From: Escherichia phage ime | DNA: 64,000 nt | Direction: 5' to 3' (one strand) | Sequence record: MN850576.1 | In this document: positions 1 to 64,000 of the stretch, piece after piece | How the letters are laid out: the number at the start of each line of letters is the position of its first letter | Position numbering within the stretch: position 1 is the stretch's first letter | Position numbers and translations under genes: made by a program | The notes under the pieces: model-generated | Told to the model about the DNA's origin: nothing | The model's database searches: none | The model's input: the letters and a program-made list of their open reading frames with translations, nothing else

Positions 1-1373
1 ATCAACTCGTCCACTGGAATAGACCCGAAATGTTTGAACACTTTGATTTTTCCAGCTTTTGCCCATGATTGGTGAATCTCTGCGTGTTCTTGATCAGTTA
101 AAAACTGGCTAGGATCTTCAACAAACTCTTTAACATCAAACCCTAACTGGTTTGCATACAAGGAGTTAATTGCTTCCTCTGGGTCCTCCTCAAGATGGAT
201 CATACATAGACGATCATCCTCTTCATAGTCATCAGCCTTCGGGCATGTTGGGTCCATTAGGTATCTTGCAATACAATGTTCCAGTTTTTTAGCTACGGTT
301 GTTTTACCGCCACCTGATGGGCCTGTAAGCATTACAAGTGTCCCCTTGTGCAAGCCTTTTAACATTTTTTGCAGTTTTGGGAACTCTGCACTGATATCTA
401 CCCCGTTGGAAGTCTTTTTCCGCAAAGACTCGATAGAGAAGTCTTCTAAGTCCGACACAGCATCAGGCACGTATTTAACAGGATGCCGGAACATGTTGAC
501 AATATCTTCCAGCTTTTTAGCCTTCAGCATGTCACGGATATCTTTTACCCCGTCAGGGTCATTTACTTCACCAGGGTATTCTACGTGGTAAACGTTATCA
601 GCCATCAAAAATGCTGCGATATTGTGCGTGGCCTCAACACCTTTAATGACGTGTTTTTGCTTCTCTACCTCGTTGGCTGCATCGTTATCCATTGCCAGCA
701 CAACTGTTCCATAGCTACGGATAAACTTCTCATTGTTTGCAAAAGTATCTACTGCGTTTGCACATCCACAGTTAATTCCAACAAAAGGTAGGCAGGGTTT
801 TCCTGCCAGATCACCACCGTTGATAACTGCATCGATCCCGTCCTGGACCTCTTTAGCCCACTGTTTCACCTTTGCCGGGGCTTTAGCATTGGTGAGAATC
901 CCTTTTACTTGTATCTGATATGCAGCCTGCCATGCTGCAATAACATCGCCTTCCCCCTCACAAACGTTAATCTGCTTACGGTTGTTAGAAGATGCACACA
1001 GCTTTTGCCCAAACATTTGGGAGTTAGCCTTTACGATCCCAACCGTCGTAAAGTGCCCACGTTGCTCTTTGGGGATCGTCCAGTCACGCTTTTTGAAACC
1101 GGACAGATTCCCGTAGCGGTCGTAATATGGGAAATATGTTGCAGTAACTGTCACACCGTCTTCTTGGGACAATGCTGATCGCACACCAAAATATTGTGCA
1201 GCCATCAGACCGATATTTTGTTGTGGGACAGGGACAATTTTAGTATTTTCTAAAACAGTCTCTACAGTTTCAACTTCTTTTTCATCACGATAGTCTCGTT
1301 TCACACTTCCCCCACTTTTATACTTAGTTGCTTTCGGGTTTGGCTCACCGAAACGGTTGTATGCAGATGCCAT
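1..1373 (-). CDS. DNA primase-helicase (TOPRIM primase + RecA-like helicase), partial; 3' end runs off the window
   Basis: Minus-strand frame open from ATG at 1373-1371 to position 1 (absent from ORF track because the stop is outside the window). My translation contains TOPRIM-like acidic motifs (CEGEGD, AMDNDAAN) and Walker A GPSGGGKT (about 300-330). Overlaps and supersedes plus-strand ORFs 346-1178. Confidence 0.75.
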   Translation of the reverse strand, partial: MASAYNRFGEPNPKATKYKSGGSVKRDYRDEKEVETVETVLENTKIVPVPQQNIGLMAAQYFGVRSALSQEDGVTVTATYFPYYDRYGNLSGFKKRDWTIPKEQRGHFTTVGIVKANSQMFGQKLCASSNNRKQINVCEGEGDVIAAWQAAYQIQVKGILTNAKAPAKVKQWAKEVQDGIDAVINGGDLAGKPCLPFVGINCGCANAVDTFANNEKFIRSYGTVVLAMDNDAANEVEKQKHVIKGVEATHNIAAFLMADNVYHVEYPGEVNDPDGVKDIRDMLKAKKLEDIVNMFRHPVKYVPDAVSDLEDFSIESLRKKTSNGVDISAEFPKLQKMLKGLHKGTLVMLTGPSGGGKTTVAKKLEHCIARYLMDPTCPKADDYEEDDRLCMIHLEEDPEEAINSLYANQLGFDVKEFVEDPSQFLTDQEHAEIHQSWAKAGKIKVFKHFGSIPVDEL

Positions 1374-1377
1374 AAAT

Positions 1378-2172
1378 TTACTTCCCATTAATTCTGCTCC
1401 TTACTACAGGCTCGTTTGCTAAGAATACGGCTTTTGCCCAGCCACGTGGTGTGAGGCTTCGGATCATCTTCGTTCTTGCACTCTTCCCACCCAGCTTGGC
1501 GTGTTGCATGGAATACCCGCTAACCGCGTCAACTATTTGCGGGACAGGTTTTGTGGCCGGGATTATAAATCCATTACCTATCCAGCCGCAAGTTATTTTT
1601 GGATAGGCATCACGTGGAGCTATAAATTCAGGAAACCAGGGGTTTACATCATCCTCCGGTAAATACCCGCCATAGTCAGAAGGATGAAAACGGTAATCAG
1701 GTTTGCGCCACAGTGTGGACATAACACCAACAGGATTCTCTACATGCCACGGGCAATCGTAAATCTCTCCCAGCTCTTCCGCAACCCGAGCATCCTTTAC
1801 AGCATTAATTTGGATCAAAGGATCCTTAGCCAGCTTTTTCTTAAAATGTGCAGCACCTGATACCGCTAAATGCGTGCACGGAGGAAATGCAAGAATAAAG
1901 TCTGGAGCTGGATACATGCAAAAAGTTTCCTGAGGGAACCATGGGTCAATCCAATAATCCACATAGTGAATGTTAGGATGATCGGTTATCACCTCTGCAT
2001 AACTGCCGTGGTCAGCACCTTCTGCATTAAAGCACAGGCACAGGTACCCAGCTTTTGCCCAGTCAATAACTGCACCACCAGACCCGTCAAATAGACTCCA
2101 CACAACACCTTTGTGGTAGTGTTCTTTGTAGATGAATTTCAATTTGCTGTCTCCTAATGCAAAAAGCCCCAC
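1378..2172 (-). CDS. DNA cytosine-C5 methyltransferase-like protein (short, no obvious target-recognition domain)
   Basis: Motif I LFDGSGG (FxGxGG), motif IV FPPC, motif VI HVENPVG (ENV). Called start 2172 is GTG inside a terminator hairpin; a TTG about 2148 after AGGAG is a more likely start. Confidence 0.55.
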   Translation of the reverse strand: MGLFALGDSKLKFIYKEHYHKGVVWSLFDGSGGAVIDWAKAGYLCLCFNAEGADHGSYAEVITDHPNIHYVDYWIDPWFPQETFCMYPAPDFILAFPPCTHLAVSGAAHFKKKLAKDPLIQINAVKDARVAEELGEIYDCPWHVENPVGVMSTLWRKPDYRFHPSDYGGYLPEDDVNPWFPEFIAPRDAYPKITCGWIGNGFIIPATKPVPQIVDAVSGYSMQHAKLGGKSARTKMIRSLTPRGWAKAVFLANEPVVRSRINGK

Positions 2173-2187
2173 CCTTTCGGGCAGGGC
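2161..2187 (-). terminator. Rho-independent terminator/attenuator (9-bp stem, GAAA loop, U5)
   Basis: Minus-strand RNA GCCCUGCCC-GAAA-GGGUGGGGC followed by UUUUU; lies between the stop of 2194..2676 and the coding start of the C5-MTase-like gene. Confidence 0.6.
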
Positions 2188-2193
2188 CTAGTG

Positions 2194-2676
2194 TTAAACC
2201 CGGATACCTATTGTATACTCGGTGGATACCAATGTCAAATCTAAATTTAAAATTTCTTGCATCTCATAATATGCGTCCAGGGTTAGATACATTTCCCCAT
2301 CCTTTTCTACATACTTGTCCAAGTGCTTGAGGCATTTCGGATAACTATCAAGTGCAGCTTTCAGGCACTCAAACTCTGTGCTGTTGATGAATCCTTCCAT
2401 CTTGGCTACCCGTTCTGGGGTAATGATAGCACTGTAGTGAGATTTAGCTTCCTGAATGCAATGGGTCCAAGCATCAACCTTCTCTTCGAAAAGTCCAAAG
2501 AACTTCTTTTTGGTGAGCTTCAGATTCTTTAAGTGCTTAAGCACTCGGTTGCCGATTACAGCCACATCACGAAACTTAAGGATCACCTTGTCGATATCCT
2601 CGCGGCCTATTTTCACAAAGCAGGCTTCGCACATTTCAGGGGCTGCGTAACCTACTTTCCACATAAAATCTGACAT
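2194..2676 (-). CDS. Hypothetical protein with Cys motif WKxGYAAPxxCExC
   Basis: 160-aa ORF; N-terminal motif MWKVGYAAPEMCEAC shared with the protein of 21230..21430. Confidence 0.55.
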   Translation of the reverse strand: MSDFMWKVGYAAPEMCEACFVKIGREDIDKVILKFRDVAVIGNRVLKHLKNLKLTKKKFFGLFEEKVDAWTHCIQEAKSHYSAIITPERVAKMEGFINSTEFECLKAALDSYPKCLKHLDKYVEKDGEMYLTLDAYYEMQEILNLDLTLVSTEYTIGIRV

Positions 2677-2688
2677 ACCGCCTTCTCC

Positions 2689-3084
2689 TTATTCCTTAAA
2701 AGCTATGATATCATAGGAACTTGCAGATGATTCTGGTGAAGAATGACTCCAGTCCAGGTCATCAGAATAGTCAGCGTACTGTGCACCACTACGTAGTTTA
2801 TATTTTACCCACTTACCTGGTGCAGGGTTTTCACCACCTTCCCATACTTCCCAGCCTTCTGGCAGGCCGTCCTGGGGATAGTCATCCACCTCACTAATAA
2901 TCTTAGGGTTTGGCACCAAGATCCCTGCAGGCTCTTCCTTCCGGATAAGTGTCCACACAACGTAGGTGTCTGAGCAGGCGCATGATAGCAAAGTATATCC
3001 ACTATTCAGAACTTCTGCAAGCTCTTTTTCAGCATCTTCCAATTTGGTTAAGTGGTATTGGATAATCTTCACACCTGTAATCAT
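2689..3084 (-). CDS. Hypothetical protein
   Basis: 131-aa ORF tightly packed between neighbours on the same strand; no recognised motif. Confidence 0.5.
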   Translation of the reverse strand: MITGVKIIQYHLTKLEDAEKELAEVLNSGYTLLSCACSDTYVVWTLIRKEEPAGILVPNPKIISEVDDYPQDGLPEGWEVWEGGENPAPGKWVKYKLRSGAQYADYSDDLDWSHSSPESSASSYDIIAFKE

Positions 3085-3389
3085 CAGAAACCTCCCACTT
3101 CTTCAGCAAATGCAGCTGCTGTCGTCGCTGCATCCAGATAGGACTCTAGTTCACGGGCTGCACGTTTGTAAATTGAGTGGCGCATATCGTTTGGCAGTTG
3201 GTGGAAGTCCACCTCTTCACCGTTGTGGTAAACATGCACATCGGTGATTTGTCTAAATCCGTAACAGTCAACATCAGAATCCCGGCACTCCGGATCTGGC
3301 AACTGAACAACTGCCTGAGCTTCCACAGTAAACATATCGTCAAGTTCGAAATCGATTTCAAAAGTGTATGGTTTATAACGTTTCATCAT
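3084..3389 (-). CDS. Hypothetical protein
   Basis: 101-aa ORF, start overlaps upstream stop (ATGA); no recognised motif. Confidence 0.5.
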   Translation of the reverse strand: MMKRYKPYTFEIDFELDDMFTVEAQAVVQLPDPECRDSDVDCYGFRQITDVHVYHNGEEVDFHQLPNDMRHSIYKRAARELESYLDAATTAAAFAEEVGGF

Positions 3390-3402
3390 TTGATTGTACT
3401 CT

Positions 3403-4728
3403 TTATTGATCAGAATTATCTTTCGTAATTAAGGTCTGGGTAAGTTTGTAATAGCGGAAGCCACCGCCACCTTGCCAGCTTGCAGACTTAGAAATACCAC
3501 CTTGATCTTCACCATCAATCACTTTTTGCAAGCGAGGGATAATATGGGTATGACAATGATCACCCAGTTCGATCAAGATCCAACGTCTTTTCATCTTGTG
3601 GGCTACAGCAGCAGTAGTTCCCGAACCGCCGAATGAATCCAATACCAAATCACCTTCTCGCGTACACATTTCGAGAATCCGCTTCAAAAGCGCTTCTGGT
3701 TTTTTTCCATTTTTGAAACTAACGCCGCCTTCATTTGCTATTCCATTCCAACTAATGTCTGTCCAAACATCAGTTATTAGTTCCGCAGGTTGCATCTCAC
3801 CGTCAATTTCCAAAAGCCTGTTGGAGTAAAAGACCATTTGCCTACCATTTGCGATATAAAATCCTTCAACATCCTCATTCGGATGTGCATAAACCTTATC
3901 CCTATCTTTCTTTGACTTCTCGATAGTTTCTTTTCTCTTTATTTTAGCGCCACCACCAATTGCAACAGATTGAAATACACGTTCTGCATTATCAATTGCG
4001 AATTGTGCTAATTCATCATCGAATGTGTCAGGCAGTTTTTTCTTAGCTTCTTTTGCATCTTTATAGCCATTGGCCTTTGCAAACGCATCGGCAATACCGC
4101 ACCACGTCCAATTTTTATAATGGTCATCCGGGTTTAATAGGTATTTGTTATATCCTGTATCATACCCTTTAGGTATATAGATTTTGTTAAGCGGTTTCTG
4201 GGTGCGATCTTTTGCATATACAAGCAAAAAGTTTGCTGTGGAGAAAACTGTGGCTCCTGTTGCCTTAAATCCCGAAGGGGAATTTGTGGTCATCGATATG
4301 GTATTTAACTGATTTGCACGACCAAAAATCTCGTCCATCAAAACTTTTAAATACGCCATTTCGCAATCATCTAAGTGAACGAATATTACCCCATCATCAC
4401 TTAGAAGATTACGAATTATTTCTAACCTATCCCTCATTAAGCCCAGCCAAATGGAATGCTCAAGGCTATCATCGTAGTGCTCAAAAGCCCTTCCAGTATT
4501 GAATGGTGGGTCTATGTAAACACATTTCACTTTGCCTGCATACTCTTGCTCTAGCGCCTTCAATGCTAATAAGTTATCTCCAAAAATCAGTTTATTATCA
4601 AAAATATCGTTTTCGGTCACTTTCTGGCTGTGGTAAGACTTGCTAGAATCTTCTAACAAAATGTGCGGCTCTAACTTTTTGCGCTCGTTTTTACCTATCC
4701 AGGTTAGTTCTAATTTGGTTTTACTCAT
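3403..4728 (-). CDS. DNA amino-methyltransferase, beta class (N6-adenine or N4-cytosine)
   Basis: Motif IV YIDPPFNTG near N-terminus and motif I DSFGGSGTT near C-terminus (IV-TRD-I order = beta class). Confidence 0.8.
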   Translation of the reverse strand: MSKTKLELTWIGKNERKKLEPHILLEDSSKSYHSQKVTENDIFDNKLIFGDNLLALKALEQEYAGKVKCVYIDPPFNTGRAFEHYDDSLEHSIWLGLMRDRLEIIRNLLSDDGVIFVHLDDCEMAYLKVLMDEIFGRANQLNTISMTTNSPSGFKATGATVFSTANFLLVYAKDRTQKPLNKIYIPKGYDTGYNKYLLNPDDHYKNWTWCGIADAFAKANGYKDAKEAKKKLPDTFDDELAQFAIDNAERVFQSVAIGGGAKIKRKETIEKSKKDRDKVYAHPNEDVEGFYIANGRQMVFYSNRLLEIDGEMQPAELITDVWTDISWNGIANEGGVSFKNGKKPEALLKRILEMCTREGDLVLDSFGGSGTTAAVAHKMKRRWILIELGDHCHTHIIPRLQKVIDGEDQGGISKSASWQGGGGFRYYKLTQTLITKDNSDQ

Positions 4729-4789
4729 CGTTTGGTGCTCTCCTTAGTTTTTGTGGGGAGGAGTGCCTCCCCTTTATACTCACATCTTA

Positions 4790-5131
4790 CTACTCAAGGT
4801 CTTCAGAGTCAAGCTCAAAAAGAATCAAACTGTGCATACCTGCAGAGAGATTAACACACCCTGCAACAATAAGGGTTTGATAGTAAGGTTCAGCACCCTC
4901 AATGTCTTCGTTAAAATCCACAACAAGGTAGTCACCTTTGTTAAAGGTGTATTTGTCCGATGTAAACGCAAAACCTGCCCAGTCCCCTACTGCAGGATCT
5001 TTATCAGTCACCTTTGTTAGCAGTAGATCTTTTTCACGAGATCTTTTAGTAAAATCGTGAATCACAACATCCTTCTCTTCAGGAGTCGGATTGCCACACA
5101 CGTAGTTAACGATATTTCTCCACAAACTCAT
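4790..5131 (-). CDS. Hypothetical protein
   Basis: 113-aa ORF; overlaps helicase stop by 4 nt. Confidence 0.5.
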   Translation of the reverse strand: MSLWRNIVNYVCGNPTPEEKDVVIHDFTKRSREKDLLLTKVTDKDPAVGDWAGFAFTSDKYTFNKGDYLVVDFNEDIEGAEPYYQTLIVAGCVNLSAGMHSLILFELDSEDLE

Positions 5132-6498
5132 ACGTCCCCCTCTTCTGCTCTGGTTTCAAAATCTTTCCTGACAATTTTGTCTAAGTCAGGGAATGTTGTA
5201 TTGTAAAACTCTACTACTCGCGGGTCAACAATAATGTCAACTTCTCTTAGGGGACGCAACAAGTTTATTCCTTGTATTGTCTTAACTCTACTCAAAGCGA
5301 CATACGTCATCCCAGGAGAGAAAGCTCCGTTCTTTCCAAGGTCTAGGTTGTAACAATCTAGCGTAAGTCCTTGACTTTTATGAGATGTTACGGCGTACCC
5401 AGATTTCAGAGGAAGTTGCTTGTATGACCCAATCACTACCCTCTCTATAAACTTCTCCATCTTCCTTTCTGCAATGTTGTATCTCTGAGAGGGCTTATAC
5501 TCGTTATTCTCCCACAACCTCTGCTCTATGTCAACCTGTGTTCCATCTTCAAGCTCTACCACCACCGCCTTGTTCTTAAATTTAACAATTGTGGCACGTG
5601 TTCCGTTAACATAATAAGGTACTTTGTGCGTCGGGTCAACATCGTTGGCGGTTATCATAACTTTCATGCCAATTTTCAACTTCATCTCCTGCTCAACTGG
5701 CAGGGTGGAGGGAAACTTACCCTTCATTTCACCAGTGTATACCTTCTCTGGGGCGTTGATGGCATCATAGAACCTTCTGTTTACTTCCTCTGCTTGTTTG
5801 TTGGTGGCGCAAATTGTGAGAGCATCTGTTGGTACACCACCTTTGTAACAGCGAGCATTAAGTTCTGCTACAACCTCTTTTATGCGACGACCCTCACGAA
5901 CACAGTTGAGCATTGTGGCAAATCGAATAGACTCCTGTCGGAACTGATCTATTAGGGCTATGTTGTGGAGGTCAAGCTCTTTCCAAGATTCGGTGTAGCA
6001 ACACAGGTCCGTATGGTAGAAGTTGAAGTAGGCTTCCTTCTCCATAGAAGAGACAACAGGAGGTGCCTGGTAAAAATCGCCAAACAATATGACCTGTATG
6101 CCTCCGAAAGGTTTGTCATTTTTTCGAAGGAAGCGGAGTTTCCTATCCATCTCTATAAACTTATCAGCACGGATCATAGAGATTTCATCGATAATTAGGA
6201 TGGTAAATGCCTTGCTTTTCAAAGGCTTTGCTGTTTTTGCCCTTATTGCGGTCCAGTCCGACTCCATGCTCACACCTGCTGCAAGATCGAATGTTCGGTG
6301 TGCTGTTGCTCCATTAACGTTTAAAGCGGCTACCCCTGTCGGGGCAACCGTTATGCAAGAGTCTCCATACATTGACTGGATCATGTTGATGAGATACGTC
6401 TTCCCACAACCTGCAGGTCCTGAAACGAAGACATTCTCACCACTCATGATTGCAATGAGGGCAGCATCTGTGCCTACGTCATACTGCCCTTTTTCCAT
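5128..6498 (-). CDS. SF1 DNA helicase, Dda/RecD/Pif1-like
   Basis: Walker A VSGPAGCGKTY, Walker B IIDEISM; 456 aa. Confidence 0.8.
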   Translation of the reverse strand: MEKGQYDVGTDAALIAIMSGENVFVSGPAGCGKTYLINMIQSMYGDSCITVAPTGVAALNVNGATAHRTFDLAAGVSMESDWTAIRAKTAKPLKSKAFTILIIDEISMIRADKFIEMDRKLRFLRKNDKPFGGIQVILFGDFYQAPPVVSSMEKEAYFNFYHTDLCCYTESWKELDLHNIALIDQFRQESIRFATMLNCVREGRRIKEVVAELNARCYKGGVPTDALTICATNKQAEEVNRRFYDAINAPEKVYTGEMKGKFPSTLPVEQEMKLKIGMKVMITANDVDPTHKVPYYVNGTRATIVKFKNKAVVVELEDGTQVDIEQRLWENNEYKPSQRYNIAERKMEKFIERVVIGSYKQLPLKSGYAVTSHKSQGLTLDCYNLDLGKNGAFSPGMTYVALSRVKTIQGINLLRPLREVDIIVDPRVVEFYNTTFPDLDKIVRKDFETRAEEGDV

Positions 6499-7703
6499 TA
6501 CGCCTCCTCGTAGATAATGTCGATGATGTTACCATCACGGTCAACTACGTATTCAATCGGATCGCCATCTTTGCGTGATTCCGGTGCTGCTACGATTTCG
6601 TAGCGGCATGCACGGCACTTAGCACTGTTGTGTTGGTATGGCACACTAACCACATCCGCAGGGTCAACCATAACCATCATTATAGTGCCATAGCCCGCTG
6701 CATACTCTTTGCTGGCGCAGTGCAGGCCATAAGAACACGCAGCTTCCGGATCATCTTCTACAAAGTTACGAGGCATGGACACAAAAGCACCCTGGTATTG
6801 TGGAACTTTACCGCTGTGCCAATCCACCCACCTGCTCCCGTTAAACTGAACCCCCTTATAGCAAATGATTCGACCATCTTCTGCAACCTGGATGTCATTA
6901 GCCTGCATGAAATCGTAGAGCATGTTCACAGATTTTGCAGACGGGTTGCGTAGCAGACGGACAAGGAATTTAACATATCGGTCGTCCAGTGTTCCATCTA
7001 CATAATCTTCCTCAATTTTCTTTGCAATGGTGGATCGCATCTCTACACCGTAGTAGTAGAGCTTACCATCTTTCATGATCAGGTTGTCTGCAAGTGTGGT
7101 GAACTCATTCTTGCGTTCCAGCCAGACAAGGATTTCACCAATTGCCTCATCATATTCCTGAACAGAAATATGGTCGAAGACTTTCTGGTAAACTTCCTCA
7201 CTTTCGCTGCGGCGAATTTCAAAAATGCCTTCGTTGCAGGTGATCTGGAGGAGTTCCCCGCAAATAACTACCAAAGGCTCGATGCTTCGAGACTGTTGCT
7301 GAGACACACTGCTCACCACTTCCAGCACCGGATCTTTGACTTCTACTAAAGGTTCTTCTGACTTGATTGCTACCCCAGTGACCCCCGCACCGTGAACAAC
7401 ACACAGTGGGTATACCACGCCCCAACGTTTAACGGAACCTTCACCTGAATCTAAGATCATGGCGTACTTACCGTTGTCTTCCAGTCCGTAGCGGAATAAA
7501 CGGGCCTCTTCGCGGGTTTCAAAATCCTCACGGGTATAGCAGACACTGTCTCGGTCAGGATCAAACAGCTCTGGGGCACCTACTGCCAGTGTCCATGTTG
7601 TAGTACCTTTCTCAATAGCACATGTGAAACCCTTCTTCTCAAGTTCTGCACGGCGGTCGCGTGCTTCTTTACGAGTTTTGAAATGTTCGTAGATGAAAAT
7701 CAT
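6498..7703 (-). CDS. rIIB: rIIB-like protein
   Basis: Immediately downstream of the rIIA-like gene; C-terminal region (SYGLHCASK...DPADVVSVPY...CRACRYEIV) resembles my recollection of T4 rIIB; AAGGAG SD before the ATG. Confidence 0.5.
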   Translation of the reverse strand: MIFIYEHFKTRKEARDRRAELEKKGFTCAIEKGTTTWTLAVGAPELFDPDRDSVCYTREDFETREEARLFRYGLEDNGKYAMILDSGEGSVKRWGVVYPLCVVHGAGVTGVAIKSEEPLVEVKDPVLEVVSSVSQQQSRSIEPLVVICGELLQITCNEGIFEIRRSESEEVYQKVFDHISVQEYDEAIGEILVWLERKNEFTTLADNLIMKDGKLYYYGVEMRSTIAKKIEEDYVDGTLDDRYVKFLVRLLRNPSAKSVNMLYDFMQANDIQVAEDGRIICYKGVQFNGSRWVDWHSGKVPQYQGAFVSMPRNFVEDDPEAACSYGLHCASKEYAAGYGTIMMVMVDPADVVSVPYQHNSAKCRACRYEIVAAPESRKDGDPIEYVVDRDGNIIDIIYEEA

Positions 7704-7713
7704 AGCTGTCTCC

Positions 7714-9696
7714 TTATTTGGTGTTATTCTTTGCGTCGATCAGTTCACGGTATTCAATCATAGCAGGAGTGTCCCAATATTTCAAGCCCACATGCTTCAA
7801 AAGTGGATATTTCTTTTCCAATCTTGCAATATAGGCCTTCCCGCACTTGACTCGGTTGGCGATTAAGATTTTGGCACGATGATTTAGCTCACTGTGCTTC
7901 CACGCGGTGTTACCTTCCCACTTGTGGAAATGTGGCCGATAATTTCCAAAATCTTGCATGGGGATAATTTTCCCTAATTGTCTATACAGGCTGTCATATG
8001 AAGTTTCATTTGCTGCGCGAGTCAGTAAGAATTTCCAGGCGTCCTCTTTCAACAAATGTTCCACATTTTTCTCTGTAACATACTGGCAATCAGGATCAGT
8101 CCAAAGCAGACGAGATTCTGATACCAGGTACAGATCTTCCCCTTCAGGAATCTGGAGTGCCGCACGCACACGGTCATAATTTTGCTGGTAGATGTTACTT
8201 AGCTGTCCCAGCCAACAACTTCCACGTTGGATATCACCCTCATAAGGAATGCAGTGCTTAATCTTCTTGAACTCTGCCTTAGTAATACGTTCACGACGGA
8301 AGTAACCATCCTTCTCAAGCTTTTTAACCCAATAACCTGGCTCGTAATGAGTTTTTGTTTCACCTTTCTTCGCAGGTCGGCGAGGGAGCTCTGATAACAA
8401 TTTGACAGTATCTGCAAAGAACGGATGGTGTGCCGCCTCTTTAAACTCTTTCACCAGATCCGTGTTCCGGCAATAGAAAACGTTGCGTCCGGTGATTTCG
8501 CTTAAGTAGTTACACTTATTTCGGTTATATTTACCATCTCCGTCGTTAAATACAAGGTATACACCTCGTAAGAACTCCGACTTTCCGTAACGAGCATAGC
8601 CTATGCGGTCTTTATTTAAGCCGCCAGCGAAAATTTCACAATCGCCTAAGTCGCCAAGCCCTGTTTCTTCCCAACGGTTCCACATAAAGTTTTTGCCGAA
8701 GATGTGTCCGAACACTCCACTATTCTTCATCATTTCACGTGCTTCTGCGGAGGTTTTTGCCGTCTCCAGTTCTGCAATAACTTCTGCCCCGCGAAGACGT
8801 ATACCTTCTTTGACAAAGGCCTCCAGGCGATCCTGGAATCCACCGTCGTCATGGCCCTCTATGGTCCATTCACGCCCAGGGTTAATATTGCAATCCCCAA
8901 TAGGAATTTCCACGCAGATTGCAGGGTAATCGGTCAATGTCTCCAGGAACTTGGAGCGGTAAGGTTGGTGACCCATCACAACACGGCTCTCATCAGAACT
9001 GGTATAACCTTTCAGGATGGTCATTTTCCAGCCATCCTTCTCGTAATGATACTGTGCCTCAACCTTGTCACCTTCTAACATCTTACTGGTCATAGGATCG
9101 GTGACGATGAACGGAAACTTCGCATAGCGTAAGCACGATGCAATAGCAGTGCGATATTTCAGGACATGCTCTTTCTTAACATGGAACTGAACTTTTACCC
9201 CGTTGTGCTCTTCAGTCTTCCGCTCACGGATCTTGGTAACGTTTGGGATACCCTGATCCAAGAACAATAGATATGTGCTTTCAACACCATTGTGCACACT
9301 GATAACATCGAAAGTGTCCACCATACTGAACGGAGCCTTTGAACCAACACCTTTATTACCTACCAGAGCGTTGCTGTTGCGCTTGGTTGACTCCCCGAGA
9401 TTCATGAAAGTGTTGCGGACCATCTCTTCTGACATGCCCAATCCAACGTCCTGCACAAAGAAGTATGGTTCAAGGTCTGTAGGAGAGTGAATGATGATCG
9501 GTACATCACCCCGTCCAGACTCAACATGGGAGTCCACAGCATTGAAGATTGGTTCACGGCAGCTTGCCAGCACCTTATCTTCGTAAATCCCTTTAATGAT
9601 TAGCCCAAAAGTCTCTTTGTTCAGAGAAATTGAGCCCCTGGTGACCTCCATATTTCCGGTCAGCACTGCTTTAGTTTCATTACTGTTTACAATCAT
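7714..9696 (-). CDS. rIIA: rIIA-like protein with N-terminal GHKL/HSP90-like ATPase domain
   Basis: N-box-like FNAVDSH and G-loop GNKGVGSKAPFS (compare T4 rIIA GGFGLGSKSPFS, recalled from memory); 660 aa. Confidence 0.65.
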   Translation of the reverse strand: MIVNSNETKAVLTGNMEVTRGSISLNKETFGLIIKGIYEDKVLASCREPIFNAVDSHVESGRGDVPIIIHSPTDLEPYFFVQDVGLGMSEEMVRNTFMNLGESTKRNSNALVGNKGVGSKAPFSMVDTFDVISVHNGVESTYLLFLDQGIPNVTKIRERKTEEHNGVKVQFHVKKEHVLKYRTAIASCLRYAKFPFIVTDPMTSKMLEGDKVEAQYHYEKDGWKMTILKGYTSSDESRVVMGHQPYRSKFLETLTDYPAICVEIPIGDCNINPGREWTIEGHDDGGFQDRLEAFVKEGIRLRGAEVIAELETAKTSAEAREMMKNSGVFGHIFGKNFMWNRWEETGLGDLGDCEIFAGGLNKDRIGYARYGKSEFLRGVYLVFNDGDGKYNRNKCNYLSEITGRNVFYCRNTDLVKEFKEAAHHPFFADTVKLLSELPRRPAKKGETKTHYEPGYWVKKLEKDGYFRRERITKAEFKKIKHCIPYEGDIQRGSCWLGQLSNIYQQNYDRVRAALQIPEGEDLYLVSESRLLWTDPDCQYVTEKNVEHLLKEDAWKFLLTRAANETSYDSLYRQLGKIIPMQDFGNYRPHFHKWEGNTAWKHSELNHRAKILIANRVKCGKAYIARLEKKYPLLKHVGLKYWDTPAMIEYRELIDAKNNTK

Positions 9697-10193
9697 TTAT
9701 TGCGCTCCTTGTAGTAGATATGGCTCCCGAATTGAGCTGTCCTCTGCATCTTTTTTGCCCATTTCGGTCGTACTTTGGTTGTATGGTAGTGTGTTGCTCC
9801 ACCTGTTATGTCCATAGCCATGTATGCAACATGGTTGTTATTATAGACCTTTAGAAGCATCTTTGCAAGACTTTTAGCGTGATCCCATGAATCTTTTTCT
9901 GTCACCTTAAAAGTTTTGCCGTGGTTTGTCCACGAAAACTGGTTAGGTTGGTAGACAATCTTTCTTATAGTGTCTGGGTATTTAGGGTGGGATTTCCTGT
10001 TTAGTGTGGCAAACCCAGATGCCAGCATACCCATCGTGCCATCTCCTCTAGCTTCCCTGTAGATATTGCATGCCAGAATGTTTTCCTTAGTATCTGATGG
10101 CTTGCAAGTATGATATACTTTTTGTTTTTGTGCTGCAACAACAGGCAGCGATAAAAGTGCGCTCAAAATAATAGCAAAGATCTTAATTTTCAC
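9693..10193 (-). CDS. Secreted cell-wall hydrolase, SleB/Hydrolase_2-like
   Basis: N-terminal signal peptide (MKIKIFAIILSALLSLPVVAAQ); motifs NIYREARGDG and QPNQFSW. Confidence 0.55.
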   Translation of the reverse strand: MKIKIFAIILSALLSLPVVAAQKQKVYHTCKPSDTKENILACNIYREARGDGTMGMLASGFATLNRKSHPKYPDTIRKIVYQPNQFSWTNHGKTFKVTEKDSWDHAKSLAKMLLKVYNNNHVAYMAMDITGGATHYHTTKVRPKWAKKMQRTAQFGSHIYYKERNK

Positions 10194-10202
10194 AATGACT
10201 CC

Positions 10203-10230
10203 AAATAGAAAATCCCCGCCGAAGCGGGGG
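10203..10230 (-). terminator. Rho-independent terminator
   Basis: Minus-strand hairpin CCCCGC-UUCG-GCGGGG followed by AUUUUCUAUUU. Confidence 0.6.
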
Positions 10231-10242
10231 AGGTCTTAGAAA

Positions 10243-10671
10243 TTAATCGTAGTGTGCCAAAATCTCTCCATCGTTGCAAGTTCCCTCTACAAAGTTATGA
10301 AGATTCATGCACTCATCTTGATAGAAGAATTTACCGCTTTTCAGCCGTAGGCCAAACAACTCCGCATCTCCACGATGGCAAGCCTCTACAAGTTCATAGA
10401 TTTCATACGGCAACTCTCCGTCGTCATGGAAGAATCCAGCCTTATCGTTGACATAAATGAAGAAATAATCACTGCTATCGCAAGCGTCCAATATTTTAAA
10501 CCAGACTTCATCTACATCTTTTTCTCGGATATCGATCACGCAAGTGGAGCTGCATTCGTACTCCTTCTCCGGCTCCTCGGTCAATACCACCAGGTAGTTT
10601 CCCCGCTTACCTACTTTAGCCATACAACCCCCCTTAAGCTTTAGCCAAAATGGCGCTAAACTCTTCACCAA
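10243..10671 (-). CDS. Hypothetical protein (likely start 10623)
   Basis: Called start overlaps the AAA+ gene by 38 nt; internal ATG at 10623 (MAKVGK...) has a strong SD (AAGGGGGG) and is the more plausible start. Confidence 0.5.
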   Translation of the reverse strand: MVKSLAPFWLKLKGGCMAKVGKRGNYLVVLTEEPEKEYECSSTCVIDIREKDVDEVWFKILDACDSSDYFFIYVNDKAGFFHDDGELPYEIYELVEACHRGDAELFGLRLKSGKFFYQDECMNLHNFVEGTCNDGEILAHYD

Positions 10672-11818
10672 ACTCTTTTACAATCTTCATCAGGTTTGGG
10701 TATGCTTTGATCAGCTGAGCAACAATCTTGTCACGCCCTTTACCGATAAGCAAGGCATTTCCTAAGGCATTAGGTTTCATCATCGCCATAAAGACTGAGA
10801 ATACAAAATCTCGGTTCTCGTCCTTGAAGTTTTCCCAAAGGAAATCGAGGAAGTTTGCCACGCAGCTGACAAGATCTTCGTCTGAGATACTTGCATTTTC
10901 CATCATATTGCGAATAGCGATACAACCTTCAGATCCAAGAATCCACAAAATGTCTGGCTGCTTAGGACCTACGTATTCTTTGCAGCCACCTGCCATAATC
11001 CGACCGATTTCCGGTAAATTACGTTTCTTGGTGTGGTAAGTCCAGATCTCTACCGCTGCAGTGTGACCAATAGCACCTTGTAGAAGAACACGGGCCATAG
11101 CGTCAGAAATAATACCGCTGTCAAAATCGTGCAAGATGTCAGATGCAGCAACCCAAGATCGTGGTGTGGCAAAAGATGGACAATTAATCTCAGCCATAGC
11201 CTCATAATTATCAATAGCTGATGGAACTCTTTTCAGATACCCAATTACAGAGGAGTGAACCCCGTTGAGGAATGCGTAGTCCTCAATAAACACCTCTGCA
11301 TTGCTTGTAACCTCTACAATGATAAAACGGTTAGCCAGAGGGGCTTCGAGCGCCGAAAGAACCGCACCATCTGTAGAACGGTTACCCGCAGCCACAAAAA
11401 CAGAACCCTTAGGGAATGCATAGGTGCCGCACTTGTGGTCAAGCATAATTTGCATTGCAACCTTTTGCAGGTAGTTATCTGCATGAGTGAGCTCATCCAG
11501 AAAGATAATTCCGCTCCAGTCAGGATCCGCAGGCCAAAATTCTGGAATTGCAAACACTGTACGTGTAGTTCCATCCGCTTCTACAGGGATAGGTAGCCCA
11601 GATAAGTCGGCAGGATCTTTATCTGACAGTCGCACGTCAACAAGGTTGTCATCTCGCTCACCGAACATATTATCAGCGATCTGCTTCATCACCTGGCTTT
11701 TACCCACACCCATTGGTCCCAAAATTAGGACAGATCGGCTATGACGTTGGGCAAACTGAATAATAGCTGGCAACTCACGGACAGTGATTTGACCACTTTC
11801 GAATACGTTTCTTGACAT
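10634..11818 (-). CDS. MoxR-type AAA+ ATPase (CobS/NorQ-like)
   Basis: Walker A LILGPMGVGKSQ, Walker B GIIFLDELTHA; 394 aa. Confidence 0.75.
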   Translation of the reverse strand: MSRNVFESGQITVRELPAIIQFAQRHSRSVLILGPMGVGKSQVMKQIADNMFGERDDNLVDVRLSDKDPADLSGLPIPVEADGTTRTVFAIPEFWPADPDWSGIIFLDELTHADNYLQKVAMQIMLDHKCGTYAFPKGSVFVAAGNRSTDGAVLSALEAPLANRFIIVEVTSNAEVFIEDYAFLNGVHSSVIGYLKRVPSAIDNYEAMAEINCPSFATPRSWVAASDILHDFDSGIISDAMARVLLQGAIGHTAAVEIWTYHTKKRNLPEIGRIMAGGCKEYVGPKQPDILWILGSEGCIAIRNMMENASISDEDLVSCVANFLDFLWENFKDENRDFVFSVFMAMMKPNALGNALLIGKGRDKIVAQLIKAYPNLMKIVKEFGEEFSAILAKA

Positions 11819-12087
11819 TAGTAAAAGTCCTCTACTTGTGTGTAAGTGTTTTCAAAGTTTTCCAAAACAGATATCACATCGAATCTGTCAATATCATACG
11901 TGACTCTCCAGTTGTACGCAACCCTTTCTGCTGTTGCCTCTTCTGGCGCTAGTCGTCTGCTGGCATAAAAGAGTGTTGGAGTACACTTTCTTGCTTGCCC
12001 TCTAACTTTCCCATAATAATATCTGTGAATATCTTTGTCAAAATTTAACTCTTTTTCTGCACGAAGTTCATATTGCTGGTATAACAT
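11818..12087 (-). CDS. Hypothetical protein
   Basis: 89-aa ORF, start-stop coupled to the AAA+ gene. Confidence 0.45.
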   Translation of the reverse strand: MLYQQYELRAEKELNFDKDIHRYYYGKVRGQARKCTPTLFYASRRLAPEEATAERVAYNWRVTYDIDRFDVISVLENFENTYTQVEDFY

Positions 12088-12131
12088 CTCTACTACTCCT
12101 TAAGCAGCATCCTTGCCGCCATTCCTGCCCA

Positions 12132-12512
12132 CTAAAATGCAGTCCGAATCCAGACAAGGTTCTTATCTGCCCAATCATAGAGGCAAGTCATTGCACTATT
12201 GAATTGCTCACACGGAGGATAATCTTCTTCCATCTGGCGCATAGCAGAGCCTTGTGGGTAAAGCTCCCGTGCTGCAAACCACGCGTCGTAGTCATCAACG
12301 GTGTCGAAGTAGTATACAACATCCTCTAACTCAGGATCGAACTTTGAACTATCAGGATCCAGTTGTTCAGGGAACTTGGAGCGTAACTTGCCAGCCACAA
12401 TACTTGCCAACTCGCTAACATGCTTATTGTCCCACTCCACTAGCTTCCCGTCTTCAGTGATGCGTCCTAACCACTGATCATGAAGGTCAACTGTTGTCTT
12501 CCACTGAGCCAT
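12132..12512 (-). CDS. Hypothetical protein
   Basis: 126-aa ORF in a same-strand array. Confidence 0.5.
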   Translation of the reverse strand: MAQWKTTVDLHDQWLGRITEDGKLVEWDNKHVSELASIVAGKLRSKFPEQLDPDSSKFDPELEDVVYYFDTVDDYDAWFAARELYPQGSAMRQMEEDYPPCEQFNSAMTCLYDWADKNLVWIRTAF

Positions 12513-12514
12513 TA

Positions 12515-12775
12515 TCAGTCCACCTCTTCTTCTCGTTGTAGTTCAAGATACCCGTAGGTCTGGACATCTTGAAGGGTGTGGAACTCCCCCCCCTCTGCCG
12601 CTAAGGCACGAACAACTTGGCACAAAACCTTATGAGGAACTTCATCCAAACCTAGATTCAGTGCAGGAAACACCTTATCTAAGTCAACAAAATAAACGAA
12701 CTGTAGCTCACCAGCTTCAAAAGGTGTATCTTCAATAAACATCTTCTCGGCATTAGTCAAGATCTGCACTTTCAT
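12515..12775 (-). CDS. Hypothetical protein
   Basis: 86-aa ORF in a same-strand array. Confidence 0.45.
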   Translation of the reverse strand: MKVQILTNAEKMFIEDTPFEAGELQFVYFVDLDKVFPALNLGLDEVPHKVLCQVVRALAAEGGEFHTLQDVQTYGYLELQREEEVD

Positions 12776-13152
12776 TATTCTACCTCCTCTTCTTTTTCTT
12801 CGGCATTAGTTTCATGGCTACCCCACTCGGGAGTTTCCACCTCGATAGTAAACTCACGCACTACACGGTAATTGCCCATGAAGCGCTCTACTTCGTCAAG
12901 GCTTATGGAGAGGCCATTGGCAACCAGGTCTGCAGCACCCTCTTCTACCAGGTAGTCCAGATTGGCTTCCAGAGCCTCAGGTTCAAACCCTGTCAATGCA
13001 ATCAGATAACCTTCCCCTTCATCAGGGAGGACAATACAGCCCAATTGATTTTCTTTAAAAAGGCAGTGACCATCATTATTGATTGGGTGTTCATTGCAGT
13101 AAATAGCTGCACGATAAGTAACTTTAGACATCGGTAAGGTCTCCTTAGGCAA
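12775..13152 (-). CDS. Hypothetical protein (likely start 13131, MSKVTYRA...)
   Basis: In-frame ATG at 13131-13129 preceded by AAGGAG; this initiation region is part of a 29-nt inverted repeat shared with 14970-14998. Confidence 0.5.
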   Translation of the reverse strand: MPKETLPMSKVTYRAAIYCNEHPINNDGHCLFKENQLGCIVLPDEGEGYLIALTGFEPEALEANLDYLVEEGAADLVANGLSISLDEVERFMGNYRVVREFTIEVETPEWGSHETNAEEKEEEVE

Positions 13153-13423
13153 TTGTCGTTTTACATTCTTGAAATTTTAACACAAGACGGTGATTGTGTC
13201 TAGTGTCTAAAAAGATTTTTTCAACCATCAGGCACACGGTATAACCGTCAATCTTGTTGACAACAAAATCTCCAGGATGAGGGAGGATGTCTCCCGGATT
13301 GGGGAAACATAGTCCACTCAGAAAGGCATCGTCAGTGGTGGACTTAATAGATTTCCACACACTGTCTGCCTGAACATGTTCACCGACGTAATATACATTA
13401 CCACATGCCTTCATCATAGTCAA
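13145..13423 (-). CDS. Hypothetical protein
   Basis: 92-aa ORF in a same-strand array. Confidence 0.45.
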   Translation of the reverse strand: MTMMKACGNVYYVGEHVQADSVWKSIKSTTDDAFLSGLCFPNPGDILPHPGDFVVNKIDGYTVCLMVEKIFLDTRHNHRLVLKFQECKTTIA

Positions 13424-14319
13424 ACCCTCGCATAAATTAAACTTGTATCAGTATACTTCTTTAATGGGTAAATATCCTGTCCATAGATGCAATCATTAAA
13501 CACCTCATCTACCCAAAGGCTACACTTATATCCCATCATTTCTAAAACACCCATCTCTTCTTCGGTAAACTTATCACCGCTCTTGCAAGATGTCAATACC
13601 TCATTCTGAACTCTTGCTACCTCGAAGCGGTTATTGGCAATATCGCTATTGGCGATCAAATACTCACCTAGAGGGTGTGCGGCATTAAAGATGCACAGTG
13701 GACGGCTGACGTAATAGTCTCCAGGTGTATAAAAATTGTTGAGGTCTTTCACTAGAACATTCTTATCAGTCACTTCATTTATAACATCATGCATATCGCA
13801 CATCTTTATATGTTTGAGGATTCCATCCCCCATCACAAAATAAAAACTTGCTGAGACACTTTCGGCATAGATCTTACTAGATCCGTTGTAGTTGTATTTT
13901 ACTCGGATGCTAACGGGGGTTTTTCCTGTCGCGTTAGCCATCATCCAAAGAAATGGCAGCTCATACTTCTCCTCTGAGGAAACAAAAGGTGAGGTAGCCA
14001 GAGATCGAAAACCTCCAGAGAAGTTGAAAGTTACAGAACCGCTCCGGCGGTATGATACCGCGTATTCTACTTTTATATCGACATACCCATTGGAATAGGT
14101 GTGTCCTTCATTATCTAAATATGTCCACTTATCAGACCCAGATACCAATCTACGCTCAATAACCTTCATCACTATAGGAATTAATGGGTTGGTACAAACC
14201 GCTTTTGAAGTAGCTTTATCATCTAAAGCCTCGTAAATTGCAGAAAGGATGTCCCCAGCTGAAAGATTGGTTGTTATGTCCTGTTTCCACCGCGTACTAA
14301 AACTGTTAAGATTTGCCAT
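13420..14319 (-). CDS. Hypothetical protein
   Basis: 299-aa ORF, first gene of the minus-strand early block; promoter-like element upstream. Confidence 0.55.
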   Translation of the reverse strand: MANLNSFSTRWKQDITTNLSAGDILSAIYEALDDKATSKAVCTNPLIPIVMKVIERRLVSGSDKWTYLDNEGHTYSNGYVDIKVEYAVSYRRSGSVTFNFSGGFRSLATSPFVSSEEKYELPFLWMMANATGKTPVSIRVKYNYNGSSKIYAESVSASFYFVMGDGILKHIKMCDMHDVINEVTDKNVLVKDLNNFYTPGDYYVSRPLCIFNAAHPLGEYLIANSDIANNRFEVARVQNEVLTSCKSGDKFTEEEMGVLEMMGYKCSLWVDEVFNDCIYGQDIYPLKKYTDTSLIYARV

Positions 14320-14359
14320 AAGTAAGTGCTCCTATGTTAGTTTTCTTTCGAATGGGTGC

Positions 14360-14388
14360 ACTATATTGTGGAGTTAGAGTAAAGTCAA
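14360..14388 (-). promoter_or_regulatory. Sigma70-like promoter (TTGACT-N17-TATAGT) for the minus-strand early block
   Basis: Plus-strand agtcaa at 14383-14388 and actata at 14360-14365 (reverse complement TTGACT / TATAGT) with 17-nt spacer, in the divergent intergenic region. Confidence 0.5.
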
Positions 14389-14395
14389 CACGTTT

Positions 14396-15439
14396 TTGAT
14401 GTTGACATCTGTTGAGACAATTGATACGATTTCTTCACTTACAGAGCACGAGAGACGACTCATGAATCTTGAAAAATATTATACACCAGAAGAGTTAGAG
14501 CGCTTGCTCAAAAAATATAGACGCAAACAGAATAACGCACGGAAACGAGATATAGAGTTCGACCTGTCATGGGAAGAATACCTCCTATTTGGTAAAAAAC
14601 TTTTAGGAGATGGAGTATGCGACTATACCCTTATACCTTTTGACATGCACACAGATGAAAACGGGCTGGGGAATCCTTTCTACCCATCTCTGGAGCGGAT
14701 AGATGATGAAGGTCCTTATGCGGTTGATAACTGTTGTGTGGTGGGATTGAGATGCAACTCTCTAAAGGACTGTCTGGTAGATAAAAAGACTGCAGTCTTG
14801 ATTAAAGACGAAACTGATCGAAAAATTGTCCAGCAGATGATGCTCCACCTGAGCGAAGAGCGTATGGAGAAATTGAAAGGTGATTATACTTTTGAAGATT
14901 TCATCTTGCAATATGGAACGGAAGAGGATAAACTAGCACTCTTTGACGAAGAAGAGGAGGAAGATATGCTACCGATGTCTAAAGTTACTTATCGTGCACC
15001 CAAGAAGCACATTTCCGACATTGTAAACGAGCCTATCACAGAAGAGATTGAAGAAATGACGCAACAGGTGCATGAAGAGGAAAAAGAGACTCAGGAGGTC
15101 GAAGAGGAGCTTACAGAAGAGGTTCCTGCACTACCTGATGATGTTGAGATTGCCAAAGCTTACACTTTCTATTGTCAAACGTTCTACGATGTAGGTATGA
15201 AAGTTGATCTGTCGTTCAGCCAATTTAAGAGTTCGTATATTCGCAAATGCTGTGCTTTAACTGGTGAACGTCTTGGAGCTGGACTTAAACCCCTGTTGGT
15301 GACCGACTGGAATAAAGGTTTCACTAAAGGAAACTTTATGGTAGTATCTCCAATTATGGAGAAAGCTATGACAGATCTTATGAAGACCACCCGCATGACA
15401 ATGACCGAGTTGGCAGGTATTTTCAAACACGTTAAATAA
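14396..15439 (+). CDS. Composite ORF: HNH-like N-terminal region, acidic linker, C-terminal domain with internal SD+ATG
   Basis: MHTDENGLGN...SLERIDDEGPYAVDNCCVV resembles an HNH (His-Me finger) motif; EEEEED linker; in-frame internal ATG at 14975 preceded by GAGGAGG. Called ATG 14396 overlaps a TTGACA hexamer, so the true start is uncertain (alternative ATG 14462). Confidence 0.45.
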   Translation: MMLTSVETIDTISSLTEHERRLMNLEKYYTPEELERLLKKYRRKQNNARKRDIEFDLSWEEYLLFGKKLLGDGVCDYTLIPFDMHTDENGLGNPFYPSLERIDDEGPYAVDNCCVVGLRCNSLKDCLVDKKTAVLIKDETDRKIVQQMMLHLSEERMEKLKGDYTFEDFILQYGTEEDKLALFDEEEEEDMLPMSKVTYRAPKKHISDIVNEPITEEIEEMTQQVHEEEKETQEVEEELTEEVPALPDDVEIAKAYTFYCQTFYDVGMKVDLSFSQFKSSYIRKCCALTGERLGAGLKPLLVTDWNKGFTKGNFMVVSPIMEKAMTDLMKTTRMTMTELAGIFKHVK

Positions 15440-15451
15440 TGACAGGGGCCA

Positions 15452-16933
15452 ATGGCCCCTTCTGGAGTTTTAATGGATAGTAGAAGTTCAGAAATCATTG
15501 CCTCGCAGAAAGATGATGCCCTGAGAATGTTGCAGGCTGCACGTATGTATCTCCTTGAAAAGCTGCCGTTTTATGGCACACTACTGTCAGGGTTGCAGTT
15601 CGTAGAAAACCACACATGGTGCTCCACCATGGCAACCGACCATAAACGCATCTATTACAGTCCTGAGTTCATTATGGGATTGGCTGATGAACGCAAGGCT
15701 ATTCTTAAGGCTTCTCTAACTGACGAGCAGTTTGAGATGGCTGAAGTTTTCTATTCCCCAAAATCTGTGAAAGAGGTGGCCTTCCTTCTGTCACATGAGG
15801 TGGGGCATATTATCTGTGATCACCTAGTCCGTGGTAAAAGCTTTGAGCCGGAACTGTTCAATATTGCTTGTGATCACGTTATCAACACAGGCCTTGTGGT
15901 TGACTTTAGCAAACCTCCTTGTGTTTTCTTCCCGAAGGGGAAAAGCACTACGTTCATGAAAGGTAAGCCTTTTGGCTTCTTAGCCAGCTGCTACTGCGAC
16001 ATGAAGTTTCATGGATGGATTGCTGAGAACGTTTATGCAGTTCTTGATAAGCAAAGAGATCAGAATAACGGTAAAAGTAAGAACGGTAAAGGTGAGAACT
16101 CTCAAAGTGATAAGCGACAAACCGATGATCACATGAGTGGGAACGGTGGCACCAGTGATAATCTTGGAAAGGCTATGAGGTATGATCAGCCACAACCTGT
16201 AATCAGCCAATCTGATAAAGATCAGGCCATGCAGGACTCTGGTGATATGCTGGAGGCAGCAATGCAAGCGTCCGGAGGCCGTTGCCCTGAGGCGGTGCGT
16301 GAGTTTGTCAAGAACAGAGGTAAGCCTGTAATCAACTATATAGACATCATTAAGCAACGTATGTTGTCTAAAAGAAAGGCCGAACTGACCTACAGAAAAC
16401 CTGGTCGCCGATCTGGGTCTTTGACCAGCACAATGCGAAAAGTTGGGGCTATAAACAAGAACCAGCACGTTATTGTTCCTGGTCGTAATCCGGAAAACAC
16501 TATAGATATTGTGGTGGCTTTAGACGTTTCTGGCTCGATCTCTCAAAGAACTTTAAAGAAAATGTTCAATGAAATCACCGGATTGTGCAATCTGTATAAA
16601 GAGTTTAAGGTTACAATGTTCTGTTGGTCAACTGAGGTTGGAGAGGTTAAAGTATACACTCGCGGCAACATAGACGAGATGGTCAACTATGAGGTCCACT
16701 CAACATGGGGCACAACAGCTGCTTGCGTGTTCGAGTATCTGGATGCCAACATACCTAATGCAAAAGATGTCATCGTCCTGACCGACCTATACTTTGAGCA
16801 TAACTTTGAACAAAAGGTTGTTGACAACAAGTGGAAAAAGTACGATACTCTATGGGTCCTCACTGAGGGGTATAATAAAAATTATATCCCGAGCTTTGGG
16901 AAAACTGTGGAATTAATCGAGTACGCTAAGTAA
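15452..16933 (+). CDS. vWA-domain protein with N-terminal HExxH metallopeptidase-like region
   Basis: HExxH motif LSHEVGHIICDH; MIDAS motif VVALDVSGSIS (DxSxS); 493 aa. Confidence 0.7.
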   Translation: MAPSGVLMDSRSSEIIASQKDDALRMLQAARMYLLEKLPFYGTLLSGLQFVENHTWCSTMATDHKRIYYSPEFIMGLADERKAILKASLTDEQFEMAEVFYSPKSVKEVAFLLSHEVGHIICDHLVRGKSFEPELFNIACDHVINTGLVVDFSKPPCVFFPKGKSTTFMKGKPFGFLASCYCDMKFHGWIAENVYAVLDKQRDQNNGKSKNGKGENSQSDKRQTDDHMSGNGGTSDNLGKAMRYDQPQPVISQSDKDQAMQDSGDMLEAAMQASGGRCPEAVREFVKNRGKPVINYIDIIKQRMLSKRKAELTYRKPGRRSGSLTSTMRKVGAINKNQHVIVPGRNPENTIDIVVALDVSGSISQRTLKKMFNEITGLCNLYKEFKVTMFCWSTEVGEVKVYTRGNIDEMVNYEVHSTWGTTAACVFEYLDANIPNAKDVIVLTDLYFEHNFEQKVVDNKWKKYDTLWVLTEGYNKNYIPSFGKTVELIEYAK

Positions 16934-16948
16934 GAGAGGAGGTTATTT

Positions 16949-17212
16949 ATGGCAACAGAGTTAAAATTTGCATCAAACCGTAAAACTAAGAAGTATCTGT
17001 CCTCAGTAGCTCCAGGCACTGTGGTGATGTTTGTTGATGAACTTGGGGATGTGAATACAGCACTTGTTGTAAAATCACATCCTGCAAACATATATGTTGG
17101 GGTATTTGACCTGTTCAGAAAGGTGTTTGTAGAACTGCCTCACAGTTTGGTTGTTACAGAAATGGATGCCTGCATAGAAATTCTTGGCGAAGTTATGGTG
17201 GAGGAACAATAA
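16949..17212 (+). CDS. Small paralog family protein, copy 1 (87 aa)
   Basis: Strong SD GAGAGGAGG; shares MAT...GTVV...VVK...FDL...LP...VTE-D...ILGE pattern with copies 2-4. Confidence 0.65.
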   Translation: MATELKFASNRKTKKYLSSVAPGTVVMFVDELGDVNTALVVKSHPANIYVGVFDLFRKVFVELPHSLVVTEMDACIEILGEVMVEEQ

Positions 17213-17475
17213 TGGCTACCAGCATTGTATTCAATTCTAAGGTGAAGAACAAAAAGCGTGCAGACAGTTTTCCGTGTGGGACCGTGGTAAGTTGCGACGG
17301 AGACGGCATTCAAAACATAGTTATGATTGTCAAAACAGGAGAACATTGTGTGTGGGGGTTCGATTTAGAAAATAATGAGTTGTACGATCTGCCGCCAAAC
17401 ATGAAAGTTACAGAGCTTGACACCAAAATTACCATCCTTGGAGAGACAAGCTATTCAAAAGAAGGAGGAGAATAA
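17212..17475 (+). CDS. Small paralog family protein, copy 2 (87 aa)
   Basis: Start overlaps copy-1 stop (TAATG); SD GGAGGA; clear alignment with copy 1. Confidence 0.65.
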   Translation: MATSIVFNSKVKNKKRADSFPCGTVVSCDGDGIQNIVMIVKTGEHCVWGFDLENNELYDLPPNMKVTELDTKITILGETSYSKEGGE

Positions 17476-17738
17476 TGACCACAAAAATCACTATCGCAGA
17501 ACCGAAAGCTAACACTCAGCCTATCGAAAAGTTTAAGTGCGGTGAGGTGGTAACATTCACACCAGATAATGAAGATGCTAAGATTTTCGCAATGGTCACA
17601 GCTGAGTGGATGTGTGACAACACCACACAGGTTCTGCGTTTTGACACCTATCTTACCGATGAAATCAGGAACGACAAGATTGTGACTGGTGTGGATACTG
17701 AGATTGTTTTCTACAAGAGCTTTTTAGAGGGTTTCTGA
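17475..17738 (+). CDS. Small paralog family protein, copy 3 (87 aa)
   Basis: Start overlaps copy-2 stop (TAATG); SD AAGGAGGAG; diverged but same pattern (CGEVV, DTEIV). Confidence 0.6.
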   Translation: MTTKITIAEPKANTQPIEKFKCGEVVTFTPDNEDAKIFAMVTAEWMCDNTTQVLRFDTYLTDEIRNDKIVTGVDTEIVFYKSFLEGF

Positions 17739-17739
17739 T

Positions 17740-17973
17740 ATGGCAAAAATTAGAAAATTATCTAGCAATCAGGTTGTGAAAGACTTCGAATCTGGAGAGA
17801 TTCTTTATGTTCGTGATGCAGATGACGAAGGTGAAGATCTCGTTATGTTGGTGGGGCACGCTGAGGACGGATGCATCCAAGCTGTTTTTCTTGAAACAGC
17901 TATGGTGCACTGGATAGAGCTGGACCTGAAAGCACGAAAACCTAAAGCAGAAATCCTGATTTACGAAGATTAA
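17740..17973 (+). CDS. Small paralog family protein, copy 4 (77 aa)
   Basis: Directly follows copy 3; weaker similarity (SGEILYV, VMLVGH). Confidence 0.5.
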   Translation: MAKIRKLSSNQVVKDFESGEILYVRDADDEGEDLVMLVGHAEDGCIQAVFLETAMVHWIELDLKARKPKAEILIYED

Positions 17974-17989
17974 CAAAAAGGAGATAGCC

Positions 17990-18439
17990 GTGTTGAGCAA
18001 ACGTGAATGCGACAGCATTAGCCTGAATTCTTATAAGAAACAATGGTTTGGGGTGGAAGTTTGCCGACTGCGGCTAGGCTCCTACCTGAACTTCGTTTAT
18101 TATGAGAGTGACAGTCGTATCGTTTCTTATGAAGTGTTCTACACTAAGAACACATTCGAACTGCGCCGTAAAGTAGATGGCGGGAGAACTACCACCCAGA
18201 ATAATTGGGAAACTATTCTGCCTCCAGATGTTATAGGAAGTCCCCTGAATGTATCTGAAGATGAAAATCTTATGGTTCATGCTATGATGGGACTTGACAG
18301 CTTAGAGCTGGCAATCTATGATATGTCCATCGAAGCAGTTAAGCTGGACTACATCGAAAACACTTTAGAGGAAGGTATCAAGAAGTTTCTCAGTGAGAAA
18401 TTAAAAGACCACTTTCATAAGGAGCTATATCTGTTATGA
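17990..18439 (+). CDS. Hypothetical protein
   Basis: 149-aa ORF, GTG start after AAGGAG. Confidence 0.5.
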   Translation: MLSKRECDSISLNSYKKQWFGVEVCRLRLGSYLNFVYYESDSRIVSYEVFYTKNTFELRRKVDGGRTTTQNNWETILPPDVIGSPLNVSEDENLMVHAMMGLDSLELAIYDMSIEAVKLDYIENTLEEGIKKFLSEKLKDHFHKELYLL

Positions 18440-18681
18440 AGACCCGTAAAGAACGTAACAAAATTTTACCTGGAGCTCTCGAACACCTGATGAAGTGCAG
18501 ATCTATTTGGCACTCTGCCAAGGAAGGGCAGAAGGTGGTTGTGGTTAGTGACAATACCAACCCGTTTGGAGATTATACCACCATGATGGCTCCATATGTC
18601 CGTGATGGCGTTGTAGAAGTGGTCCCTTACAACGGTTTGCATGAACGGCACTTTGAAAGCACTTTGCTAGTGGAGCTATAG
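18436..18681 (+). CDS. Hypothetical protein
   Basis: 81-aa ORF, coupled start/stop. Confidence 0.45.
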   Translation: MKTRKERNKILPGALEHLMKCRSIWHSAKEGQKVVVVSDNTNPFGDYTTMMAPYVRDGVVEVVPYNGLHERHFESTLLVEL

Positions 18682-18683
18682 TC

Positions 18684-19250
18684 ATGGCGGTCAATGTGGC
18701 TTACAACACAGGAAAGCTTGACAGAGACATTGGGTGTCTTGTCCTTTCAGATACAGAAGAGTATTGGGGTTATGGGTTGCTGTCAGACCCACACCCGAGC
18801 AACCTTGTATCAACAGTGCTATACCGCTACGACCCTGTGCCAACGGTACACGACAGAGACATTCACGACCTTCGGATCAAGTGTCTGGAAGATCTGCTGA
18901 ACAATGGTTGCAACGATCTGCGGGTAGCCAAGGAGAAGCTTACAAACATTCACAAAGAGGAAGTGATGAGTACCCTCAGTAAAAGATCAGTGCACAAAAA
19001 GATGATGCTGAACTTTGCAATGGGTATCTACATGGATGGGTATAAGGGAGGGGATCCGATCCTCAAGCTTCGCTGCCCGACACTGTGGGAAAGAGTGGTT
19101 GACAGTAAGGACGGTACTGCCCTGCTCGAACTCCACACTGCAGGTTGGATTTGGCGGTATGTAGACGGATACCCTCTGTGGGCATGTGGACCTGGGGAAT
19201 TTGTTGACAGACCTAGCGCGGTGGTGGACTTACTATTGCAGTTTGAATAA
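18684..19250 (+). CDS. Hypothetical protein
   Basis: 188-aa ORF. Confidence 0.5.
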   Translation: MAVNVAYNTGKLDRDIGCLVLSDTEEYWGYGLLSDPHPSNLVSTVLYRYDPVPTVHDRDIHDLRIKCLEDLLNNGCNDLRVAKEKLTNIHKEEVMSTLSKRSVHKKMMLNFAMGIYMDGYKGGDPILKLRCPTLWERVVDSKDGTALLELHTAGWIWRYVDGYPLWACGPGEFVDRPSAVVDLLLQFE

Positions 19251-19307
19251 AAAGGTGAGTTATAAGGTATTCATACACCTACCAACAATACAACAGGAGA
19301 GACTAAG

Positions 19308-19583
19308 ATGACGAAAGAAGAGGCCGACGTATTAGATTTTGCACTAGAGGCTACGCAGGAGGCTTTGGTGTTAGCTTGGAAAATGAACCAGCGTGCTGCA
19401 GAATGCAACCGCCGCATCAATGAGATCTTGGGCATGTCTATGTATGATTTCACCATGCATGCCGGAGAGATTCCTGAATTAACTGCCGAGATGAATGATC
19501 TTGACGATAAAATTAATATCATTCTGAAGACAGCAGAAACAACTCACCAAACCGCCCGTAAATTTATCAACGAGAAGGTGTGA
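19308..19583 (+). CDS. Hypothetical protein
   Basis: 91-aa ORF with SD CAGGAGAG. Confidence 0.5.
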   Translation: MTKEEADVLDFALEATQEALVLAWKMNQRAAECNRRINEILGMSMYDFTMHAGEIPELTAEMNDLDDKINIILKTAETTHQTARKFINEKV

Positions 19584-20050
19584 ATATGGACTACAGCTAC
19601 TGCGGGGAAGAAGTCCCTTTTAATTACAGCAATCTTACCACGAGCAATCCATATGAGACTCGCCACGGCACGCACATCATTGCCATCGACTTTGATGGAA
19701 CGTTTAATGCGAGCCCTTTCATCTTCTCCAGCCTGATCAGGGATCTGAAGAAGGAGGGGTGGACAGTCTACCTTGTGACTTTCCGATTCATTACTCAAGA
19801 CAATGTAGACATTGAGTATTGGCGCAAGGAGCTCGATGTTGGTGTGTTCTACACAGGTGGTGTTCAGAAGGCAGCCTACCTGGCGCAGTTTGATATCTAC
19901 CCAGATATCTGGATTGATGATTCTCCGGCATGTATTCCGGCTAAGAATCAGTTAGAGTTTGCAATGAAGGAGATTGAGTATAAGTCTGAGGCTAAGCGGA
20001 ACGGATGGCCCTTTATTATTGAAGATTACCCAGATCCTGAACCGGAGTAA
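19580..20050 (+). CDS. HAD-superfamily phosphatase (possible nucleotidase)
   Basis: HAD motif I IIAIDFDGTF (DxDGT); 156 aa. Confidence 0.55.
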   Translation: MNMDYSYCGEEVPFNYSNLTTSNPYETRHGTHIIAIDFDGTFNASPFIFSSLIRDLKKEGWTVYLVTFRFITQDNVDIEYWRKELDVGVFYTGGVQKAAYLAQFDIYPDIWIDDSPACIPAKNQLEFAMKEIEYKSEAKRNGWPFIIEDYPDPEPE

Positions 20051-20276
20051 GAGCCATGAGGCGAAGATATCATTACCTGATGTGGAAGTTATATCAAAAT
20101 GCTGCCAAAGCCTATCATATCATGTTTGGCAATGACGATCACTACATCATGTTACATCTCACCGCTATTGAGCATCACAATGAGTGGATTCATGCAATCG
20201 TGGCAGGTGATAAAGACTTTAAGTAAAGTATACCTCAAAAACGTATAGTGCGGCTTTCTAGACGGAGACTGATTAA

Positions 20277-20657
20277 ATGTGCAAGTGTAAATCCTATAAT
20301 TGGAAAGTGAAAGGTGCCAAGCATCCAAATGTTATCGTTGATGTGCCTAAAAATCTTCGTGACGGCAAAAAACGTGTGTGCCTTGATAAGTGTATGGCTA
20401 AGCCTATCATGAGTTTGTGGGCAGCAGGTTTGAAAACGCTAAACTGCTGCTGTGGTCATAACAAAGATATTCCAAGCATCATTATCCCAGAAGATGCAGA
20501 TCCTAAAGCTTATGCCAAAATACTGACCCGCTATCCCAGCACCTTCCTGATCGGAAAATGGTGTCACGATGAACTCCAATGGTGGATAGCCTATGGTAGT
20601 ATAGGCACTACTTTTGGCTTCCCAGCTTTGTCAGAGCGCTATGTCAAAGTGCCATAA
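20277..20657 (+). CDS. Cys-rich hypothetical protein
   Basis: 126-aa ORF with clustered cysteines (CKCKS, CLDKC, NCCCGH). Confidence 0.45.
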   Translation: MCKCKSYNWKVKGAKHPNVIVDVPKNLRDGKKRVCLDKCMAKPIMSLWAAGLKTLNCCCGHNKDIPSIIIPEDADPKAYAKILTRYPSTFLIGKWCHDELQWWIAYGSIGTTFGFPALSERYVKVP

Positions 20658-20666
20658 TAGAATTTA

Positions 20667-20684
20667 AGGCCTCAAACGAGGCCT
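20667..20684 (+). other. Stable stem-loop without U-tract (RNA processing site or weak terminator)
   Basis: AGGCCTC-AAAC-GAGGCCT perfect 7-bp inverted repeat directly after the stop of 20277..20657. Confidence 0.4.
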
Positions 20685-20761
20685 GTGCCTTCATAAATTT
20701 CTCCACCCTGTGCGATTGCCTTCCTGAATAAAATACCCTCTCAGATCTCTTAAAATTAAGC

Positions 20762-20790
20762 TTGACACCACCACCAGATCTATATATAAT
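20762..20790 (+). promoter_or_regulatory. Perfect consensus sigma70 promoter (TTGACA-N17-TATAAT) with AT-rich upstream region
   Basis: TTGACA at 20762-20767, 17-nt spacer, TATAAT at 20785-20790; AAAATTAA upstream. Confidence 0.7.
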
Positions 20791-20819
20791 TCTCACCAAC
20801 CAAACAGAGGAGATCGTCA

Positions 20820-21226
20820 TGGATAATCTTGCAGATGTAAATGTCGAAATTGTTAAACTAAAGTTCTTGGGCTTTCGAGACCCTTATTCTTTAACAGCCA
20901 TACTAATGGATACTCACTTCACACCAGGTAAAGAGTACACTGCCTTCCGTTATATTTGCGGAGATCACGAATCAGCTTACAGTGTGAATACAAACCTCGG
21001 CGAGGGATATTTCATCAGAGATATCACAGATCACTTGTGGGGTATGTGGGAGTTGGTGGAGGAAGAGAATAAATCCCTTCCTAAAGAGATTTGGGTGCAC
21101 ACCTTCCACACAGGTAAGTTTGGAGGTACGGAACATAAGTCTATCCACTATGATGAAGAAAGTGCCATCAAACAACAAGCTGTGCTTGGTGGATCTATAG
21201 AAAAATTTGTTAAATGCGAGGACTGA
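20820..21226 (+). CDS. Hypothetical protein driven by the consensus promoter
   Basis: ATG at 20820 preceded by AGAGGAG; the ORF-track start at 20762 is the TTG of the -35 hexamer and is rejected. Confidence 0.55.
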
Positions 21227-21229
21227 GAA

Positions 21230-21430
21230 ATGGCTGATTTTTGTAAAGATTGCTCTGAAGAGTTGTTTGGCTTTGACTGCAAAGATTTGGAAGGTCTGAT
21301 CACTGAGGATCAGTGGAAGGAAGGCTATGCAGCACCTGTTATTTGTGAAGGTTGTGGCTATACCTATGTTGACCATAAAGGTAAGCGCGTCAAGCCGTCT
21401 GAAGATGGGGCATGTTGGGAGTATTACTAA
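21230..21430 (+). CDS. Small Cys-rich (zinc-ribbon-like) protein with WKxGYAAPxxCExC motif
   Basis: CKDC...WKEGYAAPVICEGCG; same motif as the protein of 2194..2676. Confidence 0.5.
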   Translation: MADFCKDCSEELFGFDCKDLEGLITEDQWKEGYAAPVICEGCGYTYVDHKGKRVKPSEDGACWEYY

Positions 21431-21442
21431 CTATAAAAAGAA

Positions 21443-21468
21443 AGGGGCCGTTTGGCCCCTTTTTATTT
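21443..21468. terminator. Bidirectional rho-independent terminator at the convergence of plus and minus blocks
   Basis: AGGGGCC-GTTT-GGCCCCT followed by TTTTTATTT on plus and preceded by AAAAAGAAA (U-rich on minus). Confidence 0.75.
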
Positions 21469-21477
21469 ACCACCTTG

Positions 21478-24036
21478 TTAACGAGAAAAGGTTGCGTAGG
21501 CTTCTAGACGATACTGCTGGTCACCAGGGAACATAACACCTATAGAGGCTGTCCCTAGAATCCTGCCTTCCTTTCCAGACTCCATTCTGAACCCTACCCA
21601 TCCTGAACTCCTTGCAGCCTCGATGTTGTCGCTATACCCGAAAGTGGCAAGATCGTCAACACCAGCCCCAAACAGCAACTGAAGCTGACTTCTCGGAAGC
21701 CCTATAATTTCAGGAATATACGCACCAAAGTACACCATCTGCCCTACCTTAGGACCGCTGCCGTACTCCATCGGTTTGCTTGTAGAGAAAGTCTTCATAC
21801 CAGAAGTACCTGCCGGATTAGGGTATGCCCCGTTTGTTGCTGTACCTATCCACATTCTCCACTGTGGTGCCATCTGTTTGACAGTAAAAGATGTTGAAGA
21901 CGTTTTGCGCCCTGCATCATCTGTAACTACAAACTTTATGGTGACATTCCCAGTAGCTTTAAATGTTACCAGTCCTGTGGTGGCATCCACTGTTGCAATG
22001 TTGGTATTACTACTTTCCCAAGTCTTTCTAATCCCGGATACGTTGGAAGGGGTAATAGAAGGTTCCTGCATCTGCAGTTTACCACCCACAATCCCTATGC
22101 CGTTGCCCGGATTATACAGCACACCAACCTCGTCTATAATGTTCCCTGCTTTGAGACTATACTTCCTTGAGAAGTTGTAGGTTCCGTTATAAGTGTGTGT
22201 CCCTGAGAAGGTGACATCTGCCTTCCCGTAAGAGATGCAAACCAAAGCATACTTCCTGTCAGGCAACGTTTCTCCAGTCTCTGGGTGAGTTTTACCTACC
22301 TGGAACACACTCGGGTCAGTAGAGTCGTGACTATCACTAACGGAGCTTGGACCGCCCATCAACTGTGACAAACAATTCCTTACCCATGTCCAGTTATTAT
22401 CGCTGGAGAAGTCCACAGTCAAATCAAACACAACCCACTCATTTGGCTTCCACACAGGTGTTGTAATGGACTTGCCTACACCACCTCCTTGGAGTGTTGC
22501 CGACTGTTCGGTGATCAGGGCCGTATAGGCCAGAGTTCCTAAACTCAGAGTCTGGCTTGCTGTCCTCACTACCTTAGAATCAGCATCTGTGAAGTTGTTG
22601 ATGATTTGGAATGTGCCATAAGTGTTTTTACAGGTAATTCTGGCGTTCAGCGTGTCAATCTTCCTCACATCTGCCATAGCAGTGTTAGACACAGAGAAGT
22701 CAGAAGCTTTAGCTGAGTTTGCCGCAACAGCAGGATCAACGTTAAGAGTTGCGTTGAACTGACAGGCAGGGGTAACCAGCAGCTTGTTATCACCTATTTG
22801 CTTCCATGAAATACTTTGGACAGGTAGATTCCATTTAATACCTGAGAAAACTTTAGCAACCCTTGGCCCCAAAGCTCCAGTCCTGTTGTCTTTACAGCAC
22901 ATAGACATGGTGATCGTTGACGGAGTTGCCTGACCAAATAATTGCTGTGCTTTTGCAGAGGACATAGTGTAGAAATTGTCCTTAACAAACTCATCAGCAG
23001 CTAAAGATCCATCAGCTCTCCACCACTGAACCTGGTACCCTGTTTTGTCCCAACCACCGACCTGCTTCAAGTCCTCCCAGGAGATTTCTAGATCCCCAGT
23101 GGTAGGGTTGATTGCAGCAGTTCCCGGTGTTCCGGGTGACCACAATGGAATATCGAACCACGCTGGTTTAACCGACTGCACTGCGCTGGGACCTATTGCG
23201 GCAGCAAGTTGCTGGCCCATCAATACGCGAGCATCTTTCACCAGACCCCACTCGATCATAGACCCAGAGTAACCTTCTTTCTTGTAGGCTGAGGATCCGT
23301 TCAAATGGATGAGTCGGCTTGTGCCAAAGTTATGTGCTCCACCACCGTTGTCGTCTGCAAAATTGGTTATGATTCTATCCCTGATATTTTTCCATGCCCT
23401 GCCCCCAATCTCATAGTCATGGTCATAACATCTTTGCAGTGTTGTCCAGCAAATGATCGCCATCCTTCTACCATCGCTGAATCCAAAGGCCTGATCGTTA
23501 AGCTCTCTCCACAAGTAGCAGTTAGTGGTCCACATGGCCCTATGAATGTTAAACCAGTTTATAGATTTGGCTGAGTTGTCCCACTGAGTCCCAGGTAATT
23601 CAGGCCATACTGCATTAACCAGCATGTCTTCTGTTCCTGCATCAACCAAGAACCCTCTTACCTTCTTACCCATGCCTACCCTATCTTTTGCAATCCAGCT
23701 GCCAAACAATCTCAGTTTTGGACCGTAGACAACATCTTCCGGATGCTCAAAAGAAACATATTTTAGGTATATTGTAGGGTCACCATAGGTGCCATCACAA
23801 ACAGCTTTGTGCATGTTCTCGCCAAGGTCTAGACGAAGTCCTGTTACAACTTTAGACGTGTCGGTGAATTTGTCTGTTAAATCAAACTCATACCACCACC
23901 AACCTGCACCCAACAATACTTTCTTACAACGCTGTGCGTCTGTATCAGATATTCTCTTCCCCTGCAAAAGGTGAGTCAGCAAACTGATAGTGCAGAGCGA
24001 TCTCAAAAGGATGTGTGGATGTCCCGTTTTCTGCAA
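21478..24036 (-). CDS. Large virion-associated protein with C-terminal Big_2 (Ig-like) domain
   Basis: C-terminal ITPSNVSGIRKTWESSNTNIATVDATTGLVTFKATGNVTIKFVVTD matches a Big_2 pattern; called TTG start overlaps the upstream gene by 92 nt, so the true start is probably further downstream. Confidence 0.55.
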   Translation of the reverse strand: MQKTGHPHILLRSLCTISLLTHLLQGKRISDTDAQRCKKVLLGAGWWWYEFDLTDKFTDTSKVVTGLRLDLGENMHKAVCDGTYGDPTIYLKYVSFEHPEDVVYGPKLRLFGSWIAKDRVGMGKKVRGFLVDAGTEDMLVNAVWPELPGTQWDNSAKSINWFNIHRAMWTTNCYLWRELNDQAFGFSDGRRMAIICWTTLQRCYDHDYEIGGRAWKNIRDRIITNFADDNGGGAHNFGTSRLIHLNGSSAYKKEGYSGSMIEWGLVKDARVLMGQQLAAAIGPSAVQSVKPAWFDIPLWSPGTPGTAAINPTTGDLEISWEDLKQVGGWDKTGYQVQWWRADGSLAADEFVKDNFYTMSSAKAQQLFGQATPSTITMSMCCKDNRTGALGPRVAKVFSGIKWNLPVQSISWKQIGDNKLLVTPACQFNATLNVDPAVAANSAKASDFSVSNTAMADVRKIDTLNARITCKNTYGTFQIINNFTDADSKVVRTASQTLSLGTLAYTALITEQSATLQGGGVGKSITTPVWKPNEWVVFDLTVDFSSDNNWTWVRNCLSQLMGGPSSVSDSHDSTDPSVFQVGKTHPETGETLPDRKYALVCISYGKADVTFSGTHTYNGTYNFSRKYSLKAGNIIDEVGVLYNPGNGIGIVGGKLQMQEPSITPSNVSGIRKTWESSNTNIATVDATTGLVTFKATGNVTIKFVVTDDAGRKTSSTSFTVKQMAPQWRMWIGTATNGAYPNPAGTSGMKTFSTSKPMEYGSGPKVGQMVYFGAYIPEIIGLPRSQLQLLFGAGVDDLATFGYSDNIEAARSSGWVGFRMESGKEGRILGTASIGVMFPGDQQYRLEAYATFSR

Positions 24037-27000
24037 GAACTTGTTTACCTATCAGGTCGCACTTAATGATCATCACAACACGTTTGTATCCGTTTGTTAC
24101 CGGAATTTGCATGGACATGGATGTCCCATCCATGTTTGATCTCAGTGCAGTCATGATGATATAAGGGTCAACTGCATTGCCCAAAGTCTCAGGACCGGGG
24201 ATTATCTTATACTTCTTGACCTGCCCCATGATGTAGTCACTTGCGTAAGTTGCCTCATTCAAGCAAGATCCCCCACCAGGTAACTCACCAGGTCCCCAGA
24301 AAAATGCGCCGTAACAGTTGTAGAACCACTTGTTAGGATCGTATTTATTCTTGAAGGTCTGAACCTCGTTGGCCTGTTTTGTCAAGAAAACCTGCGTGTC
24401 TGTGAAGATTGCAGGGTTTACTCTCGCCTGTCTTGGAGGGTAACCTGTAGTTTGGTTAAACCACAAATTACAAGAGTAATCCCTCATATAGTCATAATCA
24501 GAGTATTTGTTTACATCTTCGTTCCAACACATGTTTAGGTTGGTACCGCCCATGCATACAATATATTCTGCGACATACTTATCACTTCTGGTAGGAATAC
24601 CTATGAACCATCTGTTAACAGGCTCATCCCAAGCTGTGCGCTCATCTTTAACGCAGATAGCAATCCAGTCATGTGTTCCTGTTTTCTTGCACACATCTCG
24701 CTTCATGCCATAGTAGAACTCTTTAGTATTCGGCTCAGGTGCATTTATCAGGTAACTCCATGCCTGATTTGCATAAGTTCCATTGGTGCGTGGATCATGA
24801 TCAAAGGCATACATGATGATCCTTTCCCCACCAAGATGTTCGCCAAGAGTAACTTTGACATTCACATCGCCGTAACCATTGCGAACAACATCCATATTAT
24901 CAATAGAGATACCTCTGGGCGTGTAGGCAATTTTCAGCGAGTTATCTTCACTAGTGCCGCCAAGTGTAATCCCTATGTTGTTTGTTGTCCCGTCGACATA
25001 TCTTACTGTAGCTTCCCAGCGTATTCCGAAATATCCTGCATCATGGCTGACAATTTTCAGTGTACGAGCTCCCGGGTGAGGTTTTCCAGGATCAGGCCAA
25101 GGGTCTGGGTGTTCGTGAACAGTCAACGACGTTCCGTTCTGCTCATTAACCTGCAACATTTTACCACCCTTGCCATTAGGATTGAACTCCCACAAGGCTT
25201 GTGTTTTCACAATATTGTCATACGTGGCGCGTCTTTGATCGTAGATCTCTTGGGTCACATCATAAGTGACTGATCCAGCATCCATTCTGTGGAGTCTGAC
25301 CATATACGATGTATCCCCTTCTACTGCAGGTTGGGTCCCATTCAGCCCAAAGTATACAGTATCGTTAACATGGAACTGCTTGTTTCTACCAACGGTATGC
25401 CACTTGCCGTTGGACGGATACGCAGGAACTATGGTGTTCCAGTTCAAAGTCCTTGTCGTGTGAGTTCTGCCTGTGCCATGCTTGTCATGATAGGTTATTT
25501 TTACAGAGTACAGGCCACGTCTGTTAACATTTCTGTTATACTGGGTAACAACAACTTCGTTGGCCCCGCCGTGGTTCCAGTTGGTGGAGAATTGGTAATT
25601 TGCATCTGTAACAACCGTACCTGCAGCATTCACCAGTTCAATCTTGTCAATGATGAACGTAGCTCCCTCTGGCTGAGGCTTCAATTTCATCTTGACCGTG
25701 TCACCAATGTAGATATTGCTAACACTACTAACACCATTAACGTCGAAAATATCATCAACGCCCCAACTGTCTACTGGGACATTTTTATACCAATTCTCAG
25801 GAACCTCTGTGAACCCCTGACTATTAAGTCTGCCGCCAAACAGGTTATTAGAGCCTGCAAAACTTCCCCTTGGGATGCCTGACCACCAAAGTTTGCCATT
25901 AACAACAGTAAAGGTCCCTAAGAAACCTTCTCTGTGGATACCCTGGAAATAAACACTTTCTGTCCAGCTTACTGGCATCCGTTGCTCGACGTATTTAGCC
26001 GTAGCCAGAGCCTGATAGTGAATAAAATTAGCCCTAGGACTGTTGTTTGCAGATTGTGCACCAATATCATTGCACAGATTGCGAGAGAAGCCACGATACT
26101 GTTTGGTGCCATTATTGAAGAAAATGCCACTTGTGCCGTATCCACGAGCCATTATCACCTCATGGGTGTAGGTGATATTTAAGGAACGCCATGTGTCATC
26201 TCCCCAGACGTCTTGCCCGTAGAATACGTTAACAAGCTGTTGGTCATCAGGTTTGTGCATCCTTTCTGTGGCTATAATTGCACCATTAGGTCCACACATG
26301 AACCCTTTCCATGTCTCGCCCACCGGGATGCCTTTAAACTGGTCAAGAGTCACATGCTCGGCTGGATAAACTAGTGTGTTTTTGCTGTTATTTCTTAAGA
26401 AATCGTAACCTGCAATCCAGAATCCGTTAGGACCACCAAAAATAACCGAGTTGTCATGCACCTCGCAGTTGATGCTTGGGTTTTTCCAAGGGCCTGTTTC
26501 AGGATTTTCCGATGTCTCGCCGATCTTTACGGGAGTTGCATGCTGATTTTTATCTACATGCAAAGATCCGTAGGTGTTGTTACCAGACCCATACAGGTTC
26601 AGTATGCCAGTGCCTTCTGCCTCTGCAATAACCCAGACAGTGTTGTTAATACCACCCATCACCTCAACAAGGCGTTCTGGGTGGGTGTCAAGGTGCAATC
26701 CTTTAACAATCTGCTCTGGGAGTGGTGTCCACTCGTTTACGCAAACATCATTACCGCCTGCCGCAGTGGATCCGATAAGACCTGCAGTGCAGCCGATGTA
26801 GAAAAACTGGTTATCAAAAGTCCGGATCACAAACGCGCGGTCTGCTCTCCACACATGATCAACATTCCAGGCTGTTTCGCTCGGATAGTTTATAGGGCTA
26901 CGATCCCCAGTGCGGCACTCTCCGAACTTGTTATAGCCAGTAATATTAAGCTGACCATCATCAAAAAGTATAGCTAAGCTATTTACATAGGATACTGTGT

Positions 27001-27112
27001 TGCTTGTACCATCACTGTTGTCTATTGGGTATGACAGAACAGCAAGTTCCTTAATTCCACCCCTCTTATCGAGGAAATGACGACCAAGTTTTAGCAAAGG
27101 GATTGGAAGCAT
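23945..27112 (-). CDS. Large tail fibre/spike-like protein with possible N-terminal RCC1-like repeats
   Basis: 1055 aa, rich in G/N/T/W/Y; N-terminal glycine-rich repeats reminiscent of a beta-propeller. Confidence 0.5.
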   Translation of the reverse strand: MLPIPLLKLGRHFLDKRGGIKELAVLSYPIDNSDGTSNTVSYVNSLAILFDDGQLNITGYNKFGECRTGDRSPINYPSETAWNVDHVWRADRAFVIRTFDNQFFYIGCTAGLIGSTAAGGNDVCVNEWTPLPEQIVKGLHLDTHPERLVEVMGGINNTVWVIAEAEGTGILNLYGSGNNTYGSLHVDKNQHATPVKIGETSENPETGPWKNPSINCEVHDNSVIFGGPNGFWIAGYDFLRNNSKNTLVYPAEHVTLDQFKGIPVGETWKGFMCGPNGAIIATERMHKPDDQQLVNVFYGQDVWGDDTWRSLNITYTHEVIMARGYGTSGIFFNNGTKQYRGFSRNLCNDIGAQSANNSPRANFIHYQALATAKYVEQRMPVSWTESVYFQGIHREGFLGTFTVVNGKLWWSGIPRGSFAGSNNLFGGRLNSQGFTEVPENWYKNVPVDSWGVDDIFDVNGVSSVSNIYIGDTVKMKLKPQPEGATFIIDKIELVNAAGTVVTDANYQFSTNWNHGGANEVVVTQYNRNVNRRGLYSVKITYHDKHGTGRTHTTRTLNWNTIVPAYPSNGKWHTVGRNKQFHVNDTVYFGLNGTQPAVEGDTSYMVRLHRMDAGSVTYDVTQEIYDQRRATYDNIVKTQALWEFNPNGKGGKMLQVNEQNGTSLTVHEHPDPWPDPGKPHPGARTLKIVSHDAGYFGIRWEATVRYVDGTTNNIGITLGGTSEDNSLKIAYTPRGISIDNMDVVRNGYGDVNVKVTLGEHLGGERIIMYAFDHDPRTNGTYANQAWSYLINAPEPNTKEFYYGMKRDVCKKTGTHDWIAICVKDERTAWDEPVNRWFIGIPTRSDKYVAEYIVCMGGTNLNMCWNEDVNKYSDYDYMRDYSCNLWFNQTTGYPPRQARVNPAIFTDTQVFLTKQANEVQTFKNKYDPNKWFYNCYGAFFWGPGELPGGGSCLNEATYASDYIMGQVKKYKIIPGPETLGNAVDPYIIMTALRSNMDGTSMSMQIPVTNGYKRVVMIIKCDLIGKQVLAENGTSTHPFEIALHYQFADSPFAGEENI

Positions 27113-27124
27113 TGTGTTCTCCAG

Positions 27125-27150
27125 ATAAGAAAACCGCCCCGTCAGGAGCG
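27125..27150 (-). terminator. Rho-independent terminator-like hairpin
   Basis: Minus-strand CCGCUCC-UGAC-GGGGCGG followed by UUUUCUUAUC. Confidence 0.45.
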
Positions 27151-27160
27151 GTTAGATATA

Positions 27161-28906
27161 TTAACGTTGTGCAATTACTACGTCTACGATATCACCAACA
27201 CCACAATACGTTAATTGCAGCAAGGTAACACTGTTAGCCTTGTTGTTAATAACAGGTGTTGCCGACAGGATAGCATACTTATCGTGCAAAGTCACGTTGT
27301 GACCTACAGCATCCTGAATTACATAGATAACCGCAGTGAATGGATAAGGTTTATCTTCCGCTGATGTCCCAGGCCACTGTCCTATTGTAAAATCCCCTTT
27401 CGCGTGAACAACATACATACTGGCCTGCCCGTTAGGTGTCCATGTCCCACTGGACGCGTCAACCTCCTCTAAATCAAAATCTACCTTTCCTGCGTGGAAA
27501 GTAGGGGCAGTAATGGTTTTACCCGCCTCAATTTCTTGAGAGGTGGTTATCTTGCCACTGGAGTTAATGCCATTACAGACAAAGTTGACATTAGAGAAGT
27601 CAGGCAACCACCCAGTCACCGTGCCGGATATTTCAAGGTTGTGAACAGAGGTGGTGCCAGTCCCTGCTGCGTTTAAACTGACATCTCCATTTACCTGCAA
27701 GTTGCGGGTAACGTTGCAGTTTTCAGAGTTTGCAGTTGTTGCAGTTAAAGTGGTTGTTGTCAGCTCGGTAATTACACCTTTGTTGGCTGTAAGCCCTTCT
27801 CCTTCAAAAGTTGCACGCTCATTGACTCTTAAGGTATTCAGAGCTATGTTTTGGATAGAGGCCGTACCTCGAATAACTACAGACCCGCCAACCTCCAAAT
27901 CGCCATTTATCAATGCATCACCAGTGCTTTCAATATAGCTAGGGTAGATCATGGTGCCATCGACAGAGTATGTTATCCCTGTAACGGTACCTGTCACCTC
28001 AAGGTTCTTAACCCTGGTGGTCCCATCTACCTGCAATGTCGGTTCGGTTGCTGCCTTCATGGCATTACCACGAATGTACACGTAGTCAAAAAAGTTATTA
28101 CCCAGACCATCAAAATGCACATCGTTATTATTAGCCACTGGTTTCCCAGAAGTTATAGTGTCAGCTATAACCCTGTGGGTGGACACTTCATGAGGTTGCA
28201 GCTCTGTACTTCTCCAGTCTGCATGCTTAGGATCGCTCCACGCAAAAGTAAGTGTAGAAGTATTTGCCGTGAGGATTAGATTCCTAAAGCGTGCAGTAGA
28301 ATCTGCCCCATTAACAGGTCCATGTAAGGTAAGGGTGCCACCAACTATAGTGTTAGCGAGTTCTGTAAGACCTTTTACCACCAAAGACCCTACAGTAACT
28401 TTCATCCCCTCCATGGCTTTAAATATGCTATCAACATAGTCAACAACAAACTCTGTGTTTGCTATGGACTCTGACTTATCGTCCATTGGAGGTGTAGGTA
28501 CTCGTGGGTCACCTTCGAACCTCGGGCTGTTAAGTTTTGCGTAGTATTTTGCCATTACTGCAGAGTCGGTATATAATCTCCAGTTTGGAGATTGTGAAGG
28601 ATCTGCTGGCATTCTAACCGGGTTAGATTTTGATGCTGCGGGAGCGTACCACCACTGAGGGCCTGTGTCCCCTTTAAACTCGTACAGCTGGTTAAAAACT
28701 GTTGTGGATGCACCATACGCCCAAGGGATCGGTGGCGTTTTAAAATAAAGGGTGTCAAGCATGGCTTTTCGTACCGTAGGGATGGTGGTCCCATCCTCTA
28801 CGACAACTTCATCCACAGCGTTACCGTTGACAACCAAGTGCAAACGTTCAGAATCAACAATTACTTGATCTACCGCCTGCTCAAAGCTTGTCATGTCTTG
28901 CGCCAT
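27161..28906 (-). CDS. Tail fibre-like protein
   Basis: 581 aa, T/N/G-rich repetitive composition typical of fibre shafts. Confidence 0.5.
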   Translation of the reverse strand: MAQDMTSFEQAVDQVIVDSERLHLVVNGNAVDEVVVEDGTTIPTVRKAMLDTLYFKTPPIPWAYGASTTVFNQLYEFKGDTGPQWWYAPAASKSNPVRMPADPSQSPNWRLYTDSAVMAKYYAKLNSPRFEGDPRVPTPPMDDKSESIANTEFVVDYVDSIFKAMEGMKVTVGSLVVKGLTELANTIVGGTLTLHGPVNGADSTARFRNLILTANTSTLTFAWSDPKHADWRSTELQPHEVSTHRVIADTITSGKPVANNNDVHFDGLGNNFFDYVYIRGNAMKAATEPTLQVDGTTRVKNLEVTGTVTGITYSVDGTMIYPSYIESTGDALINGDLEVGGSVVIRGTASIQNIALNTLRVNERATFEGEGLTANKGVITELTTTTLTATTANSENCNVTRNLQVNGDVSLNAAGTGTTSVHNLEISGTVTGWLPDFSNVNFVCNGINSSGKITTSQEIEAGKTITAPTFHAGKVDFDLEEVDASSGTWTPNGQASMYVVHAKGDFTIGQWPGTSAEDKPYPFTAVIYVIQDAVGHNVTLHDKYAILSATPVINNKANSVTLLQLTYCGVGDIVDVVIAQR

Positions 28907-28915
28907 GATTTCTCC

Positions 28916-29182
28916 TTAAGCTTTTTGCTCTTCGTTTTTAACGTGGTCAGGGTGCTGGCAACCCCACCGGAGCGAGATGAATTTGCTAATAAGCTGGGGG
29001 CAAGCTACTGAAGGCGCGTATATCCACGCATACCATTCAGGAAGCGTATCATTATACCCCATATGAATAAACACCCCAGTCATCACCGCCATGCCTATGT
29101 TCGACCATAGCTTAGATTGGGATACTTTCGTAGGGTCATCAGATGCCGCAACCAGTCCCCATAAAAACTGAGTTAGTTTCAT
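28916..29182 (-). CDS. Small membrane protein (holin-like?)
   Basis: 88 aa with hydrophobic segment NIGMAVMTGVFIHMGY. Confidence 0.4.
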   Translation of the reverse strand: MKLTQFLWGLVAASDDPTKVSQSKLWSNIGMAVMTGVFIHMGYNDTLPEWYAWIYAPSVACPQLISKFISLRWGCQHPDHVKNEEQKA

Positions 29183-29193
29183 TTACCCTCTTT

Positions 29194-30240
29194 TTAAGCA
29201 TAAGATATAGTGATCCATTGACCGTTTACAAGTTTTTGGATAGCACCTGTCCAGTAATCACCTTGATAAGGGTGTTTATAAGCGTAGTTACCAGAGCACA
29301 TCACATGTCCAGGGTAGACTCTTGACTCTCTGTAGGTGGTTTTGAAACGGTTCGCTATCCTTACATCGTCAACCCCTCTACTGGGCATAGGGACAGTAAG
29401 GTTACCACTACCGTCTGCGCTGTTACCGTTTACCCTGCGGACCACGTTTCTTCCACCAACGGTTGCATATTGGCCTCTAACGGTTTCATCGTTACAATCA
29501 ACTCTTCCACCTATTTGAGCGCTTCCGCAGGATTGTTGTCCGTTAACAGTGGCTCTTGGTATCGTGACCGCATTGGCATTTGCAGAGGAACTTTTTGCAT
29601 CGTTGCATTCAAGATTTCCTTGGATAGCCAGTCTTGCACGGTTGGCAGTTATAGCATTGAGCTTCATAGCCGAAAACACAGGCTGCCCACCAGAAGGTTG
29701 AAATCTCCAACGGAACCCGTCTATTTGGTGAGAAGGATCATCAAGGTCTGTGCCGTCAGCACCACCGATGTTGTCCATAATCCAGAAGTCCATCGTCGTC
29801 TTGTCTGGAGTTATGGTGGTATATATTGCCGCATTGTCTGTTGACGCAGATGCAAACTCGATTCTTTGAAGGCCTAAAGTTTGAGTCTGAGTCATTATGT
29901 CTCCAGACTTGTCAACATACAGATCGTCCATTTCTTCAGGCGAGTATACATTGAGAACTTGACGTGCAGCAGCTTTGTCTGGAACGTCTGCTAGATTATT
30001 AGTGACCCTTAAGAATCTATTATCCCATCCTGGGACAACATCTTCTGTTAAATGCTTTAACCACGCAGAAAGCATGTGAAGTTCAAAGTTAACAACTTCA
30101 CATGCCACTCTTTGTGTCATATCCCAACCTTTCAATCTCTCTTCTTTTTTTGGTTGAGACTTATTCAACTCTCCCGTATTTTCAAGCACAACATCCTGAT
30201 TGGCCCAAATATCAAGAGGGATAACTGGTTTAGTCATCAC
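29194..30240 (-). CDS. Tail fibre protein, paralog A
   Basis: 348 aa; paralog of 31252..32292 (shared PLDIWA/PLEIWA N-terminus, GDxMTxxxxLGLQRI, C-terminal QKLVNGQWIT-SYA). Confidence 0.6.
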   Translation of the reverse strand: MMTKPVIPLDIWANQDVVLENTGELNKSQPKKEERLKGWDMTQRVACEVVNFELHMLSAWLKHLTEDVVPGWDNRFLRVTNNLADVPDKAAARQVLNVYSPEEMDDLYVDKSGDIMTQTQTLGLQRIEFASASTDNAAIYTTITPDKTTMDFWIMDNIGGADGTDLDDPSHQIDGFRWRFQPSGGQPVFSAMKLNAITANRARLAIQGNLECNDAKSSSANANAVTIPRATVNGQQSCGSAQIGGRVDCNDETVRGQYATVGGRNVVRRVNGNSADGSGNLTVPMPSRGVDDVRIANRFKTTYRESRVYPGHVMCSGNYAYKHPYQGDYWTGAIQKLVNGQWITISYA

Positions 30241-30267
30241 GTTCTCCTGAGAAAATTCCTTAGGACT

Positions 30268-30296
30268 ATTTTAACACTTTAGGGAACAAAATGCAA
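30268..30296 (-). promoter_or_regulatory. Sigma70-like promoter TTGCAT-N17-(TGt)TAAAAT
   Basis: Plus-strand atgcaa 30291-30296 and atttta 30268-30273 with 17-nt spacer; upstream of the start of 29194..30240. Confidence 0.5.
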
Positions 30297-30326
30297 GAAC
30301 GGAGTCCTTTCCGTTCTGACCTTTGT

Positions 30327-30641
30327 TTACCTTTTACTATGCTCTACGAGCATGTGCAAAATCTTTTGTACATCGGCTCTGATGCCTGAGACATCTGTCC
30401 TGACATCCTGCTTAAGGTCGTTAATATCGGCCTCTAGCTTGCTTAACCGGGTCTCTATAACGGAATCAAGTTTATCTTTTGTAACCATACTGTTTTTCAC
30501 TAAGATGAGGTCTTTCTCCAGCTCATCCAACCTCTTGGAAATGCCTTTCCATTTGGTGTGCCACTGGTTGAAAGCCCATACACAGATCGGGACAACGGTG
30601 CCCATGCAGATACCGTACAATGCCGCCAAATCCAACTCCAC
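30327..30641 (-). CDS. Small membrane-anchored coiled-coil protein
   Basis: 104 aa with N-terminal hydrophobic helix (ALYGICMGTVVPICVWAF) and heptad-like C-terminus. Confidence 0.45.
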   Translation of the reverse strand: MELDLAALYGICMGTVVPICVWAFNQWHTKWKGISKRLDELEKDLILVKNSMVTKDKLDSVIETRLSKLEADINDLKQDVRTDVSGIRADVQKILHMLVEHSKR

Positions 30642-30652
30642 AACACCTCCTC

Positions 30653-31237
30653 TTAGAGGGTAGGTCGCTCCGGGAAGAAAATGTCAGGGGCTTTAGATGT
30701 ATCTATTTCAAGAAGTTTTACCCTGTACATTTTCAAATCTCTGATGTTACGTTTCTGGTCATCAGTAAGATCATATTCAAGGTCAATCATGTCTTGATAG
30801 GCACCAATTCTAGCAGTAGCCCAAGCAAGTTCTGTCTCTATGACACCCTCTGCCTGTTGAACAAAGAATTCATTGTCTGTGACAAATTCATCACCAACTA
30901 AACGCAAAGCGTCGTGGTGAAGCATAATGTTTTCTGGTACCTCTTCTTTTTTGGCGATAACCACACGAAGACCTGGAGCAGGCCATAAGGCATCAGGTTC
31001 TTCTGTAGATGTCTTAAGAATTCCCTTCTCGTCAACAAGTAGGAAGATACACCCTGGATTTTCTTGTCGTAATGTTCGTGACTGCACATACCAATCACCA
31101 TCATCATTACGTAAAAAATACCCAGTGTATGCGGTGTAATCCTCGACCTCTTGAGGGGTCAGCTCCTTGGTTTCCTTGTTGGAGTGGTATTCGCCAGATC
31201 CCGGTTGGTAAAGTTTAAACTCTTGAAGTATTTTCAT
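30653..31237 (-). CDS. Hypothetical protein (possible fibre assembly factor by position)
   Basis: 194-aa ORF immediately downstream of fibre paralog B. Confidence 0.45.
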   Translation of the reverse strand: MKILQEFKLYQPGSGEYHSNKETKELTPQEVEDYTAYTGYFLRNDDGDWYVQSRTLRQENPGCIFLLVDEKGILKTSTEEPDALWPAPGLRVVIAKKEEVPENIMLHHDALRLVGDEFVTDNEFFVQQAEGVIETELAWATARIGAYQDMIDLEYDLTDDQKRNIRDLKMYRVKLLEIDTSKAPDIFFPERPTL

Positions 31238-31251
31238 GCTAGTCCTCCGAT

Positions 31252-32292
31252 CTATGCATAATTAACAGTGATCCATTGACCATTTACAAGTTTTTGTAAA
31301 GGTCCTGCCCAGTAGGTTGAACCACGCATCTCTTTTTTGTCACCGAAATGCCAGCCTGTGACAACGTATCCGTTGCGGATTGGAGATTCAGAAACGCCGT
31401 CCACAAGTCTTGCACCGATTCTGATGTCTTGCACACCTGTCTGCGGGATAGTGATCGTTACATCACCGTTACCGTTAGCCGTCACTCCATTCACGGAGCG
31501 CACCACATTTCTGTTACCGACAACACAGTGCTGGCTTCTTACAACCATACTGTCACAACTTGCACCACCATTGACATATACTGACCCAGCCGTCAACTGA
31601 CTGGCCACATTACAGTTGGTGAATGTTGCTGTATTGCTGATAGTAAGGTTATTGCACCTCATGTTATCGACAACTTCAACATTGCCTACCACTTTCAACA
31701 GCGCACGATTAGCCGTGATCGCGTTAAGGTACATCAAAGTGAACTCTGGATTAATATCCGGCTGAGTTGGCTGGAATCTCCAACGAAACGCATCTACTGT
31801 AGATGTACCACCATCATCAAACGACCCGGTATTATCACTTAACCCAAAGTCGAGGGTTGTCTTATCTGGGCCAATAGTTGTCTCTATCCAAGCCTTATCT
31901 GTCTCGGCAGCTTTAAAGTTGATACGTTGCAACCCCAAGGGGCCTGTCATTGTATCACCTGTAACTTTTACATACCTGGCGTCTGCCTCTTCCTTAGTGA
32001 TAATCCCAAGGTTTCTACGGGCAACAGGAATGTTCAAAAGATCGCTCAAGTTATTATCACGTACCAGATAACGGCCTTCTTGAGCTGGGATCTGCTCGTC
32101 AGCAATGTATTTTGCCCAAGTCCCGAGCATATTGAAAATATAGTTAAGTTCTTCACATGAGGGCTTTTGACCAAGATCCCAACCTTTTCTCCACAAATCA
32201 TCAATCGGGCGTAGCCTGTTCTGTCTGTGGGTGTTAGGCAGAACCTGATCCTCCTCTGCCCAAATCTCTAATGGAAAACTAGGTTTTGACAT
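31252..32292 (-). CDS. Tail fibre protein, paralog B
   Basis: 346 aa; paralog of 29194..30240. Confidence 0.6.
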   Translation of the reverse strand: MSKPSFPLEIWAEEDQVLPNTHRQNRLRPIDDLWRKGWDLGQKPSCEELNYIFNMLGTWAKYIADEQIPAQEGRYLVRDNNLSDLLNIPVARRNLGIITKEEADARYVKVTGDTMTGPLGLQRINFKAAETDKAWIETTIGPDKTTLDFGLSDNTGSFDDGGTSTVDAFRWRFQPTQPDINPEFTLMYLNAITANRALLKVVGNVEVVDNMRCNNLTISNTATFTNCNVASQLTAGSVYVNGGASCDSMVVRSQHCVVGNRNVVRSVNGVTANGNGDVTITIPQTGVQDIRIGARLVDGVSESPIRNGYVVTGWHFGDKKEMRGSTYWAGPLQKLVNGQWITVNYA

Positions 32293-32304
32293 TTTATCTC
32301 CTGA

Positions 32305-34377
32305 TTATGAGAAGTCTGGCGGGACAACATCTTCTACATACCCTTTCAGAGCAACCTGCCCCATATGAAGCACGGTAGAATCTCTAGCGGTAACAGTGAT
32401 GCTGTCAGACATTACTTGCGGGTATGCCCACACATACTGTTTTACCTCAGGATATCTATACTCTATAGTTGCCATGTTTCCGCAAATACATCTCCATAAA
32501 AATTCTTGGTAATTCCTGGTTGGGTCGTAACCATATACCGGAGCAAGCTCTTTACTAGGAACGAACCCTGCAAGGTATTGTATTTCAGACGGTTGCCAAC
32601 CTAACTTAACGATAGGTATGTTTACAGACTCTTTTGCCTTTTCAATACCTCCCTGCATCACCCAATCGTAGCACTCGGTGCAGAAGAAATCAAGAGCACC
32701 TGCTTCCTTTTTATATTGGTCAGCAAGGTTAAGCTTTTGCGTAAGCTCGGTTTCCATAATGGTTGGGAAAAACAGCAGAGCTGTCATCTGAGCTGATGCA
32801 GCGTGTGCCTTTATTGCCTTTGAAATAGCCGCAATACGAGCGCCAAGCTTACCACGACAAAATGCTACATACTTATCGTAAACACCGCCAGTTTTAGGAT
32901 CGTCAATAGTCCCAATATCTAATGCATACTCGCCTGTCTCATCATAAAACGCCTGTTTTGTAGGGTAATCATAAATACAAGGTCTACGAGTATCGGTATT
33001 GTACCACCACCACGGTTCACCAACCTGCATAATCACTGGCAGGTTGTTTCTCATAGCGGCTGATGCAAAATTCTTAAATACTGCAGTAAGGAAATTCATA
33101 CCCTCTTCAATGGTTGGAGACAGGAGGTAGCTACAAGGTGTATACCCTGTTTTAGCGTAGTTATCGTTCCAGTCTCTTTGGGTCCATTCCAACGGGCAGG
33201 CATCGCTGAAAAGCTCAAAACTTACAGATTGCATAACGTCGAAGTTATGTCGTTTGGCATTGTACATAAAATCATCATGCCATTTATAAGCTGCAGCGTT
33301 TAGCGCTCCTGTTCTGTTTATAGACCATTGGGTTCCTGACCATGTGTAGTCATAATAATGACTCATACCAACATAATGGTTTATGGTTCCGGTATAGCCC
33401 AGACGCTTGATATTGTTCAACACCCTTAAAGGAGACACGTTCCACATATCATCATATGCGGTGCAGATCCCAACATCGTGCTCTCTCACCTGGATATTGT
33501 TAAGTTGCATCATTTTCCAGCCTGTGTCTGGCTGAAGCAGATCTAGGCGCAACTCACACTCTACATTTTCCGTTCTCGGGTCTGTGCTATTACTTACCCA
33601 GTCTTTAGGCATAAGCGGTATTAAAATCCTTCTCACCTGCCGAGGATCAACACCCATCATGCTGTTGTTCTGGTCCATCCCGACGCAGTCCTCAAAATCA
33701 ATATGAATTTCTGCAACATTCTTATCCTCTGAGATGCTGACAGCATATTGAGCTAAAGGAACATAGATGATTGTGCCATCAACAAGGTCTACAGTCATAA
33801 TCATCTTTTCAGGAGTGGAGAAGTTGCTGGCGTTGGTTATTGACATTCTGAACCAGAGCTTGGTGTTTCTCATCTCATAATGATCATCAAACCCAATGCC
33901 GAAATGGTCATACTTGTCAACTGTTTCCCAAATGCACCCAGCCATACCTCCATATGTTCTTGACACTAAACGGTTAATACAACAGTTGTTATCTGCAACA
34001 ATACAGGTACTTTCAGTCTGCTGAGTAGTTGTAACCCAATATCTTGGGTGGAACATTCTCTCCTCAACAGTATCCCAAGATATCCTGTCGAGATTCTCAT
34101 CTGAAACTATTGTACATTTCGCCCTTTGTGTTCCAATCATTACCCCTTGGGATTTTGATGAAAACTCCATAAAGAAGCTTCTTGGTAACCTGTTGGGTAA
34201 TTTGTCAACAATTTCCACGGGGATCTCAACACTGGTTGCCCCAATTGGGATAGTTACATCGCCCTCAACATGATTATAATCTCTACCAGGAACGGCAGTA
34301 TCCTGAACTGTTCGGTAATGAAACTGTGCAGCCATTGTAGAGTAATCACGGTAAGGTTTAAAAACAGCTGTTGCCAT
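32305..34377 (-). CDS. Virion-associated protein with N-terminal Calx-beta-like motif and large C-terminal domain (possible glycanase)
   Basis: N-terminal DTAVPGRDYNHVEGDVTIPIGATSVEIPVEIVDK pattern; 690 aa. Confidence 0.45.
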   Translation of the reverse strand: MATAVFKPYRDYSTMAAQFHYRTVQDTAVPGRDYNHVEGDVTIPIGATSVEIPVEIVDKLPNRLPRSFFMEFSSKSQGVMIGTQRAKCTIVSDENLDRISWDTVEERMFHPRYWVTTTQQTESTCIVADNNCCINRLVSRTYGGMAGCIWETVDKYDHFGIGFDDHYEMRNTKLWFRMSITNASNFSTPEKMIMTVDLVDGTIIYVPLAQYAVSISEDKNVAEIHIDFEDCVGMDQNNSMMGVDPRQVRRILIPLMPKDWVSNSTDPRTENVECELRLDLLQPDTGWKMMQLNNIQVREHDVGICTAYDDMWNVSPLRVLNNIKRLGYTGTINHYVGMSHYYDYTWSGTQWSINRTGALNAAAYKWHDDFMYNAKRHNFDVMQSVSFELFSDACPLEWTQRDWNDNYAKTGYTPCSYLLSPTIEEGMNFLTAVFKNFASAAMRNNLPVIMQVGEPWWWYNTDTRRPCIYDYPTKQAFYDETGEYALDIGTIDDPKTGGVYDKYVAFCRGKLGARIAAISKAIKAHAASAQMTALLFFPTIMETELTQKLNLADQYKKEAGALDFFCTECYDWVMQGGIEKAKESVNIPIVKLGWQPSEIQYLAGFVPSKELAPVYGYDPTRNYQEFLWRCICGNMATIEYRYPEVKQYVWAYPQVMSDSITVTARDSTVLHMGQVALKGYVEDVVPPDFS

Positions 34378-35063
34378 TAACCCTCCTGTCTAGTTGCGTT
34401 TACTGTAATACTTTCACAATAAATGGTTGTGGTGTCCCAATCAGGTCTTACGTCAGGAACATATAGCAAAGTAGCCAGCCCACCAACTCCGAATTGGTTT
34501 TCTTCCCATACTGATCCGAAGCCAAGAGCTGTAGAGTCCCCTTCAAAACCAAAAGCTTGCCCTTGCGATTCTGTAAGACGCAAATGACAAGGCAATGGTA
34601 GCATATCTAAGATCTGATCGATAGACTGCAATATGTCAAAGCAAGTTTTTCTAATATTTATGTCAAACCTGAAGTTGTCTCCTTTCCACGTATCGAAATT
34701 GTCTCTTCCGAACAATTGTCGCAAGGTGGAGATGACATCTTCGCGAGTCCCGCCCCTTGATGCTGCGGCCTGCTGAATAATTAGTGTGGCACGAAAATCA
34801 GCATCTGAAAGTCCATTCCTAAGAATACCAAGTTGATTACCAACTTCGTCAAGGTATCTTCCGCTGGCATTGTTAAGCAATCTTCCTTCAGCCAAACCTA
34901 CCAGCATCTTATCAACATCCTCCAACCTTTTAAGGTATACGGTTAAGAATGTGACTAAATTAACCTTCTCAGCCAGAAAATCTCCAGGCAGGTAGTCAAG
35001 ACCTCCCTGAACAAAATCTGGCAGAGTGTGGATGTGGTTAACATCCGACTTAATCTCTGCCAT
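34377..35063 (-). CDS. Tail/baseplate-associated protein (by position)
   Basis: 228-aa ORF, stop/start coupled to neighbours. Confidence 0.45.
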   Translation of the reverse strand: MAEIKSDVNHIHTLPDFVQGGLDYLPGDFLAEKVNLVTFLTVYLKRLEDVDKMLVGLAEGRLLNNASGRYLDEVGNQLGILRNGLSDADFRATLIIQQAAASRGGTREDVISTLRQLFGRDNFDTWKGDNFRFDINIRKTCFDILQSIDQILDMLPLPCHLRLTESQGQAFGFEGDSTALGFGSVWEENQFGVGGLATLLYVPDVRPDWDTTTIYCESITVNATRQEG

Positions 35064-35074
35064 ATCTCGCCGCC

Positions 35075-36565
35075 TTAAATAGTTTGTTGGAAAGTTATAT
35101 TACTTTCGTCGAGGTCAAACACCTCAGTCATGTTCGCAACAATATCGTTTGTAGTGTAAGCTTCATCAGAAGCTCCTACGGATTTAACTTGAATTACCAG
35201 TCTATTAAATCTGCCTATTGACACAGCAGCAGATGCAGCACCTACCAATTGGATATTATACAACGTATCTGCAACATCCAGTCCGTTAACAACCTGCAAA
35301 AGAGCCTCTATAATGGCATCTTTTTCGGTTGTGGAAAGCGCAGCACCGGAGTAGGTAATTCTCATATCCAGGCGGTAGGTATTTGCCTTGGAGTAATAAA
35401 TTCTTTCAGTCTGACCGTCAGATGTAGTGACATCGTAGAAAATATTACCATAAGTCCTGTTCGTACAGGCTATAGTTTGGTAAAGTGCCTGGCAGATATC
35501 CTCTGTTGCACCACCAAACACCACCACTTGAAACTTATAAGGTGGTATACCTTTCGCATCCGTTTTATCGGTGTTGTTAGAGAACACTCTTACTTTCTCA
35601 ACACCTTTCACCTCGCTTACAGCGCTAAGGATTGCAGGACGGGTAGCCTTAGATGTTAACTGTTTTGTGCTGGAAGCTCTTAAGCGATACTCTGAGTCTT
35701 TCTCAACATCCCTGCCCTCATTGAATCTTTCTCTGTTGGTAAGCTTGATAAATCCACTGGGAGTAGGTGACATTGTTGTCACGGTTTCTGCTTCTCTTGA
35801 CAGCTCACCAGCCTCGTTAGCGATAACATCCAGTGTGATAGTTCTTTCCCCTACAATCGGGGATACTCTGAAATCTACCCTACTGTTAAGTCCAACTTGA
35901 TCAAGATTCGAATTGTACCCTATCCACAACGTTCCTGTCAACATATCGATCTGAATCAAATCGTCGTTCAACAGGGTTGTATTATCGACAATGAATTGCT
36001 TAATCTCTCCGTAAAAGCTTGGCAAATCAGAAGAGTCCAGAGATTTATCTGTTAAAACCAGGCTTTTTGTTTTGATACTTCCATCTGTCTGGTTGGTAAT
36101 TTGGAAGTTGTATTTCCCAATCCTTAGGTCTGGAGCATTTATTCTGTGAGCAATAAGATTCCCTGCTACTTGCACATCGTTGCTAAGAACAAAGTTGCCA
36201 CTGTCCAGCGTATAAGTTTTGGAATCATAAATCATATTGTACGGCACAGTTGTGTTGATTGTCAACTGGCAGGTACCTGATGATTTAGAACGGCCTCTTC
36301 GGTAAATACCCTGTCTTCCAAGAAGCTCATCTAGGTAGATACCTTCTGCCCCATACAGCGTCTGTGATGCGTATACAGATGCTGCCATAAGAATAAGTTG
36401 ATACTCTCGCTCGTTGAAGATAGTGGTCAGCTTATCTGCAACGGAGTTACTCTGTACGTTGAAGTTTTCGCCAAAAGCACGGATCAGGCTTTGCTTAGTT
36501 TCAACGATTAGGTCATTTAGGGTTGGTATAACGAAACCAGCCTCTGTCAATCCATACTTAGCCAC
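35075..36565 (-). CDS. Tail/baseplate-associated protein (by position)
   Basis: 496-aa ORF, GTG start after GGAGG. Confidence 0.45.
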   Translation of the reverse strand: MAKYGLTEAGFVIPTLNDLIVETKQSLIRAFGENFNVQSNSVADKLTTIFNEREYQLILMAASVYASQTLYGAEGIYLDELLGRQGIYRRGRSKSSGTCQLTINTTVPYNMIYDSKTYTLDSGNFVLSNDVQVAGNLIAHRINAPDLRIGKYNFQITNQTDGSIKTKSLVLTDKSLDSSDLPSFYGEIKQFIVDNTTLLNDDLIQIDMLTGTLWIGYNSNLDQVGLNSRVDFRVSPIVGERTITLDVIANEAGELSREAETVTTMSPTPSGFIKLTNRERFNEGRDVEKDSEYRLRASSTKQLTSKATRPAILSAVSEVKGVEKVRVFSNNTDKTDAKGIPPYKFQVVVFGGATEDICQALYQTIACTNRTYGNIFYDVTTSDGQTERIYYSKANTYRLDMRITYSGAALSTTEKDAIIEALLQVVNGLDVADTLYNIQLVGAASAAVSIGRFNRLVIQVKSVGASDEAYTTNDIVANMTEVFDLDESNITFQQTI

Positions 36566-36598
36566 GTCACTCCTCCGGTATGAAAATCTCTACAAGGT

Positions 36599-36627
36599 AT
36601 TTTACCAAATTTTGTAACAATAGTCAA
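36599..36627 (-). promoter_or_regulatory. Sigma70-like promoter TTGACT-N17-(TGg)TAAAAT
   Basis: Plus-strand agtcaa 36622-36627 and atttta 36599-36604 with 17-nt spacer; between the terminator and the start of 35075..36565. Confidence 0.5.
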
Positions 36628-36636
36628 TCTGAGCAT

Positions 36637-36662
36637 AAAAATAAACCCCGCCGAAGCGGGGC
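36637..36662 (-). terminator. Rho-independent terminator
   Basis: Minus-strand CCCCGC-UUCG-GCGGGG followed by UUUAUUUUU, directly after the stop of the J-like gene. Confidence 0.65.
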
Positions 36663-36670
36663 TTTAAAGG

Positions 36671-39600
36671 TTAGTCGTGAGACTCGTTCCAAGGTCCCTG
36701 GAAGCTTGAGTTAGAACGACTAACGATCACAGTGGGACAGGAGATTGTGACACCTGTCACGCTAGACGTTGACCACGGTGTGTAAATCTCGACAATAATG
36801 TCTATAGTTTGTTCACCTAGACCAGTTATCCCTACCGCACACATGCCGTTGTTGTCGTTTCCGTACTTCTTACCTGCAAGGATTTGATGTCCGGCTATCC
36901 AAACGTTAAGCTGGGAGCCAGACAATGTCCCGTTTAGTTTAAAGAAGAATGTTACGTTCTTACCTTGTCCTGAAACGTTGTCCACATATCTCCACCTCCA
37001 ACGGCAAACCCTCTGCTGCGAGTTGTATACTGGAGGACAGTCACCGTAGGTTCTGTGTGCAACTATTGCACCTTCGAACTGGTTAGCACGGATAACAGAA
37101 GCTTCTACACGCCCACGGAAGGTACCTCCAGTTGCATCTATGGTACCCCTAAAGTTACCATTATTGGCATAAACATCTCCACGGAAGGTACCACTGGTGG
37201 CGTTAACTGCCCCTGTGAAGTTACCAGAACTGGCGTTGATGTTGCCTTTCACCCACACATCCATAAATTGGGCGTGCCCGTTCTTGTTAATGTACCAACC
37301 GTATTTATGGTACCCGTTGCCATCGTAGTTGTTTGACGAAATTTCTTGTGCGATCTTGGCAGAGGAGATCGTGCCATTCTCTATAAAAGCGTCTTTCAAG
37401 AACGCTTGGTTGTTCTTGATTGCGAAAGCAAGGGTTGCTGTTCCATTTCCAGGGTTGTATACCGCAAAATTGTTTGCACTAACCATGAAGTAGGATTGAA
37501 CTTGTCCTCCAGACCCCTCCATGCCTAGCTGGATACCTGCAACATACTTATTCCCTGCAGAGTCTACCTGAATCTTAGCTCCCCACTGAGCATTTATTTT
37601 ACCCTCAAGTGTTGTTACAGCTTTAGAGGTATTAGATACTGTAGCCCTGAGCTCATCAATATTACCCATTTCGTCAACAATTTCTTGTTTTGCAGAGGTA
37701 AGTTCTTGACGGATCGCTGTGGCTGTATTATTAACAAGATCAACTGTTGTACTATTAGTTTCTTGAATAGATGCTTGCAGATTGGCAACCTCTTTCTGCA
37801 CATCATCTTCCAGCTTGGTGATCTTCCCTGTAGCTGCCACCAGATCCTGCTTAATAGCTTCCGTTGTCTTATTTAGCAGATCTGTTGTTGCCTTGTTGGT
37901 TTCTTGAATAGAGGAGTTAAGTTTACTCTCAGTGTTCTTCAACTCTTCCCGCAGAGTACCTTGAGTTGCAGTTATTTGCTCACTCAATGCTTGAGTTTTA
38001 CGATTAACAAGATCAACGGTTGATCTATTTGTTGTCTCGATTAGTGACCCAAGCCTACCAGACTCTGCTGCAAGTTTATCGTCAAATGATTGCTGAGCTG
38101 CTACCAGCTTACTGTTAAGGGCAGAAATTTCTCCATTAACCCCTGTAAATTTTTCTGTCGTCTCTCTGACAACACCCTCTATTGTATCCCCAAGCTCTTC
38201 AAAAATGCTAGTAACACGGTCATTGACTGCACCAACATTTTTATCCATTTCCTTGACTGCATTATCAAGATTGGCGGTAAGCTCTTTATAAGTCTCTGTC
38301 TTTTTGAACTCAGCATCAATCTGTGGCATAAGATCTTCTATGGATGTGTAACAGTGGGCTGCACACTCCACAAAAGCAGATGAACCAAAAGCATTTGTTG
38401 TCCTGATATACCAGTAATAAATCTTATCGTTCTGCAGACCTTCAGATGTCCAAGTTGAACCAACACCCATACGAGTGGCTTTTGAAGTAACGGTTGCATC
38501 ACTGGTATCTGGCAATCTTGTCATCCCAGATGTCCAAAAGTCGTACTGGGTGCTTACACTAGCCAAGTCTCTGCTGTGCGGGATCAGGGTAATAGCAAAG
38601 TATCCCTGTTTAACTTCTACAGAAACCGGAGCCTCAGGTGCCTGAATGTTAAACTCACAGTATGCTTCTGGAGATACACCACCTTTATAAGATGTTGCAA
38701 CAACAGTGGCTGTGTAGGAACCTTTAGTCAGACCTTCAACACGGACAAACTGCTCAACTGTCTGCGCTGTCCAGACAATCTCTCCGTTTTTCCTGACCTG
38801 CACAATGTTTTGAGCATAAGTCCCAACGTTGTCCCAAGCCAAAACACCGTGAGTTACTTCTCCAGCTTGGAGAACGGAATATCTGAAGTTTTGCGGTTGA
38901 GCTACACCAGATGGAGATATCGGAATATCTACATCGCCAGAATCCGGAAGTTGCCCTGTGGCATCATTCCACTCTTTAGCATCTTGACGAAGTTTTACCT
39001 TGACACCCCCCTTTTTGGTAAACTCCCATTCAAGAACTCTCATTTCTTGGCCCACTATACCAATACTTGGGAGGTCCATTGTAACGTAACGACCAGGTTT
39101 AAATTTGAAACCTCGCATATTGCAGGTGACTTCAATAATCCTGCCAGCTCTGGCACGTCTTAGGAAGATTGCAGAAACACGCTGAGCTTGATAAGGACTG
39201 GTAACAAAGCGATAGTCTATATCGATTATCTTTCTTTCTCCATCCTTCTCTATCCACTCTGGGACAAACACTGATGGAAAATCTGTTTCAGAATACCCTT
39301 TGGTAGGACTGGTGAATCTGCCAGTTATTGTGTTGGATCTTTTGTCAAATGAGGCTTCCGGATAGATCTTGACCTCACCACAGACACAATCCTCACTCAG
39401 TGTCATTGTTGCCGGGCCATAGTATGCACCAACCAGCAAACCATACTTACCAGCTACATAGCTGAGATCTGCACCACAAGCTTTCAGCATTTCTGCCATA
39501 ATGCTTGCTGGGGCCTCATCCATGTCAAACTCACCGTTAATGGTGTAACGTCGCTCACTGGTTCCGTCAGCGTTTTTTACCGCCTCGTCGCATATGTTGG

Positions 39601-40270
39601 CAGCCTCCTTGAAGGACTCCCAGTTAATGGTTTCGTCAGGACATTTAAGGTACGTTCTTAAATAGTCTAGGATCACCAAGGCCGCGTTATTGGTATACAC
39701 CTCTTTACTGATACGAGGATCATAGCATTTTTTACCAACCTTGACAAGTGTAACGTTTGGCAACCCAAAAGGAAACTTGTTAGGGTCAAACCTGAAGCTG
39801 GCACGTAGCCAACTGATCCCTCTACCTATCATGTCGGGTGACCATGATGGGCAGTGTGTACCCATGAAAGGATCAGATGTTTTTCTGTCGTTATGTAGCT
39901 CCCACGATACCAGATCTCCATACGAGGAAATAGGATTACCGTCGATAAGTATATCTTCTATACCTTCCAGAGGGTGATTGGCAAGAACAATAGCACAATG
40001 GAGGGTTCTGTCGCTATCCTGCTCCAAAAACGCAAGCAATCCGGATGTGCGTGTCTTCCCATACACTACAGAGCAGGGTGCAGCAGAAGATCTGAGAAGC
40101 TTTTGTCTATCTTGCTGACTTCTGTAAGATTTGTTGCCCTCAAAAATCTTATCCAGAGTTCTGGTGGTAACAGTGTTCAGGCTGTCAGCCAGAGCTGCCT
40201 TGGATGCGTTCCAGTCATAACTTGAAGATCTTGCAGAAGCAACGATGTTATCAATCATTGCAATTGGCAT
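36671..40270 (-). CDS. Central tail fibre / host-specificity protein, lambda J-like
   Basis: 1199 aa; regions resembling my recollection of lambda J (NAALVILDYL...C...; YVAGIQLGMEGSGGQ...FMVSANNFAV), plus a coiled-coil segment. Confidence 0.6.
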   Translation of the reverse strand: MPIAMIDNIVASARSSSYDWNASKAALADSLNTVTTRTLDKIFEGNKSYRSQQDRQKLLRSSAAPCSVVYGKTRTSGLLAFLEQDSDRTLHCAIVLANHPLEGIEDILIDGNPISSYGDLVSWELHNDRKTSDPFMGTHCPSWSPDMIGRGISWLRASFRFDPNKFPFGLPNVTLVKVGKKCYDPRISKEVYTNNAALVILDYLRTYLKCPDETINWESFKEAANICDEAVKNADGTSERRYTINGEFDMDEAPASIMAEMLKACGADLSYVAGKYGLLVGAYYGPATMTLSEDCVCGEVKIYPEASFDKRSNTITGRFTSPTKGYSETDFPSVFVPEWIEKDGERKIIDIDYRFVTSPYQAQRVSAIFLRRARAGRIIEVTCNMRGFKFKPGRYVTMDLPSIGIVGQEMRVLEWEFTKKGGVKVKLRQDAKEWNDATGQLPDSGDVDIPISPSGVAQPQNFRYSVLQAGEVTHGVLAWDNVGTYAQNIVQVRKNGEIVWTAQTVEQFVRVEGLTKGSYTATVVATSYKGGVSPEAYCEFNIQAPEAPVSVEVKQGYFAITLIPHSRDLASVSTQYDFWTSGMTRLPDTSDATVTSKATRMGVGSTWTSEGLQNDKIYYWYIRTTNAFGSSAFVECAAHCYTSIEDLMPQIDAEFKKTETYKELTANLDNAVKEMDKNVGAVNDRVTSIFEELGDTIEGVVRETTEKFTGVNGEISALNSKLVAAQQSFDDKLAAESGRLGSLIETTNRSTVDLVNRKTQALSEQITATQGTLREELKNTESKLNSSIQETNKATTDLLNKTTEAIKQDLVAATGKITKLEDDVQKEVANLQASIQETNSTTVDLVNNTATAIRQELTSAKQEIVDEMGNIDELRATVSNTSKAVTTLEGKINAQWGAKIQVDSAGNKYVAGIQLGMEGSGGQVQSYFMVSANNFAVYNPGNGTATLAFAIKNNQAFLKDAFIENGTISSAKIAQEISSNNYDGNGYHKYGWYINKNGHAQFMDVWVKGNINASSGNFTGAVNATSGTFRGDVYANNGNFRGTIDATGGTFRGRVEASVIRANQFEGAIVAHRTYGDCPPVYNSQQRVCRWRWRYVDNVSGQGKNVTFFFKLNGTLSGSQLNVWIAGHQILAGKKYGNDNNGMCAVGITGLGEQTIDIIVEIYTPWSTSSVTGVTISCPTVIVSRSNSSFQGPWNESHD

Positions 40271-40707
40271 TAATACCTCCAGACATCAACAACTATAGAA
40301 TCTTTCATGTCGAACATAAAGACCCCTTTATCACCTTTCGCCCAAAGCTGGTTGTTCCAGAACACACCAGCGGTGAGCCCGTTCAGACCTTCGAAGATAA
40401 CAATATCGCCACGCTGAACCTGTTTAGGAGTATCTAGTCGAGTCATAAAGAGATCAAAAATAGTAGGCAGGTGTGTGGTTTTGAAACGGAGCATGCACCA
40501 TCTTTTGCTTTCCAACTCTGTTTTATACGTTCCTTCGAAGTTAGAAAGAAAATCTGTTCCGTATTGGGCATCAACACACTTAGCTGCAAAGGTGCAGCAA
40601 TCGTGGAATCCCCATTCAAAAGGTATGGTGGCCTCTTCGTCAAACACTTTCCACAATCTTTCTTGCCAATCCACTAAACGAGGGTGTGTGCTCATTAAAC
40701 CTCCCAA
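40270..40707 (-). CDS. Tail tip assembly protein (possible NlpC/P60-like)
   Basis: 145 aa; FHDCCTF and GDIVIF motifs; lies in the four-gene set preceding the J-like gene. Confidence 0.35.
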   Translation of the reverse strand: MGGLMSTHPRLVDWQERLWKVFDEEATIPFEWGFHDCCTFAAKCVDAQYGTDFLSNFEGTYKTELESKRWCMLRFKTTHLPTIFDLFMTRLDTPKQVQRGDIVIFEGLNGLTAGVFWNNQLWAKGDKGVFMFDMKDSIVVDVWRY

Positions 40708-41261
40708 ATGATCGGGCGGCTCGCCACCTGATCCACATATTTAAAAAATCTGTCATTATCGTTTCTTGAGCTGTGGCTTTCCTCCGTGTACCGATAAGGA
40801 AAACCTCTTAACCAACTGTTGAAGATGGAAGAAATGGATATGGACAAAGCACTATTCTCACCCGTCTGAATAGCCATATCTGTTATAAGGCCGTCAAACA
40901 AGCCATTGGTTGTAACAGGCAGACCATTCTCCATAGCGGTAATGTACAACGTGGCACGACACCCAGAATACTCCGTCTTCAGCAGATCACCCACATACTT
41001 AGGATCAAACCCGTTCAATGTCGCTACCACAGATCCGAAGTTGGTGGCATCTTTCTCAGACACAGCAGTTAATGTTGCTGATCCACCTATCCCTATAAAA
41101 TGTTGCCCCTCAATTACTACAACACCAGTGCCTGAGCACACCCTGACAGTTCCTGTGGGTAGCTCCAGCTTTGCAGCAATTAAGATCTCAACACCATCAA
41201 GCTCCAGCTTTTCAAGAAATAAATTATCTAACGGCGCTCTGATCATCTTAGAAATCCTCAA
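40695..41261 (-). CDS. Minor tail protein (tail tip complex, by position)
   Basis: 188 aa; position equivalent to lambda L/K/I genes. Confidence 0.35.
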   Translation of the reverse strand: MRISKMIRAPLDNLFLEKLELDGVEILIAAKLELPTGTVRVCSGTGVVVIEGQHFIGIGGSATLTAVSEKDATNFGSVVATLNGFDPKYVGDLLKTEYSGCRATLYITAMENGLPVTTNGLFDGLITDMAIQTGENSALSISISSIFNSWLRGFPYRYTEESHSSRNDNDRFFKYVDQVASRPIIWEV

Positions 41262-41838
41262 AGAAGTTGATAACTATATTATCACCTTTTTGCATAGCAT
41301 CGACTTTTTGCTTAATTTTATAAATATCTCTGATATGAAACCTACCCTTCGGGGATTGAGTTATTATCTTCATAGTGTCCCCTGCGGCAATAGGTTTTCT
41401 AAGTCTTGGAGATATGCCTATAACAGCAGACCCAACACCATCGCTACGCACTGGAGCTGTTACCACTTTCAATTCATCATTGACAGATATTTTATCCCCA
41501 GCTCTGGCTATGTCTCTGTTCGGCTCCCACCCAACCGTCTTCAAAAAATCGTCGTTACCAGTAGGCCCAAGGGCGATTGGCTCATTAGCTGTTACTGAGT
41601 GACCGTAAGTTTTAATGAGAAAGATGTTCCCATCTTTATACACCTGATCAACAAAGCTCTTAAGCTCTAGCAACTGTGACTCGCTGATATTGGAAACCGT
41701 CAAAGTGCCTTTCCAGTTAGGTGTGGCATAGGTTACTTTTTGCGTTTTACCTGTAAACGGACTTTTAAACGTAACAATATCTGCCAGCAGCTCCAATCTA
41801 ATATCTGGAAGGTATCTAGGCCTTTCCCATAAAAACAT
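41248..41838 (-). CDS. Minor tail protein (tail tip complex, by position)
   Basis: 196 aa; follows a terminator-promoter cassette. Confidence 0.35.
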   Translation of the reverse strand: MFLWERPRYLPDIRLELLADIVTFKSPFTGKTQKVTYATPNWKGTLTVSNISESQLLELKSFVDQVYKDGNIFLIKTYGHSVTANEPIALGPTGNDDFLKTVGWEPNRDIARAGDKISVNDELKVVTAPVRSDGVGSAVIGISPRLRKPIAAGDTMKIITQSPKGRFHIRDIYKIKQKVDAMQKGDNIVINFFEDF

Positions 41839-41859
41839 TGTGCCTCCAGGTTAAACAAT

Positions 41860-41888
41860 CATGATAGTTATTTTACCAGATTTTGAGT
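41860..41888 (-). promoter_or_regulatory. Sigma70-like promoter TTGCGT-N17-(TGg)TAAAAT
   Basis: Plus-strand acgcaa 41883-41888 and atttta 41860-41865 with 17-nt spacer. Confidence 0.45.
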
Positions 41889-41900
41889 TAATACGCAATA

Positions 41901-41930
41901 CAAACAAAAAGCCCCCGCCGAAGCGAGGGC
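41901..41930 (-). terminator. Rho-independent terminator
   Basis: Minus-strand GCCCUCGC-UUCG-GCGGGGGC followed by UUUUUGUUUG. Confidence 0.6.
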
Positions 41931-41936
41931 AATACT

Positions 41937-42269
41937 TTAAAGTGCTTCCAAGGTGGATACTGATGGGTCGAACATGTTCAACCTTATCGAATCTACAACT
42001 TTTCCGCTTTTAGAGATGATGTTTTCTGCATCCTCGTCCAGAGCCAGAACGTTAACATAAAACAATTCACTTTTCTCGCAAACTGGGTAGACAACCATGT
42101 TGCCAAATTCATCTTCGGCCTCATAAGTGTCTCCAGTCTCTGTGTAAATGAACCCGACAACCTCTACAAGAAGGGTGTTTTGCAACACCTCATTCTCGTA
42201 AAAGCCGATTTCGTCCATGAAACCGTTAAAATCCTCCCTGTCAGTAAATCCAAGGGTAAAAGTATTCAT
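41937..42269 (-). CDS. Minor tail protein (by position)
   Basis: 110 aa; stop/start coupled to the 1479-aa gene. Confidence 0.35.
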   Translation of the reverse strand: MNTFTLGFTDREDFNGFMDEIGFYENEVLQNTLLVEVVGFIYTETGDTYEAEDEFGNMVVYPVCEKSELFYVNVLALDEDAENIISKSGKVVDSIRLNMFDPSVSTLEAL

Positions 42270-45200
42270 TATTCAACACTCTCCATCATAAGCTGGGTGT
42301 CTGTCAGTGCAGAGTTCCAAACTCTTATGTCCTTAATATGACCAAATAAGTGTCTTTCACCTGTCGCCGTTTGACCACCAATGCGGATGAAAGCACCTCC
42401 TGCCAGGAATTCCCAAGAAGACTGCGTTTCTGAGCTCACCAGTCCGTTAGCAAAAGAGCAGGTTTTACCGTCATCTTTTATCCTGAACCCAACTTTCAAT
42501 TTACGAACTTTAGCCATCTCGTAAACACGTCTGTTTGACCCTCCAATATCACAGTATGGATAACCATCATCCGCAATATTTGTTGCAGAGCCAAATCCCA
42601 TGATAAATGCAGCACCGGATTGATGACCCTCTGTATCGATAACCCTAGGAGCTGCGTTAGGAGCTTTACCCCAACCTCTCCAGTTGGCATCCACCGTAGC
42701 AGCGATAGTGAATGGTCTAGGCGCTAAGTTATCCGTCATTGGGAATTTACAAAGATCTGCCGCCCTGGTTACAGGTGAAGATCCTGTAGGGATAAACGAG
42801 GACTCACAAGATCCTAACTCAAACTGAGGTATTGCAACGTCAACCCAATCCCCTACGGCATGTTGAGAACTCTCCGGCGGGGCAATCTGAAACTGGCACC
42901 CGATCTTTCTGTCAGAGGCCACTGCCTCAAACGTAGCAACAACCCTTGTCCAAGCAGGTCCGGCTGTTTGCCATCTCTCAGCTTTTACTTTAATTCTCCC
43001 CGCTGCACCCCCTGTTGTTTTCACTTCAAGTGTTGACAGGTTAACATAAGCATCACCTTGATATGTTGTGGTGGATCCGTCGTACATGTCGAATCTTATA
43101 CGCAGTCTCTGGTGAGCTTTACCGCCTCTTGCAATGATAGACCCAGTACAGAATTTCTCATCACCTGTTACATCGGCACCTCTGGTGGCTGGAACTACAG
43201 CCAAGTTTAACGCCGTTGTTTCTACACCGGACGTGGTGTTTACTGTAAATCTTGCACCTTTTGTGCCGTTGGTGTTTGTTACAGTGCTACCGACAGTAAT
43301 CGCCTGCTGTGCACCCCATTTACTCGGGTCTTCACTGTTAAGCATTAGGTTTGTCCTTTGCCCTTCAATAAGCAGACCATCTCTTTCAAACCGAGGCTGA
43401 TCGTTCTGAGCAGTAACCATCACACCGCGTTTAGAAAAGTATGTTGCTGTAGAAGGTCTGGAAAATACCATCTCTCCCTCACCAAGTGCAGGTTTTAAGT
43501 TGGAGGTCAAAGGTAACCAAAGATCAGGCATAACTGGGGCTGTTGTGCTTTCAGGGAAGCTTGTCCTCTTCCAAGGACTCCAAGCCATTCCACTACCAGT
43601 GTTATTATAATACCTTTCCCATGTTCCACCAAGGTACATCTTATAGATCTGAATACAGCCCGTGCCTTCGTTAGCAGAGTTTCTAAGAACAATCAGCGTA
43701 CCAGCCATCTGCTGTCCAGGCGGGTAATGTCTTTCAGCTGTAGCATTAGCATTCGCCTCTTGATGGTAGATACCTTCACGATCTGCTTTATAATCGTTAA
43801 GGTCGCTATTCCCCAGTCCTTGACCACGGTGCTGAATAACCTTGTTCCACGCTCTGTGATTTCCCTGCTCTATGGAACGAGTATACAGCTGATCTAAGCG
43901 ACCTGCTATCTGGAAAGCATAGTTCCCAGAGAATGCCACAGACAACCCGCCAACAACCATCGAACCTTCAGGTCCGTTGACGTTACCAGCCATTATTTTA
44001 GAAGGGTTGTTATTCCCGAACTGGTTGTTCCAGTCTGCACCTGTGTGGCATACAAAACCACCAGGGGCTGAGAAAGTGCCATCTTTGTTGAAGTTGTAGA
44101 ATCTGTGAGCAGAACCTACAACATCACGAACAATAACTTGACCAGCCTCTGGAGTAGATCTGAACTCTGCCTGGCCTTTGAGACCAGCACCATTACCGCA
44201 TTTAGAGGTAAACGTACCGTTAGTCAGATCCTCTGTCCCATCTGATGCACACTGGAAGCCTGCATTAGAGAATAACGCCTTTCTAGGACTGCCGTAGCAC
44301 AAATAGTCAAGACCGTCTGCCCATAACTCGACTTTTGGCATATTCATTTTGCTCATCACAGCATAGCGTTCAGCAGTACCTATATAGTGCCACTGTGTGC
44401 CGCCACCAGTGTAGAACCCTGAAGTCCCTTTGAAGTCAACAATAGGTCTGGTGTTGGTATTATTATCTCCAAGAACAGCAAGATTCAAATCTGCTGACTG
44501 GAGAGGTGCAACGAACTTAACACCGTCCTGATTGTCTGTTACAGAGCCAACCTGGTAATCTTGCTCCCTGGTAAACACCTCGACAACATTTCTACTTGCG
44601 TATATGCTGACAGGGAAAGCACGCGCCTCCGCATAGAAAGCAACATATTCTTGTTTACCCCTTGTTGGAGCAACCATCCCAAGAATTGCTTTTTCATTCT
44701 GGTAGAAATTTACTACCCCGTAGAAAGAGTCTCCTCTGTCTGTCCAACCACCAGTTCTATAGTGACACTGTAAGGTCGCACAGTTCATAGGGTCACCGCC
44801 GGATGACGATCTGGTAACTATGGTAATATCAGTGCCAGTTGCTGGAGCATAGTACGGATCTGTTCTAACGATAATTGGGTAGTATTTCCCATCTTCCATC
44901 CCTGCGGTTCTTGGCAGTGTTAAGAAGTCTTTTACACCTGCTGCTATAGGAACTTTGAACAGATTCTGAGCATCTGCTAAAGTTGTAGCCCCAGTGCCAC
45001 CTGCGGCTTGAGGTAGAGGTTCCCACTTGGCCTTCCGGTTGTTATAAACACCCCATTCCAGAGCGCCGTTACCGGATTCGTCCATCCCACCATCCCAGAT
45101 AACCATCTTGGCGGCTTTCTTGGACCCCCAGAAGCCTCTTTCTGCTCCTGAACTACGAATCCATTCTCCAAGACCCCAGTTTGTCAGCTGACCAGTAAGA

Positions 45201-46708
45201 TCCCCAACCTGCATATATTTAGGGCAGTCTAATACGCCGTCTTCGCGGAAACCTAAATATTTATGAGTTTCAGATCCTTTTGCACCTTTGTGCAGGTGGA
45301 TTGTCAGCCAAGCCTTATTGTCGTTTCTTACCTCAGAGTAGATCCTATATCCATGCTCAAGAACACCATCGGTGTTATATTTATCTCCATGGAGAATACC
45401 TGAGGCCGATTTAACATCTCCAGAGTATTGAGCTAAGTAAAGGTGCCCGAAGGCTGGCGAGTTGTTTTTACCAAGGCCAATATGAGATCTAAAGGTATCA
45501 TCGTTACGAGGTCTGACCATCGGCTGCCATGCAGTCCACTGATTTGTGTTGGCCTGATAGGTTCTCAAATACCAAACATCTACGTTAGAGAATGGATAGT
45601 ATTCCTGACGACAACCTGTACCTCCGTTAGCATTGTTCTGCCAAACAATCAAGTGACCAGCACCAGAACCTGCAGGGTAACCATTTGCCTCAGTTGCATA
45701 AGCAGTCATTGGCTGGTAGTATACACCATCCTGATTACCAGTCAAGTTATTGATATTGAAATTTGGCTCAAGGGCTGCACGTTGCTTATAGAAAGCACCG
45801 ATATTGATACGGACTCCAGCGGCATCTCTAGCCCCTGTGCCGCCTTGCTCTATAGCAAGAGGTTGCCACGAAGCTGTTTGTTGGTTCCACATACCCCAAC
45901 GGCCTGTTGCATCAAGCTGCAAGTACCCTGCCGTATTTAAATCATCTCCAGCACGGATAACTGTTCTTGTTGGGTTGTTTGCCTCTAGGCGTTTAAATTC
46001 ATCACGAAGTGCTATTCTTTTCGTTGTTGCTACACCGTTGGTTACTGCAATGGTGTACATGGCTCCGGTGGTAGCGCCACGGAAAATACCATCAACAGTT
46101 GTAGTATCACGACGAGACACCACACCGTTCAGAAATTTTTCACCAGCTGCTACAGAAGGGTAGTTGGTAGTTCTTCCCTCTTCAATAACTGCAGGGCCAA
46201 CAAAGTTATCAAGGTGAATAACATCGCCTACAGTGTGCACTGTACCAAAATCTACACGCTGTGCAAGTGCTTTGGCATCGTTAGCTGTCTGAACAGTAAC
46301 ATCCATTACATCCTGGACAGACTGCCCTTCGGCTGTCATGATCATAGATGCGCCAATGGTAGATTCCAGCTCCTCCCTTAAGGACGGGTCAGTATATACC
46401 ATCCATGCAGCGTCAGTAATCCCACCATCGGAGTACGGTGAAGACAGTGCAGGAACAGTGTGTGGAAATTCGCCTTTCCAACGCAGGTAGAGGTCTTCCT
46501 CTTCGAAGTAGGCAAAATCCATTGGGCCGTTTAACTTACCACCTTCCTTAAAGGAGATTACATGAGAAACAGTCCCATCAACATGGACAACATCGCCAAT
46601 TTTTACACGACGGGTCAGGTCTGGTTGTTGAACAACCAGGTAATCATCCTCTGTCACTGAGGTAGTGGCAGGAAGAGATTCAATTCTGACAACTTTAATA
46701 TCAGCCAT
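42269..46708 (-). CDS. Very large tail fibre / receptor-binding protein with conserved N-terminal attachment module
   Basis: 1479 aa, G/T/N/W/Y-rich; first ~100 aa are homologous to the N-terminus of 49343..50011. Confidence 0.55.
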   Translation of the reverse strand: MADIKVVRIESLPATTSVTEDDYLVVQQPDLTRRVKIGDVVHVDGTVSHVISFKEGGKLNGPMDFAYFEEEDLYLRWKGEFPHTVPALSSPYSDGGITDAAWMVYTDPSLREELESTIGASMIMTAEGQSVQDVMDVTVQTANDAKALAQRVDFGTVHTVGDVIHLDNFVGPAVIEEGRTTNYPSVAAGEKFLNGVVSRRDTTTVDGIFRGATTGAMYTIAVTNGVATTKRIALRDEFKRLEANNPTRTVIRAGDDLNTAGYLQLDATGRWGMWNQQTASWQPLAIEQGGTGARDAAGVRINIGAFYKQRAALEPNFNINNLTGNQDGVYYQPMTAYATEANGYPAGSGAGHLIVWQNNANGGTGCRQEYYPFSNVDVWYLRTYQANTNQWTAWQPMVRPRNDDTFRSHIGLGKNNSPAFGHLYLAQYSGDVKSASGILHGDKYNTDGVLEHGYRIYSEVRNDNKAWLTIHLHKGAKGSETHKYLGFREDGVLDCPKYMQVGDLTGQLTNWGLGEWIRSSGAERGFWGSKKAAKMVIWDGGMDESGNGALEWGVYNNRKAKWEPLPQAAGGTGATTLADAQNLFKVPIAAGVKDFLTLPRTAGMEDGKYYPIIVRTDPYYAPATGTDITIVTRSSSGGDPMNCATLQCHYRTGGWTDRGDSFYGVVNFYQNEKAILGMVAPTRGKQEYVAFYAEARAFPVSIYASRNVVEVFTREQDYQVGSVTDNQDGVKFVAPLQSADLNLAVLGDNNTNTRPIVDFKGTSGFYTGGGTQWHYIGTAERYAVMSKMNMPKVELWADGLDYLCYGSPRKALFSNAGFQCASDGTEDLTNGTFTSKCGNGAGLKGQAEFRSTPEAGQVIVRDVVGSAHRFYNFNKDGTFSAPGGFVCHTGADWNNQFGNNNPSKIMAGNVNGPEGSMVVGGLSVAFSGNYAFQIAGRLDQLYTRSIEQGNHRAWNKVIQHRGQGLGNSDLNDYKADREGIYHQEANANATAERHYPPGQQMAGTLIVLRNSANEGTGCIQIYKMYLGGTWERYYNNTGSGMAWSPWKRTSFPESTTAPVMPDLWLPLTSNLKPALGEGEMVFSRPSTATYFSKRGVMVTAQNDQPRFERDGLLIEGQRTNLMLNSEDPSKWGAQQAITVGSTVTNTNGTKGARFTVNTTSGVETTALNLAVVPATRGADVTGDEKFCTGSIIARGGKAHQRLRIRFDMYDGSTTTYQGDAYVNLSTLEVKTTGGAAGRIKVKAERWQTAGPAWTRVVATFEAVASDRKIGCQFQIAPPESSQHAVGDWVDVAIPQFELGSCESSFIPTGSSPVTRAADLCKFPMTDNLAPRPFTIAATVDANWRGWGKAPNAAPRVIDTEGHQSGAAFIMGFGSATNIADDGYPYCDIGGSNRRVYEMAKVRKLKVGFRIKDDGKTCSFANGLVSSETQSSWEFLAGGAFIRIGGQTATGERHLFGHIKDIRVWNSALTDTQLMMESVE

Positions 46709-46743
46709 TCTTTCTCCTGAAAGGGGGCAAACAGCCCCCTATG

Positions 46744-49341
46744 TTAAAGGTACAATCCACGGTATTGAGCATAGAGGCCCAGACCGCGAAGGATTTCGCC
46801 AGAGTGATAGCCTACCGGATCAGAAACTGCCCAGCAGCCGTTTAAAACATTATCCCCATTAATGAAGTGGTGCTTTTGCAGTAGCTTCACACAGGCCTCT
46901 ACAACAATATCTATTTGAGGTATTGTCTCTGAATACCCGCACAGACCTAGCCAGCAGCAACCTGCAAGCCATTCACCTACCACCCACATCCTGTCCCCTC
47001 TGTCTTGATAAGAATATCCCCCAGAGGTGTTAAAGTCTGTAGGCAGATTTCCTGAATGAGATGACTGGAATCTGTTGAGGAACCATGCCCATTTCTGGCA
47101 GAACAGGAACAGTCTTTCATCAACAGGTTCTTTATGTTTCTTGAGCTCATATATTGTGCGGCACGCAGCAACAAAAGATCTTGACTGGAGCTTAGAGTTA
47201 TCTACCATCTCCCACCAACCAGTCAACCCTTCATTACCTCTCTGCCATACATAACGTGAGGCAACTGGACCCTCTGTCTTAAATGTATTATTATACCAGA
47301 CTTGAGCGTCATACAGAAAGCCTATTGTATTTGACAATCTATGGCGATCTATGTTTTCTGCACCCATGCAGTAGACTGCTGGGTATTGCATGCCTGGGTA
47401 GGGCCAATTTGGCCTTTCCTCTAAGAGATAGTTTTCCTTATCTATCACCTTTCCGGCAGGGAACACACCTGGTGTGTGCCTGTATGCACCTTGCTTGTAG
47501 TTTCTAACATAGCAATCACCAACCTTAGCGGTTGATTCTGTCTTGCTTGCCATCCATACGCTAAACCAGATTAGATAAGCATCCCTATCTGCAATATAGA
47601 ATTGCGGCAGTGTGTTGACGCAATATAGATCAAACAAGCCATTACCTATCTGCCTGTCGCTTAGGGTGAAATCTACAGAGGTGAGTCCCTTAGGATTAGC
47701 AAAGAAAGGTTTAATCTCTTCTTCAGTGTGATGAGGTTGTGTCGGATCTAGTTTGAAATCTCCTAGAGTAAGAGTTTCTGTTATCCATTGTCCATTAGTG
47801 GCATATAGATCAGCATACCATAACCACCTGTCTTTGTCAAGAAATTTGACCCTTACCATCTCATCATCTGATCGATAAGTTACTGAGTTTAAAGAAATCT
47901 CTCTTCCAAAATTGAAAGTTACTTTGCCTCTTGCTATATTACAACGGGTGAAGTTGTCAGAGTGGTTGTAAATGTCAGTAGCGTACTGCATACTAACACT
48001 GGCACCACCGCTCACGGCAATATTTTCCTCTTTAGGTAAAAGGTACGGATTACCGTCTTTACCAACTACCTCTACGAAATCAGTAACCTTGGCAACTATT
48101 TCTGTTACCTCTGCCCCTCCAAAAGGAACCCCTATCCTGTACTGTTTTTTGTTATTGTTGCCATCATTAAGGATGAAATGTGGCTGGAACAGAACCCCTT
48201 CTCCTCCGAAATTCATAACAATTTCAGCATCTCTGCCTATTTTGTATGTAGTCCCTTTTTGAATTATTTCGCAAGGCTGGCGTGCGTTCATTCTAAAGTT
48301 GATATACCCGTCACTGTCTCTGCTCATGACAGGAACTGTTCCTGCAACAAGACAAGTACCGTCTGTAAACGGTGCCTTAATCAACGTGGTCTTTCTAAAC
48401 AGCTTGTCGTAGGCGTTTATATCACTGAAATTAAGCAACTTGTTGTAAGACTGTTTAAATGCGGTGTAATACTTTTCCTCACCTGTCAAGGTGTAGAGTT
48501 GATAACAAGCGTCACACCACATTTCTTCCCCGTCCAACTCTGGGGCCTGATTATCTGCAACCACGTTTATAGGATTTACAATTACAGGGGATCCAGCAGG
48601 TATCACCGATCCGCCCTGCTCTTGAGGTAATCTTACACAATAGGTCACCTTGTGGCTGCCTGTAACACCCTTATCTTGTAATTGGATTGTGCCGAACTCT
48701 ACAGACGTATGACCACTGTCGGCTATGCTACCGTTAGCCCAATAGCGGTTACCATCCCATGCTATGTACCACTCAACCCACCAACTTAATCCGGATGTTG
48801 TCCAATCTGGGTTAGCATCTGTGCCACCGTAAACATCAGAGTCTACAGTGTTTCTTCCTAACACACCGTTATACGCTTGGAATGCCTTGTCCAGGTATTC
48901 CCCCCATGTCGGAGATCCAGCTGGGATTTTTCCTCTACCGTTGGTAAAAGACACCACCACATCTTTAAACCCACCGTGTGATGGAACCCCATCTGTGGAT
49001 AGAGGGTAGTGGGACAATCTTTGCATTTTACTTTCTACGGCATATGCACCCAGAAGATGACTATTGTAAGCTTCCCAAGCATCTTTTGCCCTATCCAGAT
49101 AGAAATCGCTTTTCGATGCCCTATATGCTTCAATGTATCCCAGAATCAACACAGCTTGGGACTCATGCATTGCCCAATCATTATTTATCTTATTACCTGC
49201 CCACCCTGCAGCTATAAGACCATCAGGGTTTACTAGCTTATTTTGTGTAGGGGTGTTGGTAATACCTGTGTTGTTATCGAGGCACTTCCTGTGCCCCTCA
49301 ATCATCTGAAATACGTTATCAATGTTGTGTTGAATACGCAT
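46744..49341 (-). CDS. Tail-associated protein, possible glycosidase/depolymerase
   Basis: 865 aa, W/Y-rich; sits between two fibre genes that share an N-terminal module. Enzymatic call is weak. Confidence 0.35.
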   Translation of the reverse strand: MRIQHNIDNVFQMIEGHRKCLDNNTGITNTPTQNKLVNPDGLIAAGWAGNKINNDWAMHESQAVLILGYIEAYRASKSDFYLDRAKDAWEAYNSHLLGAYAVESKMQRLSHYPLSTDGVPSHGGFKDVVVSFTNGRGKIPAGSPTWGEYLDKAFQAYNGVLGRNTVDSDVYGGTDANPDWTTSGLSWWVEWYIAWDGNRYWANGSIADSGHTSVEFGTIQLQDKGVTGSHKVTYCVRLPQEQGGSVIPAGSPVIVNPINVVADNQAPELDGEEMWCDACYQLYTLTGEEKYYTAFKQSYNKLLNFSDINAYDKLFRKTTLIKAPFTDGTCLVAGTVPVMSRDSDGYINFRMNARQPCEIIQKGTTYKIGRDAEIVMNFGGEGVLFQPHFILNDGNNNKKQYRIGVPFGGAEVTEIVAKVTDFVEVVGKDGNPYLLPKEENIAVSGGASVSMQYATDIYNHSDNFTRCNIARGKVTFNFGREISLNSVTYRSDDEMVRVKFLDKDRWLWYADLYATNGQWITETLTLGDFKLDPTQPHHTEEEIKPFFANPKGLTSVDFTLSDRQIGNGLFDLYCVNTLPQFYIADRDAYLIWFSVWMASKTESTAKVGDCYVRNYKQGAYRHTPGVFPAGKVIDKENYLLEERPNWPYPGMQYPAVYCMGAENIDRHRLSNTIGFLYDAQVWYNNTFKTEGPVASRYVWQRGNEGLTGWWEMVDNSKLQSRSFVAACRTIYELKKHKEPVDERLFLFCQKWAWFLNRFQSSHSGNLPTDFNTSGGYSYQDRGDRMWVVGEWLAGCCWLGLCGYSETIPQIDIVVEACVKLLQKHHFINGDNVLNGCWAVSDPVGYHSGEILRGLGLYAQYRGLYL

Positions 49342-49342
49342 C

Positions 49343-50011
49343 TTAGATAGCTCCTGCGATAATCAGTGCCCCGTACCAAGTTAACCCGTTGTCGTAGGTT
49401 TCCAACTTGAAAATGTCTGTTGCACCAGCTGTAAATGTTAGGATAGGATCTCTTCCGTAGGACCATTTAACATTACCAGGCCAATAGACTTTGTTGCCGC
49501 CAGAGGTCTGAGTAATGCATACGGTTATAGTTCTCGCCACCCCTTCAAGACCTTCTGTTTGATTTTCAAAAGAGATTGTGGTATTTGAAGTTAGTCGAAC
49601 CTTAAAGGTATCCGCAACTTCAAGATCCATATCAAGCTGACCACCGATAGATCCGTAATCAACTATTCTGCCAGAAGAAGTTGCAGCAAGCTCACCAAAA
49701 ACAGACCAGGCATTTGCAGACACACCCCCAGCACCCTCTACAGTGGAGTCTGGGAGGATTATTTTAGGATAATCCCCGTTCCACGTGTAGTAGCGCTTAG
49801 TTTCTGGATCATAAGCAAAGTCCTTCTTGCTCTTAAGATAACCACCCTCTGTGAAATAGACTATTTTAGTAATGCTGAGATCGTTGACAACATCATCAAT
49901 CTTAGCCTTTCTTGTCCCATCAGTCTGGTTGACAACCAAGAAGTCATCACTCAGGACTGTTTCTGCATCTTCAAGATCTGGAATTGGTATTGTAGGATAA
50001 GCTACAGCCAT
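49343..50011 (-). CDS. Short fibre/adaptor protein with the same N-terminal attachment module
   Basis: 222 aa; LSDDFLVVNQTDGTRKAKIDDVV...FTEGG...DFAY aligns with the 1479-aa protein N-terminus. Confidence 0.5.
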   Translation of the reverse strand: MAVAYPTIPIPDLEDAETVLSDDFLVVNQTDGTRKAKIDDVVNDLSITKIVYFTEGGYLKSKKDFAYDPETKRYYTWNGDYPKIILPDSTVEGAGGVSANAWSVFGELAATSSGRIVDYGSIGGQLDMDLEVADTFKVRLTSNTTISFENQTEGLEGVARTITVCITQTSGGNKVYWPGNVKWSYGRDPILTFTAGATDIFKLETYDNGLTWYGALIIAGAI

Positions 50012-50020
50012 GATTTCTCC

Positions 50021-50737
50021 TTAGTTAACATCGATAGCACGACCAGACTGGTTGGCAATAGCCTCATCATTGGAGGTAGCAATAACACCAGAGTATTCGC
50101 GCTCATCTGGAGCAAGCGTCCAGGTATTGCGGTTAATGGTTTGTTCTGCCTCAGTCATCAGCAGATCTTTATCCTGAGTCAACAGAGAGCCTACAGGGAT
50201 CGGGTTTTCCATCTCAGGACCAGCATACTGGTTCCACCATGTGGCATCTCCGGTTCTAGGCAATCTGAAGTTGATCAGGTAGTACAGTTTATTAGCCCAC
50301 TTAATCCAACCTTCATCATCACAGAGAGAGGTTGTCCCAGAATCAGGCTGTGGGTAGGTAAACTGATCAAGACCTACAAAAGCCAGCCTTACAATCTCGT
50401 TCTCTTTGGTAACAACCTCAAAGAACGCTTGGTATGTTCTCGATCTTCGATCCATGGTAGACTGGAAGTTTACGATGTTTAGCACATCCGGCTCTTGTCT
50501 TGCCACTTCCATAATCTTGTTATCAAGAACAGTCTTCATGACCTTCTTACTGAGAAAGTCCATATAAGGGAAGCCAAACAACTCGTCAAAGTACCAGCTC
50601 CCCTTCCACGTATTAAACCTCATCCACAAGCGCTGGCGTAGACTTACCTGGTTTGAATCTATCAACTCAAGACCTTTGTCTATCGCCAAATCGCCTGTCT
50701 GTGGGTCCATCAATATATCACTATAAAGCGTAGCCAT
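50021..50737 (-). CDS. Baseplate/tail structural protein (by position)
   Basis: 238-aa ORF. Confidence 0.4.
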   Translation of the reverse strand: MATLYSDILMDPQTGDLAIDKGLELIDSNQVSLRQRLWMRFNTWKGSWYFDELFGFPYMDFLSKKVMKTVLDNKIMEVARQEPDVLNIVNFQSTMDRRSRTYQAFFEVVTKENEIVRLAFVGLDQFTYPQPDSGTTSLCDDEGWIKWANKLYYLINFRLPRTGDATWWNQYAGPEMENPIPVGSLLTQDKDLLMTEAEQTINRNTWTLAPDEREYSGVIATSNDEAIANQSGRAIDVN

Positions 50738-50749
50738 GAAAGCCCTCTA

Positions 50750-51427
50750 TTAGTGCGGTCCACTTGTCTCGCCATCAGGGCAAGAGTGGGTATGACCTTT
50801 ATATTCTGCATAGAATGAATCCAAATCCACGCCAGCAGCAGTTATAATTCTACCAGATGGGTCTATTGTAGCACCATTCATTCTGATATTCCCATCCACA
50901 GCAGCTCGCAAATTGGCAGCCCCGTTAGTGAAAGAAAACTCCCCGCTGCTGTCGCACCGTAATGTCCCACCAGGTGTTTGAAGCTCAAAATCGCCAGAAG
51001 GTGTCAGTTTAAAATAAACCCTATCATTCCATAACTCTACGTTATCAGGATCGATCTGTAAGGAGTTTGAGTCTGAATGAACAGAGGTGATTGCCCACCC
51101 TGGAAACAGGCCGTGAGTTTGTTGATCGTCGTTATTGTTTTCATTTCTCTCTGAAAACTGCAATCCTACAACATCTCCAGCCTTAATAGGGAGTGTTAAC
51201 CTTGCCTTTCCGCTGTTTGCAGACATCACCTGAATTGGAACGTCATAGATAAGAGGGTATCTCTCCACATCTCCGTCATCAAACGTAGTTTCAGCTATTG
51301 GCTGCACGGCTGCAGAAGGTATACTGTAGTCTACACTGACAACTCTGGCCCTGATACTGGTGTGGTAGTCCCTCATTATTTTTTCTATAAAAGATCTTAC
51401 AGCAGCATCTTTCCTATTTATTGCCAT
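50750..51427 (-). CDS. Baseplate spike-like protein (gpV/gp5 OB-fold-like)
   Basis: 225 aa; PIKAGDVVGLQFSERNEN resembles the P-x-GD-V-F-GD pattern of spike OB-folds. Confidence 0.35.
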   Translation of the reverse strand: MAINRKDAAVRSFIEKIMRDYHTSIRARVVSVDYSIPSAAVQPIAETTFDDGDVERYPLIYDVPIQVMSANSGKARLTLPIKAGDVVGLQFSERNENNNDDQQTHGLFPGWAITSVHSDSNSLQIDPDNVELWNDRVYFKLTPSGDFELQTPGGTLRCDSSGEFSFTNGAANLRAAVDGNIRMNGATIDPSGRIITAAGVDLDSFYAEYKGHTHSCPDGETSGPH

Positions 51428-52431
51428 TATACCTCCTCAGTTTTGTCAACAACTCCACCCACTGTTTCCCCAAGGCCAAGCTCTGTAGTGTAATCACCAC
51501 CTTCTATGGTGCCCTTATGATGCACCGTGATCACCTTATAGAAGCCTGTATATTGCTTGCTTTTAAGATAAATAGTGGACTCTGGGAGGATAGCTCCGTT
51601 AAGGCATGTGGTTACAGTAAGGCCAACATCCTCTCTCGGGTTTTTCTTTTTCTTTTTAGATGTCGAACCACCTTTGGCAGCAGCTTTAGCTTTTCGTTTT
51701 TTAGCAGGTTCTGGGTTTTTAGGGGTAGGAGATCCGTGCATCCCAGACTCTGCACTTATTTCAAACACAGAGTCTTTGAACCTTTTTCCAACCTTGGTCC
51801 AATACAAAGCCCCATCCTGAACGCTAAATGTTGAGTTGGTCAGCCTTGCAAACCTGCGGAGGTTCTCTGCAGTGTTTCCAGAGAAAGCCATAGAGTATTG
51901 CAAAGTCTGGTTTCCAAAACCAACAACCCTACCTTTTGGCAAGTTCATATCCTTCAGTAGGTCATTAAGCACAGAGTTCAGAGGTGTGCCTTTCTGATAA
52001 GATCTTGTGCTTTGGCACTTAATGATGTTCTCAGTGCCATCCCCAAAGATGAACTTAGTTTTTCTGGTAGGACCTTCCCATCTGTCTTCAACAAACTCCA
52101 CAGTTCCGGAGAATATCAACTGGTTCTCATTATCATAGCCAGCTTCAAACATAACTGCAAGGGCATCAGCCTGATGCATATCCAAGTAGTTAACTGTATC
52201 GTCAGACAGGTTGTAAACTGTCACATAACCTTTGTTTGGCTCTTTGGTATTGTCCTTTTGTATGTCAAACTCTATATTGGCGGCACCAGTGTCCGAGCTA
52301 ACTTCATAAACTCCGGAATCACTCTCCCCTTTCTTTTCAACAGATTTTGGGATATTGGTTTTTGATTTGCCGCCATGTTCTACAGGACGACCAAACAATA
52401 ATCGCCATGTTCTACGTCTGTACTCTGCCAT
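51427..52431 (-). CDS. Baseplate/tail protein with internal poly-Lys tract
   Basis: 334 aa; basic low-complexity tract PEPAKKRKAKAAAKGGSTSKKKKKNPRE encoded about 51660-51745. Confidence 0.45.
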   Translation of the reverse strand: MAEYRRRTWRLLFGRPVEHGGKSKTNIPKSVEKKGESDSGVYEVSSDTGAANIEFDIQKDNTKEPNKGYVTVYNLSDDTVNYLDMHQADALAVMFEAGYDNENQLIFSGTVEFVEDRWEGPTRKTKFIFGDGTENIIKCQSTRSYQKGTPLNSVLNDLLKDMNLPKGRVVGFGNQTLQYSMAFSGNTAENLRRFARLTNSTFSVQDGALYWTKVGKRFKDSVFEISAESGMHGSPTPKNPEPAKKRKAKAAAKGGSTSKKKKKNPREDVGLTVTTCLNGAILPESTIYLKSKQYTGFYKVITVHHKGTIEGGDYTTELGLGETVGGVVDKTEEV

Positions 52432-52811
52432 TATTCTAACCCTTGCTGTTCCTTGTAAAGATCAACCGGGGTGCCGTATACAAGTTGTAGCTCAGATCTC
52501 GCCCCAAGGTTATATCTTCCAACCCTGCCCCAATATTGATCGTCTTTAAACGACAGCGCCATCAGTCTACCTTTCGGTAAATCATCTCTGTAATGCAGTC
52601 CGTCTAAAATATCTTGACAAGCTGTTACTTTTCTGGTTACTAAAGGGCTGTCACCTACTGGACCAAGAGATAACCACCAGGACTCATCCCTCTCATTCCA
52701 TTGCATACGCATTTCATACGTTTCATTGTCTAAAACAACACGCATGGTTTGGTCAGGAAAGCCGTCAATGTCCCACACAAAGGTGATTATGCACCAATCT
52801 TTAAGCTCCAT
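52431..52811 (-). CDS. Hypothetical tail protein
   Basis: 126-aa ORF. Confidence 0.4.
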   Translation of the reverse strand: MELKDWCIITFVWDIDGFPDQTMRVVLDNETYEMRMQWNERDESWWLSLGPVGDSPLVTRKVTACQDILDGLHYRDDLPKGRLMALSFKDDQYWGRVGRYNLGARSELQLVYGTPVDLYKEQQGLE

Positions 52812-52823
52812 TATACGCTCCCC

Positions 52824-53708
52824 TTATTTCCCGTTAACTTTGTTGTAGTTTCCCTGCTCAGATGGGACTATGGTAGAAGGTCTTCCATATTCCTGATAAT
52901 ACCAATCCGCAGCCGATTGGGTAACACCGTTTTCATCTGTCCACATCATAGATTTGTATGGCTGCCACTCCTCTGCAGCGTTTGTGGATGCAGTGTCTGC
53001 GAATGCTCCTGTGTCCCTCTTGTTACCTACGTTACTACCATTCTTACAGTCGTTGACAGCACCTTTTTGTTGGGTCTTGCCTACTTTCTTAGGATTGCTG
53101 TATACAGTTGCATTAACAACCTTGTTCAAGTAGAATGTGCGGAACTCTGTAAGTTCTACATCAAAAACCATTGCAGCACCTTCACCAACAGACTTGTTGG
53201 CAGAAAGACTGGTTATGATGTAGTTCTCAAGAAGTCTCTCCTCGGTAACCAAAGAAACCAACTGTCGCTTATTGATAATCTCAGTCAAAGCCTCCAATGC
53301 AGCGCCTGGTCGCATAGATGCTGCAGGGTTTTTAGAGTCAGTATTCCTATCAATGTAGTTTTGCTCATAAATTATATGTGGGGATGTATTTACCCTACCA
53401 GTAAAAGAAAATACACCATCTTTAATTACAGCGTGGTCTGACATGGTAGATTTATCTTCCACTGCAAAACCAGTTTTATCAACAGAATGTTTGAAAGAAT
53501 AGTTCTCAACCTGGTCGAAGATAATGGCAAGATCGTTAGTAAAGTTTTTACCCTTCATCTCCGTATTGCGACCACCATAGTTAAGACCGCTGACAAACAT
53601 AGTATACTTTACATCGCTTTCAGTTTGCTGCTCTGCCTTTTCAGCCTTTGGAGATTTAACCTCTTGAGGCTTGTACAGGTCTTTTTCATCAACTATATTG
53701 CTTGGCAT
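52824..53708 (-). CDS. Hypothetical tail protein downstream of the tape measure
   Basis: 294-aa ORF. Confidence 0.45.
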   Translation of the reverse strand: MPSNIVDEKDLYKPQEVKSPKAEKAEQQTESDVKYTMFVSGLNYGGRNTEMKGKNFTNDLAIIFDQVENYSFKHSVDKTGFAVEDKSTMSDHAVIKDGVFSFTGRVNTSPHIIYEQNYIDRNTDSKNPAASMRPGAALEALTEIINKRQLVSLVTEERLLENYIITSLSANKSVGEGAAMVFDVELTEFRTFYLNKVVNATVYSNPKKVGKTQQKGAVNDCKNGSNVGNKRDTGAFADTASTNAAEEWQPYKSMMWTDENGVTQSAADWYYQEYGRPSTIVPSEQGNYNKVNGK

Positions 53709-53772
53709 AACCTCTCCAGGACACTCCTATACCATCTAGATATTGTATCATAAAATAGCTGTTTTTACAACA

Positions 53773-53801
53773 CCGATAAAATAAAGGGGGCCGGAGCCCC
53801 C
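53773..53801 (-). terminator. Rho-independent terminator after the tape-measure gene
   Basis: Minus-strand GGGGGCUCCGGCCCCC hairpin followed by UUUAUUUUAU. Confidence 0.6.
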
Positions 53802-53812
53802 TTCACAGTTTA

Positions 53813-56149
53813 TTACCAAAGGTCGGTAGACATGAAGTTGATATCTTTATTGTTCTCCCACTCAAGTTTTGCATCAAATATTTTGTTAAACTCACCCTCA
53901 TCTATTGAAATCGTGATTTTCCCATCACTGATCTCTAAAGGTAGCATTTCCATAGTTCTTAATTGAGAAGCAAAACCAGGGCCACCCGGCAACGGAAGAG
54001 TCCCGCCAGGTAAGGTGTCCAAAGGATTAACAAACCCGTTACCTCCCGATATGATATCTTTGCGAATCATATCGCTGATAGTATCCAGCTGCTGATTTCT
54101 TTCACTTAGTGGGTTGTAACGGTCATTAAATAATTCCCCGGCGCTTAGTATTGTACCGATAATGCCCAGCTTACCGAGCAGACCAACTTTGCCACCAGGT
54201 GTCTTGAGGCCACCCCCACCTTTTCCTGCCGGAGCTCCACCACCAGATCCTTCTGTAGTAGCGGCACCCGCTGCTCCAGCTGCACCCCTTAGAGAGTTAA
54301 GGAATTTAAAGGTTTTTACAAGCATGGATGCCATGACAAAACCTTTTGTTAGGGCGTTGACTACCAGCATGATGGCAGCAGCAAACCCTGCCCATTTAGC
54401 ATAGCTAAAGGTGTCATGAAGCTCTTCAGAATATTCCTTCGTCTTAGCTGTTATGAATCCCCATTTAATCCCCCATTCAAGGAAAAACATGCGGATCTTG
54501 ACTATAGTGTTGTTTAGTTCACCAACTGCCCAGTTAAGGCCTCTCACAAACCCGCTAACAAAATCACCAGAGGCATCCCACACAAATTGCAGAGTCTCAC
54601 CAGTGCGGATTAGTGTATAATAGAACTCTGTTAGTTCGTCAGACCAACGGGTGAACAGTTTCTGACGAGTCAGTTCGATGAAGGTTTTCAGTCTGTTTTC
54701 TGCCAGCACGTTAGACTTCTGCATTCTTTCATAACCAGCTGCAGATGCCTCGTTCATGTACTTAGCCACATACTTCATGATCTTGGCTGTTTTAACCTCA
54801 CCTTTCTTCATCATGTCCATGAACTGATCCATGGAGAGTTCAGAAAGACCAAAAGCCTCTTTGGTGGCCTTGATAAAAGGTTCGTATGCACCAGGCAATG
54901 CTTCAGCAAGTTGTTGCTTCAGTTCTTCGGACATTACTTGTCCCTTGCCAAGCATCTGTTGGATAGCCATAATACCGCGCTGGTATTTTACCTCATCGGC
55001 ACCATAAGCAGCAGCATACTGTGAGTATGCAGAAAACAGCTCATGCACTTCCTGATTTGTCATCTGGTTTTTGGCGTTTACCGACATCTGGGCGTAACCT
55101 TGAAGACCAGATTTGAGATCAAAACCAAGACGCATAGCCTCTTGCTGGACAAACGCAACCTCACTGTTGGCTTTGTTTGGATCTCCAGTAACAGCAGTAA
55201 GAGCAGCACTTGCCCCCTCCATCATGTGACCGGATCTGTTAACCGCAGCAAATCCAGAAAAAGCCGTATACGCAGCTGTTGCATTAATAACAGATCTACG
55301 TAAGTCTCTCATGGCATCGCCTAGTGTAAGCGTTTGGCTGGTGGCGCTTTTAAATCCAGACTGCAGCGCTGACAAGTGGGCGTTAAATGTTGACTTTTTC
55401 ATCTCCCCACGAGCAAACCTGGACTCTAACTCTGAGTATCCTGGCAAGCTTCCACGGAATCCGGCACCATACTTGGCAGAAAGTCTTATCGCGGAGTTGT
55501 AGAGGTGGGTTCTCCTTGCCTCACGATCCGACATAAGCCTATTATCCATGCCAGCCTTACCGTCCCTTCTTAGCTGTCTATGATAACGATTCATAGCGGC
55601 TGTCTGCGCTTTCACAAGATTAGGGTCGGAAGCCACACCACCCATATTAGGGTTACCGGGGATATATTTGAAAGATTTGGCATTAGCCAGAACTCTTGCC
55701 TTAGGTGCCTTATAACCACCGTAAGACACTGGTGCAGATTTGGCAGCCTTTTTGGCCTCTTTAGCTTGCTGCTGGTAGAACTTACGCATCCTAGCCATTT
55801 CTGGATTTTTAGCGGTAAGATTGCCTACAGCTTGTTTACGTCTCGCATTCTCCCTACGTTCTATTGCAGCTCTTACTGCAGCCTCTTTCTTGGCCTGTGC
55901 TACGCTCTCCCTGTGCAGCTTAGCATTTGCCTGAGATTGCTGTCTGGCAACCCGCTGCATTGTCTGCTGGGTTTTAACAGCTACCGCCTGCCATCTGCTC
56001 ATGGGGTTGGCTGAGTTAAAATCCTCACCTAGTTTCCTGAACTCCCTCCCAATACTGCGAATTTTCTCTACAGCTTTTTTGTAGGAGGAGTTCTCTATCT
56101 CAAAGCCAATCTTGTTGACTGTTGTGGCAACTATTTTGTTTGTAGCCAT
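53813..56149 (-). CDS. Tail tape measure protein
   Basis: 778 aa, A/K/Q/R-rich helical composition; immediately downstream of the frameshifted chaperone pair; SD GAGGAAACC before the ATG. Confidence 0.7.
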   Translation of the reverse strand: MATNKIVATTVNKIGFEIENSSYKKAVEKIRSIGREFRKLGEDFNSANPMSRWQAVAVKTQQTMQRVARQQSQANAKLHRESVAQAKKEAAVRAAIERRENARRKQAVGNLTAKNPEMARMRKFYQQQAKEAKKAAKSAPVSYGGYKAPKARVLANAKSFKYIPGNPNMGGVASDPNLVKAQTAAMNRYHRQLRRDGKAGMDNRLMSDREARRTHLYNSAIRLSAKYGAGFRGSLPGYSELESRFARGEMKKSTFNAHLSALQSGFKSATSQTLTLGDAMRDLRRSVINATAAYTAFSGFAAVNRSGHMMEGASAALTAVTGDPNKANSEVAFVQQEAMRLGFDLKSGLQGYAQMSVNAKNQMTNQEVHELFSAYSQYAAAYGADEVKYQRGIMAIQQMLGKGQVMSEELKQQLAEALPGAYEPFIKATKEAFGLSELSMDQFMDMMKKGEVKTAKIMKYVAKYMNEASAAGYERMQKSNVLAENRLKTFIELTRQKLFTRWSDELTEFYYTLIRTGETLQFVWDASGDFVSGFVRGLNWAVGELNNTIVKIRMFFLEWGIKWGFITAKTKEYSEELHDTFSYAKWAGFAAAIMLVVNALTKGFVMASMLVKTFKFLNSLRGAAGAAGAATTEGSGGGAPAGKGGGGLKTPGGKVGLLGKLGIIGTILSAGELFNDRYNPLSERNQQLDTISDMIRKDIISGGNGFVNPLDTLPGGTLPLPGGPGFASQLRTMEMLPLEISDGKITISIDEGEFNKIFDAKLEWENNKDINFMSTDLW

Positions 56150-56163
56150 GGTTTCCTCATAAT

Positions 56164-56198
56164 AAAAAGGGCCAGATCCCAGAAAAGGAATCCGGCCC
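56164..56198 (-). terminator. Strong hairpin plus U-tract between chaperone and tape-measure genes (attenuator?)
   Basis: Minus-strand GGGCCGGAUUCC-UUUUCU-GGGAUCUGGCCC (12-bp stem, 2 G-U pairs) followed by UUUUUAUUAU, ending about 15 nt before the tape-measure ATG. Confidence 0.5.
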
Positions 56199-56203
56199 TT
56201 AGA

Positions 56204-56568
56204 TTATCCTCTCCTGCGCTTAGCTTTCGCAGCAGCTGCGGCAGCCTTCTGCTCCCGCTCCATTTCCCTGTTTTGGACGGTATCTAGGAATTCTTCGATA
56301 TCAAGATACTCACAGAGCTTCAGAAAATACGCCATATCTGCAAGATTTAGCGATTCAAAATTTTCCCCTTTGAAATTCTTGAGCACCCTGCACCAAAGAA
56401 AGTCGAACCAGTTGAGTGAACTGTTCTTGGCTGCCCACTCACTGGCCCTCACAACAACCTTGCTTATTCCTGCTCTTCCGGAGTCTGATCCAGGTTGTTC
56501 ACCTGCTGAATCATACCCATCTGCTGTAACATCTCCAGAAGGCTTCCTAAACCGTCTTGTGTGAAAAA
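56204..56568 (-). CDS. Tail assembly chaperone -1 frameshift extension (GT-like)
   Basis: The -1 frame relative to 56464..56937 is open from the slippery site 56563-56569 to the stop at 56204; the listed ORF 56204..56452 is the tail of this frame. Confidence 0.6.
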
Positions 56569-56937
56569 ACAGCCGTAGTTAACCTCCAGAACCTTACCTG
56601 CCAGCTTAATCATCTCCAGCAGATGCCCTGCAAACACAACATCTGGGTTAAGCTTATCCACACCATCTACGGTAATATCTTCGAACAAGATTTTAAATAA
56701 CTCTTCAATAGAGCTATCATCAAGTTCTTGGAACAGGTAAGCCAGAGCAGTAGGAAGGACCTCTGCCATATTCTGACCACCAGAGATAATAGATCCACCG
56801 ATAGCACCTAGCGGGACAGCCACAATCTTACCGATTTTAGGCATGTTTTTCATTGCTTTCATCGGTCCCCAGTGGGTGATCACAAAGTTGTGCCCTGCTA
56901 AATCAATCTCTGTTGTAGGTCTAAAGTTTATAGCCAT
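56464..56937 (-). CDS. Tail assembly chaperone (G-like)
   Basis: 157 aa, directly upstream of the tape measure; contains slippery heptamer T-TTT-TTC in the zero frame near its 3' end. Confidence 0.65.
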   Translation of the reverse strand: MAINFRPTTEIDLAGHNFVITHWGPMKAMKNMPKIGKIVAVPLGAIGGSIISGGQNMAEVLPTALAYLFQELDDSSIEELFKILFEDITVDGVDKLNPDVVFAGHLLEMIKLAGKVLEVNYGCFFTQDGLGSLLEMLQQMGMIQQVNNLDQTPEEQE

Positions 56938-56980
56938 TTTATAGCATCCTTATTAGTCATGTTGTGCACCATATTTGTGT

Positions 56981-57009
56981 ATTTTACCATGATTATGGTG
57001 CATTGTCAA
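56981..57009 (-). promoter_or_regulatory. Sigma70-like promoter TTGACA-N17-(TGg)TAAAAT
   Basis: Plus-strand tgtcaa 57004-57009 and atttta 56981-56986 with 17-nt spacer; between the terminator and the chaperone gene. Confidence 0.55.
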
Positions 57010-57050
57010 TTTAACCTTTCAAGCAATTCAAGAACGTGTGTCAAAACCAT

Positions 57051-57083
57051 AAAAGCAAAAAGCCCCACCCGAAGGTGAGGCTT
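57051..57083 (-). terminator. Rho-independent terminator
   Basis: Minus-strand GCCUCACC-UUCG-GGUGGGGC followed by UUUUUGCUUUU, after the stop of 57100..57573. Confidence 0.6.
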
Positions 57084-57099
57084 ATGCTAAAGTGTGCCC

Positions 57100-57573
57100 T
57101 TAGATAATACCTGCAAGACCTGCGAGGCCAGTAAGAGCACCAGTGATGTTATCACGGTTGAGCCATGCATCCAGAATACCGATATCCCAGTCCAGCTGAC
57201 CTACTTCGGTTCCGTAAGTCAGGTCAGGCTGTTTCTGGATCCAACCAATTGTGGAAATACCAGGACCCTGGCTACCTTCCAGCAGAACTGGGAAGAATAC
57301 CAGACCAGTAATCGATGCCTGTTTCTGCCAGTCAGAAAGGTAAGCGTTCCATACAGAAGTGTTCTGCAAAGATACAGTCATAACACCAGATTGGTTACGA
57401 GACAGGGCCGCAGACATTTCGCCATCCACACCAACGTGAGGGTAGATGTTGTCTTCGTTTCTTGAAACAACGATCTTGGTGTCAGCAGCGAAGCCAGTGA
57501 CACGCTGCTGCATCAGGTACAGTTTGACCTTTTTAGGGTCATACGCATAAGGAGTTAAAATTTGAGTTTCCAT
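57100..57573 (-). CDS. Tail tube-like protein (by position)
   Basis: 157 aa between the 458-aa protein and the chaperones. Confidence 0.35.
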   Translation of the reverse strand: METQILTPYAYDPKKVKLYLMQQRVTGFAADTKIVVSRNEDNIYPHVGVDGEMSAALSRNQSGVMTVSLQNTSVWNAYLSDWQKQASITGLVFFPVLLEGSQGPGISTIGWIQKQPDLTYGTEVGQLDWDIGILDAWLNRDNITGALTGLAGLAGII

Positions 57574-57583
57574 CTAGTCTTCC

Positions 57584-58960
57584 TTATTCAGTCATTGCAA
57601 CAGCATTGGTGGATTTAGAACCAACTTTGTCCAGAAGAACGTTGATCCGGATACGAACGAAGTGCAGGGCGTTGTTATACACCAGTTCTACTTTCACACC
57701 TTCCAGAACACGAGCAGCCAACTGATTGGTTGGGATTTCTGCACGTTTAGGAACTGTGATGATCGGGTCGTAGAATACATTATTGTCTTCGTCGAAACCT
57801 GTCAGGATCGCACCATTCTTAATGCCAGTGTTGATTGGGTTGTTCATCAGGACAGACTTGATAACCGGAAGATCATCATCAGACATCTTCATGCTTAAAC
57901 CCATGTTGGAGCGACGATGCATGTACCCAAACATAGATTCTTCAGATCTGAACTTGATCCAGTGTGCAAAACGAATAGCGTCTGCATACTGACCTGAAGC
58001 ACACTTACCTTCCCAGAAAGCGCCAACACCGTTAATCATTCTGTAGAAGTTAACGTGGTTTTCCCAAATAGCCATACGCTGAGTTAAAGTCAGAGACGGT
58101 GCAATCACACCTGGCATCTGTTTTAAGTGCAAGCTGTCGCCGTAAGACGGATCGTTGGATGCCATAGCACCTATGATACCACCCTCCGGGAAGTCCTTAT
58201 CTGCACGAGGATCGTACATGCCGACACTGTCATATTGTGCAGCTTTCAGTTTGGTGGCGATGTTATTATCTTTACCAGTCACATCTTCTGCAGTAGAGTA
58301 GACATGCAGCTTGTAGTTAGCCTGAGCCCACTTAGCACATGCTTCAATGTCGGTGTGGTCTTCATGGCACAGGAAGTACCAATTGTCACGCTCAGCATTG
58401 ATCTTATCAACTACTGTAGAAGGTTTTTCAGCATTGGCGATATTTTTGATTGTATAGTTACCAGTATGGTAACCAACAGTACAGTCACCAGTGATGGTGA
58501 TAACACCATCAGCAGCCTCTACAGTGATATCGTCCAAGTTATCATCTGCTTCGATTTTAGTCTTCATTGACTCTGCAATCTGAGTTGCAGCTGTTCCACC
58601 AGAGATAGGGACTATCAAAGAGGTATTGTAGCTACCTTTTGCAATAGTCATTACGACATCGGTATCAGCTGCGGCAGCAATACCTTTAAAATCTACAGTG
58701 GTCTTTTCTTTGGCCTGTCTGCCGATCATAACGTATTGTGGAGGGAATACACCACCAAAAGCTTTTGCTGCAAACTCATACGCTGCAGAGCCTTGTGCGA
58801 AACCATCTTCCACCATCTGATCCAGCTCTGCATATACGCGAGCTCGCTCAGTAAAGTTGTTGTGGATAGCGATGAACAGGGGAGTTTCGAAACCTACAGT
58901 GTCAATAGGCTGGGTTCCGAGGTTAACTGTAACATCTACCACTTTATCTAAATATGGCAT
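57584..58960 (-). CDS. Tail sheath-like or major tail protein
   Basis: 458 aa, first tail gene after the neck genes; cannot tell sheath from major tail protein without structure or homology search. Confidence 0.4.
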   Translation of the reverse strand: MPYLDKVVDVTVNLGTQPIDTVGFETPLFIAIHNNFTERARVYAELDQMVEDGFAQGSAAYEFAAKAFGGVFPPQYVMIGRQAKEKTTVDFKGIAAAADTDVVMTIAKGSYNTSLIVPISGGTAATQIAESMKTKIEADDNLDDITVEAADGVITITGDCTVGYHTGNYTIKNIANAEKPSTVVDKINAERDNWYFLCHEDHTDIEACAKWAQANYKLHVYSTAEDVTGKDNNIATKLKAAQYDSVGMYDPRADKDFPEGGIIGAMASNDPSYGDSLHLKQMPGVIAPSLTLTQRMAIWENHVNFYRMINGVGAFWEGKCASGQYADAIRFAHWIKFRSEESMFGYMHRRSNMGLSMKMSDDDLPVIKSVLMNNPINTGIKNGAILTGFDEDNNVFYDPIITVPKRAEIPTNQLAARVLEGVKVELVYNNALHFVRIRINVLLDKVGSKSTNAVAMTE

Positions 58961-59032
58961 TTGTTTCCTCTTAATATCTGTGCACGGATATCAAACACGC
59001 AGTGTAATCATTACACTACACAATTATAACGA

Positions 59033-59584
59033 TTACTGACCACTGTCTGTAACCGCTTTACCAGAATTGGGTGAAGGGAAGTGTGTGGTTATTTCAGCCT
59101 TAATTCCCTGAAGATCCTCAAAAGCCCCAATGTCTGTTTCAACAAACCTTACGTTAAATGTCAGCATCACAGTGGCTCTATTTTCATACGTCTGCTTATT
59201 CAACGGCACTCTTTGAGGTGAGATTGTTGAATTGTTAGAGTAGGCAAAGCACGATCCCAGAGGGAAATACTTGTCATAAAACATTGGAAGGTTTATTGCT
59301 TGCAATACTCTGCTAAGTGCAGCATGTGCCCTGCCACGATAAGCTGTTAACAGATAGGTAACAGTGTAACTGTGTGTTACGTAAGCATTACCCTCCGCAT
59401 CTTGAAACTCATTATCTTCCCAAGTGGTGGGATTGATCGCCAAGGTTTGTAAAAGTACAAACTCACCTTCCGGCTTCGGTATGGTAGAGCTTTCTGCCAG
59501 AACTACAGTTCTTCCTGTGGCAACCTTGACAAGCTTAGCAATGGTTGTTTCAAGATCAGAAAAAACTTTTTCGAAAGCTTCCAT
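59033..59584 (-). CDS. Neck/tail completion protein (by position)
   Basis: 183-aa ORF. Confidence 0.4.
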   Translation of the reverse strand: MEAFEKVFSDLETTIAKLVKVATGRTVVLAESSTIPKPEGEFVLLQTLAINPTTWEDNEFQDAEGNAYVTHSYTVTYLLTAYRGRAHAALSRVLQAINLPMFYDKYFPLGSCFAYSNNSTISPQRVPLNKQTYENRATVMLTFNVRFVETDIGAFEDLQGIKAEITTHFPSPNSGKAVTDSGQ

Positions 59585-60009
59585 CAGTCTTCTCCTTCAG
59601 GCTCTTCTACCACAAAAAATCTATATCTTCCACCACCAGACGTGACATATGCATCGCATTTTAAAACGGTAAACCATTTCAAGTCACCACGGATGTCAGG
59701 CAGCTGAATTTGATCAGCCATTGCATATGTTCCTTCATCTGGACTATACAACTTGGTTGAGGAGTAAACTGTAAAAGCCTCGTACTGTCTGTCACCTTCT
59801 GGATTTATTTGAGAGGAGTAATCTTTAGCTGCCCTTCCTGTCAACGGCTGCACAACACACTCTAAGACATCAAACTCTTCATACTCAAGTTCTAACCCCT
59901 CGTTAGCAAAAGGACCACCAACTGTTTTGTTATACACTCTGTGGCGACCTTTGAATGTTTTACGGGGTATTAGCCTGTTCTTTCCTATCAGCTTATAACC
60001 TGCTGCCAC
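59584..60009 (-). CDS. Head-tail connector/neck protein (by position)
   Basis: 141-aa ORF, stop/start coupled. Confidence 0.4.
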   Translation of the reverse strand: MAAGYKLIGKNRLIPRKTFKGRHRVYNKTVGGPFANEGLELEYEEFDVLECVVQPLTGRAAKDYSSQINPEGDRQYEAFTVYSSTKLYSPDEGTYAMADQIQLPDIRGDLKWFTVLKCDAYVTSGGGRYRFFVVEEPEGED

Positions 60010-60018
60010 TCAACCCCC

Positions 60019-60498
60019 TTATTTTTGCTGTCCAATTTTAAAGGTTGCAGATTCCAGCAGCACATCGTAATGCCGCATAGCCTCGTTGAAGCCCTTCTCT
60101 TGTGCCCACTGCTCACTAACAGTAGGGTTACTAAACTGACCAGCCTCAATAACAAACTGGATAGCTTTGGCCCCTGTGTCCCCCATCTGCTTAAGAATAG
60201 CCTCTGCACTTGATCCTCTAGCCATAGCTCTCAACAATTTTTCTGTCAAGGTCTGTAGTTGAGTGCTGTGAAATGCAAAAGCTGTCTCCATGAAATTGCG
60301 AACAGGCAGCCCGTTCCAACCGAAGTTGTGAATGGCTGCCAATGTTGCCATATTTAAGCCTGACGGGTGAGGTTCGTCATAAAAGCCGTAGGTTATTGTT
60401 TTACTTTCAAGTCTCACAAGTTCTTTGTAGAAGCGATCTAAACGCTTTAGGTTGAACCTTGTTTGACATTTAACCTTTAGCATTATTATATCCCTCAC
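60019..60498 (-). CDS. Head-tail adaptor protein (by position)
   Basis: 159-aa ORF with its own promoter-like element upstream. Confidence 0.4.
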   Translation of the reverse strand: MRDIIMLKVKCQTRFNLKRLDRFYKELVRLESKTITYGFYDEPHPSGLNMATLAAIHNFGWNGLPVRNFMETAFAFHSTQLQTLTEKLLRAMARGSSAEAILKQMGDTGAKAIQFVIEAGQFSNPTVSEQWAQEKGFNEAMRHYDVLLESATFKIGQQK

Positions 60499-60504
60499 TA
60501 ATGT

Positions 60505-60533
60505 ATTTTACCACAAAGATACATCAAAAGCAA
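60505..60533 (-). promoter_or_regulatory. Sigma70-like promoter TTGCTT-N17-(TGg)TAAAAT
   Basis: Plus-strand aagcaa 60528-60533 and atttta 60505-60510 with 17-nt spacer. Confidence 0.45.
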
Positions 60534-60539
60534 CAATTT

Positions 60540-61217
60540 TTAAAAACTGCGTTTGCGTCTTGGGTGGCGAGGAGGTTGGTTATTTAGACCACTGATAGGT
60601 GTAATCCCCTGGACATCGAACGGTCCGTTGCTGTTTTCATTAAATTTAACCCGAATTCCTTCATCTACACGAACACCACCAATGATAATCATTCTGCTGT
60701 AAGCATCCAGCTCAGAATCTACATAGTCCGGGTGTGCCAGCAGCCAATCAAGGAAATCTTTCCACTGGGCGTAGGAAGATCCACCACGGATCTCTATAGT
60801 CTCATCACCTATCTTTTCCAAACGGGAAGTTATACTTGCATTACCACTAGACACTTCCTGCATCATCAGCCACCGCACAAGCTGCACAAGCACATTGTAC
60901 TTAAGCAGGGGTAGCTTATCAGGGTCTGCCGGATAATTTAGTTTCAGCTTCTCCATGTCAAGGAATGTTTTAATTACTCCGTCAGGGAGTGTTTCCTCAT
61001 CAACATTGCCAAGCAATAACCTCATAATATCAATAAGAGGTTGGTCTGGATCAGGTTCCGGAGGTACAGGATCTTCTTTTGGTGGTTCTTCTGGGGTATC
61101 GACTACACCATCATGGTTAGGCGGGGACGGGATAATCTCTTCATCTTCATACCATGCCATTTGAAAATACCTCGTAAAAATAAAGCCCCATTCCTGATTT
61201 GGAAGGGGCCTTAACAA
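60540..61217 (-). CDS. Virion protein with Pro/Glu-rich linker
   Basis: 225 aa; PEEPPKEDPVPPEPDPDQP low-complexity segment. Confidence 0.45.
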   Translation of the reverse strand: MLRPLPNQEWGFIFTRYFQMAWYEDEEIIPSPPNHDGVVDTPEEPPKEDPVPPEPDPDQPLIDIMRLLLGNVDEETLPDGVIKTFLDMEKLKLNYPADPDKLPLLKYNVLVQLVRWLMMQEVSSGNASITSRLEKIGDETIEIRGGSSYAQWKDFLDWLLAHPDYVDSELDAYSRMIIIGGVRVDEGIRVKFNENSNGPFDVQGITPISGLNNQPPRHPRRKRSF

Positions 61218-61219
61218 AA

Positions 61220-62047
61220 TTATGCCAGTGCAGCCTCAAAATCTTTCATCATATTTTGGAAAGTTTTTGCCTTACTTAAGGTAACACCGTACTCTTTAGC
61301 GAAGGCTTGAAGTGCATCTTTTGAACCACTTTTGTCATCTTCGTTGTTAAGAGCTGCGGCCTGTTTAAGGATTTCATCCTTATTCTCAATGGCTACAAAT
61401 GAGGAAGAGGATACAGTCACATCTTGCGGATCTGCTACAGTAACTTCACCGTCACCACCAGGTTCAGTAGGACCTACAGGCGGCTCCGGCTCTGGTTCAG
61501 GCGGTGGAGCTATCGTAGAGACCAGTCCAAGATTTACAACCTGAGAACGTTTCTTAGGCCACTCAATGGTGAAAGTTTGGGTATCTTCTTCATAAACAAT
61601 GTTGCATTGCTCATCGTTTATGGTCACTTTTTTAGGCATCCCTACAGGGTCCCATAGATGGCCCTCTGCCACGGAAACTTGGAAAGCAGCATCTACCTCT
61701 TTAAACACTGAAGGAGTTAGTGTGATATTGACATCCCCGCTTTGCAGTGTTAAAGTGCTTTCATCAAGGTTCTCTGTGAAGAACAGAAGAATAACACCCA
61801 TACGGATAGTTGAAATACCAGTATCAATTGGCAGGCCTGTGTGTTTTGCAATCTTCTGGAAGAAGTCTACAATCGTTCTGCATGGATAGTGAACACTGCC
61901 AATAACGAATTCTGTTGGTGGCAGAAGAGCTGATAAACCAACATTGATTTCTGGATTGTATTGTGCTAAAAATTGATAAAAACTTAACTGATTGTTGAAA
62001 ACTCTTAATAGAGGATCATACTCAACTGGATATACGACTCTCTTCAC
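61220..62047 (-). CDS. Virion protein with Pro-rich linker
   Basis: 275 aa; PPPEPEPEPPVGPTEP linker. Confidence 0.45.
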   Translation of the reverse strand: MKRVVYPVEYDPLLRVFNNQLSFYQFLAQYNPEINVGLSALLPPTEFVIGSVHYPCRTIVDFFQKIAKHTGLPIDTGISTIRMGVILLFFTENLDESTLTLQSGDVNITLTPSVFKEVDAAFQVSVAEGHLWDPVGMPKKVTINDEQCNIVYEEDTQTFTIEWPKKRSQVVNLGLVSTIAPPPEPEPEPPVGPTEPGGDGEVTVADPQDVTVSSSSFVAIENKDEILKQAAALNNEDDKSGSKDALQAFAKEYGVTLSKAKTFQNMMKDFEAALA

Positions 62048-62131
62048 GGGACACTCCTGTTAAACCCTAATAAATAAATAAAAAGGGGAGGGGAGAACCC
62101 CCTCCCCGTATGGGATGAATCACCTTAGTGA

Positions 62132-63142
62132 TTAGCCACCGTTTTTCAGAGTTACTTTAACAACCAGCTCTGGACGGGTGTTAACTGCCAGCATAGAAGT
62201 TTCAGATTCAATCTTCTCTTCACGCAGGTATGCAGAGTGTTTATACCACATATACAGTTCCTGTGCTGGGGTATTTGCTTCGTTAACATCGTCTGCCGGA
62301 GCAAAGTGCAGCTGGAACATCTGATCAATACCCATCGGCAGAATGCGAGCTTCTTTCTTAGGAATATTGCCAGAGATATCTTCGATAAAGGTGATACCTT
62401 TATGTTCGAACACACGATAAACGCTGTCCTGACCGCCAGCACCCAGACGACGACGCAGAGGTTCCTGAGCAGAGCCGTAGTAGGTGTATGCCAGCTCTAC
62501 CAGAGGGTGGTGAGTGATTGCACTGAAGAACTCAGGCGAGCACAGAGCCACGATACGGTAGCCAGCAGCGTTGTCACCAGCTTGCAGGGCGATATGCAGA
62601 CGAGCGTCTTCCAGAACTTCCATCGGGTCCTGATCTGCTTTTGCTGGATCGATTTCTACAGATTTCTGATCTACGCCCCACAGAGTGTAGTAGTCATACT
62701 GACAGGTTGTGTCACCAGGTGCATAGGATTTACCCAGAATAGCCTGGAACAGCGCTTTCTCACGCAGTGCTTCATGAGAAACACGGATACGGCGAACAAC
62801 GCGGGTTACTACGTCCTGAACAGTTTTCGGAGCATCAGGGGTGAAGTAACGACGGAAGTTCTGAACATCTGCTGCGGTGATGCCTTTGTCCAGAGGGAAG
62901 AACGGGATGTTCAGGTTTTTAACCTGAGCACGTTCACTACCCACGTAGTTACGCTCACCACCACGACGGCGTGCCGGAATGTCGGTTACAACTTCATCAA
63001 CACGCTCAATCTGAGCAATTGTTGAGGTGCCGAGACGGGTTTCGAACAGATCCATACCAGTAATCAGGCGGAATTGACGCGGAACAAGGTCCAGAGTAGC
63101 ACCTAAATCAACAATGCCAAATTCATCTTTACGAGTAATCAT
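62132..63142 (-). CDS. Major capsid protein, lambda gpE-like
   Basis: 336 aa; RRIRVSHEALREKALFQAILGKSY resembles the lambda E RRRIIMQN...AVLKGKY region as I recall it; preceded by a small D-like gene and scaffold, as in lambda. Confidence 0.6.
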   Translation of the reverse strand: MITRKDEFGIVDLGATLDLVPRQFRLITGMDLFETRLGTSTIAQIERVDEVVTDIPARRRGGERNYVGSERAQVKNLNIPFFPLDKGITAADVQNFRRYFTPDAPKTVQDVVTRVVRRIRVSHEALREKALFQAILGKSYAPGDTTCQYDYYTLWGVDQKSVEIDPAKADQDPMEVLEDARLHIALQAGDNAAGYRIVALCSPEFFSAITHHPLVELAYTYYGSAQEPLRRRLGAGGQDSVYRVFEHKGITFIEDISGNIPKKEARILPMGIDQMFQLHFAPADDVNEANTPAQELYMWYKHSAYLREEKIESETSMLAVNTRPELVVKVTLKNGG

Positions 63143-63190
63143 TTATTTCTCCAAAGTAAAACTTAAATATTTTCCCGAACAATTTATGGC

Positions 63191-63580
63191 TTACTCTTCA
63201 CCAAGAGTCTGGACCTGAATCTTGTTACCCAGAGCCTCAAGCTTGTCTAACACAGCCTGTTCTGCTTTAGCACCACCAGTTGCCAGCAATTTATCCTTGG
63301 CAAAAGTAACACCACGCACAGCAACAACCAGTTTATATTTCTTTGTGCCAAGAGGTTCAGCGATATGTACTTTACCAGCAGCGTCTGGAATTAAAGCACG
63401 ATCCACCAGAACGCCATAGGCGTCTGAACCGTCCTGATTGGCAATGCTACCATCTTTGGTCACAACCGTGCCAGCATGATGGTGCTCTGTCAGTGTAATT
63501 TCCATCTCTTTAAAATTGTAGCCAGCATCGCTAGAATCAACTTTGCCGAGCACGATATCAGAATATTGAGCGGTAATCAT
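63191..63580 (-). CDS. Head decoration protein (gpD-like, by position)
   Basis: 129-aa ORF between scaffold and major capsid genes. Confidence 0.4.
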   Translation of the reverse strand: MITAQYSDIVLGKVDSSDAGYNFKEMEITLTEHHHAGTVVTKDGSIANQDGSDAYGVLVDRALIPDAAGKVHIAEPLGTKKYKLVVAVRGVTFAKDKLLATGGAKAEQAVLDKLEALGNKIQVQTLGEE

Positions 63581-63600
63581 TTATTTCCCCCGTTAATGTC

Positions 63601-64000
63601 TTATTTGGTAGATTCTGCACGTGCACGAGCAAGTGCTTTTGCAACGTTTTCAGCAAGAATTTCTTCTGCGGATTTTGCAATATCATCCACAACAGGTTCG
63701 CCATCATTACCATGTTCAGTGGTGGCAAACTCTTCTTTGGTTTTATGCACCTCTGCTTCCAGCTCTTCAATTTTTGCTTGAGCTTTCTCCAGCATAGCTA
63801 CGATAGGTTCGTTAGCTTTTTCCAGCATGAAGTCAACCAGGGTTGCATGATCTTCTTCACCAACAAAGCTTAAAGCTTGAGCCTTAGTCAGCATTTTAGC
63901 TTTTTCAACTTCAACCTGGGCCTTGATGATTTCTTCAGCTTTACTCTGGGTTGCTTTCAGCTCTTCTACTTGCTTCAGCAGATCCAGATACTCTTTAGTT
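63601..64000 (-). CDS. Capsid scaffolding protein, partial; 5' end beyond the window
   Basis: Frame of ORF 63601..63894 stays open upstream to position 64000; coiled-coil, A/E/K-rich composition. Confidence 0.5.
   Translation of the reverse strand, partial: TKEYLDLLKQVEELKATQSKAEEIIKAQVEVEKAKMLTKAQALSFVGEEDHATLVDFMLEKANEPIVAMLEKAQAKIEELEAEVHKTKEEFATTEHGNDGEPVVDDIAKSAEEILAENVAKALARARAESTK

Follow-up and report, generated by a model that had tools for sequence, protein, structure and literature searches.

Two probably independent orphan DNA methyltransferases in the replication-gene module of an rV5-like Escherichia phage

The DNA analyzed here, a stretch of 64,000 nucleotides from Escherichia phage ime (MN850576.1; hereafter the window), belongs to an rV5-like Vequintavirus with 99.2% identity to rV5_ev146 and 98.8% identity to rV5. 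The region of interest holds five tightly spaced genes, all on the minus strand, which in the direction of reading follow orf113 (rV5 gp231; 4790..5131, minus strand), a gene for an acidic protein of phrog_11869. The first of the five is the Mod gene (rV5 gp230; 3403..4728), which encodes a 441-aa orphan, predicted N6-adenine methyltransferase resembling a type III Mod without its C-terminal domain. It is followed by orf101 (rV5 gp229; 3084..3389; 101 aa, pI 4.46), orf131 (rV5 gp228; 2689..3084; 131 aa, pI 4.45, phrog_11995), and orf160 (rV5 gp227; 2194..2676; 160 aa, phrog_12900), both of these PHROGs being classed as of unknown function, and then by the gene for a short, Dcm-like C5 methyltransferase of 254 aa that starts at a TTG codon (rV5 gp226, bas48_0074; 1378..2142). 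The last 11 nt of the C5 gene overlap the start of a primase/helicase gene (ATG at 1388), the 5' part of which occupies 1..1388 of the minus strand and which continues past the left end of the window, and both methyltransferase genes lie within the replication-gene module of the rV5-like phage. The original prediction of five open reading frames at these positions and on one strand was confirmed, as was the assignment of the two outer genes to DNA methyltransferases, the larger by its motifs and its PF01555 and PADLOC matches and the shorter by its motifs, its modelled C5 fold, and its family.

Between the stop codon of orf160 and the ribosome-binding site of the C5 gene lies a hairpin resembling an intrinsic terminator (2164..2189, minus strand), with an 11-bp GC-rich stem, a GAAA loop, and a U-run, which is 100% conserved in L001, L002, and L015. 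A sigma-70-like promoter, annotated as P231 in the rV5 RefSeq record (2210..2238, minus strand; TTGACA-17-TACAAT, 11 of 12 matches), is located upstream of both the hairpin and the C5 gene. The short protein had been predicted to comprise 264 aa from a GTG at 2172, a codon that falls within the 3' arm of the terminator-like hairpin (2189-2164). As the TTG at 2142 is preceded by AGGAG and agrees with the rV5 RefSeq and BASEL annotations, this codon, giving a protein of 254 aa, is the likely start. The C5 gene lies after the hairpin and has its own ribosome-binding site, and given its overlap with the primase/helicase start, co-expression with the replication genes is probable.

Examination of the short protein identified motif I as FDGSGG (residues 18-23), with G20 and S21 at least 90% conserved in the homologue alignment, motif IV as PPC at residue 87, invariant across 28 homologues and including Cys89, and motif VI as ENP (E135-N136-P137), also invariant in the alignment. 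The FxGxGG and PC motifs first proposed were therefore recovered, while the proposed ENV proved to be ENP at residue 135, with proline in place of valine. A VIII-like motif, PRDAYPK, is found at residue 176 and a IX-like motif, SLTPRG, at residue 229, and the target-recognition region between them, from PRDAYPK(I/K)T to IRSLTPRG, is very short (~43 residues) and similar to that of DNMT3-type enzymes. There is no sizeable recognition domain between motifs VIII and IX, so that the predicted lack of an obvious one holds to the extent that the region is minimal, although it is not absent. In profile searches against Pfam the protein did not match PF00145 at E ≤ 0.1, while 18 of the 28 homologues matched this family weakly (best E 1.3e-6), and a profile of the C5 family reached PDB sequences with an E value of only 0.15. 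The AF2 model (pLDDT 89.4) is predicted to adopt the three-dimensional fold of C5 methyltransferases and resembles the catalytic domains of DNMT3A and DNMT3B (6u8p, 4u7t) with a TM-score of ~0.5 at 12-17% sequence identity, although the regulatory domains of the latter are absent from the phage enzyme. Taken together, the short protein is a C5-type DNA methyltransferase with a minimal recognition region and, as had been suggested, a solitary one. We infer that it is catalytically active in this phage, where it would use SAM, Cys89, and Glu135 to produce 5-methylcytosine in phage DNA and probably in host DNA as well. That it instead has nucleotides or RNA as its substrate, or adds a group other than methyl (for instance carboxymethyl, for which CmoX uses Cx-SAM), we consider highly improbable.

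The short C5 enzyme is a member of a large and widespread family of phage Dcm-like C5-cytosine methyltransferases, comprising 3,546 protein clusters and represented in 1,503 phage records. This family has been validated experimentally, as the Dcm-like enzyme of K42 was shown by LC-MS to make 5mC, is active alone in E. coli, and triggers retron Ec86 (bioRxiv 10.1101/2023.08.16.553469). The KarlJaspers (Bas06)/K42 Dcm, at 236 aa versus 254 aa, is 54% identical to the rV5 enzyme over 235 aa, and the residues mutated in the K42 study, C82, E128, K175, and K176, of which C82 was changed in the inactive variant (bioRxiv 10.1101/2023.08.16.553469), align to C89, E135, K182, and I183 of the rV5 enzyme. 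The two proteins thus share the aligned catalytic cysteine and glutamate, a predicted DNMT3-like fold, and a minimal recognition region. In contrast, K176 of the K42 enzyme is replaced by Ile183, and the recognition loop reads GYSxQHxKLGG in the rV5 enzyme versus NPGWxKxGG in K42, a different sub-class with a four-residue insertion in the rV5 enzyme. Their contexts differ also, the rV5 enzyme being encoded in the replication operon of a 137-kb myovirus and the K42/KarlJaspers Dcm in a 51-kb siphovirus. Judging from the compared sequences, the CCWGG specificity claimed for the K42 enzyme is not transferable to the rV5 enzyme.

The position of the C5 gene, directly upstream of the primase/helicase gene and ahead of the DNA polymerase gene, is kept in both Vequintavirus and Seunavirus, and C5-family genes in other phages often adjoin helicase genes. 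This arrangement, together with the overlap of the C5 gene with primase/helicase, would suit an explanation in which one or both methyltransferases serve phage physiology, be it replication, packaging, avoidance of mismatch repair, or gene timing, rather than restriction evasion. Methylation by Dam at the pac site of phage P1 is an example of such a role. In the same direction, restriction resistance in Drexlerviridae was found in BASEL not to be associated with methyltransferase genes (PMC8594841). However, the C5 gene is missing from some related phages (CB7 paper), C5-family genes occur in non-replication contexts in Phapecoctavirus, and the origin of Mod in a restriction-modification system, together with its indel status, favours an accessory role in counter-defence, leaving a physiological role rather unlikely in our estimation.

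The 441-aa enzyme is, as predicted, a beta-class amino-methyltransferase, with DPPF at residue 73 followed by FGGSGTT at residue 366, and more specifically a relative of type III Mods. It matches PF01555 (E 8.5e-43) and the PADLOC MTase_III model (PDLC03636; E 3.5e-202), where it spans positions 2-443 of 575, and among PDB sequences it matches the type III Mods 6k0w and EcoP15I. It is 95% identical over 438 aa to an E. coli Mod of 567 aa (P0123; WP_024226319), which is followed by a Res of 910-912 aa (PADLOC REase_III, E 8.8e-191). At the nucleotide level, a block on the minus strand (3394..4741) aligns by blastn to the E. coli chromosomal mod with 93.6% identity over 1363 nt, beginning 13 nt ahead of the ATG and reaching approximately nt 1349 of the 1704-nt E. 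coli gene. This similarity indicates that the block is a horizontally transferred segment and the 441-aa gene a captured fragment of the mod gene of an E. coli type III restriction-modification system. The phage protein stops a few residues past GGGGFRYYKL (residues 420-429), the final strand of its methyltransferase domain, and ~129 C-terminal residues of the E. coli Mod are absent from it; as the cut lies just past the methyltransferase domain, the phage copy is without the C-terminal Res-docking domain. Bacterial homologues are mostly 550-630 aa long. In EcoP15I, contact with Res is made by the C-terminal domain (residues 539-644), that of ModA providing the dock, and dimerization relies on the methyltransferase domain together with the N-terminal one (PMC4490356). 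A HMMER alignment pairs EcoP15I residues 505-514 with 424-432 in the E. coli Mod. An AF2 model of the entire E. coli protein, whose best structural matches are type III Mods, has a separate alpha/beta domain after approximately residue 445. Searches of the window by tblastn found neither a remnant of the C-terminal domain of Mod elsewhere nor a credible match to the E. coli Res (best E 0.25). The phage Mod thus has the N-terminal, catalytic, and central recognition domains in common with EcoP15I (4zcf), 6k0w, and Mbo45V (7dsu), but unlike these enzymes and the E. coli Mod it is without the Res-docking domain, has no res gene, and is polymorphic for presence and absence.

Mod is present at 90% identity or more in 86 phage records, with a length of 441-447 aa kept across at least 86 records and metagenomic contigs, and is missing from about a quarter of Vequintavirus records. 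Within a single phage species its presence or absence is a clean 1.33-kb indel, as in the sibling BASEL phages CarlMeissner, which carries the gene, and EduardKellenberger, which does not, and comparison with the Mod-less phage L015 places the break in synteny at window positions 4725 and 3391. Purifying selection acts on the phage Mod: its dN/dS ratio is 0.12 when compared with the E. coli gene, phage copies compared with one another give 0.11-0.15, and the phage branch has a value of ~0.07. These values, together with the intact reading frame, DPPF, and FGGSGTT and the constant length, argue against the truncated Mod being a decaying, non-functional remnant carried as a neutral passenger, a reading that might otherwise be drawn from the loss of the C-terminal residues, from the Vequintavirus records without the gene, and from the restriction sensitivity of Vequintavirinae in laboratory tests, as described in the BASEL report (PMC8594841). 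The cut also falls exactly at a domain boundary, and an unrelated metagenomic phage (L014) carries an independently truncated Mod cut at the same boundary, so that decay appears improbable to us. Alternatively, the truncated Mod could serve chiefly as a dominant-negative poison during infection, forming heterodimers with the host Mod and lowering the number of active Mod2Res complexes, with methylation being secondary. The division of labour in EcoP15I between dimerizing and Res-docking domains (PMC4490356) is in keeping with this, as is the phage protein itself, which retains the dimer interfaces, has no docking domain, and is 95% identical to the host subunit. Nevertheless, a pure poison would need neither a recognition domain nor the motifs for catalysis and SAM, yet all of these are under purifying selection; the phage protein would be made only after the incoming DNA had already been exposed to restriction, and the host Mod of a heterodimer could still fill the Res-docking position. 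We therefore give this possibility equally little weight.

The most likely function of the phage Mod would instead be premethylation. Having kept the catalytic and target-recognition domains as well as the N-terminal dimerization region, and presumably recognizing the same sequence as the E. coli Mod given their 95% identity, it would methylate one strand of the recognition site of the donor system on progeny DNA, and virions so modified would enter the next host protected from that type III system, while the phage Mod itself would be unable to assemble a restriction complex. Solitary self-protection methyltransferases are familiar from phages, including the Dam enzymes of T4 and T1, Dmt of P1, and the multispecific C5 enzymes of the Bacillus phages SPbeta and phi3T, and the rV5 Mod resembles these in being carried by a lytic phage, in having no cognate nuclease, and in the presumed premethylation of progeny DNA. 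It differs from them in that its donor can be identified (93.6% nucleotide identity) and in being a type III Mod that has lost one particular domain, versus complete, type II-like enzymes. In the BASEL tests, Vequintavirinae proved exceptionally susceptible to restriction-modification systems, which in the part of the report considered here did not include the donor type III system (PMC8594841). Neither enzyme can therefore be broadly protective. Our literature search found no methylation data for any Vequintavirus. The donor system occurs in 29 of 5,426 complete E. coli genomes (~0.5%), cattle isolates among them, and with a system this rare the selective benefit of Mod may be small.

Two-polypeptide C5 methyltransferases are exemplified by M.AquI and M.EcoHK31I, and the likeness of the short C5 enzyme to such a catalytic chain, possibly in need of a second small protein, is the reason the three small open reading frames were considered. 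They had been put forward as methyltransferase partners or anti-restriction factors, and the five genes could accordingly act together as one cassette for DNA modification or anti-restriction, with specificity or activity conferred by the small proteins. Tight spacing on one strand and the very small recognition region of the C5 enzyme speak for such an arrangement, as do two matches of orf101 (E 2.4e-6 and 0.0069) to small PHROGs that carry the annotation 'DNA methyltransferase' and the presence in PVP-SE1, which has no Mod, of a weak orf101 homologue at the gp007 position (29% identity, E 6e-6) near its C5 gene. However, in the Mod-less EduardKellenberger all three small genes are unchanged, the C5 gene is present, and orf101 directly follows orf113, so that Mod behaves as a clean indel; orf101 is found in ~115 records, all Vequintavirus, versus ~1,500 phage records for the C5 family; tblastn over 50 kb of KarlJaspers detected no homologue of any small gene; and the second phage with a truncated Mod, L014, has no orf101 homologue. 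Moreover, unlike the split enzymes, the rV5 protein has motif IX on the same chain and its relatives occur without these neighbours, the K42 enzyme needs no partner in E. coli (bioRxiv 10.1101/2023.08.16.553469), and the terminator-like hairpin stands between orf160 and the C5 gene. The cassette is already largely refuted by gene distribution, and we regard it as very unlikely. Searches for orf101 and orf160 recovered only 2 clusters among 5.8 billion proteins and 5 representatives among 1.84 billion proteins, respectively, making these two genes near-ORFans of Vequintavirinae. None of the three small proteins had a Pfam or NCBIfam match at E ≤ 0.1, nor a match to described anti-restriction families (Ocr, ArdA, and others) in Pfam, NCBIfam, or PHROG. 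The acidic pI of orf101 and orf131 is compatible with, and not specific to, anti-restriction proteins, and on these results such a role stands neither supported nor contradicted. The three genes are lineage-specific genes of Vequintavirinae and very probably not methyltransferase partners; they would have been at the locus before the Mod block, and appear bracketed because that block sits between orf113 and orf101, beside pre-existing genes.

We thus consider it probable that the locus contains two independent, unrelated orphan methyltransferases rather than a five-gene modification cassette. Orphan phage methyltransferases are already familiar, and the locus gives no sign of new modification chemistry or of any novel multi-gene system. 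As the rV5 group comprises well-sequenced therapeutic and typing phages, the result improves the annotation of two of their genes: the short C5-like protein can be assigned to a phage Dcm family that has been validated experimentally and is known to trigger retron Ec86, and the annotated 'adenine methyltransferase' to a host type III Mod from which the Res-docking domain is missing. CarlMeissner and EduardKellenberger constitute a natural experiment on protection from the donor restriction system, a question relevant to predicting host ranges in O157 typing and for therapy phages. That Mod was cut twice independently at one domain boundary, once in Vequintavirus and once in the unrelated metagenomic phage, is a hint of convergent selection. 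A more general but doubtful proposal is that phages repeatedly capture type III Mods and discard the Res-docking domain. A host defence subunit would thereby become a counter-defence enzyme that no nuclease complex could recruit and that might also heterodimerize with the host Mod and sabotage Mod2Res assembly. The E. coli donor island was also compared with MADS, the methylation-associated defence system (mad1-8). Of the six donor-island proteins scanned, the small HTH protein alone matches a MADS model, MAD1 (NF047737, 82 bits where the cut-off is 80; PADLOC mad1, E 2.9e-10), MAD6-8, which are mandatory in MADS, had no matches, and the other proteins match DrmD-like SNF2, AbiD, AbiU/AIPR, and type III Mod and Res models.

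The five genes lie in the replication module, within a stretch (window bases 1000-5200) that matched 117 phage records, among them Escherichia phage rV5_ev146 at 99.2% identity and phage rV5 at 98.8%. Their counterparts are gp226-gp230 in rV5 and bas48_0070-0074 in the BASEL phage CarlMeissner. As the original prediction had it, all five share one strand: the order along the minus strand is rIIA, rIIB, a Dda-like helicase, orf113 (4790-5131), the 441-aa methyltransferase (MTase; 3403-4728), orf101 (3084-3389), orf131 (2689-3084), orf160 (2194-2676), the short C5 MTase (1378-2142), the primase/helicase and the DNA polymerase. The catalytic motifs from which the two MTases were recognized are likewise present, except that motif VI of the short enzyme reads ENP rather than ENV. 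For the short gene, TTG 2142 is the most likely start codon; it gives a protein of 254 aa and matches the RefSeq and BASEL annotations. AGGAG lies upstream of this codon, while GTG 2172 falls within the 3' arm of a strong hairpin (2189-2164, minus strand) that has an 11-bp stem, a GAAA loop and a U-run and resembles a terminator of the upstream genes. At the other end, the primase/helicase ATG at 1388 overlaps the final 11 nt of the short MTase gene. A near-consensus sigma-70 promoter (2238-2210, minus strand; 11/12 matches; rV5 'P231') lies upstream of the hairpin, which itself precedes the ribosome-binding site and TTG start, an unusual order of promoter, terminator and gene. This arrangement could represent a leader or attenuator, or the hairpin could just end the upstream genes; three other Vequintavirus genomes show 100% conservation of the sequence at 2164-2238.

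The 441-aa protein, proposed to be a beta-class amino-MTase, was confirmed as one of the N6-adenine type (PF01555, E 8.5e-43), and its nearest solved relatives are type III Mods (6k0w, 3e-29; EcoP15I Mod, 1.2e-23). A homologue search revealed a chromosomal E. coli Mod of 567 aa (P0123) that is 95% identical to the phage protein over residues 1-438; other bacterial homologues, from many phyla, are mostly 550-630 aa long. The E. coli mod gene is directly followed by a gene for a helicase-nuclease of 910-912 aa. In PADLOC, the E. coli Mod aligned to positions 2-572 of 575 of the type III MTase model (E 6e-284) and the product of the adjoining gene was identified as a type III restriction enzyme (E 8.8e-191), while the phage Mod covered only positions 2-443 of the same MTase model. 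At the nucleotide level, window 4741-3394 is 93.6% identical to the E. coli mod locus over 1,363 nt, starting 13 nt before the ATG and ending at about nt 1349 of a gene of 1704 nt, and a small indel just before the end of homology shifts the frame, such that the phage protein terminates with ...TKDNSDQ and a stop where the E. coli protein continues ...VKDKFGLEVINKEY. Using tblastn, we could not detect traces of the Mod C-terminus or of Res elsewhere in the 64-kb window, the small ORFs included.

EcoP15I Mod is composed of an N-terminal domain, an MTase domain (to aa 516), a recognition domain and a C-terminal domain (aa 539-644); two Mods dimerize via their N-terminal and MTase domains, and it is through its C-terminal domain that ModA contacts Res extensively (PMC4490356). 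In a HMMER alignment, EcoP15I residues 505-514 (GFKVYQLMP) pair with 424-432 of the E. coli Mod (GFRYYKLAP), such that the phage protein, truncated at 438-441, stops at the end of the MTase domain. When the full-length E. coli Mod was modelled with AlphaFold, the last core strand was at 425-430 and a separate alpha/beta unit extended from about 445 to 537; the best whole-length structural matches of the model were type III Mods. The phage Mod thus retains the dimerization, SAM, recognition and methylation parts without the Res-docking module, and what it retains would likely be sufficient for activity.

The donor system is rare: 29 of the 5,426 complete E. coli genomes have it, cattle isolates included. 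It resides in an island (loci L008-L013, e.g. L008:3919-14464) that encodes a MAD1-like HTH protein, a 964-aa DrmD-like SNF2 helicase scoring below the NCBIfam DISARM cut-off, AbiD, an AIPR/AbiU protein, and the type III Mod and Res; the island is flanked by AlpA and IS66 and in one cattle strain is found at tRNA-Sec. Of two candidate identities for this system, ARMADA II was rejected, as it has a different gene set, and MADS is unlikely: among the six island proteins scanned, only the HTH protein matches a MADS model, the MADS methylase of Pseudomonas recognizes a bipartite site, and the donor pair scores as an ordinary type III Mod and Res.

The BASEL phages EduardKellenberger and CarlMeissner are members of one species, Vequintavirus murica, and EduardKellenberger cleanly lacks Mod, with orf113 followed by orf101, orf131, orf160 and the Dcm-like gene. 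Synteny between the window and this Mod-less genome breaks at window 4725 and 3391, and the motif AGCAC.AAA.GATGA, common to both junctions and to the region upstream of E. coli mod, would be compatible with illegitimate recombination. The interval between orf113 and the start of Mod contains a GC-rich hairpin that is a perfect palindrome, GGGGAGGAGTGCCTCCCC (window 4755-4772). The Mod-less phage has this hairpin too, directly before orf101, such that it delimits the Mod presence/absence block on the upstream side. Overall, Mod was found in about 86 of roughly 115 Vequintavirus records, and Salmonella phage PVP-SE1 (Seunavirus) carries the same module with the short MTase and no Mod.

The suggestion that the three small ORFs are partners of the MTases is not supported. 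All three are kept in Mod-less EduardKellenberger, and orf101 yielded tblastn matches in Vequintavirus only, versus about 1,500 phages with a short MTase. PVP-SE1 gp007 is a weak orf101 homologue (29% identity, E 6e-6), and KarlJaspers, a BASEL phage with a relative of the short MTase, has no homologue of any small ORF detectable by tblastn. Nor does orf101 travel with Mod, as an unrelated phage-like contig with its own truncated Mod (L014) has no orf101 homologue and Mod-less phages retain the gene. Given the retention of the small ORFs without Mod and these differing distributions, the bracketing by two MTases reflects the position of the Mod block and not a functional unit. None of orf101, orf131 and orf160 matched Pfam or NCBIfam; orf101 is represented by two clusters among 5.8 billion proteins and orf160 by five representatives among 1.84 billion, too few relatives for a useful structure-prediction alignment. 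Both orf101 and orf131 are acidic (pI about 4.45); acidity of this kind is usual for small early proteins of phages and has no diagnostic value. Weak matches of orf101 to small PHROGs named 'DNA methyltransferase' were also observed (phrog_1573, E 2.4e-6; phrog_2060, E 0.0069), although orf101 is far too small to be an MTase.

Comparison of the phage Mod with the E. coli gene gave a dN/dS of 0.12, with values of 0.11-0.15, derived from few substitutions, among three Vequintavirus copies; a three-taxon decomposition put the phage branch at about 0.07. An intact 441-aa Mod is encoded in 86 phage records (at least 90% identity), and a 447-aa Mod occupies the same position in a Vequintavirus-like metagenomic contig. 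A 444-aa copy was found in a different context at 8001-9335 of L014 (Logan SRR16894903 contig), among a split NrdD gene and genes for PhoH, ClpP and Dam. Its homology to full-length Mods extends as far as ...GGGGFHYFNLVPS, the domain boundary at which the rV5-type Mod is also cut, and beyond this point comes an unrelated tail. The dS of this copy is 0.64 both to the rV5-type Mod and to the E. coli gene, versus 0.20 between the latter two; together with its own tail, this looks like an independent capture and truncation. The nrdD gene of L014 is split by HNH endonuclease genes.

For the short C5 protein, Pfam and NCBIfam searches returned no match and a PDB sequence search only a marginal motif-I match to M.HaeIII; with nothing usable from these, it was identified through PHROGs, structure prediction and the literature. 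It matches phrog_757 'DNA methyltransferase' (E 5e-87) and belongs to a family of 220-260-aa proteins (3,546 clusters; 1,503 phage records) carried by, among others, Drexlerviridae, Klebsiella phages, RB49-like phages, Seunavirus and Phapecoctavirus, with a weak PF00145 match in 18 of 28 sampled members. Whether the protein has a C5-MTase fold at all had been set beforehand as one of the points on which the original prediction could fail. An AlphaFold model built from the family alignment (pLDDT 89.4, pTM 0.89) placed it inside that fold, with the DNMT3A/3B catalytic domains as the best Foldseek matches (E 1e-6). Only about 43 residues separate motif VIII (PRDAYPK) from motif IX (IRSLTPRG), which accounts both for the initial impression that a target-recognition domain is missing and for the resemblance to DNMT3. 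PVP-SE1 gp010, which its GenBank note ('similar to RB49p189') implies is a second short-MTase paralogue, was ruled out, as it has no similarity to the short MTase.

Passages of a preprint on retron Ec86 (10.1101/2023.08.16.553469) describe a 711-bp dcm gene of phage K42, whose genome is 95.4% identical to that of KarlJaspers: the gene is disrupted in mutants escaping the retron, its expression activates the retron, 5mC was detected on msDNA by LC-MS with K42 Dcm, and a C82A/E128A/K175A/K176A mutant is inactive. The 711-bp KarlJaspers gene bas06_0055 has C82, E128, K175 and K176 at the same positions, and its product is 54% identical to the window protein over 235 residues (E 2e-86), with these residues aligning to C89, E135, K182 and I183. 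This identity and the aligned residues place the window protein among the short phage C5 MTases, a family with experimental validation. Cx-SAM/CmoX-like chemistry was rejected on two grounds: the product of the K42 homologue is 5mC, and the annotated neighbours include no recognizable cmoA-like gene. The same preprint passages give the K42 Dcm target as CCWGG on the basis of a CCTGG-to-AATGG change in msDNA, which falls short of a full specificity determination. As this evidence is incomplete and the recognition loops form two sub-classes, NPGWxKxGG in K42 versus GYSxQHxKLGG with a 4-residue insertion in the rV5 enzyme, we did not transfer the CCWGG specificity to the latter. CCWGG sites are not avoided in the window (99 observed versus 86 expected), a count that is uninformative on target specificity.

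Taken together, the region encodes two independent orphan methyltransferases. Mod without its C-terminal domain would methylate the asymmetric site of the donor system on replicating phage DNA but could not recruit Res, such that progeny virions would already be protected on meeting a host with that type III system. The C5 enzyme, probably expressed with the replication genes, would make 5mC at a short motif. As Vequintavirinae are described in the BASEL paper as exceptionally sensitive to the restriction-modification systems tested (PMC8594841), any protection by these MTases would be narrow. Both genes have been called methyltransferases in GenBank since deposition of the rV5 genome, in some records as 'Dcm-like' or 'type III ... 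methylation subunit', and the short C5 family already has an experimentally characterized member. The rV5 genome paper mentions neither methylation nor restriction, and our literature search found no Vequintavirus methylome paper, and no paper on a truncated phage Mod. Nor did it yield any report that identifies the donor locus, places the truncation exactly at the Res-docking domain, describes the indel by which sibling BASEL phages differ or documents a second, independent truncation. These points add useful detail to the familiar theme of phage orphan MTases and do not make a new kind of system.

Several further observations were made. Across the whole window CpG is depleted (1,999 observed versus 3,152 expected from base composition), GCGC, CCGG and GGCC are also low, the EcoP15I site CAGCAG is over-represented (41 versus 11), and GATC is not avoided. 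Annotation problems were noted in PVP-SE1 (L003) at 4127-4456, 4730-4984 and 5752-6360; 'DNA ligase' is the name given there to two proteins only about 85-110 aa long, and orf131 and orf113 weakly match PHROGs of that name. Lastly, the host label of records MG065635-MG065690 looks doubtful: they bear the name 'Campylobacter phage' and list Campylobacter jejuni as host, and they share about 97% identity with rV5-like E. coli phages over the region.

Follow-up and report, generated by a model that had tools for sequence, protein, structure and literature searches.

The window analysed here, the whole stretch of 64,000 nucleotides, comes from a Vequintavirus (rV5-like) coliphage genome with 99.8% identity to phage Murica, and in it an ORF for a MoxR-type AAA+ ATPase and an ORF for a protein carrying a vWA domain and an HExxH motif lie on opposite strands with 3.6 kb between them. 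The locus raises the question of whether these two proteins are partners and, if so, how their genes came to be separated and what the pair might do. The first-pass annotation had placed the ATPase at 10634-11818 on the minus strand and the vWA ORF at 15452-16933 on the plus strand, and had read them as a split partnership. Both ORFs exist as described, and they are not chance ORFs since more than 100 rV5-like genomes conserve them; the partnership itself is supported by Pfam matches to DUF2201 and by homology to adjacent gene pairs elsewhere. The pair is in fact already known, being annotated in rV5 (2013), in Murica and in many relatives, and it corresponds to the core pair gp24/gp25 of phage N4; the combination of a peptidase-vWA protein with a MoxR ATPase has been known from jumbo phages since 2021, as set out by Iyer et al. 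(PMC7824862).

The ATPase, which has carried the annotation 'MoxR ATPase' in rV5 since 2013, has the following features:

10634..11818, minus strand: MoxR-class AAA+ ATPase, rV5 gene 4, homologue of N4 gp24, 394 aa
11696..11719, minus strand: Walker A, GPMGVGKS, residues 34-41; G37, G39, K40 and S41 invariant in 42 sequences
11486..11503, minus strand: Walker B, FLDELT (D108, E109); L107, D108 and E109 invariant in 42 sequences
11324..11392, minus strand: AAGNRS (putative sensor-1 N146) to LANRF (putative arginine finger R164), roles assigned by position

Both Walker motifs conform to their consensus (GxxGxGK[ST], and hhhhDE in a Walker B region that reads IIFLDE), and residues A144, G145, N146, R147, N163 and R164 are likewise invariant in the 42 sequences; it is from their positions that N146 is putatively the sensor-1 residue and R164 putatively the arginine finger. 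The protein itself passes no Pfam gathering cut-off (AAA_5, PF07728, scores 16.7 bits against a cut-off of 22, and AAA 17.5 bits against 21.2), while relatives that share 31-34% identity with it score above threshold (43.9 bits for AAA_5 and 31.7 bits for AAA_3, PF07726), so that its membership of the MoxR class rests on transitive homology. Direct phmmer searches of PDB sequences returned only P-loop matches for the ATPase (Clp and p97) and nothing for the vWA protein, and for this reason profiles were needed to find structural relatives. The best match in the ATPase profile search was Midasin, and the structures nearest to the ATPase model are dynein, CbbQ, NorQ, a MoxR structure and Midasin; its closest solved relatives are therefore those (MoxR, dynein or midasin) by which a MoxR-class protein is recognised. 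Beta-hairpins at the helix-2 insert and before sensor-1 mark the AAA+ clade that contains MoxR, dynein, midasin and the chelatases. Both can be assigned here, solely from the secondary structure of the AF2 model: the helix-2 insert would be formed by strands 75-81 and 84-90, which come after beta2 and before Walker B, and a short hairpin at about 129-135, followed by strand 138-145 and then N146, would be the pre-sensor-1 hairpin.

The partner protein combines two domains whose principal residues map as follows:

15473..16933, plus strand: zincin metallopeptidase (DUF2201_N) fused to vWA (DUF2201), rV5 gene 12, homologue of N4 gp25, 486 aa
15794..15835, plus strand: zinc-binding and catalytic motif HEVGH (itself 15794-15808) with the downstream H124, HEVGHIICDHLVRG
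16523..16543, plus strand: MIDAS motif DVSGSIS (D358, S360, S362), invariant across the family alignment
16706-16717, plus strand: contains T421 of the MIDAS
16775-16792, plus strand: contains D445 of the MIDAS

The mechanically called ORF starts at 15452, within the loop of a hairpin (15444-15460, -14 kcal/mol), while the ATG at 15473 is preceded by GGAG and gives a length of 486 aa that agrees with the Murica annotation and with homologues; on these grounds the true start is likely to be 15473, and the earlier start needs correction even though the HEVGH and DVSGSIS motifs were rightly recognised. In N-to-C order the protein matches DUF2201_N (PF13203; 99.7 bits, cut-off 23.2) and DUF2201 (PF09967; 44.3 bits, cut-off 26.4), so that the motifs first recognised in the sequence are upheld by HMMs, directly for the vWA protein and, for the ATPase, only by way of homologues that pass AAA_3 and AAA_5. 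Its vWA fold has a complete MIDAS (DxSxS...T...D). Zinc peptidases (M48 and minigluzincin, best E 0.003) are the sole matches to a profile of the N-terminal domain, and all 45 family members compared share H115, E116, H119, H124 and D141; these conserved residues suggest that the gene 12 product would have zinc peptidase activity. The DUF2201 family is very large: at E<=1e-30 it yields 14,717 representatives of clusters formed at 50% identity, or about 15,000 clusters.

Homologues of the two genes are usually neighbours. Searches by tblastn with the vWA protein or the ATPase produced hits that include RaK2, phage G, Atu_ph07 and other jumbo phages, and in N4, RaK2 and Cronobacter phage CR9 the two genes share a strand, with that for the ATPase directly upstream. 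Among viral loci gathered with the ATPase alignment, this arrangement occurs in 68 of the 70 that hold both genes, the two exceptions being Vequintavirus-like, and on bacterial chromosomes the ATPase is directly upstream in 75/77 loci, the median gap being 77 nt; these counts should not be taken as independent events, because the 80 viral and 80 bacterial loci are each dominated by a single clade. They do answer, in its favour, the question of co-occurrence that the proposed partnership had raised. Sequence comparison indicates that both of our proteins are homologous to both members of such adjacent pairs, the identities being 34% (ATPase, E 6e-54) and 26% (vWA, E 4e-37) for environmental phages, 35% and 35% for CR9, and 31% (ATPase, E 7e-37) for bacterial chromosomes; the matches to N4 gp24 and gp25 have E values of 3e-28 and 2e-20. 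Taken with the domain matches, this supports a partnership between the ATPase and the vWA protein. The pair also recurs near genes for thymidylate synthase, dCTP deaminase, HD phosphohydrolase or thioredoxin.

Separation of the two genes is confined to the Vequintavirus/Mydovirus lineage, and the region between them is organised around a divergent promoter:

11818..14319, minus strand: six intervening genes (rV5 genes 5-10) that come before the ATPase in leftward transcription
14360..14430, both strands: back-to-back sigma-70-type promoters, both -35 boxes inside the palindrome 14384-14406
14388 to 14360, minus strand: leftward promoter, TTGACT-17-TATAGT
14402-14430, plus strand: rightward promoter, TTGACA-17-TACGAT with TG
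14462..15439, plus strand: rV5 gene 11, an Srd/'anti-sigma'-like gene that opens the rightward unit and precedes the vWA gene
15444..15460, plus strand: GC-rich hairpin (GGGGCCAATGGCCCC), -14 kcal/mol, in the gap that separates the Srd-like and vWA genes

The distance and the opposed orientation had been described correctly, but seven genes in total, not eight, occupy the interval: six on the minus strand, with products of 89, 126, 85, 118, 90 and 299 aa and matches only to PHROG families of unknown function, and a seventh on the plus strand. In CR9 the block that runs from the HD phosphohydrolase to the ATPase is read rightward from the promoter, whereas in Mydo it is read leftward, and from this difference in synteny we infer a single event; the split is best explained by one old inversion at the bidirectional early promoter, with a breakpoint that fell between the ATPase and vWA genes. 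An inversion at such a position means that both genes would still belong to sigma-70-type early units. Nothing supports a special functional meaning for the split, which is a peculiarity of one lineage and offers a clean example of an operon broken by inversion at a bidirectional promoter. The hairpin is a possible terminator or attenuator, and its counterpart in the Murica annotation is marked as a terminator.

The pair has likenesses to several known systems. N4 gp24 and gp25 (Schitoviridae) are homologous to both proteins, gp25 having the same DUF2201_N and DUF2201 domains (3e-87 and 1e-46), and they too are non-late genes with no assigned function. The N4 genes are adjacent and co-directional, however, whereas the rV5-lineage pair is divided by the inversion; the rV5-lineage vWA protein is also about 100 aa longer than gp25, with an insertion before the HExxH helix, and the C-terminal helical region of the ATPase is longer than that of gp24. 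The MoxR and metallopeptidase-vWA proteins of group 2.2 jumbo phages, as presented in the accessible part of Iyer et al. 2021 (PMC7824862), have the same architecture and are homologous; virion assembly is put forward there as a hypothesis, and neither rV5-like 137-kb phages nor an early context figures in that portion of the text. Among characterised pairs, CbbQ-CbbO (Rubisco activase) and NorQ-NorD (nitric oxide reductase maturation) differ in that CbbO and NorD are without a peptidase domain and in that their clients are defined metalloenzymes, unlike the still hypothetical client of the rV5 pair. Acidianus two-tailed virus also encodes a MoxR-vWA pair, p618 and p892 (cited in PMC7159879 and PMC7824862); by description, these archaeal proteins lack a peptidase domain and serve extracellular tail development.

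Two further families can be set aside. CobS/CobT, a common annotation in phages and one that the first-pass annotation had entertained, also pairs an AAA_5-type AAA+ protein with a vWA protein, but Pfam finds no CobS (CobS_N) or CobT family in either of our proteins, NCBIfam likewise finds none, and an HExxH peptidase is present instead; membership is rejected because those domains are absent. The MoxR-vWA ternary conflict systems (Kaur et al. 2020, PMC7159879) share the same core, sometimes with peptidase effector domains, and one of the ATPase's bacterial relatives matches bpMoxR, though below threshold. These are bacterial defence systems, however, while the rV5 pair consists of phage genes; the neighbours are without VMAP, iSTAND, FtsH or beta-propeller domains, and against PADLOC the vWA protein has no match and the ATPase only weak P-loop matches (best E 0.0028), none of them meaningful. 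A ternary defence system was rejected on this basis.

Our essential proposal is that the locus holds the rV5-lineage copy of a MoxR ATPase and peptidase-vWA machine, split by inversion, that would couple ATP-driven remodelling of a client protein to its cleavage, the client being more probably non-structural; we put the probability of this account as a whole at about 55%. On the model of CbbQ-CbbO, NorQ-NorD, RavA-ViaA and Midasin, a hexameric ring would be formed by the ATPase, the MIDAS site of the vWA domain would catch an acidic residue or peptide of the client, and ATP hydrolysis would remodel the client, which the fused peptidase could then cut. On a weaker footing, a host or non-structural phage protein seems a more likely client than a virion component, because the genes are early in rV5 or middle in N4 and their products are undetected in rV5 virions (mass spectrometry of virions gives no evidence for the products of genes 4 and 12). 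The rV5 late genes 27-66 lie outside the transcription units of genes 4 and 12, and in N4 the genes for gp24 and gp25 are middle genes, which also belong to the core set of N4-like phages. Narrower and distinctly more speculative is the idea that rV5-like, N4-like and jumbo phages share an early, ATP-driven, MIDAS-targeted zinc protease that cleaves one specific host protein, for example a defence, stress-response or nucleotide-metabolism factor; were it true, the pair would be a conserved protease of host takeover or counter-defence and not an assembly factor. The first-pass suggestions of host takeover, counter-defence and a proteolytic output thus stand as hypotheses.

The strongest case for a different role is that of a virion-assembly chaperone with a processing protease, in which the pair would fold or assemble parts of the tail or head while the peptidase trims structural proteins. 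This is the role proposed for the jumbo-phage pair by Iyer et al. 2021 (PMC7824862), from its likeness to p618/p892, and the archaeal virus is reported to need its MoxR-vWA pair for tail development (cited in PMC7159879 and in PMC7824862). Virion structural genes stand directly upstream of the pair in RaK2, and virion-protein genes lie near the gp24/gp25 homologues of N4-like roseophages. Yet the rV5-like genes belong to early units with sigma-70 promoters, and a long distance separates them from the late structural genes 27-66 with their T4-late-like motif, and the middle genes of N4 sit amid genes of nucleotide metabolism and replication. A separate candidate head-maturation protease occupies the canonical portal-to-capsid position, and the same operon is found on bacterial chromosomes without phage context; we therefore consider a role in assembly unlikely, though worth keeping in mind.

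An insertase or chelatase-like function, after the manner of CobS/CobT, BchI/BchD or NorQ/NorD, would have the pair mature a metalloenzyme, for instance in nucleotide metabolism, with the HExxH motif binding or transferring metal rather than cleaving peptides. Many characterised MoxR-vWA pairs do mature metalloenzymes, NorQ and NorD are among the structural matches, and the recurrent neighbours listed above would suit such a role, although that association may simply be inherited synteny. The absence of CobS and CobT Pfam domains, an N-terminal domain that matches zinc peptidases exclusively and the invariance of the catalytic Glu of HExxH make this reading improbable. The inversion itself might suggest that the two genes, on opposite strands, 3.6 kb apart and in separate transcription units, now act separately, their resemblance to a pair being historical. 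But both are kept together in every Vequintavirus-like genome examined, they have diverged in parallel (53% and 44% identity in Mydo, 35% and 35% in CR9), their catalytic and MIDAS residues are all intact and their units share the bidirectional promoter, and such independence is very hard to credit.

The proposed remodelling and cleavage machine belongs to a very large family which forms part of the core of several major phage groups and still lacks an experimentally defined function or substrate; our literature searches (including DUF2201, COG3864, rV5 MoxR and phage MoxR-vWA) found no functional study of any member. The tests that the CRISPRi-ART paper made in EdH4 and N4 did not take in these genes, but E. 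coli phages that carry the pair, such as the rV5-like EdH4 and N4, are tractable by that method and function is directly testable.

Two features of the locus invite misreading. Gene 11, described at first as a composite HNH-like ORF, is indeed present, but its HNH and Srd anti-sigma labels come from PHROG only (phrog_3118, 4592 and 1400) and no Pfam match was found at E<=10 for the product, whole or as two halves; the Mydo homologue is annotated as a putative anti-sigma factor. Its composite look is due to a 29-nt perfect inverted repeat held in common with the gene at 12775-13131. This repeat was rejected as the cause of the split, since it brackets only the promoter segment 13137-14969, with neither gene inside. 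The label 'HNH endonuclease' (phrog_1314) on the vWA protein is also rejected, because the peptidase and vWA domains account for the whole protein; it is a widely propagated mis-annotation, now in many GenBank records, that goes back to an old entry in which a roseophage ORF was called 'putative HNH endonuclease'.

The first-pass annotation had proposed a MoxR-vWA partnership between a MoxR-type AAA+ ATPase (10634-11818, minus strand, 394 aa, rV5 gene 4) and an HExxH peptidase-vWA fusion (15473-16933 from its probable start, plus strand, rV5 gene 12), which in Escherichia phage ime lie 3.6 kb apart on opposite strands. The observation was correct and the pairing inference right: in all the other lineages examined, homologues of the two are encoded side by side on the same strand, and, judged by sequence comparison, the evidence says that the two are indeed partners. 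The adjacent pair was found in the following lineages:

Large environmental phages: adjacent and co-directional
Cronobacter phage CR9, of the same subfamily: ATPase CR9_126, 66 nt upstream of vWA CR9_127
Phage N4: gp24 and gp25
Jumbo phage RaK2: the record says "similar to N4 Gp24 ATPase"
Sulfur-oxidising Gammaproteobacteria: on the chromosome

Viral linkage was sampled in 80 contigs fetched by an ATPase profile, 70 of which carry the vWA gene, while nine of the remaining ten end less than 200 nt past the ATPase; bacterial linkage was sampled in 80 loci fetched by a vWA profile, 77 of them with enough upstream sequence. In each sample a single clade predominates, and so the resulting counts, with the vWA gene directly downstream of the ATPase on the same strand in 68 of 70 viral contigs and the ATPase directly upstream of the vWA gene in 75 of 77 bacterial loci (median gap 77 nt), show operon structure and not many independent events. 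The only two viral exceptions are Vequintavirus-like loci, and in the remaining two bacterial loci the ATPase lies 2 kb upstream on the same strand. Among sequenced phages the two genes occur in the same groups (Vequintavirinae, N4-like Schitoviridae and jumbo phages), and they diverge in parallel, with ATPase and vWA identities of 53% and 44% for Proteus phage Mydo, 35% and 35% for CR9, 34% and 26% for environmental phages, and 27% and 22% for N4. Nucleotide-metabolism genes recur near the pair in other genomes: a thymidylate synthase gene accompanies it in N4, RaK2 and environmental phages, N4 also has dCTP deaminase, CR9 and Mydo have an HD phosphohydrolase, and bacteria have thioredoxin; this may reflect inherited synteny or be a functional hint.

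The separation of the pair is an ordinary inversion. Mydo (Mydovirus) has the divergent layout of the window and CR9 (Certrevirus) the adjacent one, in which an HD phosphohydrolase, three small genes, the ATPase and the vWA gene run rightward from a divergent promoter; in Mydo the block from HD phosphohydrolase (56% identity) to ATPase runs leftward from the promoter and the vWA gene remains on the right. Adjacency is ancestral, since it is shared by N4-like phages, jumbo phages and bacteria, and the simplest account of these gene orders is one inversion in an ancestor shared by Vequintavirus and Mydovirus; one breakpoint would lie between ATPase and vWA gene and the other at the promoter region. 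In the window each gene belongs to one of two units starting at back-to-back sigma-70-type promoters:

14388 to 14360, minus strand: leftward promoter, TTGACT-17-TATAGT
14402-14430, plus strand: rightward promoter, TTGACA-17-TACGAT, extended -10

The late genes of rV5 (27-66) form a different unit with a T4-late-like motif; as both genes of the pair are still in units served by the back-to-back promoters, the split has no obvious functional meaning. The -35 boxes are arms of a palindrome (14384-14406, GTCAACA...TGTTGAC, -8.6 kcal/mol as RNA), which could serve both promoters as the operator of a regulator. The best sigma-70 match of the region (TTGACA-17-TATTAT, 11/12, 12013-12041, minus strand) lies ~200 nt upstream of where the ATPase starts, inside the gene at 11818-12087, and could be the ATPase's own promoter or a chance match. 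Around the bidirectional promoter there is also a perfect 29-nt inverted repeat, TACCGATGTCTAAAGTTACTTATCGTGCA, at 13108-13136 and 14970-14998 (arms 1833 nt apart), kept in Escherichia phages Murica and rV5_ev146. Read on the minus strand, the repeat spans the start codon and first eight codons of the gene at 12775-13131 (MSKVTYRA...), and on the plus strand it falls within the Srd/HNH-like gene (rV5 gene 11, between promoter and vWA gene), following the acidic run EEEEEED. Outside the repeat, which could be a recombination scar or mark an invertible segment, the two proteins are unrelated.

Both open reading frames are present where they had been placed, and both named motifs were found, HEVGH at 15794-15808 and DVSGSIS at 16523-16543. 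The ATPase motifs are:

11719-11696, minus strand: Walker A, GPMGVGKS
11503-11486, minus strand: Walker B

The ATG at 15452, where the longest vWA reading frame begins, sits in the loop of a GC-rich hairpin (15444-15460, -14 kcal/mol) annotated as a terminator in Murica; the real start is probably ATG 15473, after GGAG, giving 486 aa as in homologues. Lying between the Srd-like and vWA genes, the hairpin may attenuate read-through. Seven small genes and an HNH-like reading frame had been counted between the pair, but the total is seven and not eight, of which six are minus-strand genes and one is a plus-strand gene. The latter, the "HNH-like" frame, has 14462 as its most likely start, since the rightward promoter falls inside the longer, TTG-initiated version; it has no Pfam match, even at E<=10, its sole hits being to PHROG families that bear the labels HNH endonuclease, Srd anti-sigma factor or sigma-70 decoy. 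Directly downstream of the vWA gene, four small genes follow in succession (16949-17973; 87, 87, 87 and 77 aa), the first two being clear paralogues (38-39% identity, E 2e-10) and the other two aligning weakly.

Alone, the ATPase falls below all Pfam cut-offs (AAA_5 16.7 bits vs 22), and phmmer against the PDB returned P-loop matches only. Homologues sharing 31-34% identity with it across ~85% of the length (E ~1e-44) carry AAA_3, AAA_5 and sometimes bpMoxR, a 42-homologue profile has Midasin as its best match (1.5e-9), and in the AF2 model (pLDDT 85) one beta-hairpin is inserted behind beta2 and a second, short one precedes the sensor-1 strand, both inserts being typical of the MoxR/dynein/midasin/chelatase clade. 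By homologues' domains, profile match and predicted structure, it belongs to the MoxR/AAA_5 class, and it looks active, since the alignment shows no variation in Walker A, Walker B, N146, R147, R164 or R220. The vWA protein exceeds Pfam cut-offs for both DUF2201_N ("putative metallopeptidase", 3e-28) and DUF2201 ("VWA-like", 2e-11). Across 45 family members, with identity down to 20%, the zinc site with its surroundings (H115, E116, H119, H124, A139, D141) and the complete MIDAS set (D358, S360, S362, G420, T421, D445) are invariant. The family is very large, with 14,717 representatives at 50% clustering (E<=1e-30), of which the best 150 listed are nearly all full-length. The protein matches PHROG family 1314 (7e-123), labelled 'HNH endonuclease', a name carried by many phage records of it and traced in the RaK2 record to a roseophage ORF that had long ago been annotated 'putative HNH endonuclease'; we rejected this identity, no HNH domain being present. 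Other records name homologues 'DNA repair ATPase' or 'anti-sigma factor'.

The real interest lies outside this finding, in the function and substrate of a very common phage and bacterial machine. We found no experimental study in the literature searched on the DUF2201 peptidase-vWA/MoxR family, and a CRISPRi-ART study on rV5-like EdH4 and N4 did not have the pair's genes among its targets. By analogy with the characterised MoxR-vWA systems CbbQ-CbbO, NorQ-NorD, RavA-ViaA and Midasin, the ATPase would assemble as a hexameric ring and the vWA MIDAS site would capture an acidic residue of a client protein, which ATP hydrolysis would remodel. The predicted HExxH peptidase domain is present here but absent from those four systems, and its invariance argues that the client may also be cut. 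A CobS/CobT-like reading, raised earlier, fell away, since the Pfam scan contained no CobS or CobT domains.

In their treatment of group 2.2 jumbo phages, Iyer et al. (2021, PMC7824862) describe MoxR with a vWA protein bearing an N-terminal metallopeptidase, exactly the make-up of the window pair, and propose a role in virion assembly with structural-protein processing. Virion genes near the pair in RaK2 and roseophages favour that role, but in rV5-like phages both genes are in early-type units, the products of rV5 genes 4 and 12 are absent from MS-detected virion proteins, and N4 gp24/gp25 are middle genes surrounded by genes of nucleotide metabolism and replication. Moreover, another protein, a candidate head-maturation protease, is encoded where such proteases usually lie, between portal and capsid, and the equivalent operon occurs in bacterial chromosomes without phage context. 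On this indirect evidence we rank assembly second to remodelling and cutting of a host or non-structural client, with metal insertion a third possibility. The candidate protease, 139 aa long, is encoded in Murica (KT001917, 55917-56336) in the interval that separates portal from scaffold/capsid; the ORF matches PHROG 'head maturation protease' (7e-14) and is annotated only as hypothetical protein or 'possible portal'; it falls just past the right end of the window, which ends inside Murica gene 60.

Megablast of 10000-17500 matched 121 phage records, and since the best, Murica and rV5_ev146, are 99.8% identical over the full length, the phage can be assigned by sequence to Vequintavirus, the rV5-like myoviruses. 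Murica position 1 corresponds to window position 7714; between 17500 and 61655 the offset grows from 7713 to 8655, which implies ~0.9 kb of additional sequence somewhere in the late region of the window phage, and identity falls to 96.4% at the far right. The pair is already annotated, widely distributed and previously described. Murica labels the genes "ATPase" and "metallopeptidase, contains von Willebrand factor domain", rV5_ev146, LL12 and others call the first "MoxR ATPase", and in the original rV5 paper the name "MoxR - ATPase" already stands for gene 4, gene 12 being entered there as conserved hypothetical, with the domain PF13203 DUF2201_N. The published rV5 table lists genes 12 and 13 as ORFs of 441 and 81 aa where the window, Murica and other relatives have a single 486-aa ORF, probably reflecting a frameshift or sequencing error in the reference. 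Sixteen 'Campylobacter phage' records (host Campylobacter jejuni) also match 10000-17500 of this E. coli rV5-like sequence, C12 among the matches listed being 99.5% identical over the full 7.5 kb, which suggests mislabelled or contaminated submissions.

Follow-up and report, generated by a model that had tools for sequence, protein, structure and literature searches.

A perfect 29-nt inverted repeat in two unrelated Vequintavirus genes probably arose by a single templated mutation

A perfect 29-nt inverted repeat connects two genes of Escherichia phage ime, and we consider it, with a probability of a little over three in four, to be the trace of a single templated mutation rather than a functional element, the start of ORF8 having been copied into the linker of ORF11. 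The repeat, TACCGATGTCTAAAGTTACTTATCGTGCA, is located at 14970-14998 on the plus strand and at 13108-13136 on the minus strand of the window, i.e., the whole analyzed stretch of 64,000 nucleotides from record MN850576.1. The genome is that of a Murica-type Vequintavirus, an rV5-like coliphage. The following features are of relevance:

12775..13131, minus strand: ORF8 (rV5 numbering), 118 aa with an acidic C-terminus, annotated from the ATG at 13131 in Murica, pangalan, rV5, and others
13108..13136, minus strand: putative donor arm, comprising the last 5 nt of the ORF8 leader (TACCG) and ORF8 codons 1-8, ATG TCT AAA GTT ACT TAT CGT GCA
13141..13146, minus strand: ORF8 Shine-Dalgarno sequence AAGGAG, 9 nt upstream of the ATG at 13131, outside the repeat and overlapping the ORF9 stop codon
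14462..15439, plus strand: ORF11, a 325-aa Srd-like/HNH-EndoVII-like protein with two conserved domains and an acidic linker of variable length between them
14954..14968, plus strand: SD-like GAGGAGG (Glu codons, 14954-14960) and an internal in-frame ATG (14966) 5 nt downstream
14970..14998, plus strand: putative recipient arm, the presumably copied patch in the acidic linker of ORF11, from the second base of codon 170 (CTA, Leu) through codon 179, L-P-M-S-K-V-T-Y-R-A
14978-14990, plus strand: patch core TCTAAAGTTACTT, 13 nt replacing 25 nt of most relatives

The first-pass annotation of this DNA had reported a 29-nt perfect inverted repeat. Our recount gives the same length, while the left arm was shifted by one nucleotide to 13108-13136 instead of 13109-13137. 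The length is exact, as the flanking bases on either side are mismatched, and the repeat is not part of any longer duplication. Its arms are separated by a spacer of 1,833 nt and form the sole perfect repeat of at least 18 nt within the 64-kb window, with only two copies of the 29-mer per phage genome. A chance origin was excluded, as none of 100 dinucleotide-preserving shuffles produced such a match, even with three mismatches allowed. Each copy consists of 5 nt of leader, an ATG, and seven further codons, and both are in frame, encoding (L)PMSKVTYRA. The two genes had been described as otherwise unrelated, and this proved correct: beyond the arms, no homology between ORF8 and ORF11 was detected in proteins or DNA, and in rV5 there is none at all.

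The minus-strand arm belongs to the natural start of a gene. The proposal that this gene begins at the ATG within the repeat agrees with the database annotations, and an RBS is annotated at the AAGGAG site in Murica and Mangalyan. A TTG further upstream is disfavored as the start, because a 1-nt indel between it and the ATG disrupts its frame in relatives. ORF8 matched phrog_12908, a family of unknown function, and was confined by tblastn to 116 Vequintavirus-type records; judged by these searches, it is a genus-restricted ORFan. Its arm was found with zero to two mismatches in all 19 Vequintavirus loci compared as well as in one IMG/VR contig and one metagenome contig, and it runs seamlessly into the conserved ORF8 N-terminus in all genomes compared. 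Six positions of the 29-mer vary in this arm (2, 3, 5, 11, 16, and 17); the changes fall in the leader and at wobble positions, plus one second-position change from Val to Ala in codon 4.

The plus-strand arm lies in a far less constrained part of its protein. ORF11 matched phrog_3118 and, more weakly, the Srd/decoy-of-sigma70 and endonuclease VII families, and its description as Srd-like/HNH-like also rests on the rV5 paper (PMC3606486). A Pfam search of ORF8 to ORF11 returned no matches. The D+E fraction is 0.35 in the linker versus 0.20 in the protein overall, and both the length and the sequence of the linker are variable, within the genus as well as among outgroups. Across the Vequintavirinae, ORF11 homologs are syntenic between genera and share 37-40% identity, with linkers differing in length and sequence. 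A suspected internal duplication of the two ORF11 halves was not supported by BLASTP.

Both arms differ considerably in their distribution. The ORF8 arm was present in 19 of the 19 genomes compared, the ORF11 arm in only nine of them, the window included. In the database, 27 of approximately 120 records carry the ORF11 arm; about 78% of the genus, rV5 and FV3 among them, lack it. Non-carriers have 25 different bases at the site, flanked by short matches to ORF8, and a 25-nt version of the linker is common to three deep ORF11 lineages, i.e., Aya, the rV5 group, and the FV3 group. Carriers are spread over at least four clades of the ORF8-ORF10 tree (midpoint root). In ECP32 and inoa, ORF11 is mosaic and shares only the region of approximately 14820-15200 with the window. 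In five of the nine fetched carriers, a set that includes the window, the two arms are mismatched at 1-2 nt (nomine, Alma, A51.2, PMBT16, and ECP32). The ORF11-arm variant of ECP32 (TACCT...) equals the ORF8 allele of other lineages, for which a chance of about 0.08 was obtained as a rough estimate from approximately seven observed ORF8 variants among 87 possible single substitutions. This match weakly hints that the arms continue to exchange sequence.

The comparison of alleles with and without the patch carries the argument for copying. Genomes without the patch hold an imperfect inverted repeat, in which ACC(G/A)ATG and ATCGTG(C/G)A(GC) occur both at the start of ORF8 and in the linker of ORF11. 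The rV5 versions of these matches, ACCGATG and ATCGTGCAGC, measure 7 nt and 10 nt, respectively, and they enclose 13 nt at the ORF8 locus and 25 nt at the ORF11 locus. Reconstructed from such alleles, the linker of the Murica-type ancestor would have read ...ACC(G/A)ATG-[25 nt]-ATCGTG(C/G)AGCC.... Its two short matches occur in the same order as in the inverted ORF8 start, ...TACCGATG-[13 nt]-ATCGTGCAGC..., 1.8 kb away, and this likeness to ORF8 is a chance resemblance. The derived ORF11 allele contains the 13 nt of ORF8 in place of the 25 nt, plus the T and G of ORF8 at repeat positions 1 and 5. The outcome of this replacement is the 29-nt identity and a net loss of 12 nt (four codons) in frame, and the probability that the 13-nt core would be identical to ORF8 by chance is about 4^-13. 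The transfer was non-reciprocal: carriers and non-carriers do not differ in their ORF8 arm, and only ORF11 was altered. This pattern points to a single microhomology-primed copying event, which may have been a template switch or a short ectopic gene conversion.

Such an event would proceed in two steps. A 3' DNA end in ORF11 would prime on the ORF8 copy via the left microhomology, and after approximately 13-21 nt had been copied from ORF8, it would return via the right one. The microhomologies would measure 3+3 to 7 nt on the left and 6 to 10 nt on the right, as inferred from cousin alleles of an unsampled pre-event recipient. The 3' end could stem from a nascent strand at the fork that switched to the single-stranded opposite template, or from a break whose end was repaired on a second genome copy by synthesis-dependent annealing. 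The patch may have survived because the frame was kept and the site lies in a disordered, indel-tolerant linker, and ordinary homologous recombination may later have moved the patch allele onto different genomic backgrounds. With regard to such hitch-hiking, the occurrence on several backgrounds could instead reflect positive selection. The peptide and the ATG context common to both genes would be by-products of the copying. Against this model, the spacer of 1,833 nt has to be considered, as replicative copying would depend either on a long stretch of single-stranded lagging template or on a donor in another molecule.

Error-prone synthesis need not be invoked for the substitutions beside the patch (TCA to CTA, GCC to CCC, and AAC to AAG), because the entire window-type linker differs by about 15% from all alleles that lack the patch. 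Intermediate alleles, i.e., those with the patch but without the neighboring substitutions, were not found in INPHARED, IMG/VR, or metagenomes. Other templated pieces in the linker were likewise rejected, as 12-mer matches elsewhere in the window were few and near the 1.8 expected by chance.

A reversed direction of transfer is highly improbable. Here, the MSKVTYRA-type linker would be older in ORF11 and the ORF8 start would have been copied from it, or both would descend from a third, unsampled source. What leaves room for this reading is that the polarity trees have a midpoint root only, and that outgroups cannot polarize the change: the ORF11 homologs of Seunavirus, Mydovirus, and Avunavirus can be aligned over the two domains, whereas their linkers cannot. 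However, it requires that the ORF8 start was rewritten in the ancestor of the genus and that the same 25 nt were restored in three deep lineages, and the continuity of the arm with the conserved ORF8 N-terminus in all genomes speaks against it as well. As for a third source, no further copy of the 29-mer was found in phage genomes, E. coli, or the IMG/VR and metagenome scans; a host origin was rejected with no match in 5,426 E. coli genomes.

It is also unlikely that the 29-mer acts in cis as an RNA or DNA element common to both genes, such as a translational operator, a site for a regulator or RNase, or an imported initiation region. In this case, an internal start would express the C-terminal domain of ORF11 separately, and ORF11 would be put under ORF8-like control. 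Both copies are indeed sense in their mRNAs and include the ATG with identical downstream codons, an SD-like GAGGAGG is located upstream in ORF11, and selection could explain the patch allele on several backgrounds. However, the first-pass annotation had placed a shared Shine-Dalgarno sequence in the repeat, and this did not hold: it lies outside in both genes, ORF8 having its own AAGGAG, and the GAGGAGG of ORF11 being too distant from the ATG at 14975, with 14 nt between them. Relatives without the patch also have the Glu run and the two internal ATGs of ORF11, which were thus not created by it. ORF11 remains one unbroken ORF in all genera compared. A regulator site failed the conservation test, given an ORF11 copy missing from about 78% of the genus, rV5 and FV3 included, and an ORF8 copy that drifts at six leader and codon positions, with unequal arms in five carriers. 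No structure above shuffles was found either; the 29-mer had a folding z-score of about 0, and both 86-nt contexts were insignificant versus shuffled controls. Promoter and terminator hits were at background (8 versus 6.6 expected). The earlier suggestion of a shared translational operator or regulator site is thus left unsupported by the mostly absent ORF11 copy, the diverging arms, the unshared SD, and the missing structure. Pairing between convergent transcripts, which had been proposed as well, does not apply: the genes are divergent, and their mRNAs are unable to pair via the repeat because both carry the same sense sequence.

The geometry of the repeat would also permit recombination between the arms, which would then serve as a substrate for inverting the 1.8-kb segment as a domain-shuffling switch. 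If true, the ORF11 N-domain would be fused to ORF8, and the ORF11 C-domain would stand alone downstream of the ORF8 SD. This works on paper with both arms in frame, and the divergent promoter region lies inside the segment, so every gene would stay transcribed. We nevertheless regard it as having very little probability. All 115 records with at least 80% coverage aligned collinearly across the 4-kb region as one unbroken piece, a metagenome contig was collinear as well, and only one orientation of the segment was found across approximately 119 relatives. Moreover, no recombinase was found in neighboring ORFs, 29 bp are marginal for homologous recombination, and the arms are already unequal in some carriers.

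The least probable reading, to which we give almost no weight, takes the arms for the terminal inverted repeats or homing boundary of a mobile element carrying ORF9, ORF10, and the N-terminal segment of ORF11. The 29-bp inverted repeats do bracket 1.8 kb, and the ORF11 N-domain shows HNH/EndoVII-like similarity. However, the segment occupies the same place and orientation in all of the approximately 119 relatives, including the roughly 78% without the ORF11 copy, no transposase or integrase was found, the flanks TAAATAGC and CCCAAGAA show no target-site duplication, and ORF11 is syntenic across the Vequintavirinae genera. The recombination or homing junction proposed initially was therefore retained only in the broad sense of a recombination footprint left by templated copying; a homing or insertion junction conflicts with a segment that is collinear everywhere. 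It is very doubtful, too, that the patch, through its in-frame import of the start context of ORF8, gives Murica-type phages a new capability, which might be an internal start releasing a free ORF11 C-terminal domain or a rare inversion exchanging the contexts of the ORF8 body and the ORF11 C-domain.

Templated copying, the reading we prefer, resembles several known processes. Ripley-type template-switch mutagenesis at quasipalindromes has been described in phage T4, E. coli, and yeast. The model was first put forward for phage by Ripley, and switching between imperfect inverted repeats leads to identical arms and multi-nucleotide changes in coding DNA (PMC8604942). Our case is similar in that an imperfect repeat was made perfect by an exact copy of the other arm (29/29), apparently primed and resolved at short flanking matches, and that several adjacent codons were altered. 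In contrast to the cases surveyed, for which only spacers of up to 70 bp were considered and shorter ones were favored (PMC8604942), the spacer here is 1,833 nt. Furthermore, 25 nt became 13 nt with a net deletion instead of a few substitutions, and as a hairpin is an implausible intermediate, the switch would have to be cross-fork or intermolecular.

Ectopic gene conversion or microhomology-mediated templated repair shares with our case the non-reciprocal transfer, the unchanged donor, a tract of approximately 21-29 nt, and a donor that lies elsewhere in either orientation. Such events can plausibly take place in phage pools, where genome copies are numerous and recombination is active. Conventional and recombinase-driven gene conversion usually requires more flanking homology than 7-10 nt, whereas only 7-10 nt and no extended homeology are available here. 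The best evidence for templated insertions at microhomology comes from eukaryotic end-joining rather than from phages. Phage translational operators such as the T4 RegA and gp32 targets are similar in that their sequence spans the ATG and first codons in more than one mRNA. Here, however, only one copy is a genuine initiation region, the second is ORF-internal, mostly absent, and not co-conserved, and no repressor is known for the 29-mer.

Most likely, the 29-nt repeat is an ordinary mutational scar. Its value is mostly methodological, as no new system was revealed, but it provides a natural example of a short perfect repeat between unrelated phage genes with traceable donor, recipient, and flanking microhomologies. 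It also cautions that, without comparative data, an isolated perfect repeat at a start codon should not be taken for a regulatory site. For the phages themselves, it would mean that, in a lytic phage, templated copying can reach across approximately 1.8 kb of the genome and change four to nine codons of a disordered linker in a single step.

The plus-strand sequence TACCGATGTCTAAAGTTACTTATCGTGCA at 14970-14998 is the exact reverse complement of 13108-13136, and since mismatching bases border both arms, the repeat is exactly 29 nt long. The first-pass annotation was thus correct on the perfect match, the length and the plus-strand copy, and only the left arm (minus strand) had been placed one base too high. 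No copy with up to three mismatches appeared in shuffles of the window, and this is the sole perfect repeat of at least 18 nt, direct or inverted, within the 64 kb; it is real and non-random. Its arms lie in two genes, numbered here as in phage rV5:

12775-13131, minus strand: ORF8, 118 aa, annotated from the repeat ATG in all records inspected
13108-13136, minus strand: minus arm, a 5-nt leader plus ORF8 codons 1-8
14462-15439, plus strand: ORF11, 325 aa, phrog_3118
14970-14998, plus strand: plus arm, from within codon 170 through codon 179 of ORF11

ORF8 is an ORFan confined to Vequintavirus. Its AAGGAG motif lies 9 nt upstream of the ATG and not within the repeat, and a longer reading frame is ruled out by a 1-nt indel between an upstream TTG and the ATG in relatives. 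ORF11 was described as an Srd-like 'anti-sigma factor' in the rV5 paper (PMC3606486); besides phrog_3118, weaker matches to HNH/EndoVII-like and Srd families were obtained, and homologs with 37-40% identity are found across the Vequintavirinae. Alignment with those of Seunavirus, Mydovirus and Avunavirus revealed two conserved domains separated by an acidic linker (D+E fraction of 0.35 vs 0.20 overall), of which neither length nor sequence is conserved, and the plus arm sits inside this linker. Outside the eight shared residues, no likeness between the ORF8 and ORF11 proteins was detected, and in rV5 the two share nothing.

With Murica-type Vequintaviruses (rV5-like coliphages), the window shares 99.8% identity; approximately 120 records match it with at least 89.7% identity, and every one of them is collinear across 12000-16000. 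Over this region, sixteen records (MG0656xx) that are named 'Campylobacter phage' and list C. jejuni as host show 93-99.5% identity to rV5-like coliphages, and their host labels look doubtful. When 19 Vequintavirus loci were compared, the ORF8 arm was present in all of them with 0-2 mismatches. These affect leader and wobble positions, except that the second base of codon 4 is changed once (GTT to GCT, Val to Ala). Only nine of the loci (window, Murica, pangalan, inoa, nomine, Alma, A51.2, PMBT16 and ECP32) have the ORF11 arm. A 76-nt probe across this ORF8-like patch detected it in 27 of the ~120 records, representing 25 distinct genomes; both arms were perfect in 22 of the 27, and no genome held a third copy.

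All genomes without the patch read ...GATATG TC ACC(A/G)ATG CAGGAYTTTAAAAAYTTCATGGCTG ATCGTG(C/G)AGCC AAC... at the ORF11 site. In rV5, the ORF8 locus is T-ACCGATG-[TCTAAAGTTACTT]-ATCGTGCAGC-TATT and the ORF11 locus C-ACCGATG-[CAGGATTTTAAAAATTTCATGGCTG]-ATCGTGCAGC-CAAC, so that the two loci, inverted relative to each other, already had microhomologies of 7 and 10 nt in matching order. In the window lineage, ORF8's 13 bases stand in place of ORF11's 25 intervening bases, an in-frame replacement (net -12 nt) that turns SPMQDFKNFMADRAAN into LPMSKVTYRAPK. At repeat positions 1 and 5, too, the patch allele follows ORF8 (T and G) and departs from the C and A of most recipients. At least about 21 nt were therefore copied, the remainder of the 29 nt being pre-existing identity. 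Three deep lineages of ORF11, namely Aya and the rV5 and FV3 groups, all have the 25-nt form, and the allele comparison indicates that the carriers are a derived set. ORF8 was the donor and ORF11 the recipient of a non-reciprocal event with microhomologies at both ends, the frame being kept in a tolerant linker. The explanation that fits the repeat best is a mutational scar: a patch templated once through microhomology and later spread by recombination.

A shared translational operator or regulator site, as proposed in the first-pass annotation, is not supported in view of the absence of the ORF11 copy from most of the genus, the drift of the ORF8 arm, the divergence of the arms in carriers, and RNA folding no better than in shuffles (z about 0). 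As to internal initiation at 14975, the SD-like GAGGAGG is 14 nt from that ATG, and this motif and both internal ORF11 ATGs also occur in alleles without the patch. RNA-RNA pairing of the transcripts is impossible because the repeat has the same sense in both mRNAs. For a homing or mobile boundary, neither presence/absence polymorphism, a recombinase nor a target-site duplication was found. An invertible segment is unlikely (no inversion in any genome, no recombinase), and a host origin was rejected, the sequence being absent from E. coli genomes. A sigma-70-like match (TTGACG-16 nt-TATGCT, 14943-14970, plus strand) ends on the repeat's first base; it scores 9/12, with such matches at chance frequency in the region, and the T at position 6 of its -10 hexamer is confined to patch alleles (TC to CT change).

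For the patch itself, a 3' end finishing in ...ACCGATG would anneal to the complementary ORF8 strand, be extended by about 13-21 nt and re-anneal via ...ATCGTGCA. Two versions are possible. One is the replicative, Ripley-type template switch (reviewed in PMC8604942). With an inverted donor 1.8 kb off, the end of the leading strand would presumably have to copy from the lagging template, still single-stranded about one Okazaki length back from the fork. Alternatively, another genome copy may have served to repair a break by synthesis-dependent annealing. The spacer of 1,833 nt far exceeds the 70-bp ceiling for template-switch repeats in the PMC8604942 survey, and conventional gene conversion uses far more flanking homology than this event did. 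It therefore resembles both processes and is typical of neither.

ORF11 alleles in Vequintavirus are recombination mosaics; in both domains the rV5 type agrees with the window, and in the linker (14912-15110), which behaves as a separate hypervariable module, it differs by at least 15%. Carriers are spread over at least four clades of the ORF8-ORF10 tree, and this, together with the mosaic ORF11 of ECP32 (window match restricted to about 14790/14820-15200) and inoa (from about 14820 on, or about 14820-15200), argues for one origin of the allele and its spread by homologous recombination. The window-type linker is ~15% diverged from every non-patch allele on both sides of the patch; hence, the few substitutions beside it do not call for a cause of their own, and the immediate recipient lies outside the sampled alleles. 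IMG/VR and metagenome scans yielded no intermediate alleles, one IMG/VR contig being FV3-type and one 137-kb human-gut contig carrying the window sequence at both arms. In five carriers, the resident ORF8 arm and the ORF11 arm differ by 1-2 nt, so nothing holds the copies identical. The ORF11 arm of ECP32 (TACCT...) is identical to the ORF8 arm found in O157 typing phage 4 and navn, ECP32's own ORF8 arm being TATCA...; the arms may have undergone a second conversion in some earlier genome, or a point mutation may have produced the match by coincidence (chance probability about 0.08, a rough estimate).

Further features of the window are:

10634-11818, minus strand: AAA/MoxR-like ATPase
15452-16933, plus strand: DUF2201_N + VWA-like protein
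15444-15460: perfect GC-rich palindrome AGGGGCCATTGGCCCCT between ORF11 and the metallopeptidase gene
10202-10229, 36634-36661 and 41901-41928: A-rich stretch followed by the GC hairpin CCCCGCCGAAGCGGGG, three copies
37713-38044: 59-nt unit, three copies, spacing 132-141 nt, 64-71% identity
29195-29256 and 31253-31314: 62-nt segment, two copies 2,058 nt apart, 82% identity

The first two form a MoxR-VWA-type pair flanking the divergent early region. The palindrome is a terminator in the Murica annotation and overlaps the first ATG of the ORF listed at 15452-16933. The hairpin copies are probably a reused intrinsic-terminator motif, and the 59-nt and 62-nt repeats probably represent internal repeats and paralogous gene segments. 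In RefSeq NC_041871 and NC_024134, ORF11 and the downstream DUF2201 metallopeptidase/VWA protein are both named 'HNH endonuclease' and the small ORF5 'ATPase', which look like propagated mis-annotations.

The general interest of the repeat is low; it is a tidy case, from a phage genome, of a known mutation class reaching unusually far.

Follow-up and report, generated by a model that had tools for sequence, protein, structure and literature searches.

The open reading frame at 14396-15439 on the plus strand of Escherichia phage ime (MN850576.1; the 64,000-nucleotide stretch analysed is called the window) probably encodes a single protein, made of a PacI-like N domain, an acidic linker and a degenerate C-domain copy of the N domain, with a predicted PacI-like role on nucleic acid. 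Residues are numbered from the Met at ATG 14462, and the parts of the gene are as follows:

14396..15439, plus strand: open reading frame
14462..15439, plus strand: most likely coding sequence, 325 amino acids and a stop codon, beginning MNLEKYY
14462..14962, plus strand: N domain, residues 1-167, with a basic N-terminal helix, a ββα core and a helical extension
14963..15124, plus strand: acidic linker, residues 168-221, with 17 Asp and Glu versus five Lys and Arg
15125..15436, plus strand: C domain, residues 222-325, a predicted diverged duplicate of the N domain, basic (pI 9.1) and modelled with pLDDT above 90

A preliminary description of this frame had seen in it a His-Me finger nuclease, possibly mobile, joined to an unrelated gene with a translation start of its own. 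The frame itself and the peptides then quoted (MHTDENGLGN..., SLERIDDEGPYAVDNCCVV and EEEEED) are all present, as is the acidic linker following the N-terminal part; taken as a whole, the observation is partly confirmed and its interpretation partly supported. Both the gene and its family were already in databases, and PHROGs labels the family HNH. What the present analysis adds is the assignment to the PacI type, the evidence for a duplication inside the protein, a connection to the N domain of T4 Srd, a settled start codon and an explanation of where the pseudo-start came from. The result is modestly interesting, an ordinary gene carrying a testable functional hypothesis, and it provides one defensible annotation for a gene that bears four mutually incompatible labels across more than 200 phage genomes: 'anti-sigma factor', 'HNH endonuclease', 'anti-termination protein' and 'hypothetical protein'. 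The first of these derives from homology to T4 Srd.

By its sequence, the phage is an rV5-like Vequintavirus. The 3.6 kb surrounding the frame are 99.9% identical to Escherichia phages pangalan and rV5_ev146 and 99.8% identical to Murica, and the region is collinear in 116 of 118 matching records, all of them rV5-like Vequintavirus (some carry the label 'Campylobacter phage'). Gene order is unchanged in the seven species examined. The frame corresponds to Murica gp011 and pangalan_204, and tblastn finds the gene in 210 phage records, at protein identities from 100% down to ~23%, with at least 80% of its length covered in 204. The hosts of these phages are Escherichia, Salmonella, Klebsiella, Cronobacter, Erwinia, Serratia and Aeromonas. 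The gene appears to belong to the early core of Vequintavirus. Between its stop codon and the next gene lies a feature that the Murica record marks as a terminator:

15444..15460, no strand assigned: GC-rich hairpin AGGGGCCAATGGCCCCT

A functional link to the downstream DUF2201 gene was considered and set aside, since that gene keeps the same order in L010 and L011 but not in ON287369. A neighbouring VWA/metallopeptidase gene is wrongly named 'HNH endonuclease' in RefSeq.

The preliminary description placed an ATG at 14396, overlapping a TTGACA hexamer, and considered the N terminus uncertain. The uncertainty was real, but the first codon (14396-14398) is TTG, and the ATG that follows it (14399-14401) merely abuts TTGACA (14402-14407). 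The hexamer belongs to the first of two divergent promoter-like sites:

14402..14430, plus strand: sigma-70-type promoter-like site, TTGACA and TACGAT separated by 17 nt, 10 of 12 matches, with an upstream TG (extended -10)
14360..14388, minus strand: divergent promoter-like site of the leftward operon, TTGACT and TATAGT separated by 17 nt

The -35 boxes of the two sites together make up a palindrome (14384-14406). Transcription from the rightward promoter is predicted to begin at ~14437, downstream of both TTG 14396 and ATG 14399. PhagePromoter predicts the identical interval in the record of phage Gotham. Six Vequintavirus species all retain the -35 and -10 boxes, whereas ATG 14399 changes to ATA in phita32 and to AGG in FV3. 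All curated records of relatives put the start at ATG 14462, distant homologues (P0015, P0019 and P0020) start at Met-22 of the long frame or only a few residues away from it, and the PHROG alignment begins two residues past the Met of ATG 14462. Because of the promoter, the non-conserved ATG, the homologue starts and the curated annotations, we take 14462-15439 as the gene, and ATG 14462, giving 325 residues, as the most likely true start. A transcript from the promoter at 14402-14430 would then be translated from this ATG into one two-domain polypeptide.

The likeness to a His-Me finger noted in the preliminary description stands for the N domain as a fold. In PHROGs, the full-length protein matches phrog_3118, 'HNH endonuclease', with an E of 8e-113, and the N half also matches families named 'endonuclease' and 'endonuclease VII'; the T4 Srd families phrog_4592 (E 3e-15) and phrog_1400 (E 2.9e-10) are matched as well. 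The Pfam profiles HNH, HNH_3 and AP2 have no match at E<=10 in the whole protein or in either half, and this includes the HNH_3 and AP2 searches put forward in the preliminary description. NUMOD has no match in the protein, Pfam has none for ten distant relatives, and scans of the protein and its halves with NCBIfam and PADLOC profiles gave nothing meaningful. When a profile of 98 diverse relatives (mean column identity 20%), the set behind the counts out of 98 given here, was compared with PDB sequences, the sole match was PacI, at a marginal E of 0.01. Direct alignment to the PacI segment with hhalign gave 91.8% and an E of 7e-7. A shallower profile had only a thioredoxin-like match in the PDB, which was judged spurious.

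The AlphaFold2 model built from the 98-relative alignment has a mean pLDDT of 88.8, with the N (1-167) and C (222-325) domains confident; the orientation between them is not confidently modelled (pTM 0.58). A model from only seven sequences reached a pLDDT of 46 and was unusable. The core of the N domain has the ββα topology, consisting of a strand at 75-79, a loop containing Y86, a second strand at 91-95 and a helix at 96-107, as in the PacI-type ββα-metal fold. Foldseek matches to this model are weak (E ~0.05), though HNH nucleases take all of the first nine places and HNH enzymes predominate overall. The neighbours include PacI, the Cas9 HNH domain, Gme, McrA, Cap5, colicin E7 and T4 endonuclease VII, and among viral models the nearest are Srd-like 'anti-sigma factors' and giant-virus HNH proteins. 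PacI itself has been placed in His-Me finger group 20, alongside giant-virus proteins (PMC5714182).

The alignment with PacI pairs a set of residues in the core of the N domain with the PacI active site, and these are the positions at which the relatives vary least:

14693..14767, plus strand: active-site-equivalent residues E78 (14693), R79 (14696), Y86 (14717), N90 (14729), N99 (14756) and K102 (14765)
Position 78 (PacI D92): Glu in 86 and Asp in 12 of 98 relatives
Position 79 (PacI R93): Arg in 98 of 98
Position 86 (PacI Y100): Tyr in 98 of 98
Position 90 (PacI N104): Asn in 98 of 98
Position 99 (PacI N113): Asn in 94 and His in 4 of 98
Position 102 (PacI K116): Lys in 96 of 98

The canonical general-base His is absent. 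An invariant Arg, R79, occupies its place, and a Tyr, Y86, sits in the inter-strand omega loop, which is the PacI-type arrangement. The positions expected for metal ligands are also retained, with Glu or Asp at 78 just before the Arg and Asn or His at 99 on the helix. Alternation between Asn and His is typical of the last metal ligand of HNH enzymes. The His of 'MHTDEN', to which the preliminary description had drawn attention, lies within an insertion missing from 75 of the 98 relatives and is therefore not a catalytic His. Together, fold and residues make it fairly likely that the N domain is a ββα-metal (His-Me finger) domain of the His-less PacI type.

In PMC5714182 and PMC4081073, PacI is described as working without the catalytic His, with a Tyr from the inter-strand loop as substitute and one Asp and one Asn holding the metal; PMC13139853 lists R93, Y100 and H42 as its catalytic residues. 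By analogy, the N domain would bind, and probably cleave, phosphodiester bonds of nucleic acids by a PacI-like, one-metal, Tyr-assisted reaction, with E78 and N99 at the metal-ligand positions, R79 replacing the catalytic His and Y86 reaching in from the loop.

There are differences from PacI. The restriction enzyme (PDB 3LDY/3M7K) is a 142-residue homodimer of bacterial origin, whereas the protein described here comes from a phage early gene and joins, in a single chain, the predicted nuclease fold and its helical extension through an acidic linker to a second, degenerate copy. Each PacI subunit has two Cys4 zinc sites and His42, and the phage protein keeps neither. From C63, C66, C109 and C112 of PacI, only the equivalent of C63 (C53) is conserved, the others being replaced by T56, G95 and the variable position 98 (Cys in 10 of 98 relatives). 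No equivalent of His42 was found in the alignment, which is uncertain in that helix and pairs His42 with I31 (Ile, Leu or Val in 94 of 98). The N domain is also acidic overall (pI 4.6).

The preliminary description regarded the C-terminal part as an unrelated gene to which the nuclease had been fused. Comparison of profiles built from 115 N domains and 115 C domains speaks against this, since hhalign aligns the two over 87 columns (97.5%, E 6e-12). The alignment runs motif by motif through DLS(W/F), C..TG and D...G(Y/F)..GN..VV. Furthermore, the C-domain HMM cross-matches N-type domains in four relatives (P0048, P0070, P0098 and P0125), and the Srd profiles PHROG 4592 and 1400 match both halves. 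The relationship is visible only by profile-profile comparison, as a BLASTP comparison of the two halves is not significant (E 1.5). Residues equivalent to E78, R79, Y86, N99 and K102 are hydrophobic or variable in the C domain. By these sequence comparisons the C domain is no unrelated gene but a catalytically degenerate tandem duplicate of the N domain; a tandem duplication of an N-type fold would have been followed by loss of the active-site constellation in the second copy. The resulting dead, basic domain may serve as a non-catalytic binding module or as a pseudo-dimer partner for the N domain.

The two-domain arrangement is characteristic of the family. When 1.84 billion representatives were searched exhaustively with a profile, 760 proteins matched at E<=1e-3; among the best 150, almost every one has the N-then-C architecture within 225-350 residues, alongside a few N-N tandems and a handful of apparently single-domain proteins. 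The segment between the domains (query positions 150-224) spans 9-93 residues across the family, is the most variable part of the protein among Vequintavirus species, and is modelled as disordered (pLDDT below 65 at ~168-221, in blocks of 47-64). An expandable, acidic, disordered tether joins the N and C domains.

The duplication also bears on what the conserved residues do. Glu, Arg, Tyr, Asn and Lys are strictly kept in the N domain and free to vary in a C domain that keeps the fold, which argues for a part in chemistry or phosphate binding rather than folding, and this difference in constraint favours chemistry at the predicted site. Dead His-Me fingers are known, such as Smad MH1 and the C-terminal domain of yeast Tcd (PDB 9HMO/9HMP), but Tcd lacks the Tyr and both metal-ligand positions, which the N domain keeps. 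Catalysis is made less likely by the absence of the zinc sites and of a His42 equivalent, by the acidic character of the N domain and by the RNase E-dependent action reported for Srd (PMC13232886). On balance, an active nuclease in the N domain is at best about an even prospect.

T4 Srd, which like the gene studied here is an early gene of a large virulent coliphage, is the sole characterised homologue. The N domain has its homologue in residues 7-92 of Srd (hhalign 98%, E 2e-13), where the sequence SLERFD..GY..GN..YN occurs; the motif common to both is SLER(I/F)D..GY..GN..N. Only this segment aligns, and hhalign finds no alignment between the C-terminal half of Srd and the C domain. Srd also lacks an acidic linker, which the phage protein has. 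In PMC13232886, Srd is said to bind RNase E and to speed host mRNA decay, citing Qi et al. 2015, and is also termed an 'anti-sigma factor' or sigma-70 decoy.

This homology raises the alternative that the protein is a non-catalytic, Srd-like host-takeover factor, a pseudo-nuclease fold that binds RNase E, RNA polymerase or sigma, or RNA, and whose Arg, Tyr and Asn are kept for binding or folding. The action of Srd through RNase E binding, and not as a nuclease, as reported in PMC13232886, points in this direction. However, the residues that are invariant in 98 very divergent relatives are exactly the metal-ligand, Arg and Tyr positions of PacI, complete with the alternation between Asn and His, and the same positions vary in the fold-keeping C domain. 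In addition, no homology links the C domain to the C-terminal half of Srd, so function need not match that of Srd. We therefore view a purely binding role as possible but rather unlikely. With the PacI-like reading, the target of the protein early in infection would be host nucleic acid, or else the machinery of RNA decay or transcription.

The N domain of Srd has the same constellation of residues, so any activity of the N domain bears on how Srd accelerates host mRNA decay. A more far-reaching, and tentative, proposal is that the N domain is an active Tyr-dependent PacI-type nuclease, that this holds equally for the N domain of Srd and for the whole 'anti-sigma' family, and that the N domain and the dead C domain form an intramolecular pseudo-dimer that, early in infection, nicks a single strand of host nucleic acid. 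If true, the stimulation of host mRNA decay by Srd would be recast as nucleic-acid chemistry of its own.

The N domain does have an HNH-type fold, with the ββα-metal core in common with HNH homing endonucleases (I-HmuI type; HNH_3 with AP2/NUMOD), and on this the preliminary description built its proposal of a mobile endonuclease fused to, or inserted upstream of, an unrelated gene. Unlike those enzymes, the gene has no matching HNH_3, AP2 or NUMOD profile, no catalytic His and no AP2/NUMOD module. Homing endonucleases are also sporadic, whereas this gene is syntenically fixed (the 116 collinear records) and has both halves together in 204 of 210 phage records. Nor is the C domain a foreign gene, since profile comparison makes it a paralogue of its N-terminal neighbour.

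The same proposal had the C-terminal part made separately from an internal start, for which the local sequence gives some cause. A GAGGAGG (14954-14960) precedes two ATG codons, the nearer at 14966-14968 with a spacing of 5 nt and the one at 14975-14977 with a spacing of 14 nt; from -5 to +24, the surroundings of ATG 14975 are identical to a genuine gene start, and two metagenomic relatives look like separate N-only and C-only genes. Conservation argues otherwise. Met is found at the position of 14966 in 11 and at that of 14975 in 3 of the 98 relatives, both are absent in P0015, P0016 and P0019, and no Shine-Dalgarno sequence with an internal start codon is conserved among the homologues. The GAGGAGG is merely a run of consecutive Glu codons, and the identity to a gene start is missing from ~90 of 117 relatives. 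The apparently split relatives are artefacts as well, one because a contig end cuts the gene (P0038), the other because an extra A in an A10 run shifts the frame of what is one gene (P0039 and P0099), where deleting one A restores the family motif LKKKYIP in frame. The comparative data thus largely refute both the mobile-endonuclease fusion and the internal initiation, and we would give this reading very little credence. The single two-domain protein is retained, and its seeming internal start is probably an accident of Glu codons that spell GAGGAGG next to a 29-nt gene-conversion patch.

This patch has a counterpart 1.8 kb away, in the homologue of gp008 (12775-13131, minus strand):

14970..14998, plus strand: 29-nt patch TACCG ATG TCT AAA GTT ACT TAT CGT GCA, holding the 'internal' ATG 14975
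13108..13136, minus strand: donor copy, comprising 5 nt upstream and the first eight codons (MSKVTYRA) of the gp008 homologue

The two form a perfect inverted repeat over 29 nt. The patch is confined to a Murica/FFH2-like clade, with ~27 of 117 records carrying it and both copies perfect in 22. By comparison, the N terminus of gp008 is identical in five of six species compared, with slur16 one residue off (MSKATYRA). In JES2013 the linker of gp011 has MSPMQDFKNFMADRAAN at the corresponding place, and phita32, FV3, APECc02 and slur16 have close variants of it. These species, which lack the patch, have nothing more than short flanking microhomology to the donor, as ACCGATG in JES2013 only and as ACCAATG in the other four, and a second stretch, ATCGTGCAGC, is shared with the donor by JES2013, APECc02 and slur16. 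The Shine-Dalgarno sequence of the donor is not part of the copied segment, which again argues against an internal start. The simplest reading of these sequences is that the patch is a short ectopic gene-conversion tract, copied from gp008 into the linker within the Murica/FFH2-like clade.

In theory, the inverted repeat could be functional, either as an inversion site that swaps the C domain and the body of gp008 or as a shared translational operator to which a single regulator binds. A perfect 29-nt repeat at a distance of 1.8 kb is far above chance and is kept in ~27 records, in 22 of them with both copies perfect, and an inversion between the copies would, with both reading frames preserved, join the N domain to gp008 and leave a stand-alone C domain behind the ribosome-binding site of gp008. 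Nevertheless, a query for the chimeric junction found the recombinant form in 0 of 118 genome records, and ~90 related genomes without the repeat keep both genes intact, so the repeat is dispensable. (Exact-pattern scans of IMG/VR matched neither the chimeric nor the native junction and so say nothing either way.) The repeat also sits in the least constrained part of the protein, and a conversion tract flanked by microhomology suffices to explain it, leaving a functional role highly improbable. As a gene-conversion tract, the patch would be a clean natural case of ectopic conversion that mimics a 'translation start' within a gene, and it recommends caution in motif-based scans.

The linker of the gene at 14396-15439 (plus strand; coding most likely from ATG 14462), an acidic, disordered segment between the N- and C-terminal domains, carries one arm of a perfect repeat. 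Features in and around the gene include:

13108-13136 and 14970-14998: perfect inverted repeat of 29 nt, one copy where the minus-strand gp008 homologue begins, the other in the linker
14384-14406: palindrome GTCAAC-N11-GTTGAC, to which two promoter-like sites, arranged back to back and divergent, each contribute their -35 box
15444-15460: GC-rich hairpin AGGGGCCAATGGCCCCT, after the stop codon of the linker-containing gene and ahead of the next gene's start
15473-16933: that next gene, with a DUF2201_N metallopeptidase domain and a DUF2201 VWA-like domain (Pfam)

The 29-nt patch is flanked by microhomologies of 7 nt and 10 nt and, judging from sequence, its presence in the linker is a clade-specific ectopic gene conversion. 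A recombinant-junction query of 118 genome records found no inverted genome isomer formed through the repeat. The palindrome is kept across six Vequintavirus species and, besides supplying the -35 boxes, could serve as an operator. The hairpin is a terminator according to the Murica annotation, but its plus-strand T-run is weak.

Both Pfam domains of the downstream gene are matched (E = 3e-28 for DUF2201_N and 2e-11 for DUF2201). RefSeq records label this gene ‘HNH endonuclease’ and pangalan ‘putative anti-sigma factor’, both of which look like annotation errors. The same gene order, a homologue of the linker-containing gene followed by a DUF2201_N/DUF2201 gene, recurs in two metagenomic phage contigs (L010, 32-2194; L011, 956-3257) and is absent in phage ON287369. 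In L011, an A10 homopolymer run at about 1346-1355 breaks the homologue into two adjacent called genes, P0039 and P0099; an error of assembly or sequencing is the probable cause of the split, with slippage at the run a possible alternative. The leftward operon contains MoxR-type ATPase genes.

The minus-strand gene at 13420-14319 is called ‘alpha 1-3 fucosyltransferase’ in many records; it has no match in Pfam or NCBIfam, and the label appears to have been propagated from the original rV5 annotation. Sixteen MG0656xx records titled ‘Campylobacter phage’, with C. jejuni as host, match the 3.6-kb region around the linker-containing gene, and two listed among them share 99.7% (C12) and 98.3% (C2) identity with the E. 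coli Vequintavirus region. Probably the sixteen host labels are wrong or the samples were contaminated. Further downstream, at about 16949-17740, lie three successive 264-nt genes (pangalan_200-202 homologues), two of which share a VOG; the three look like tandem paralogues.
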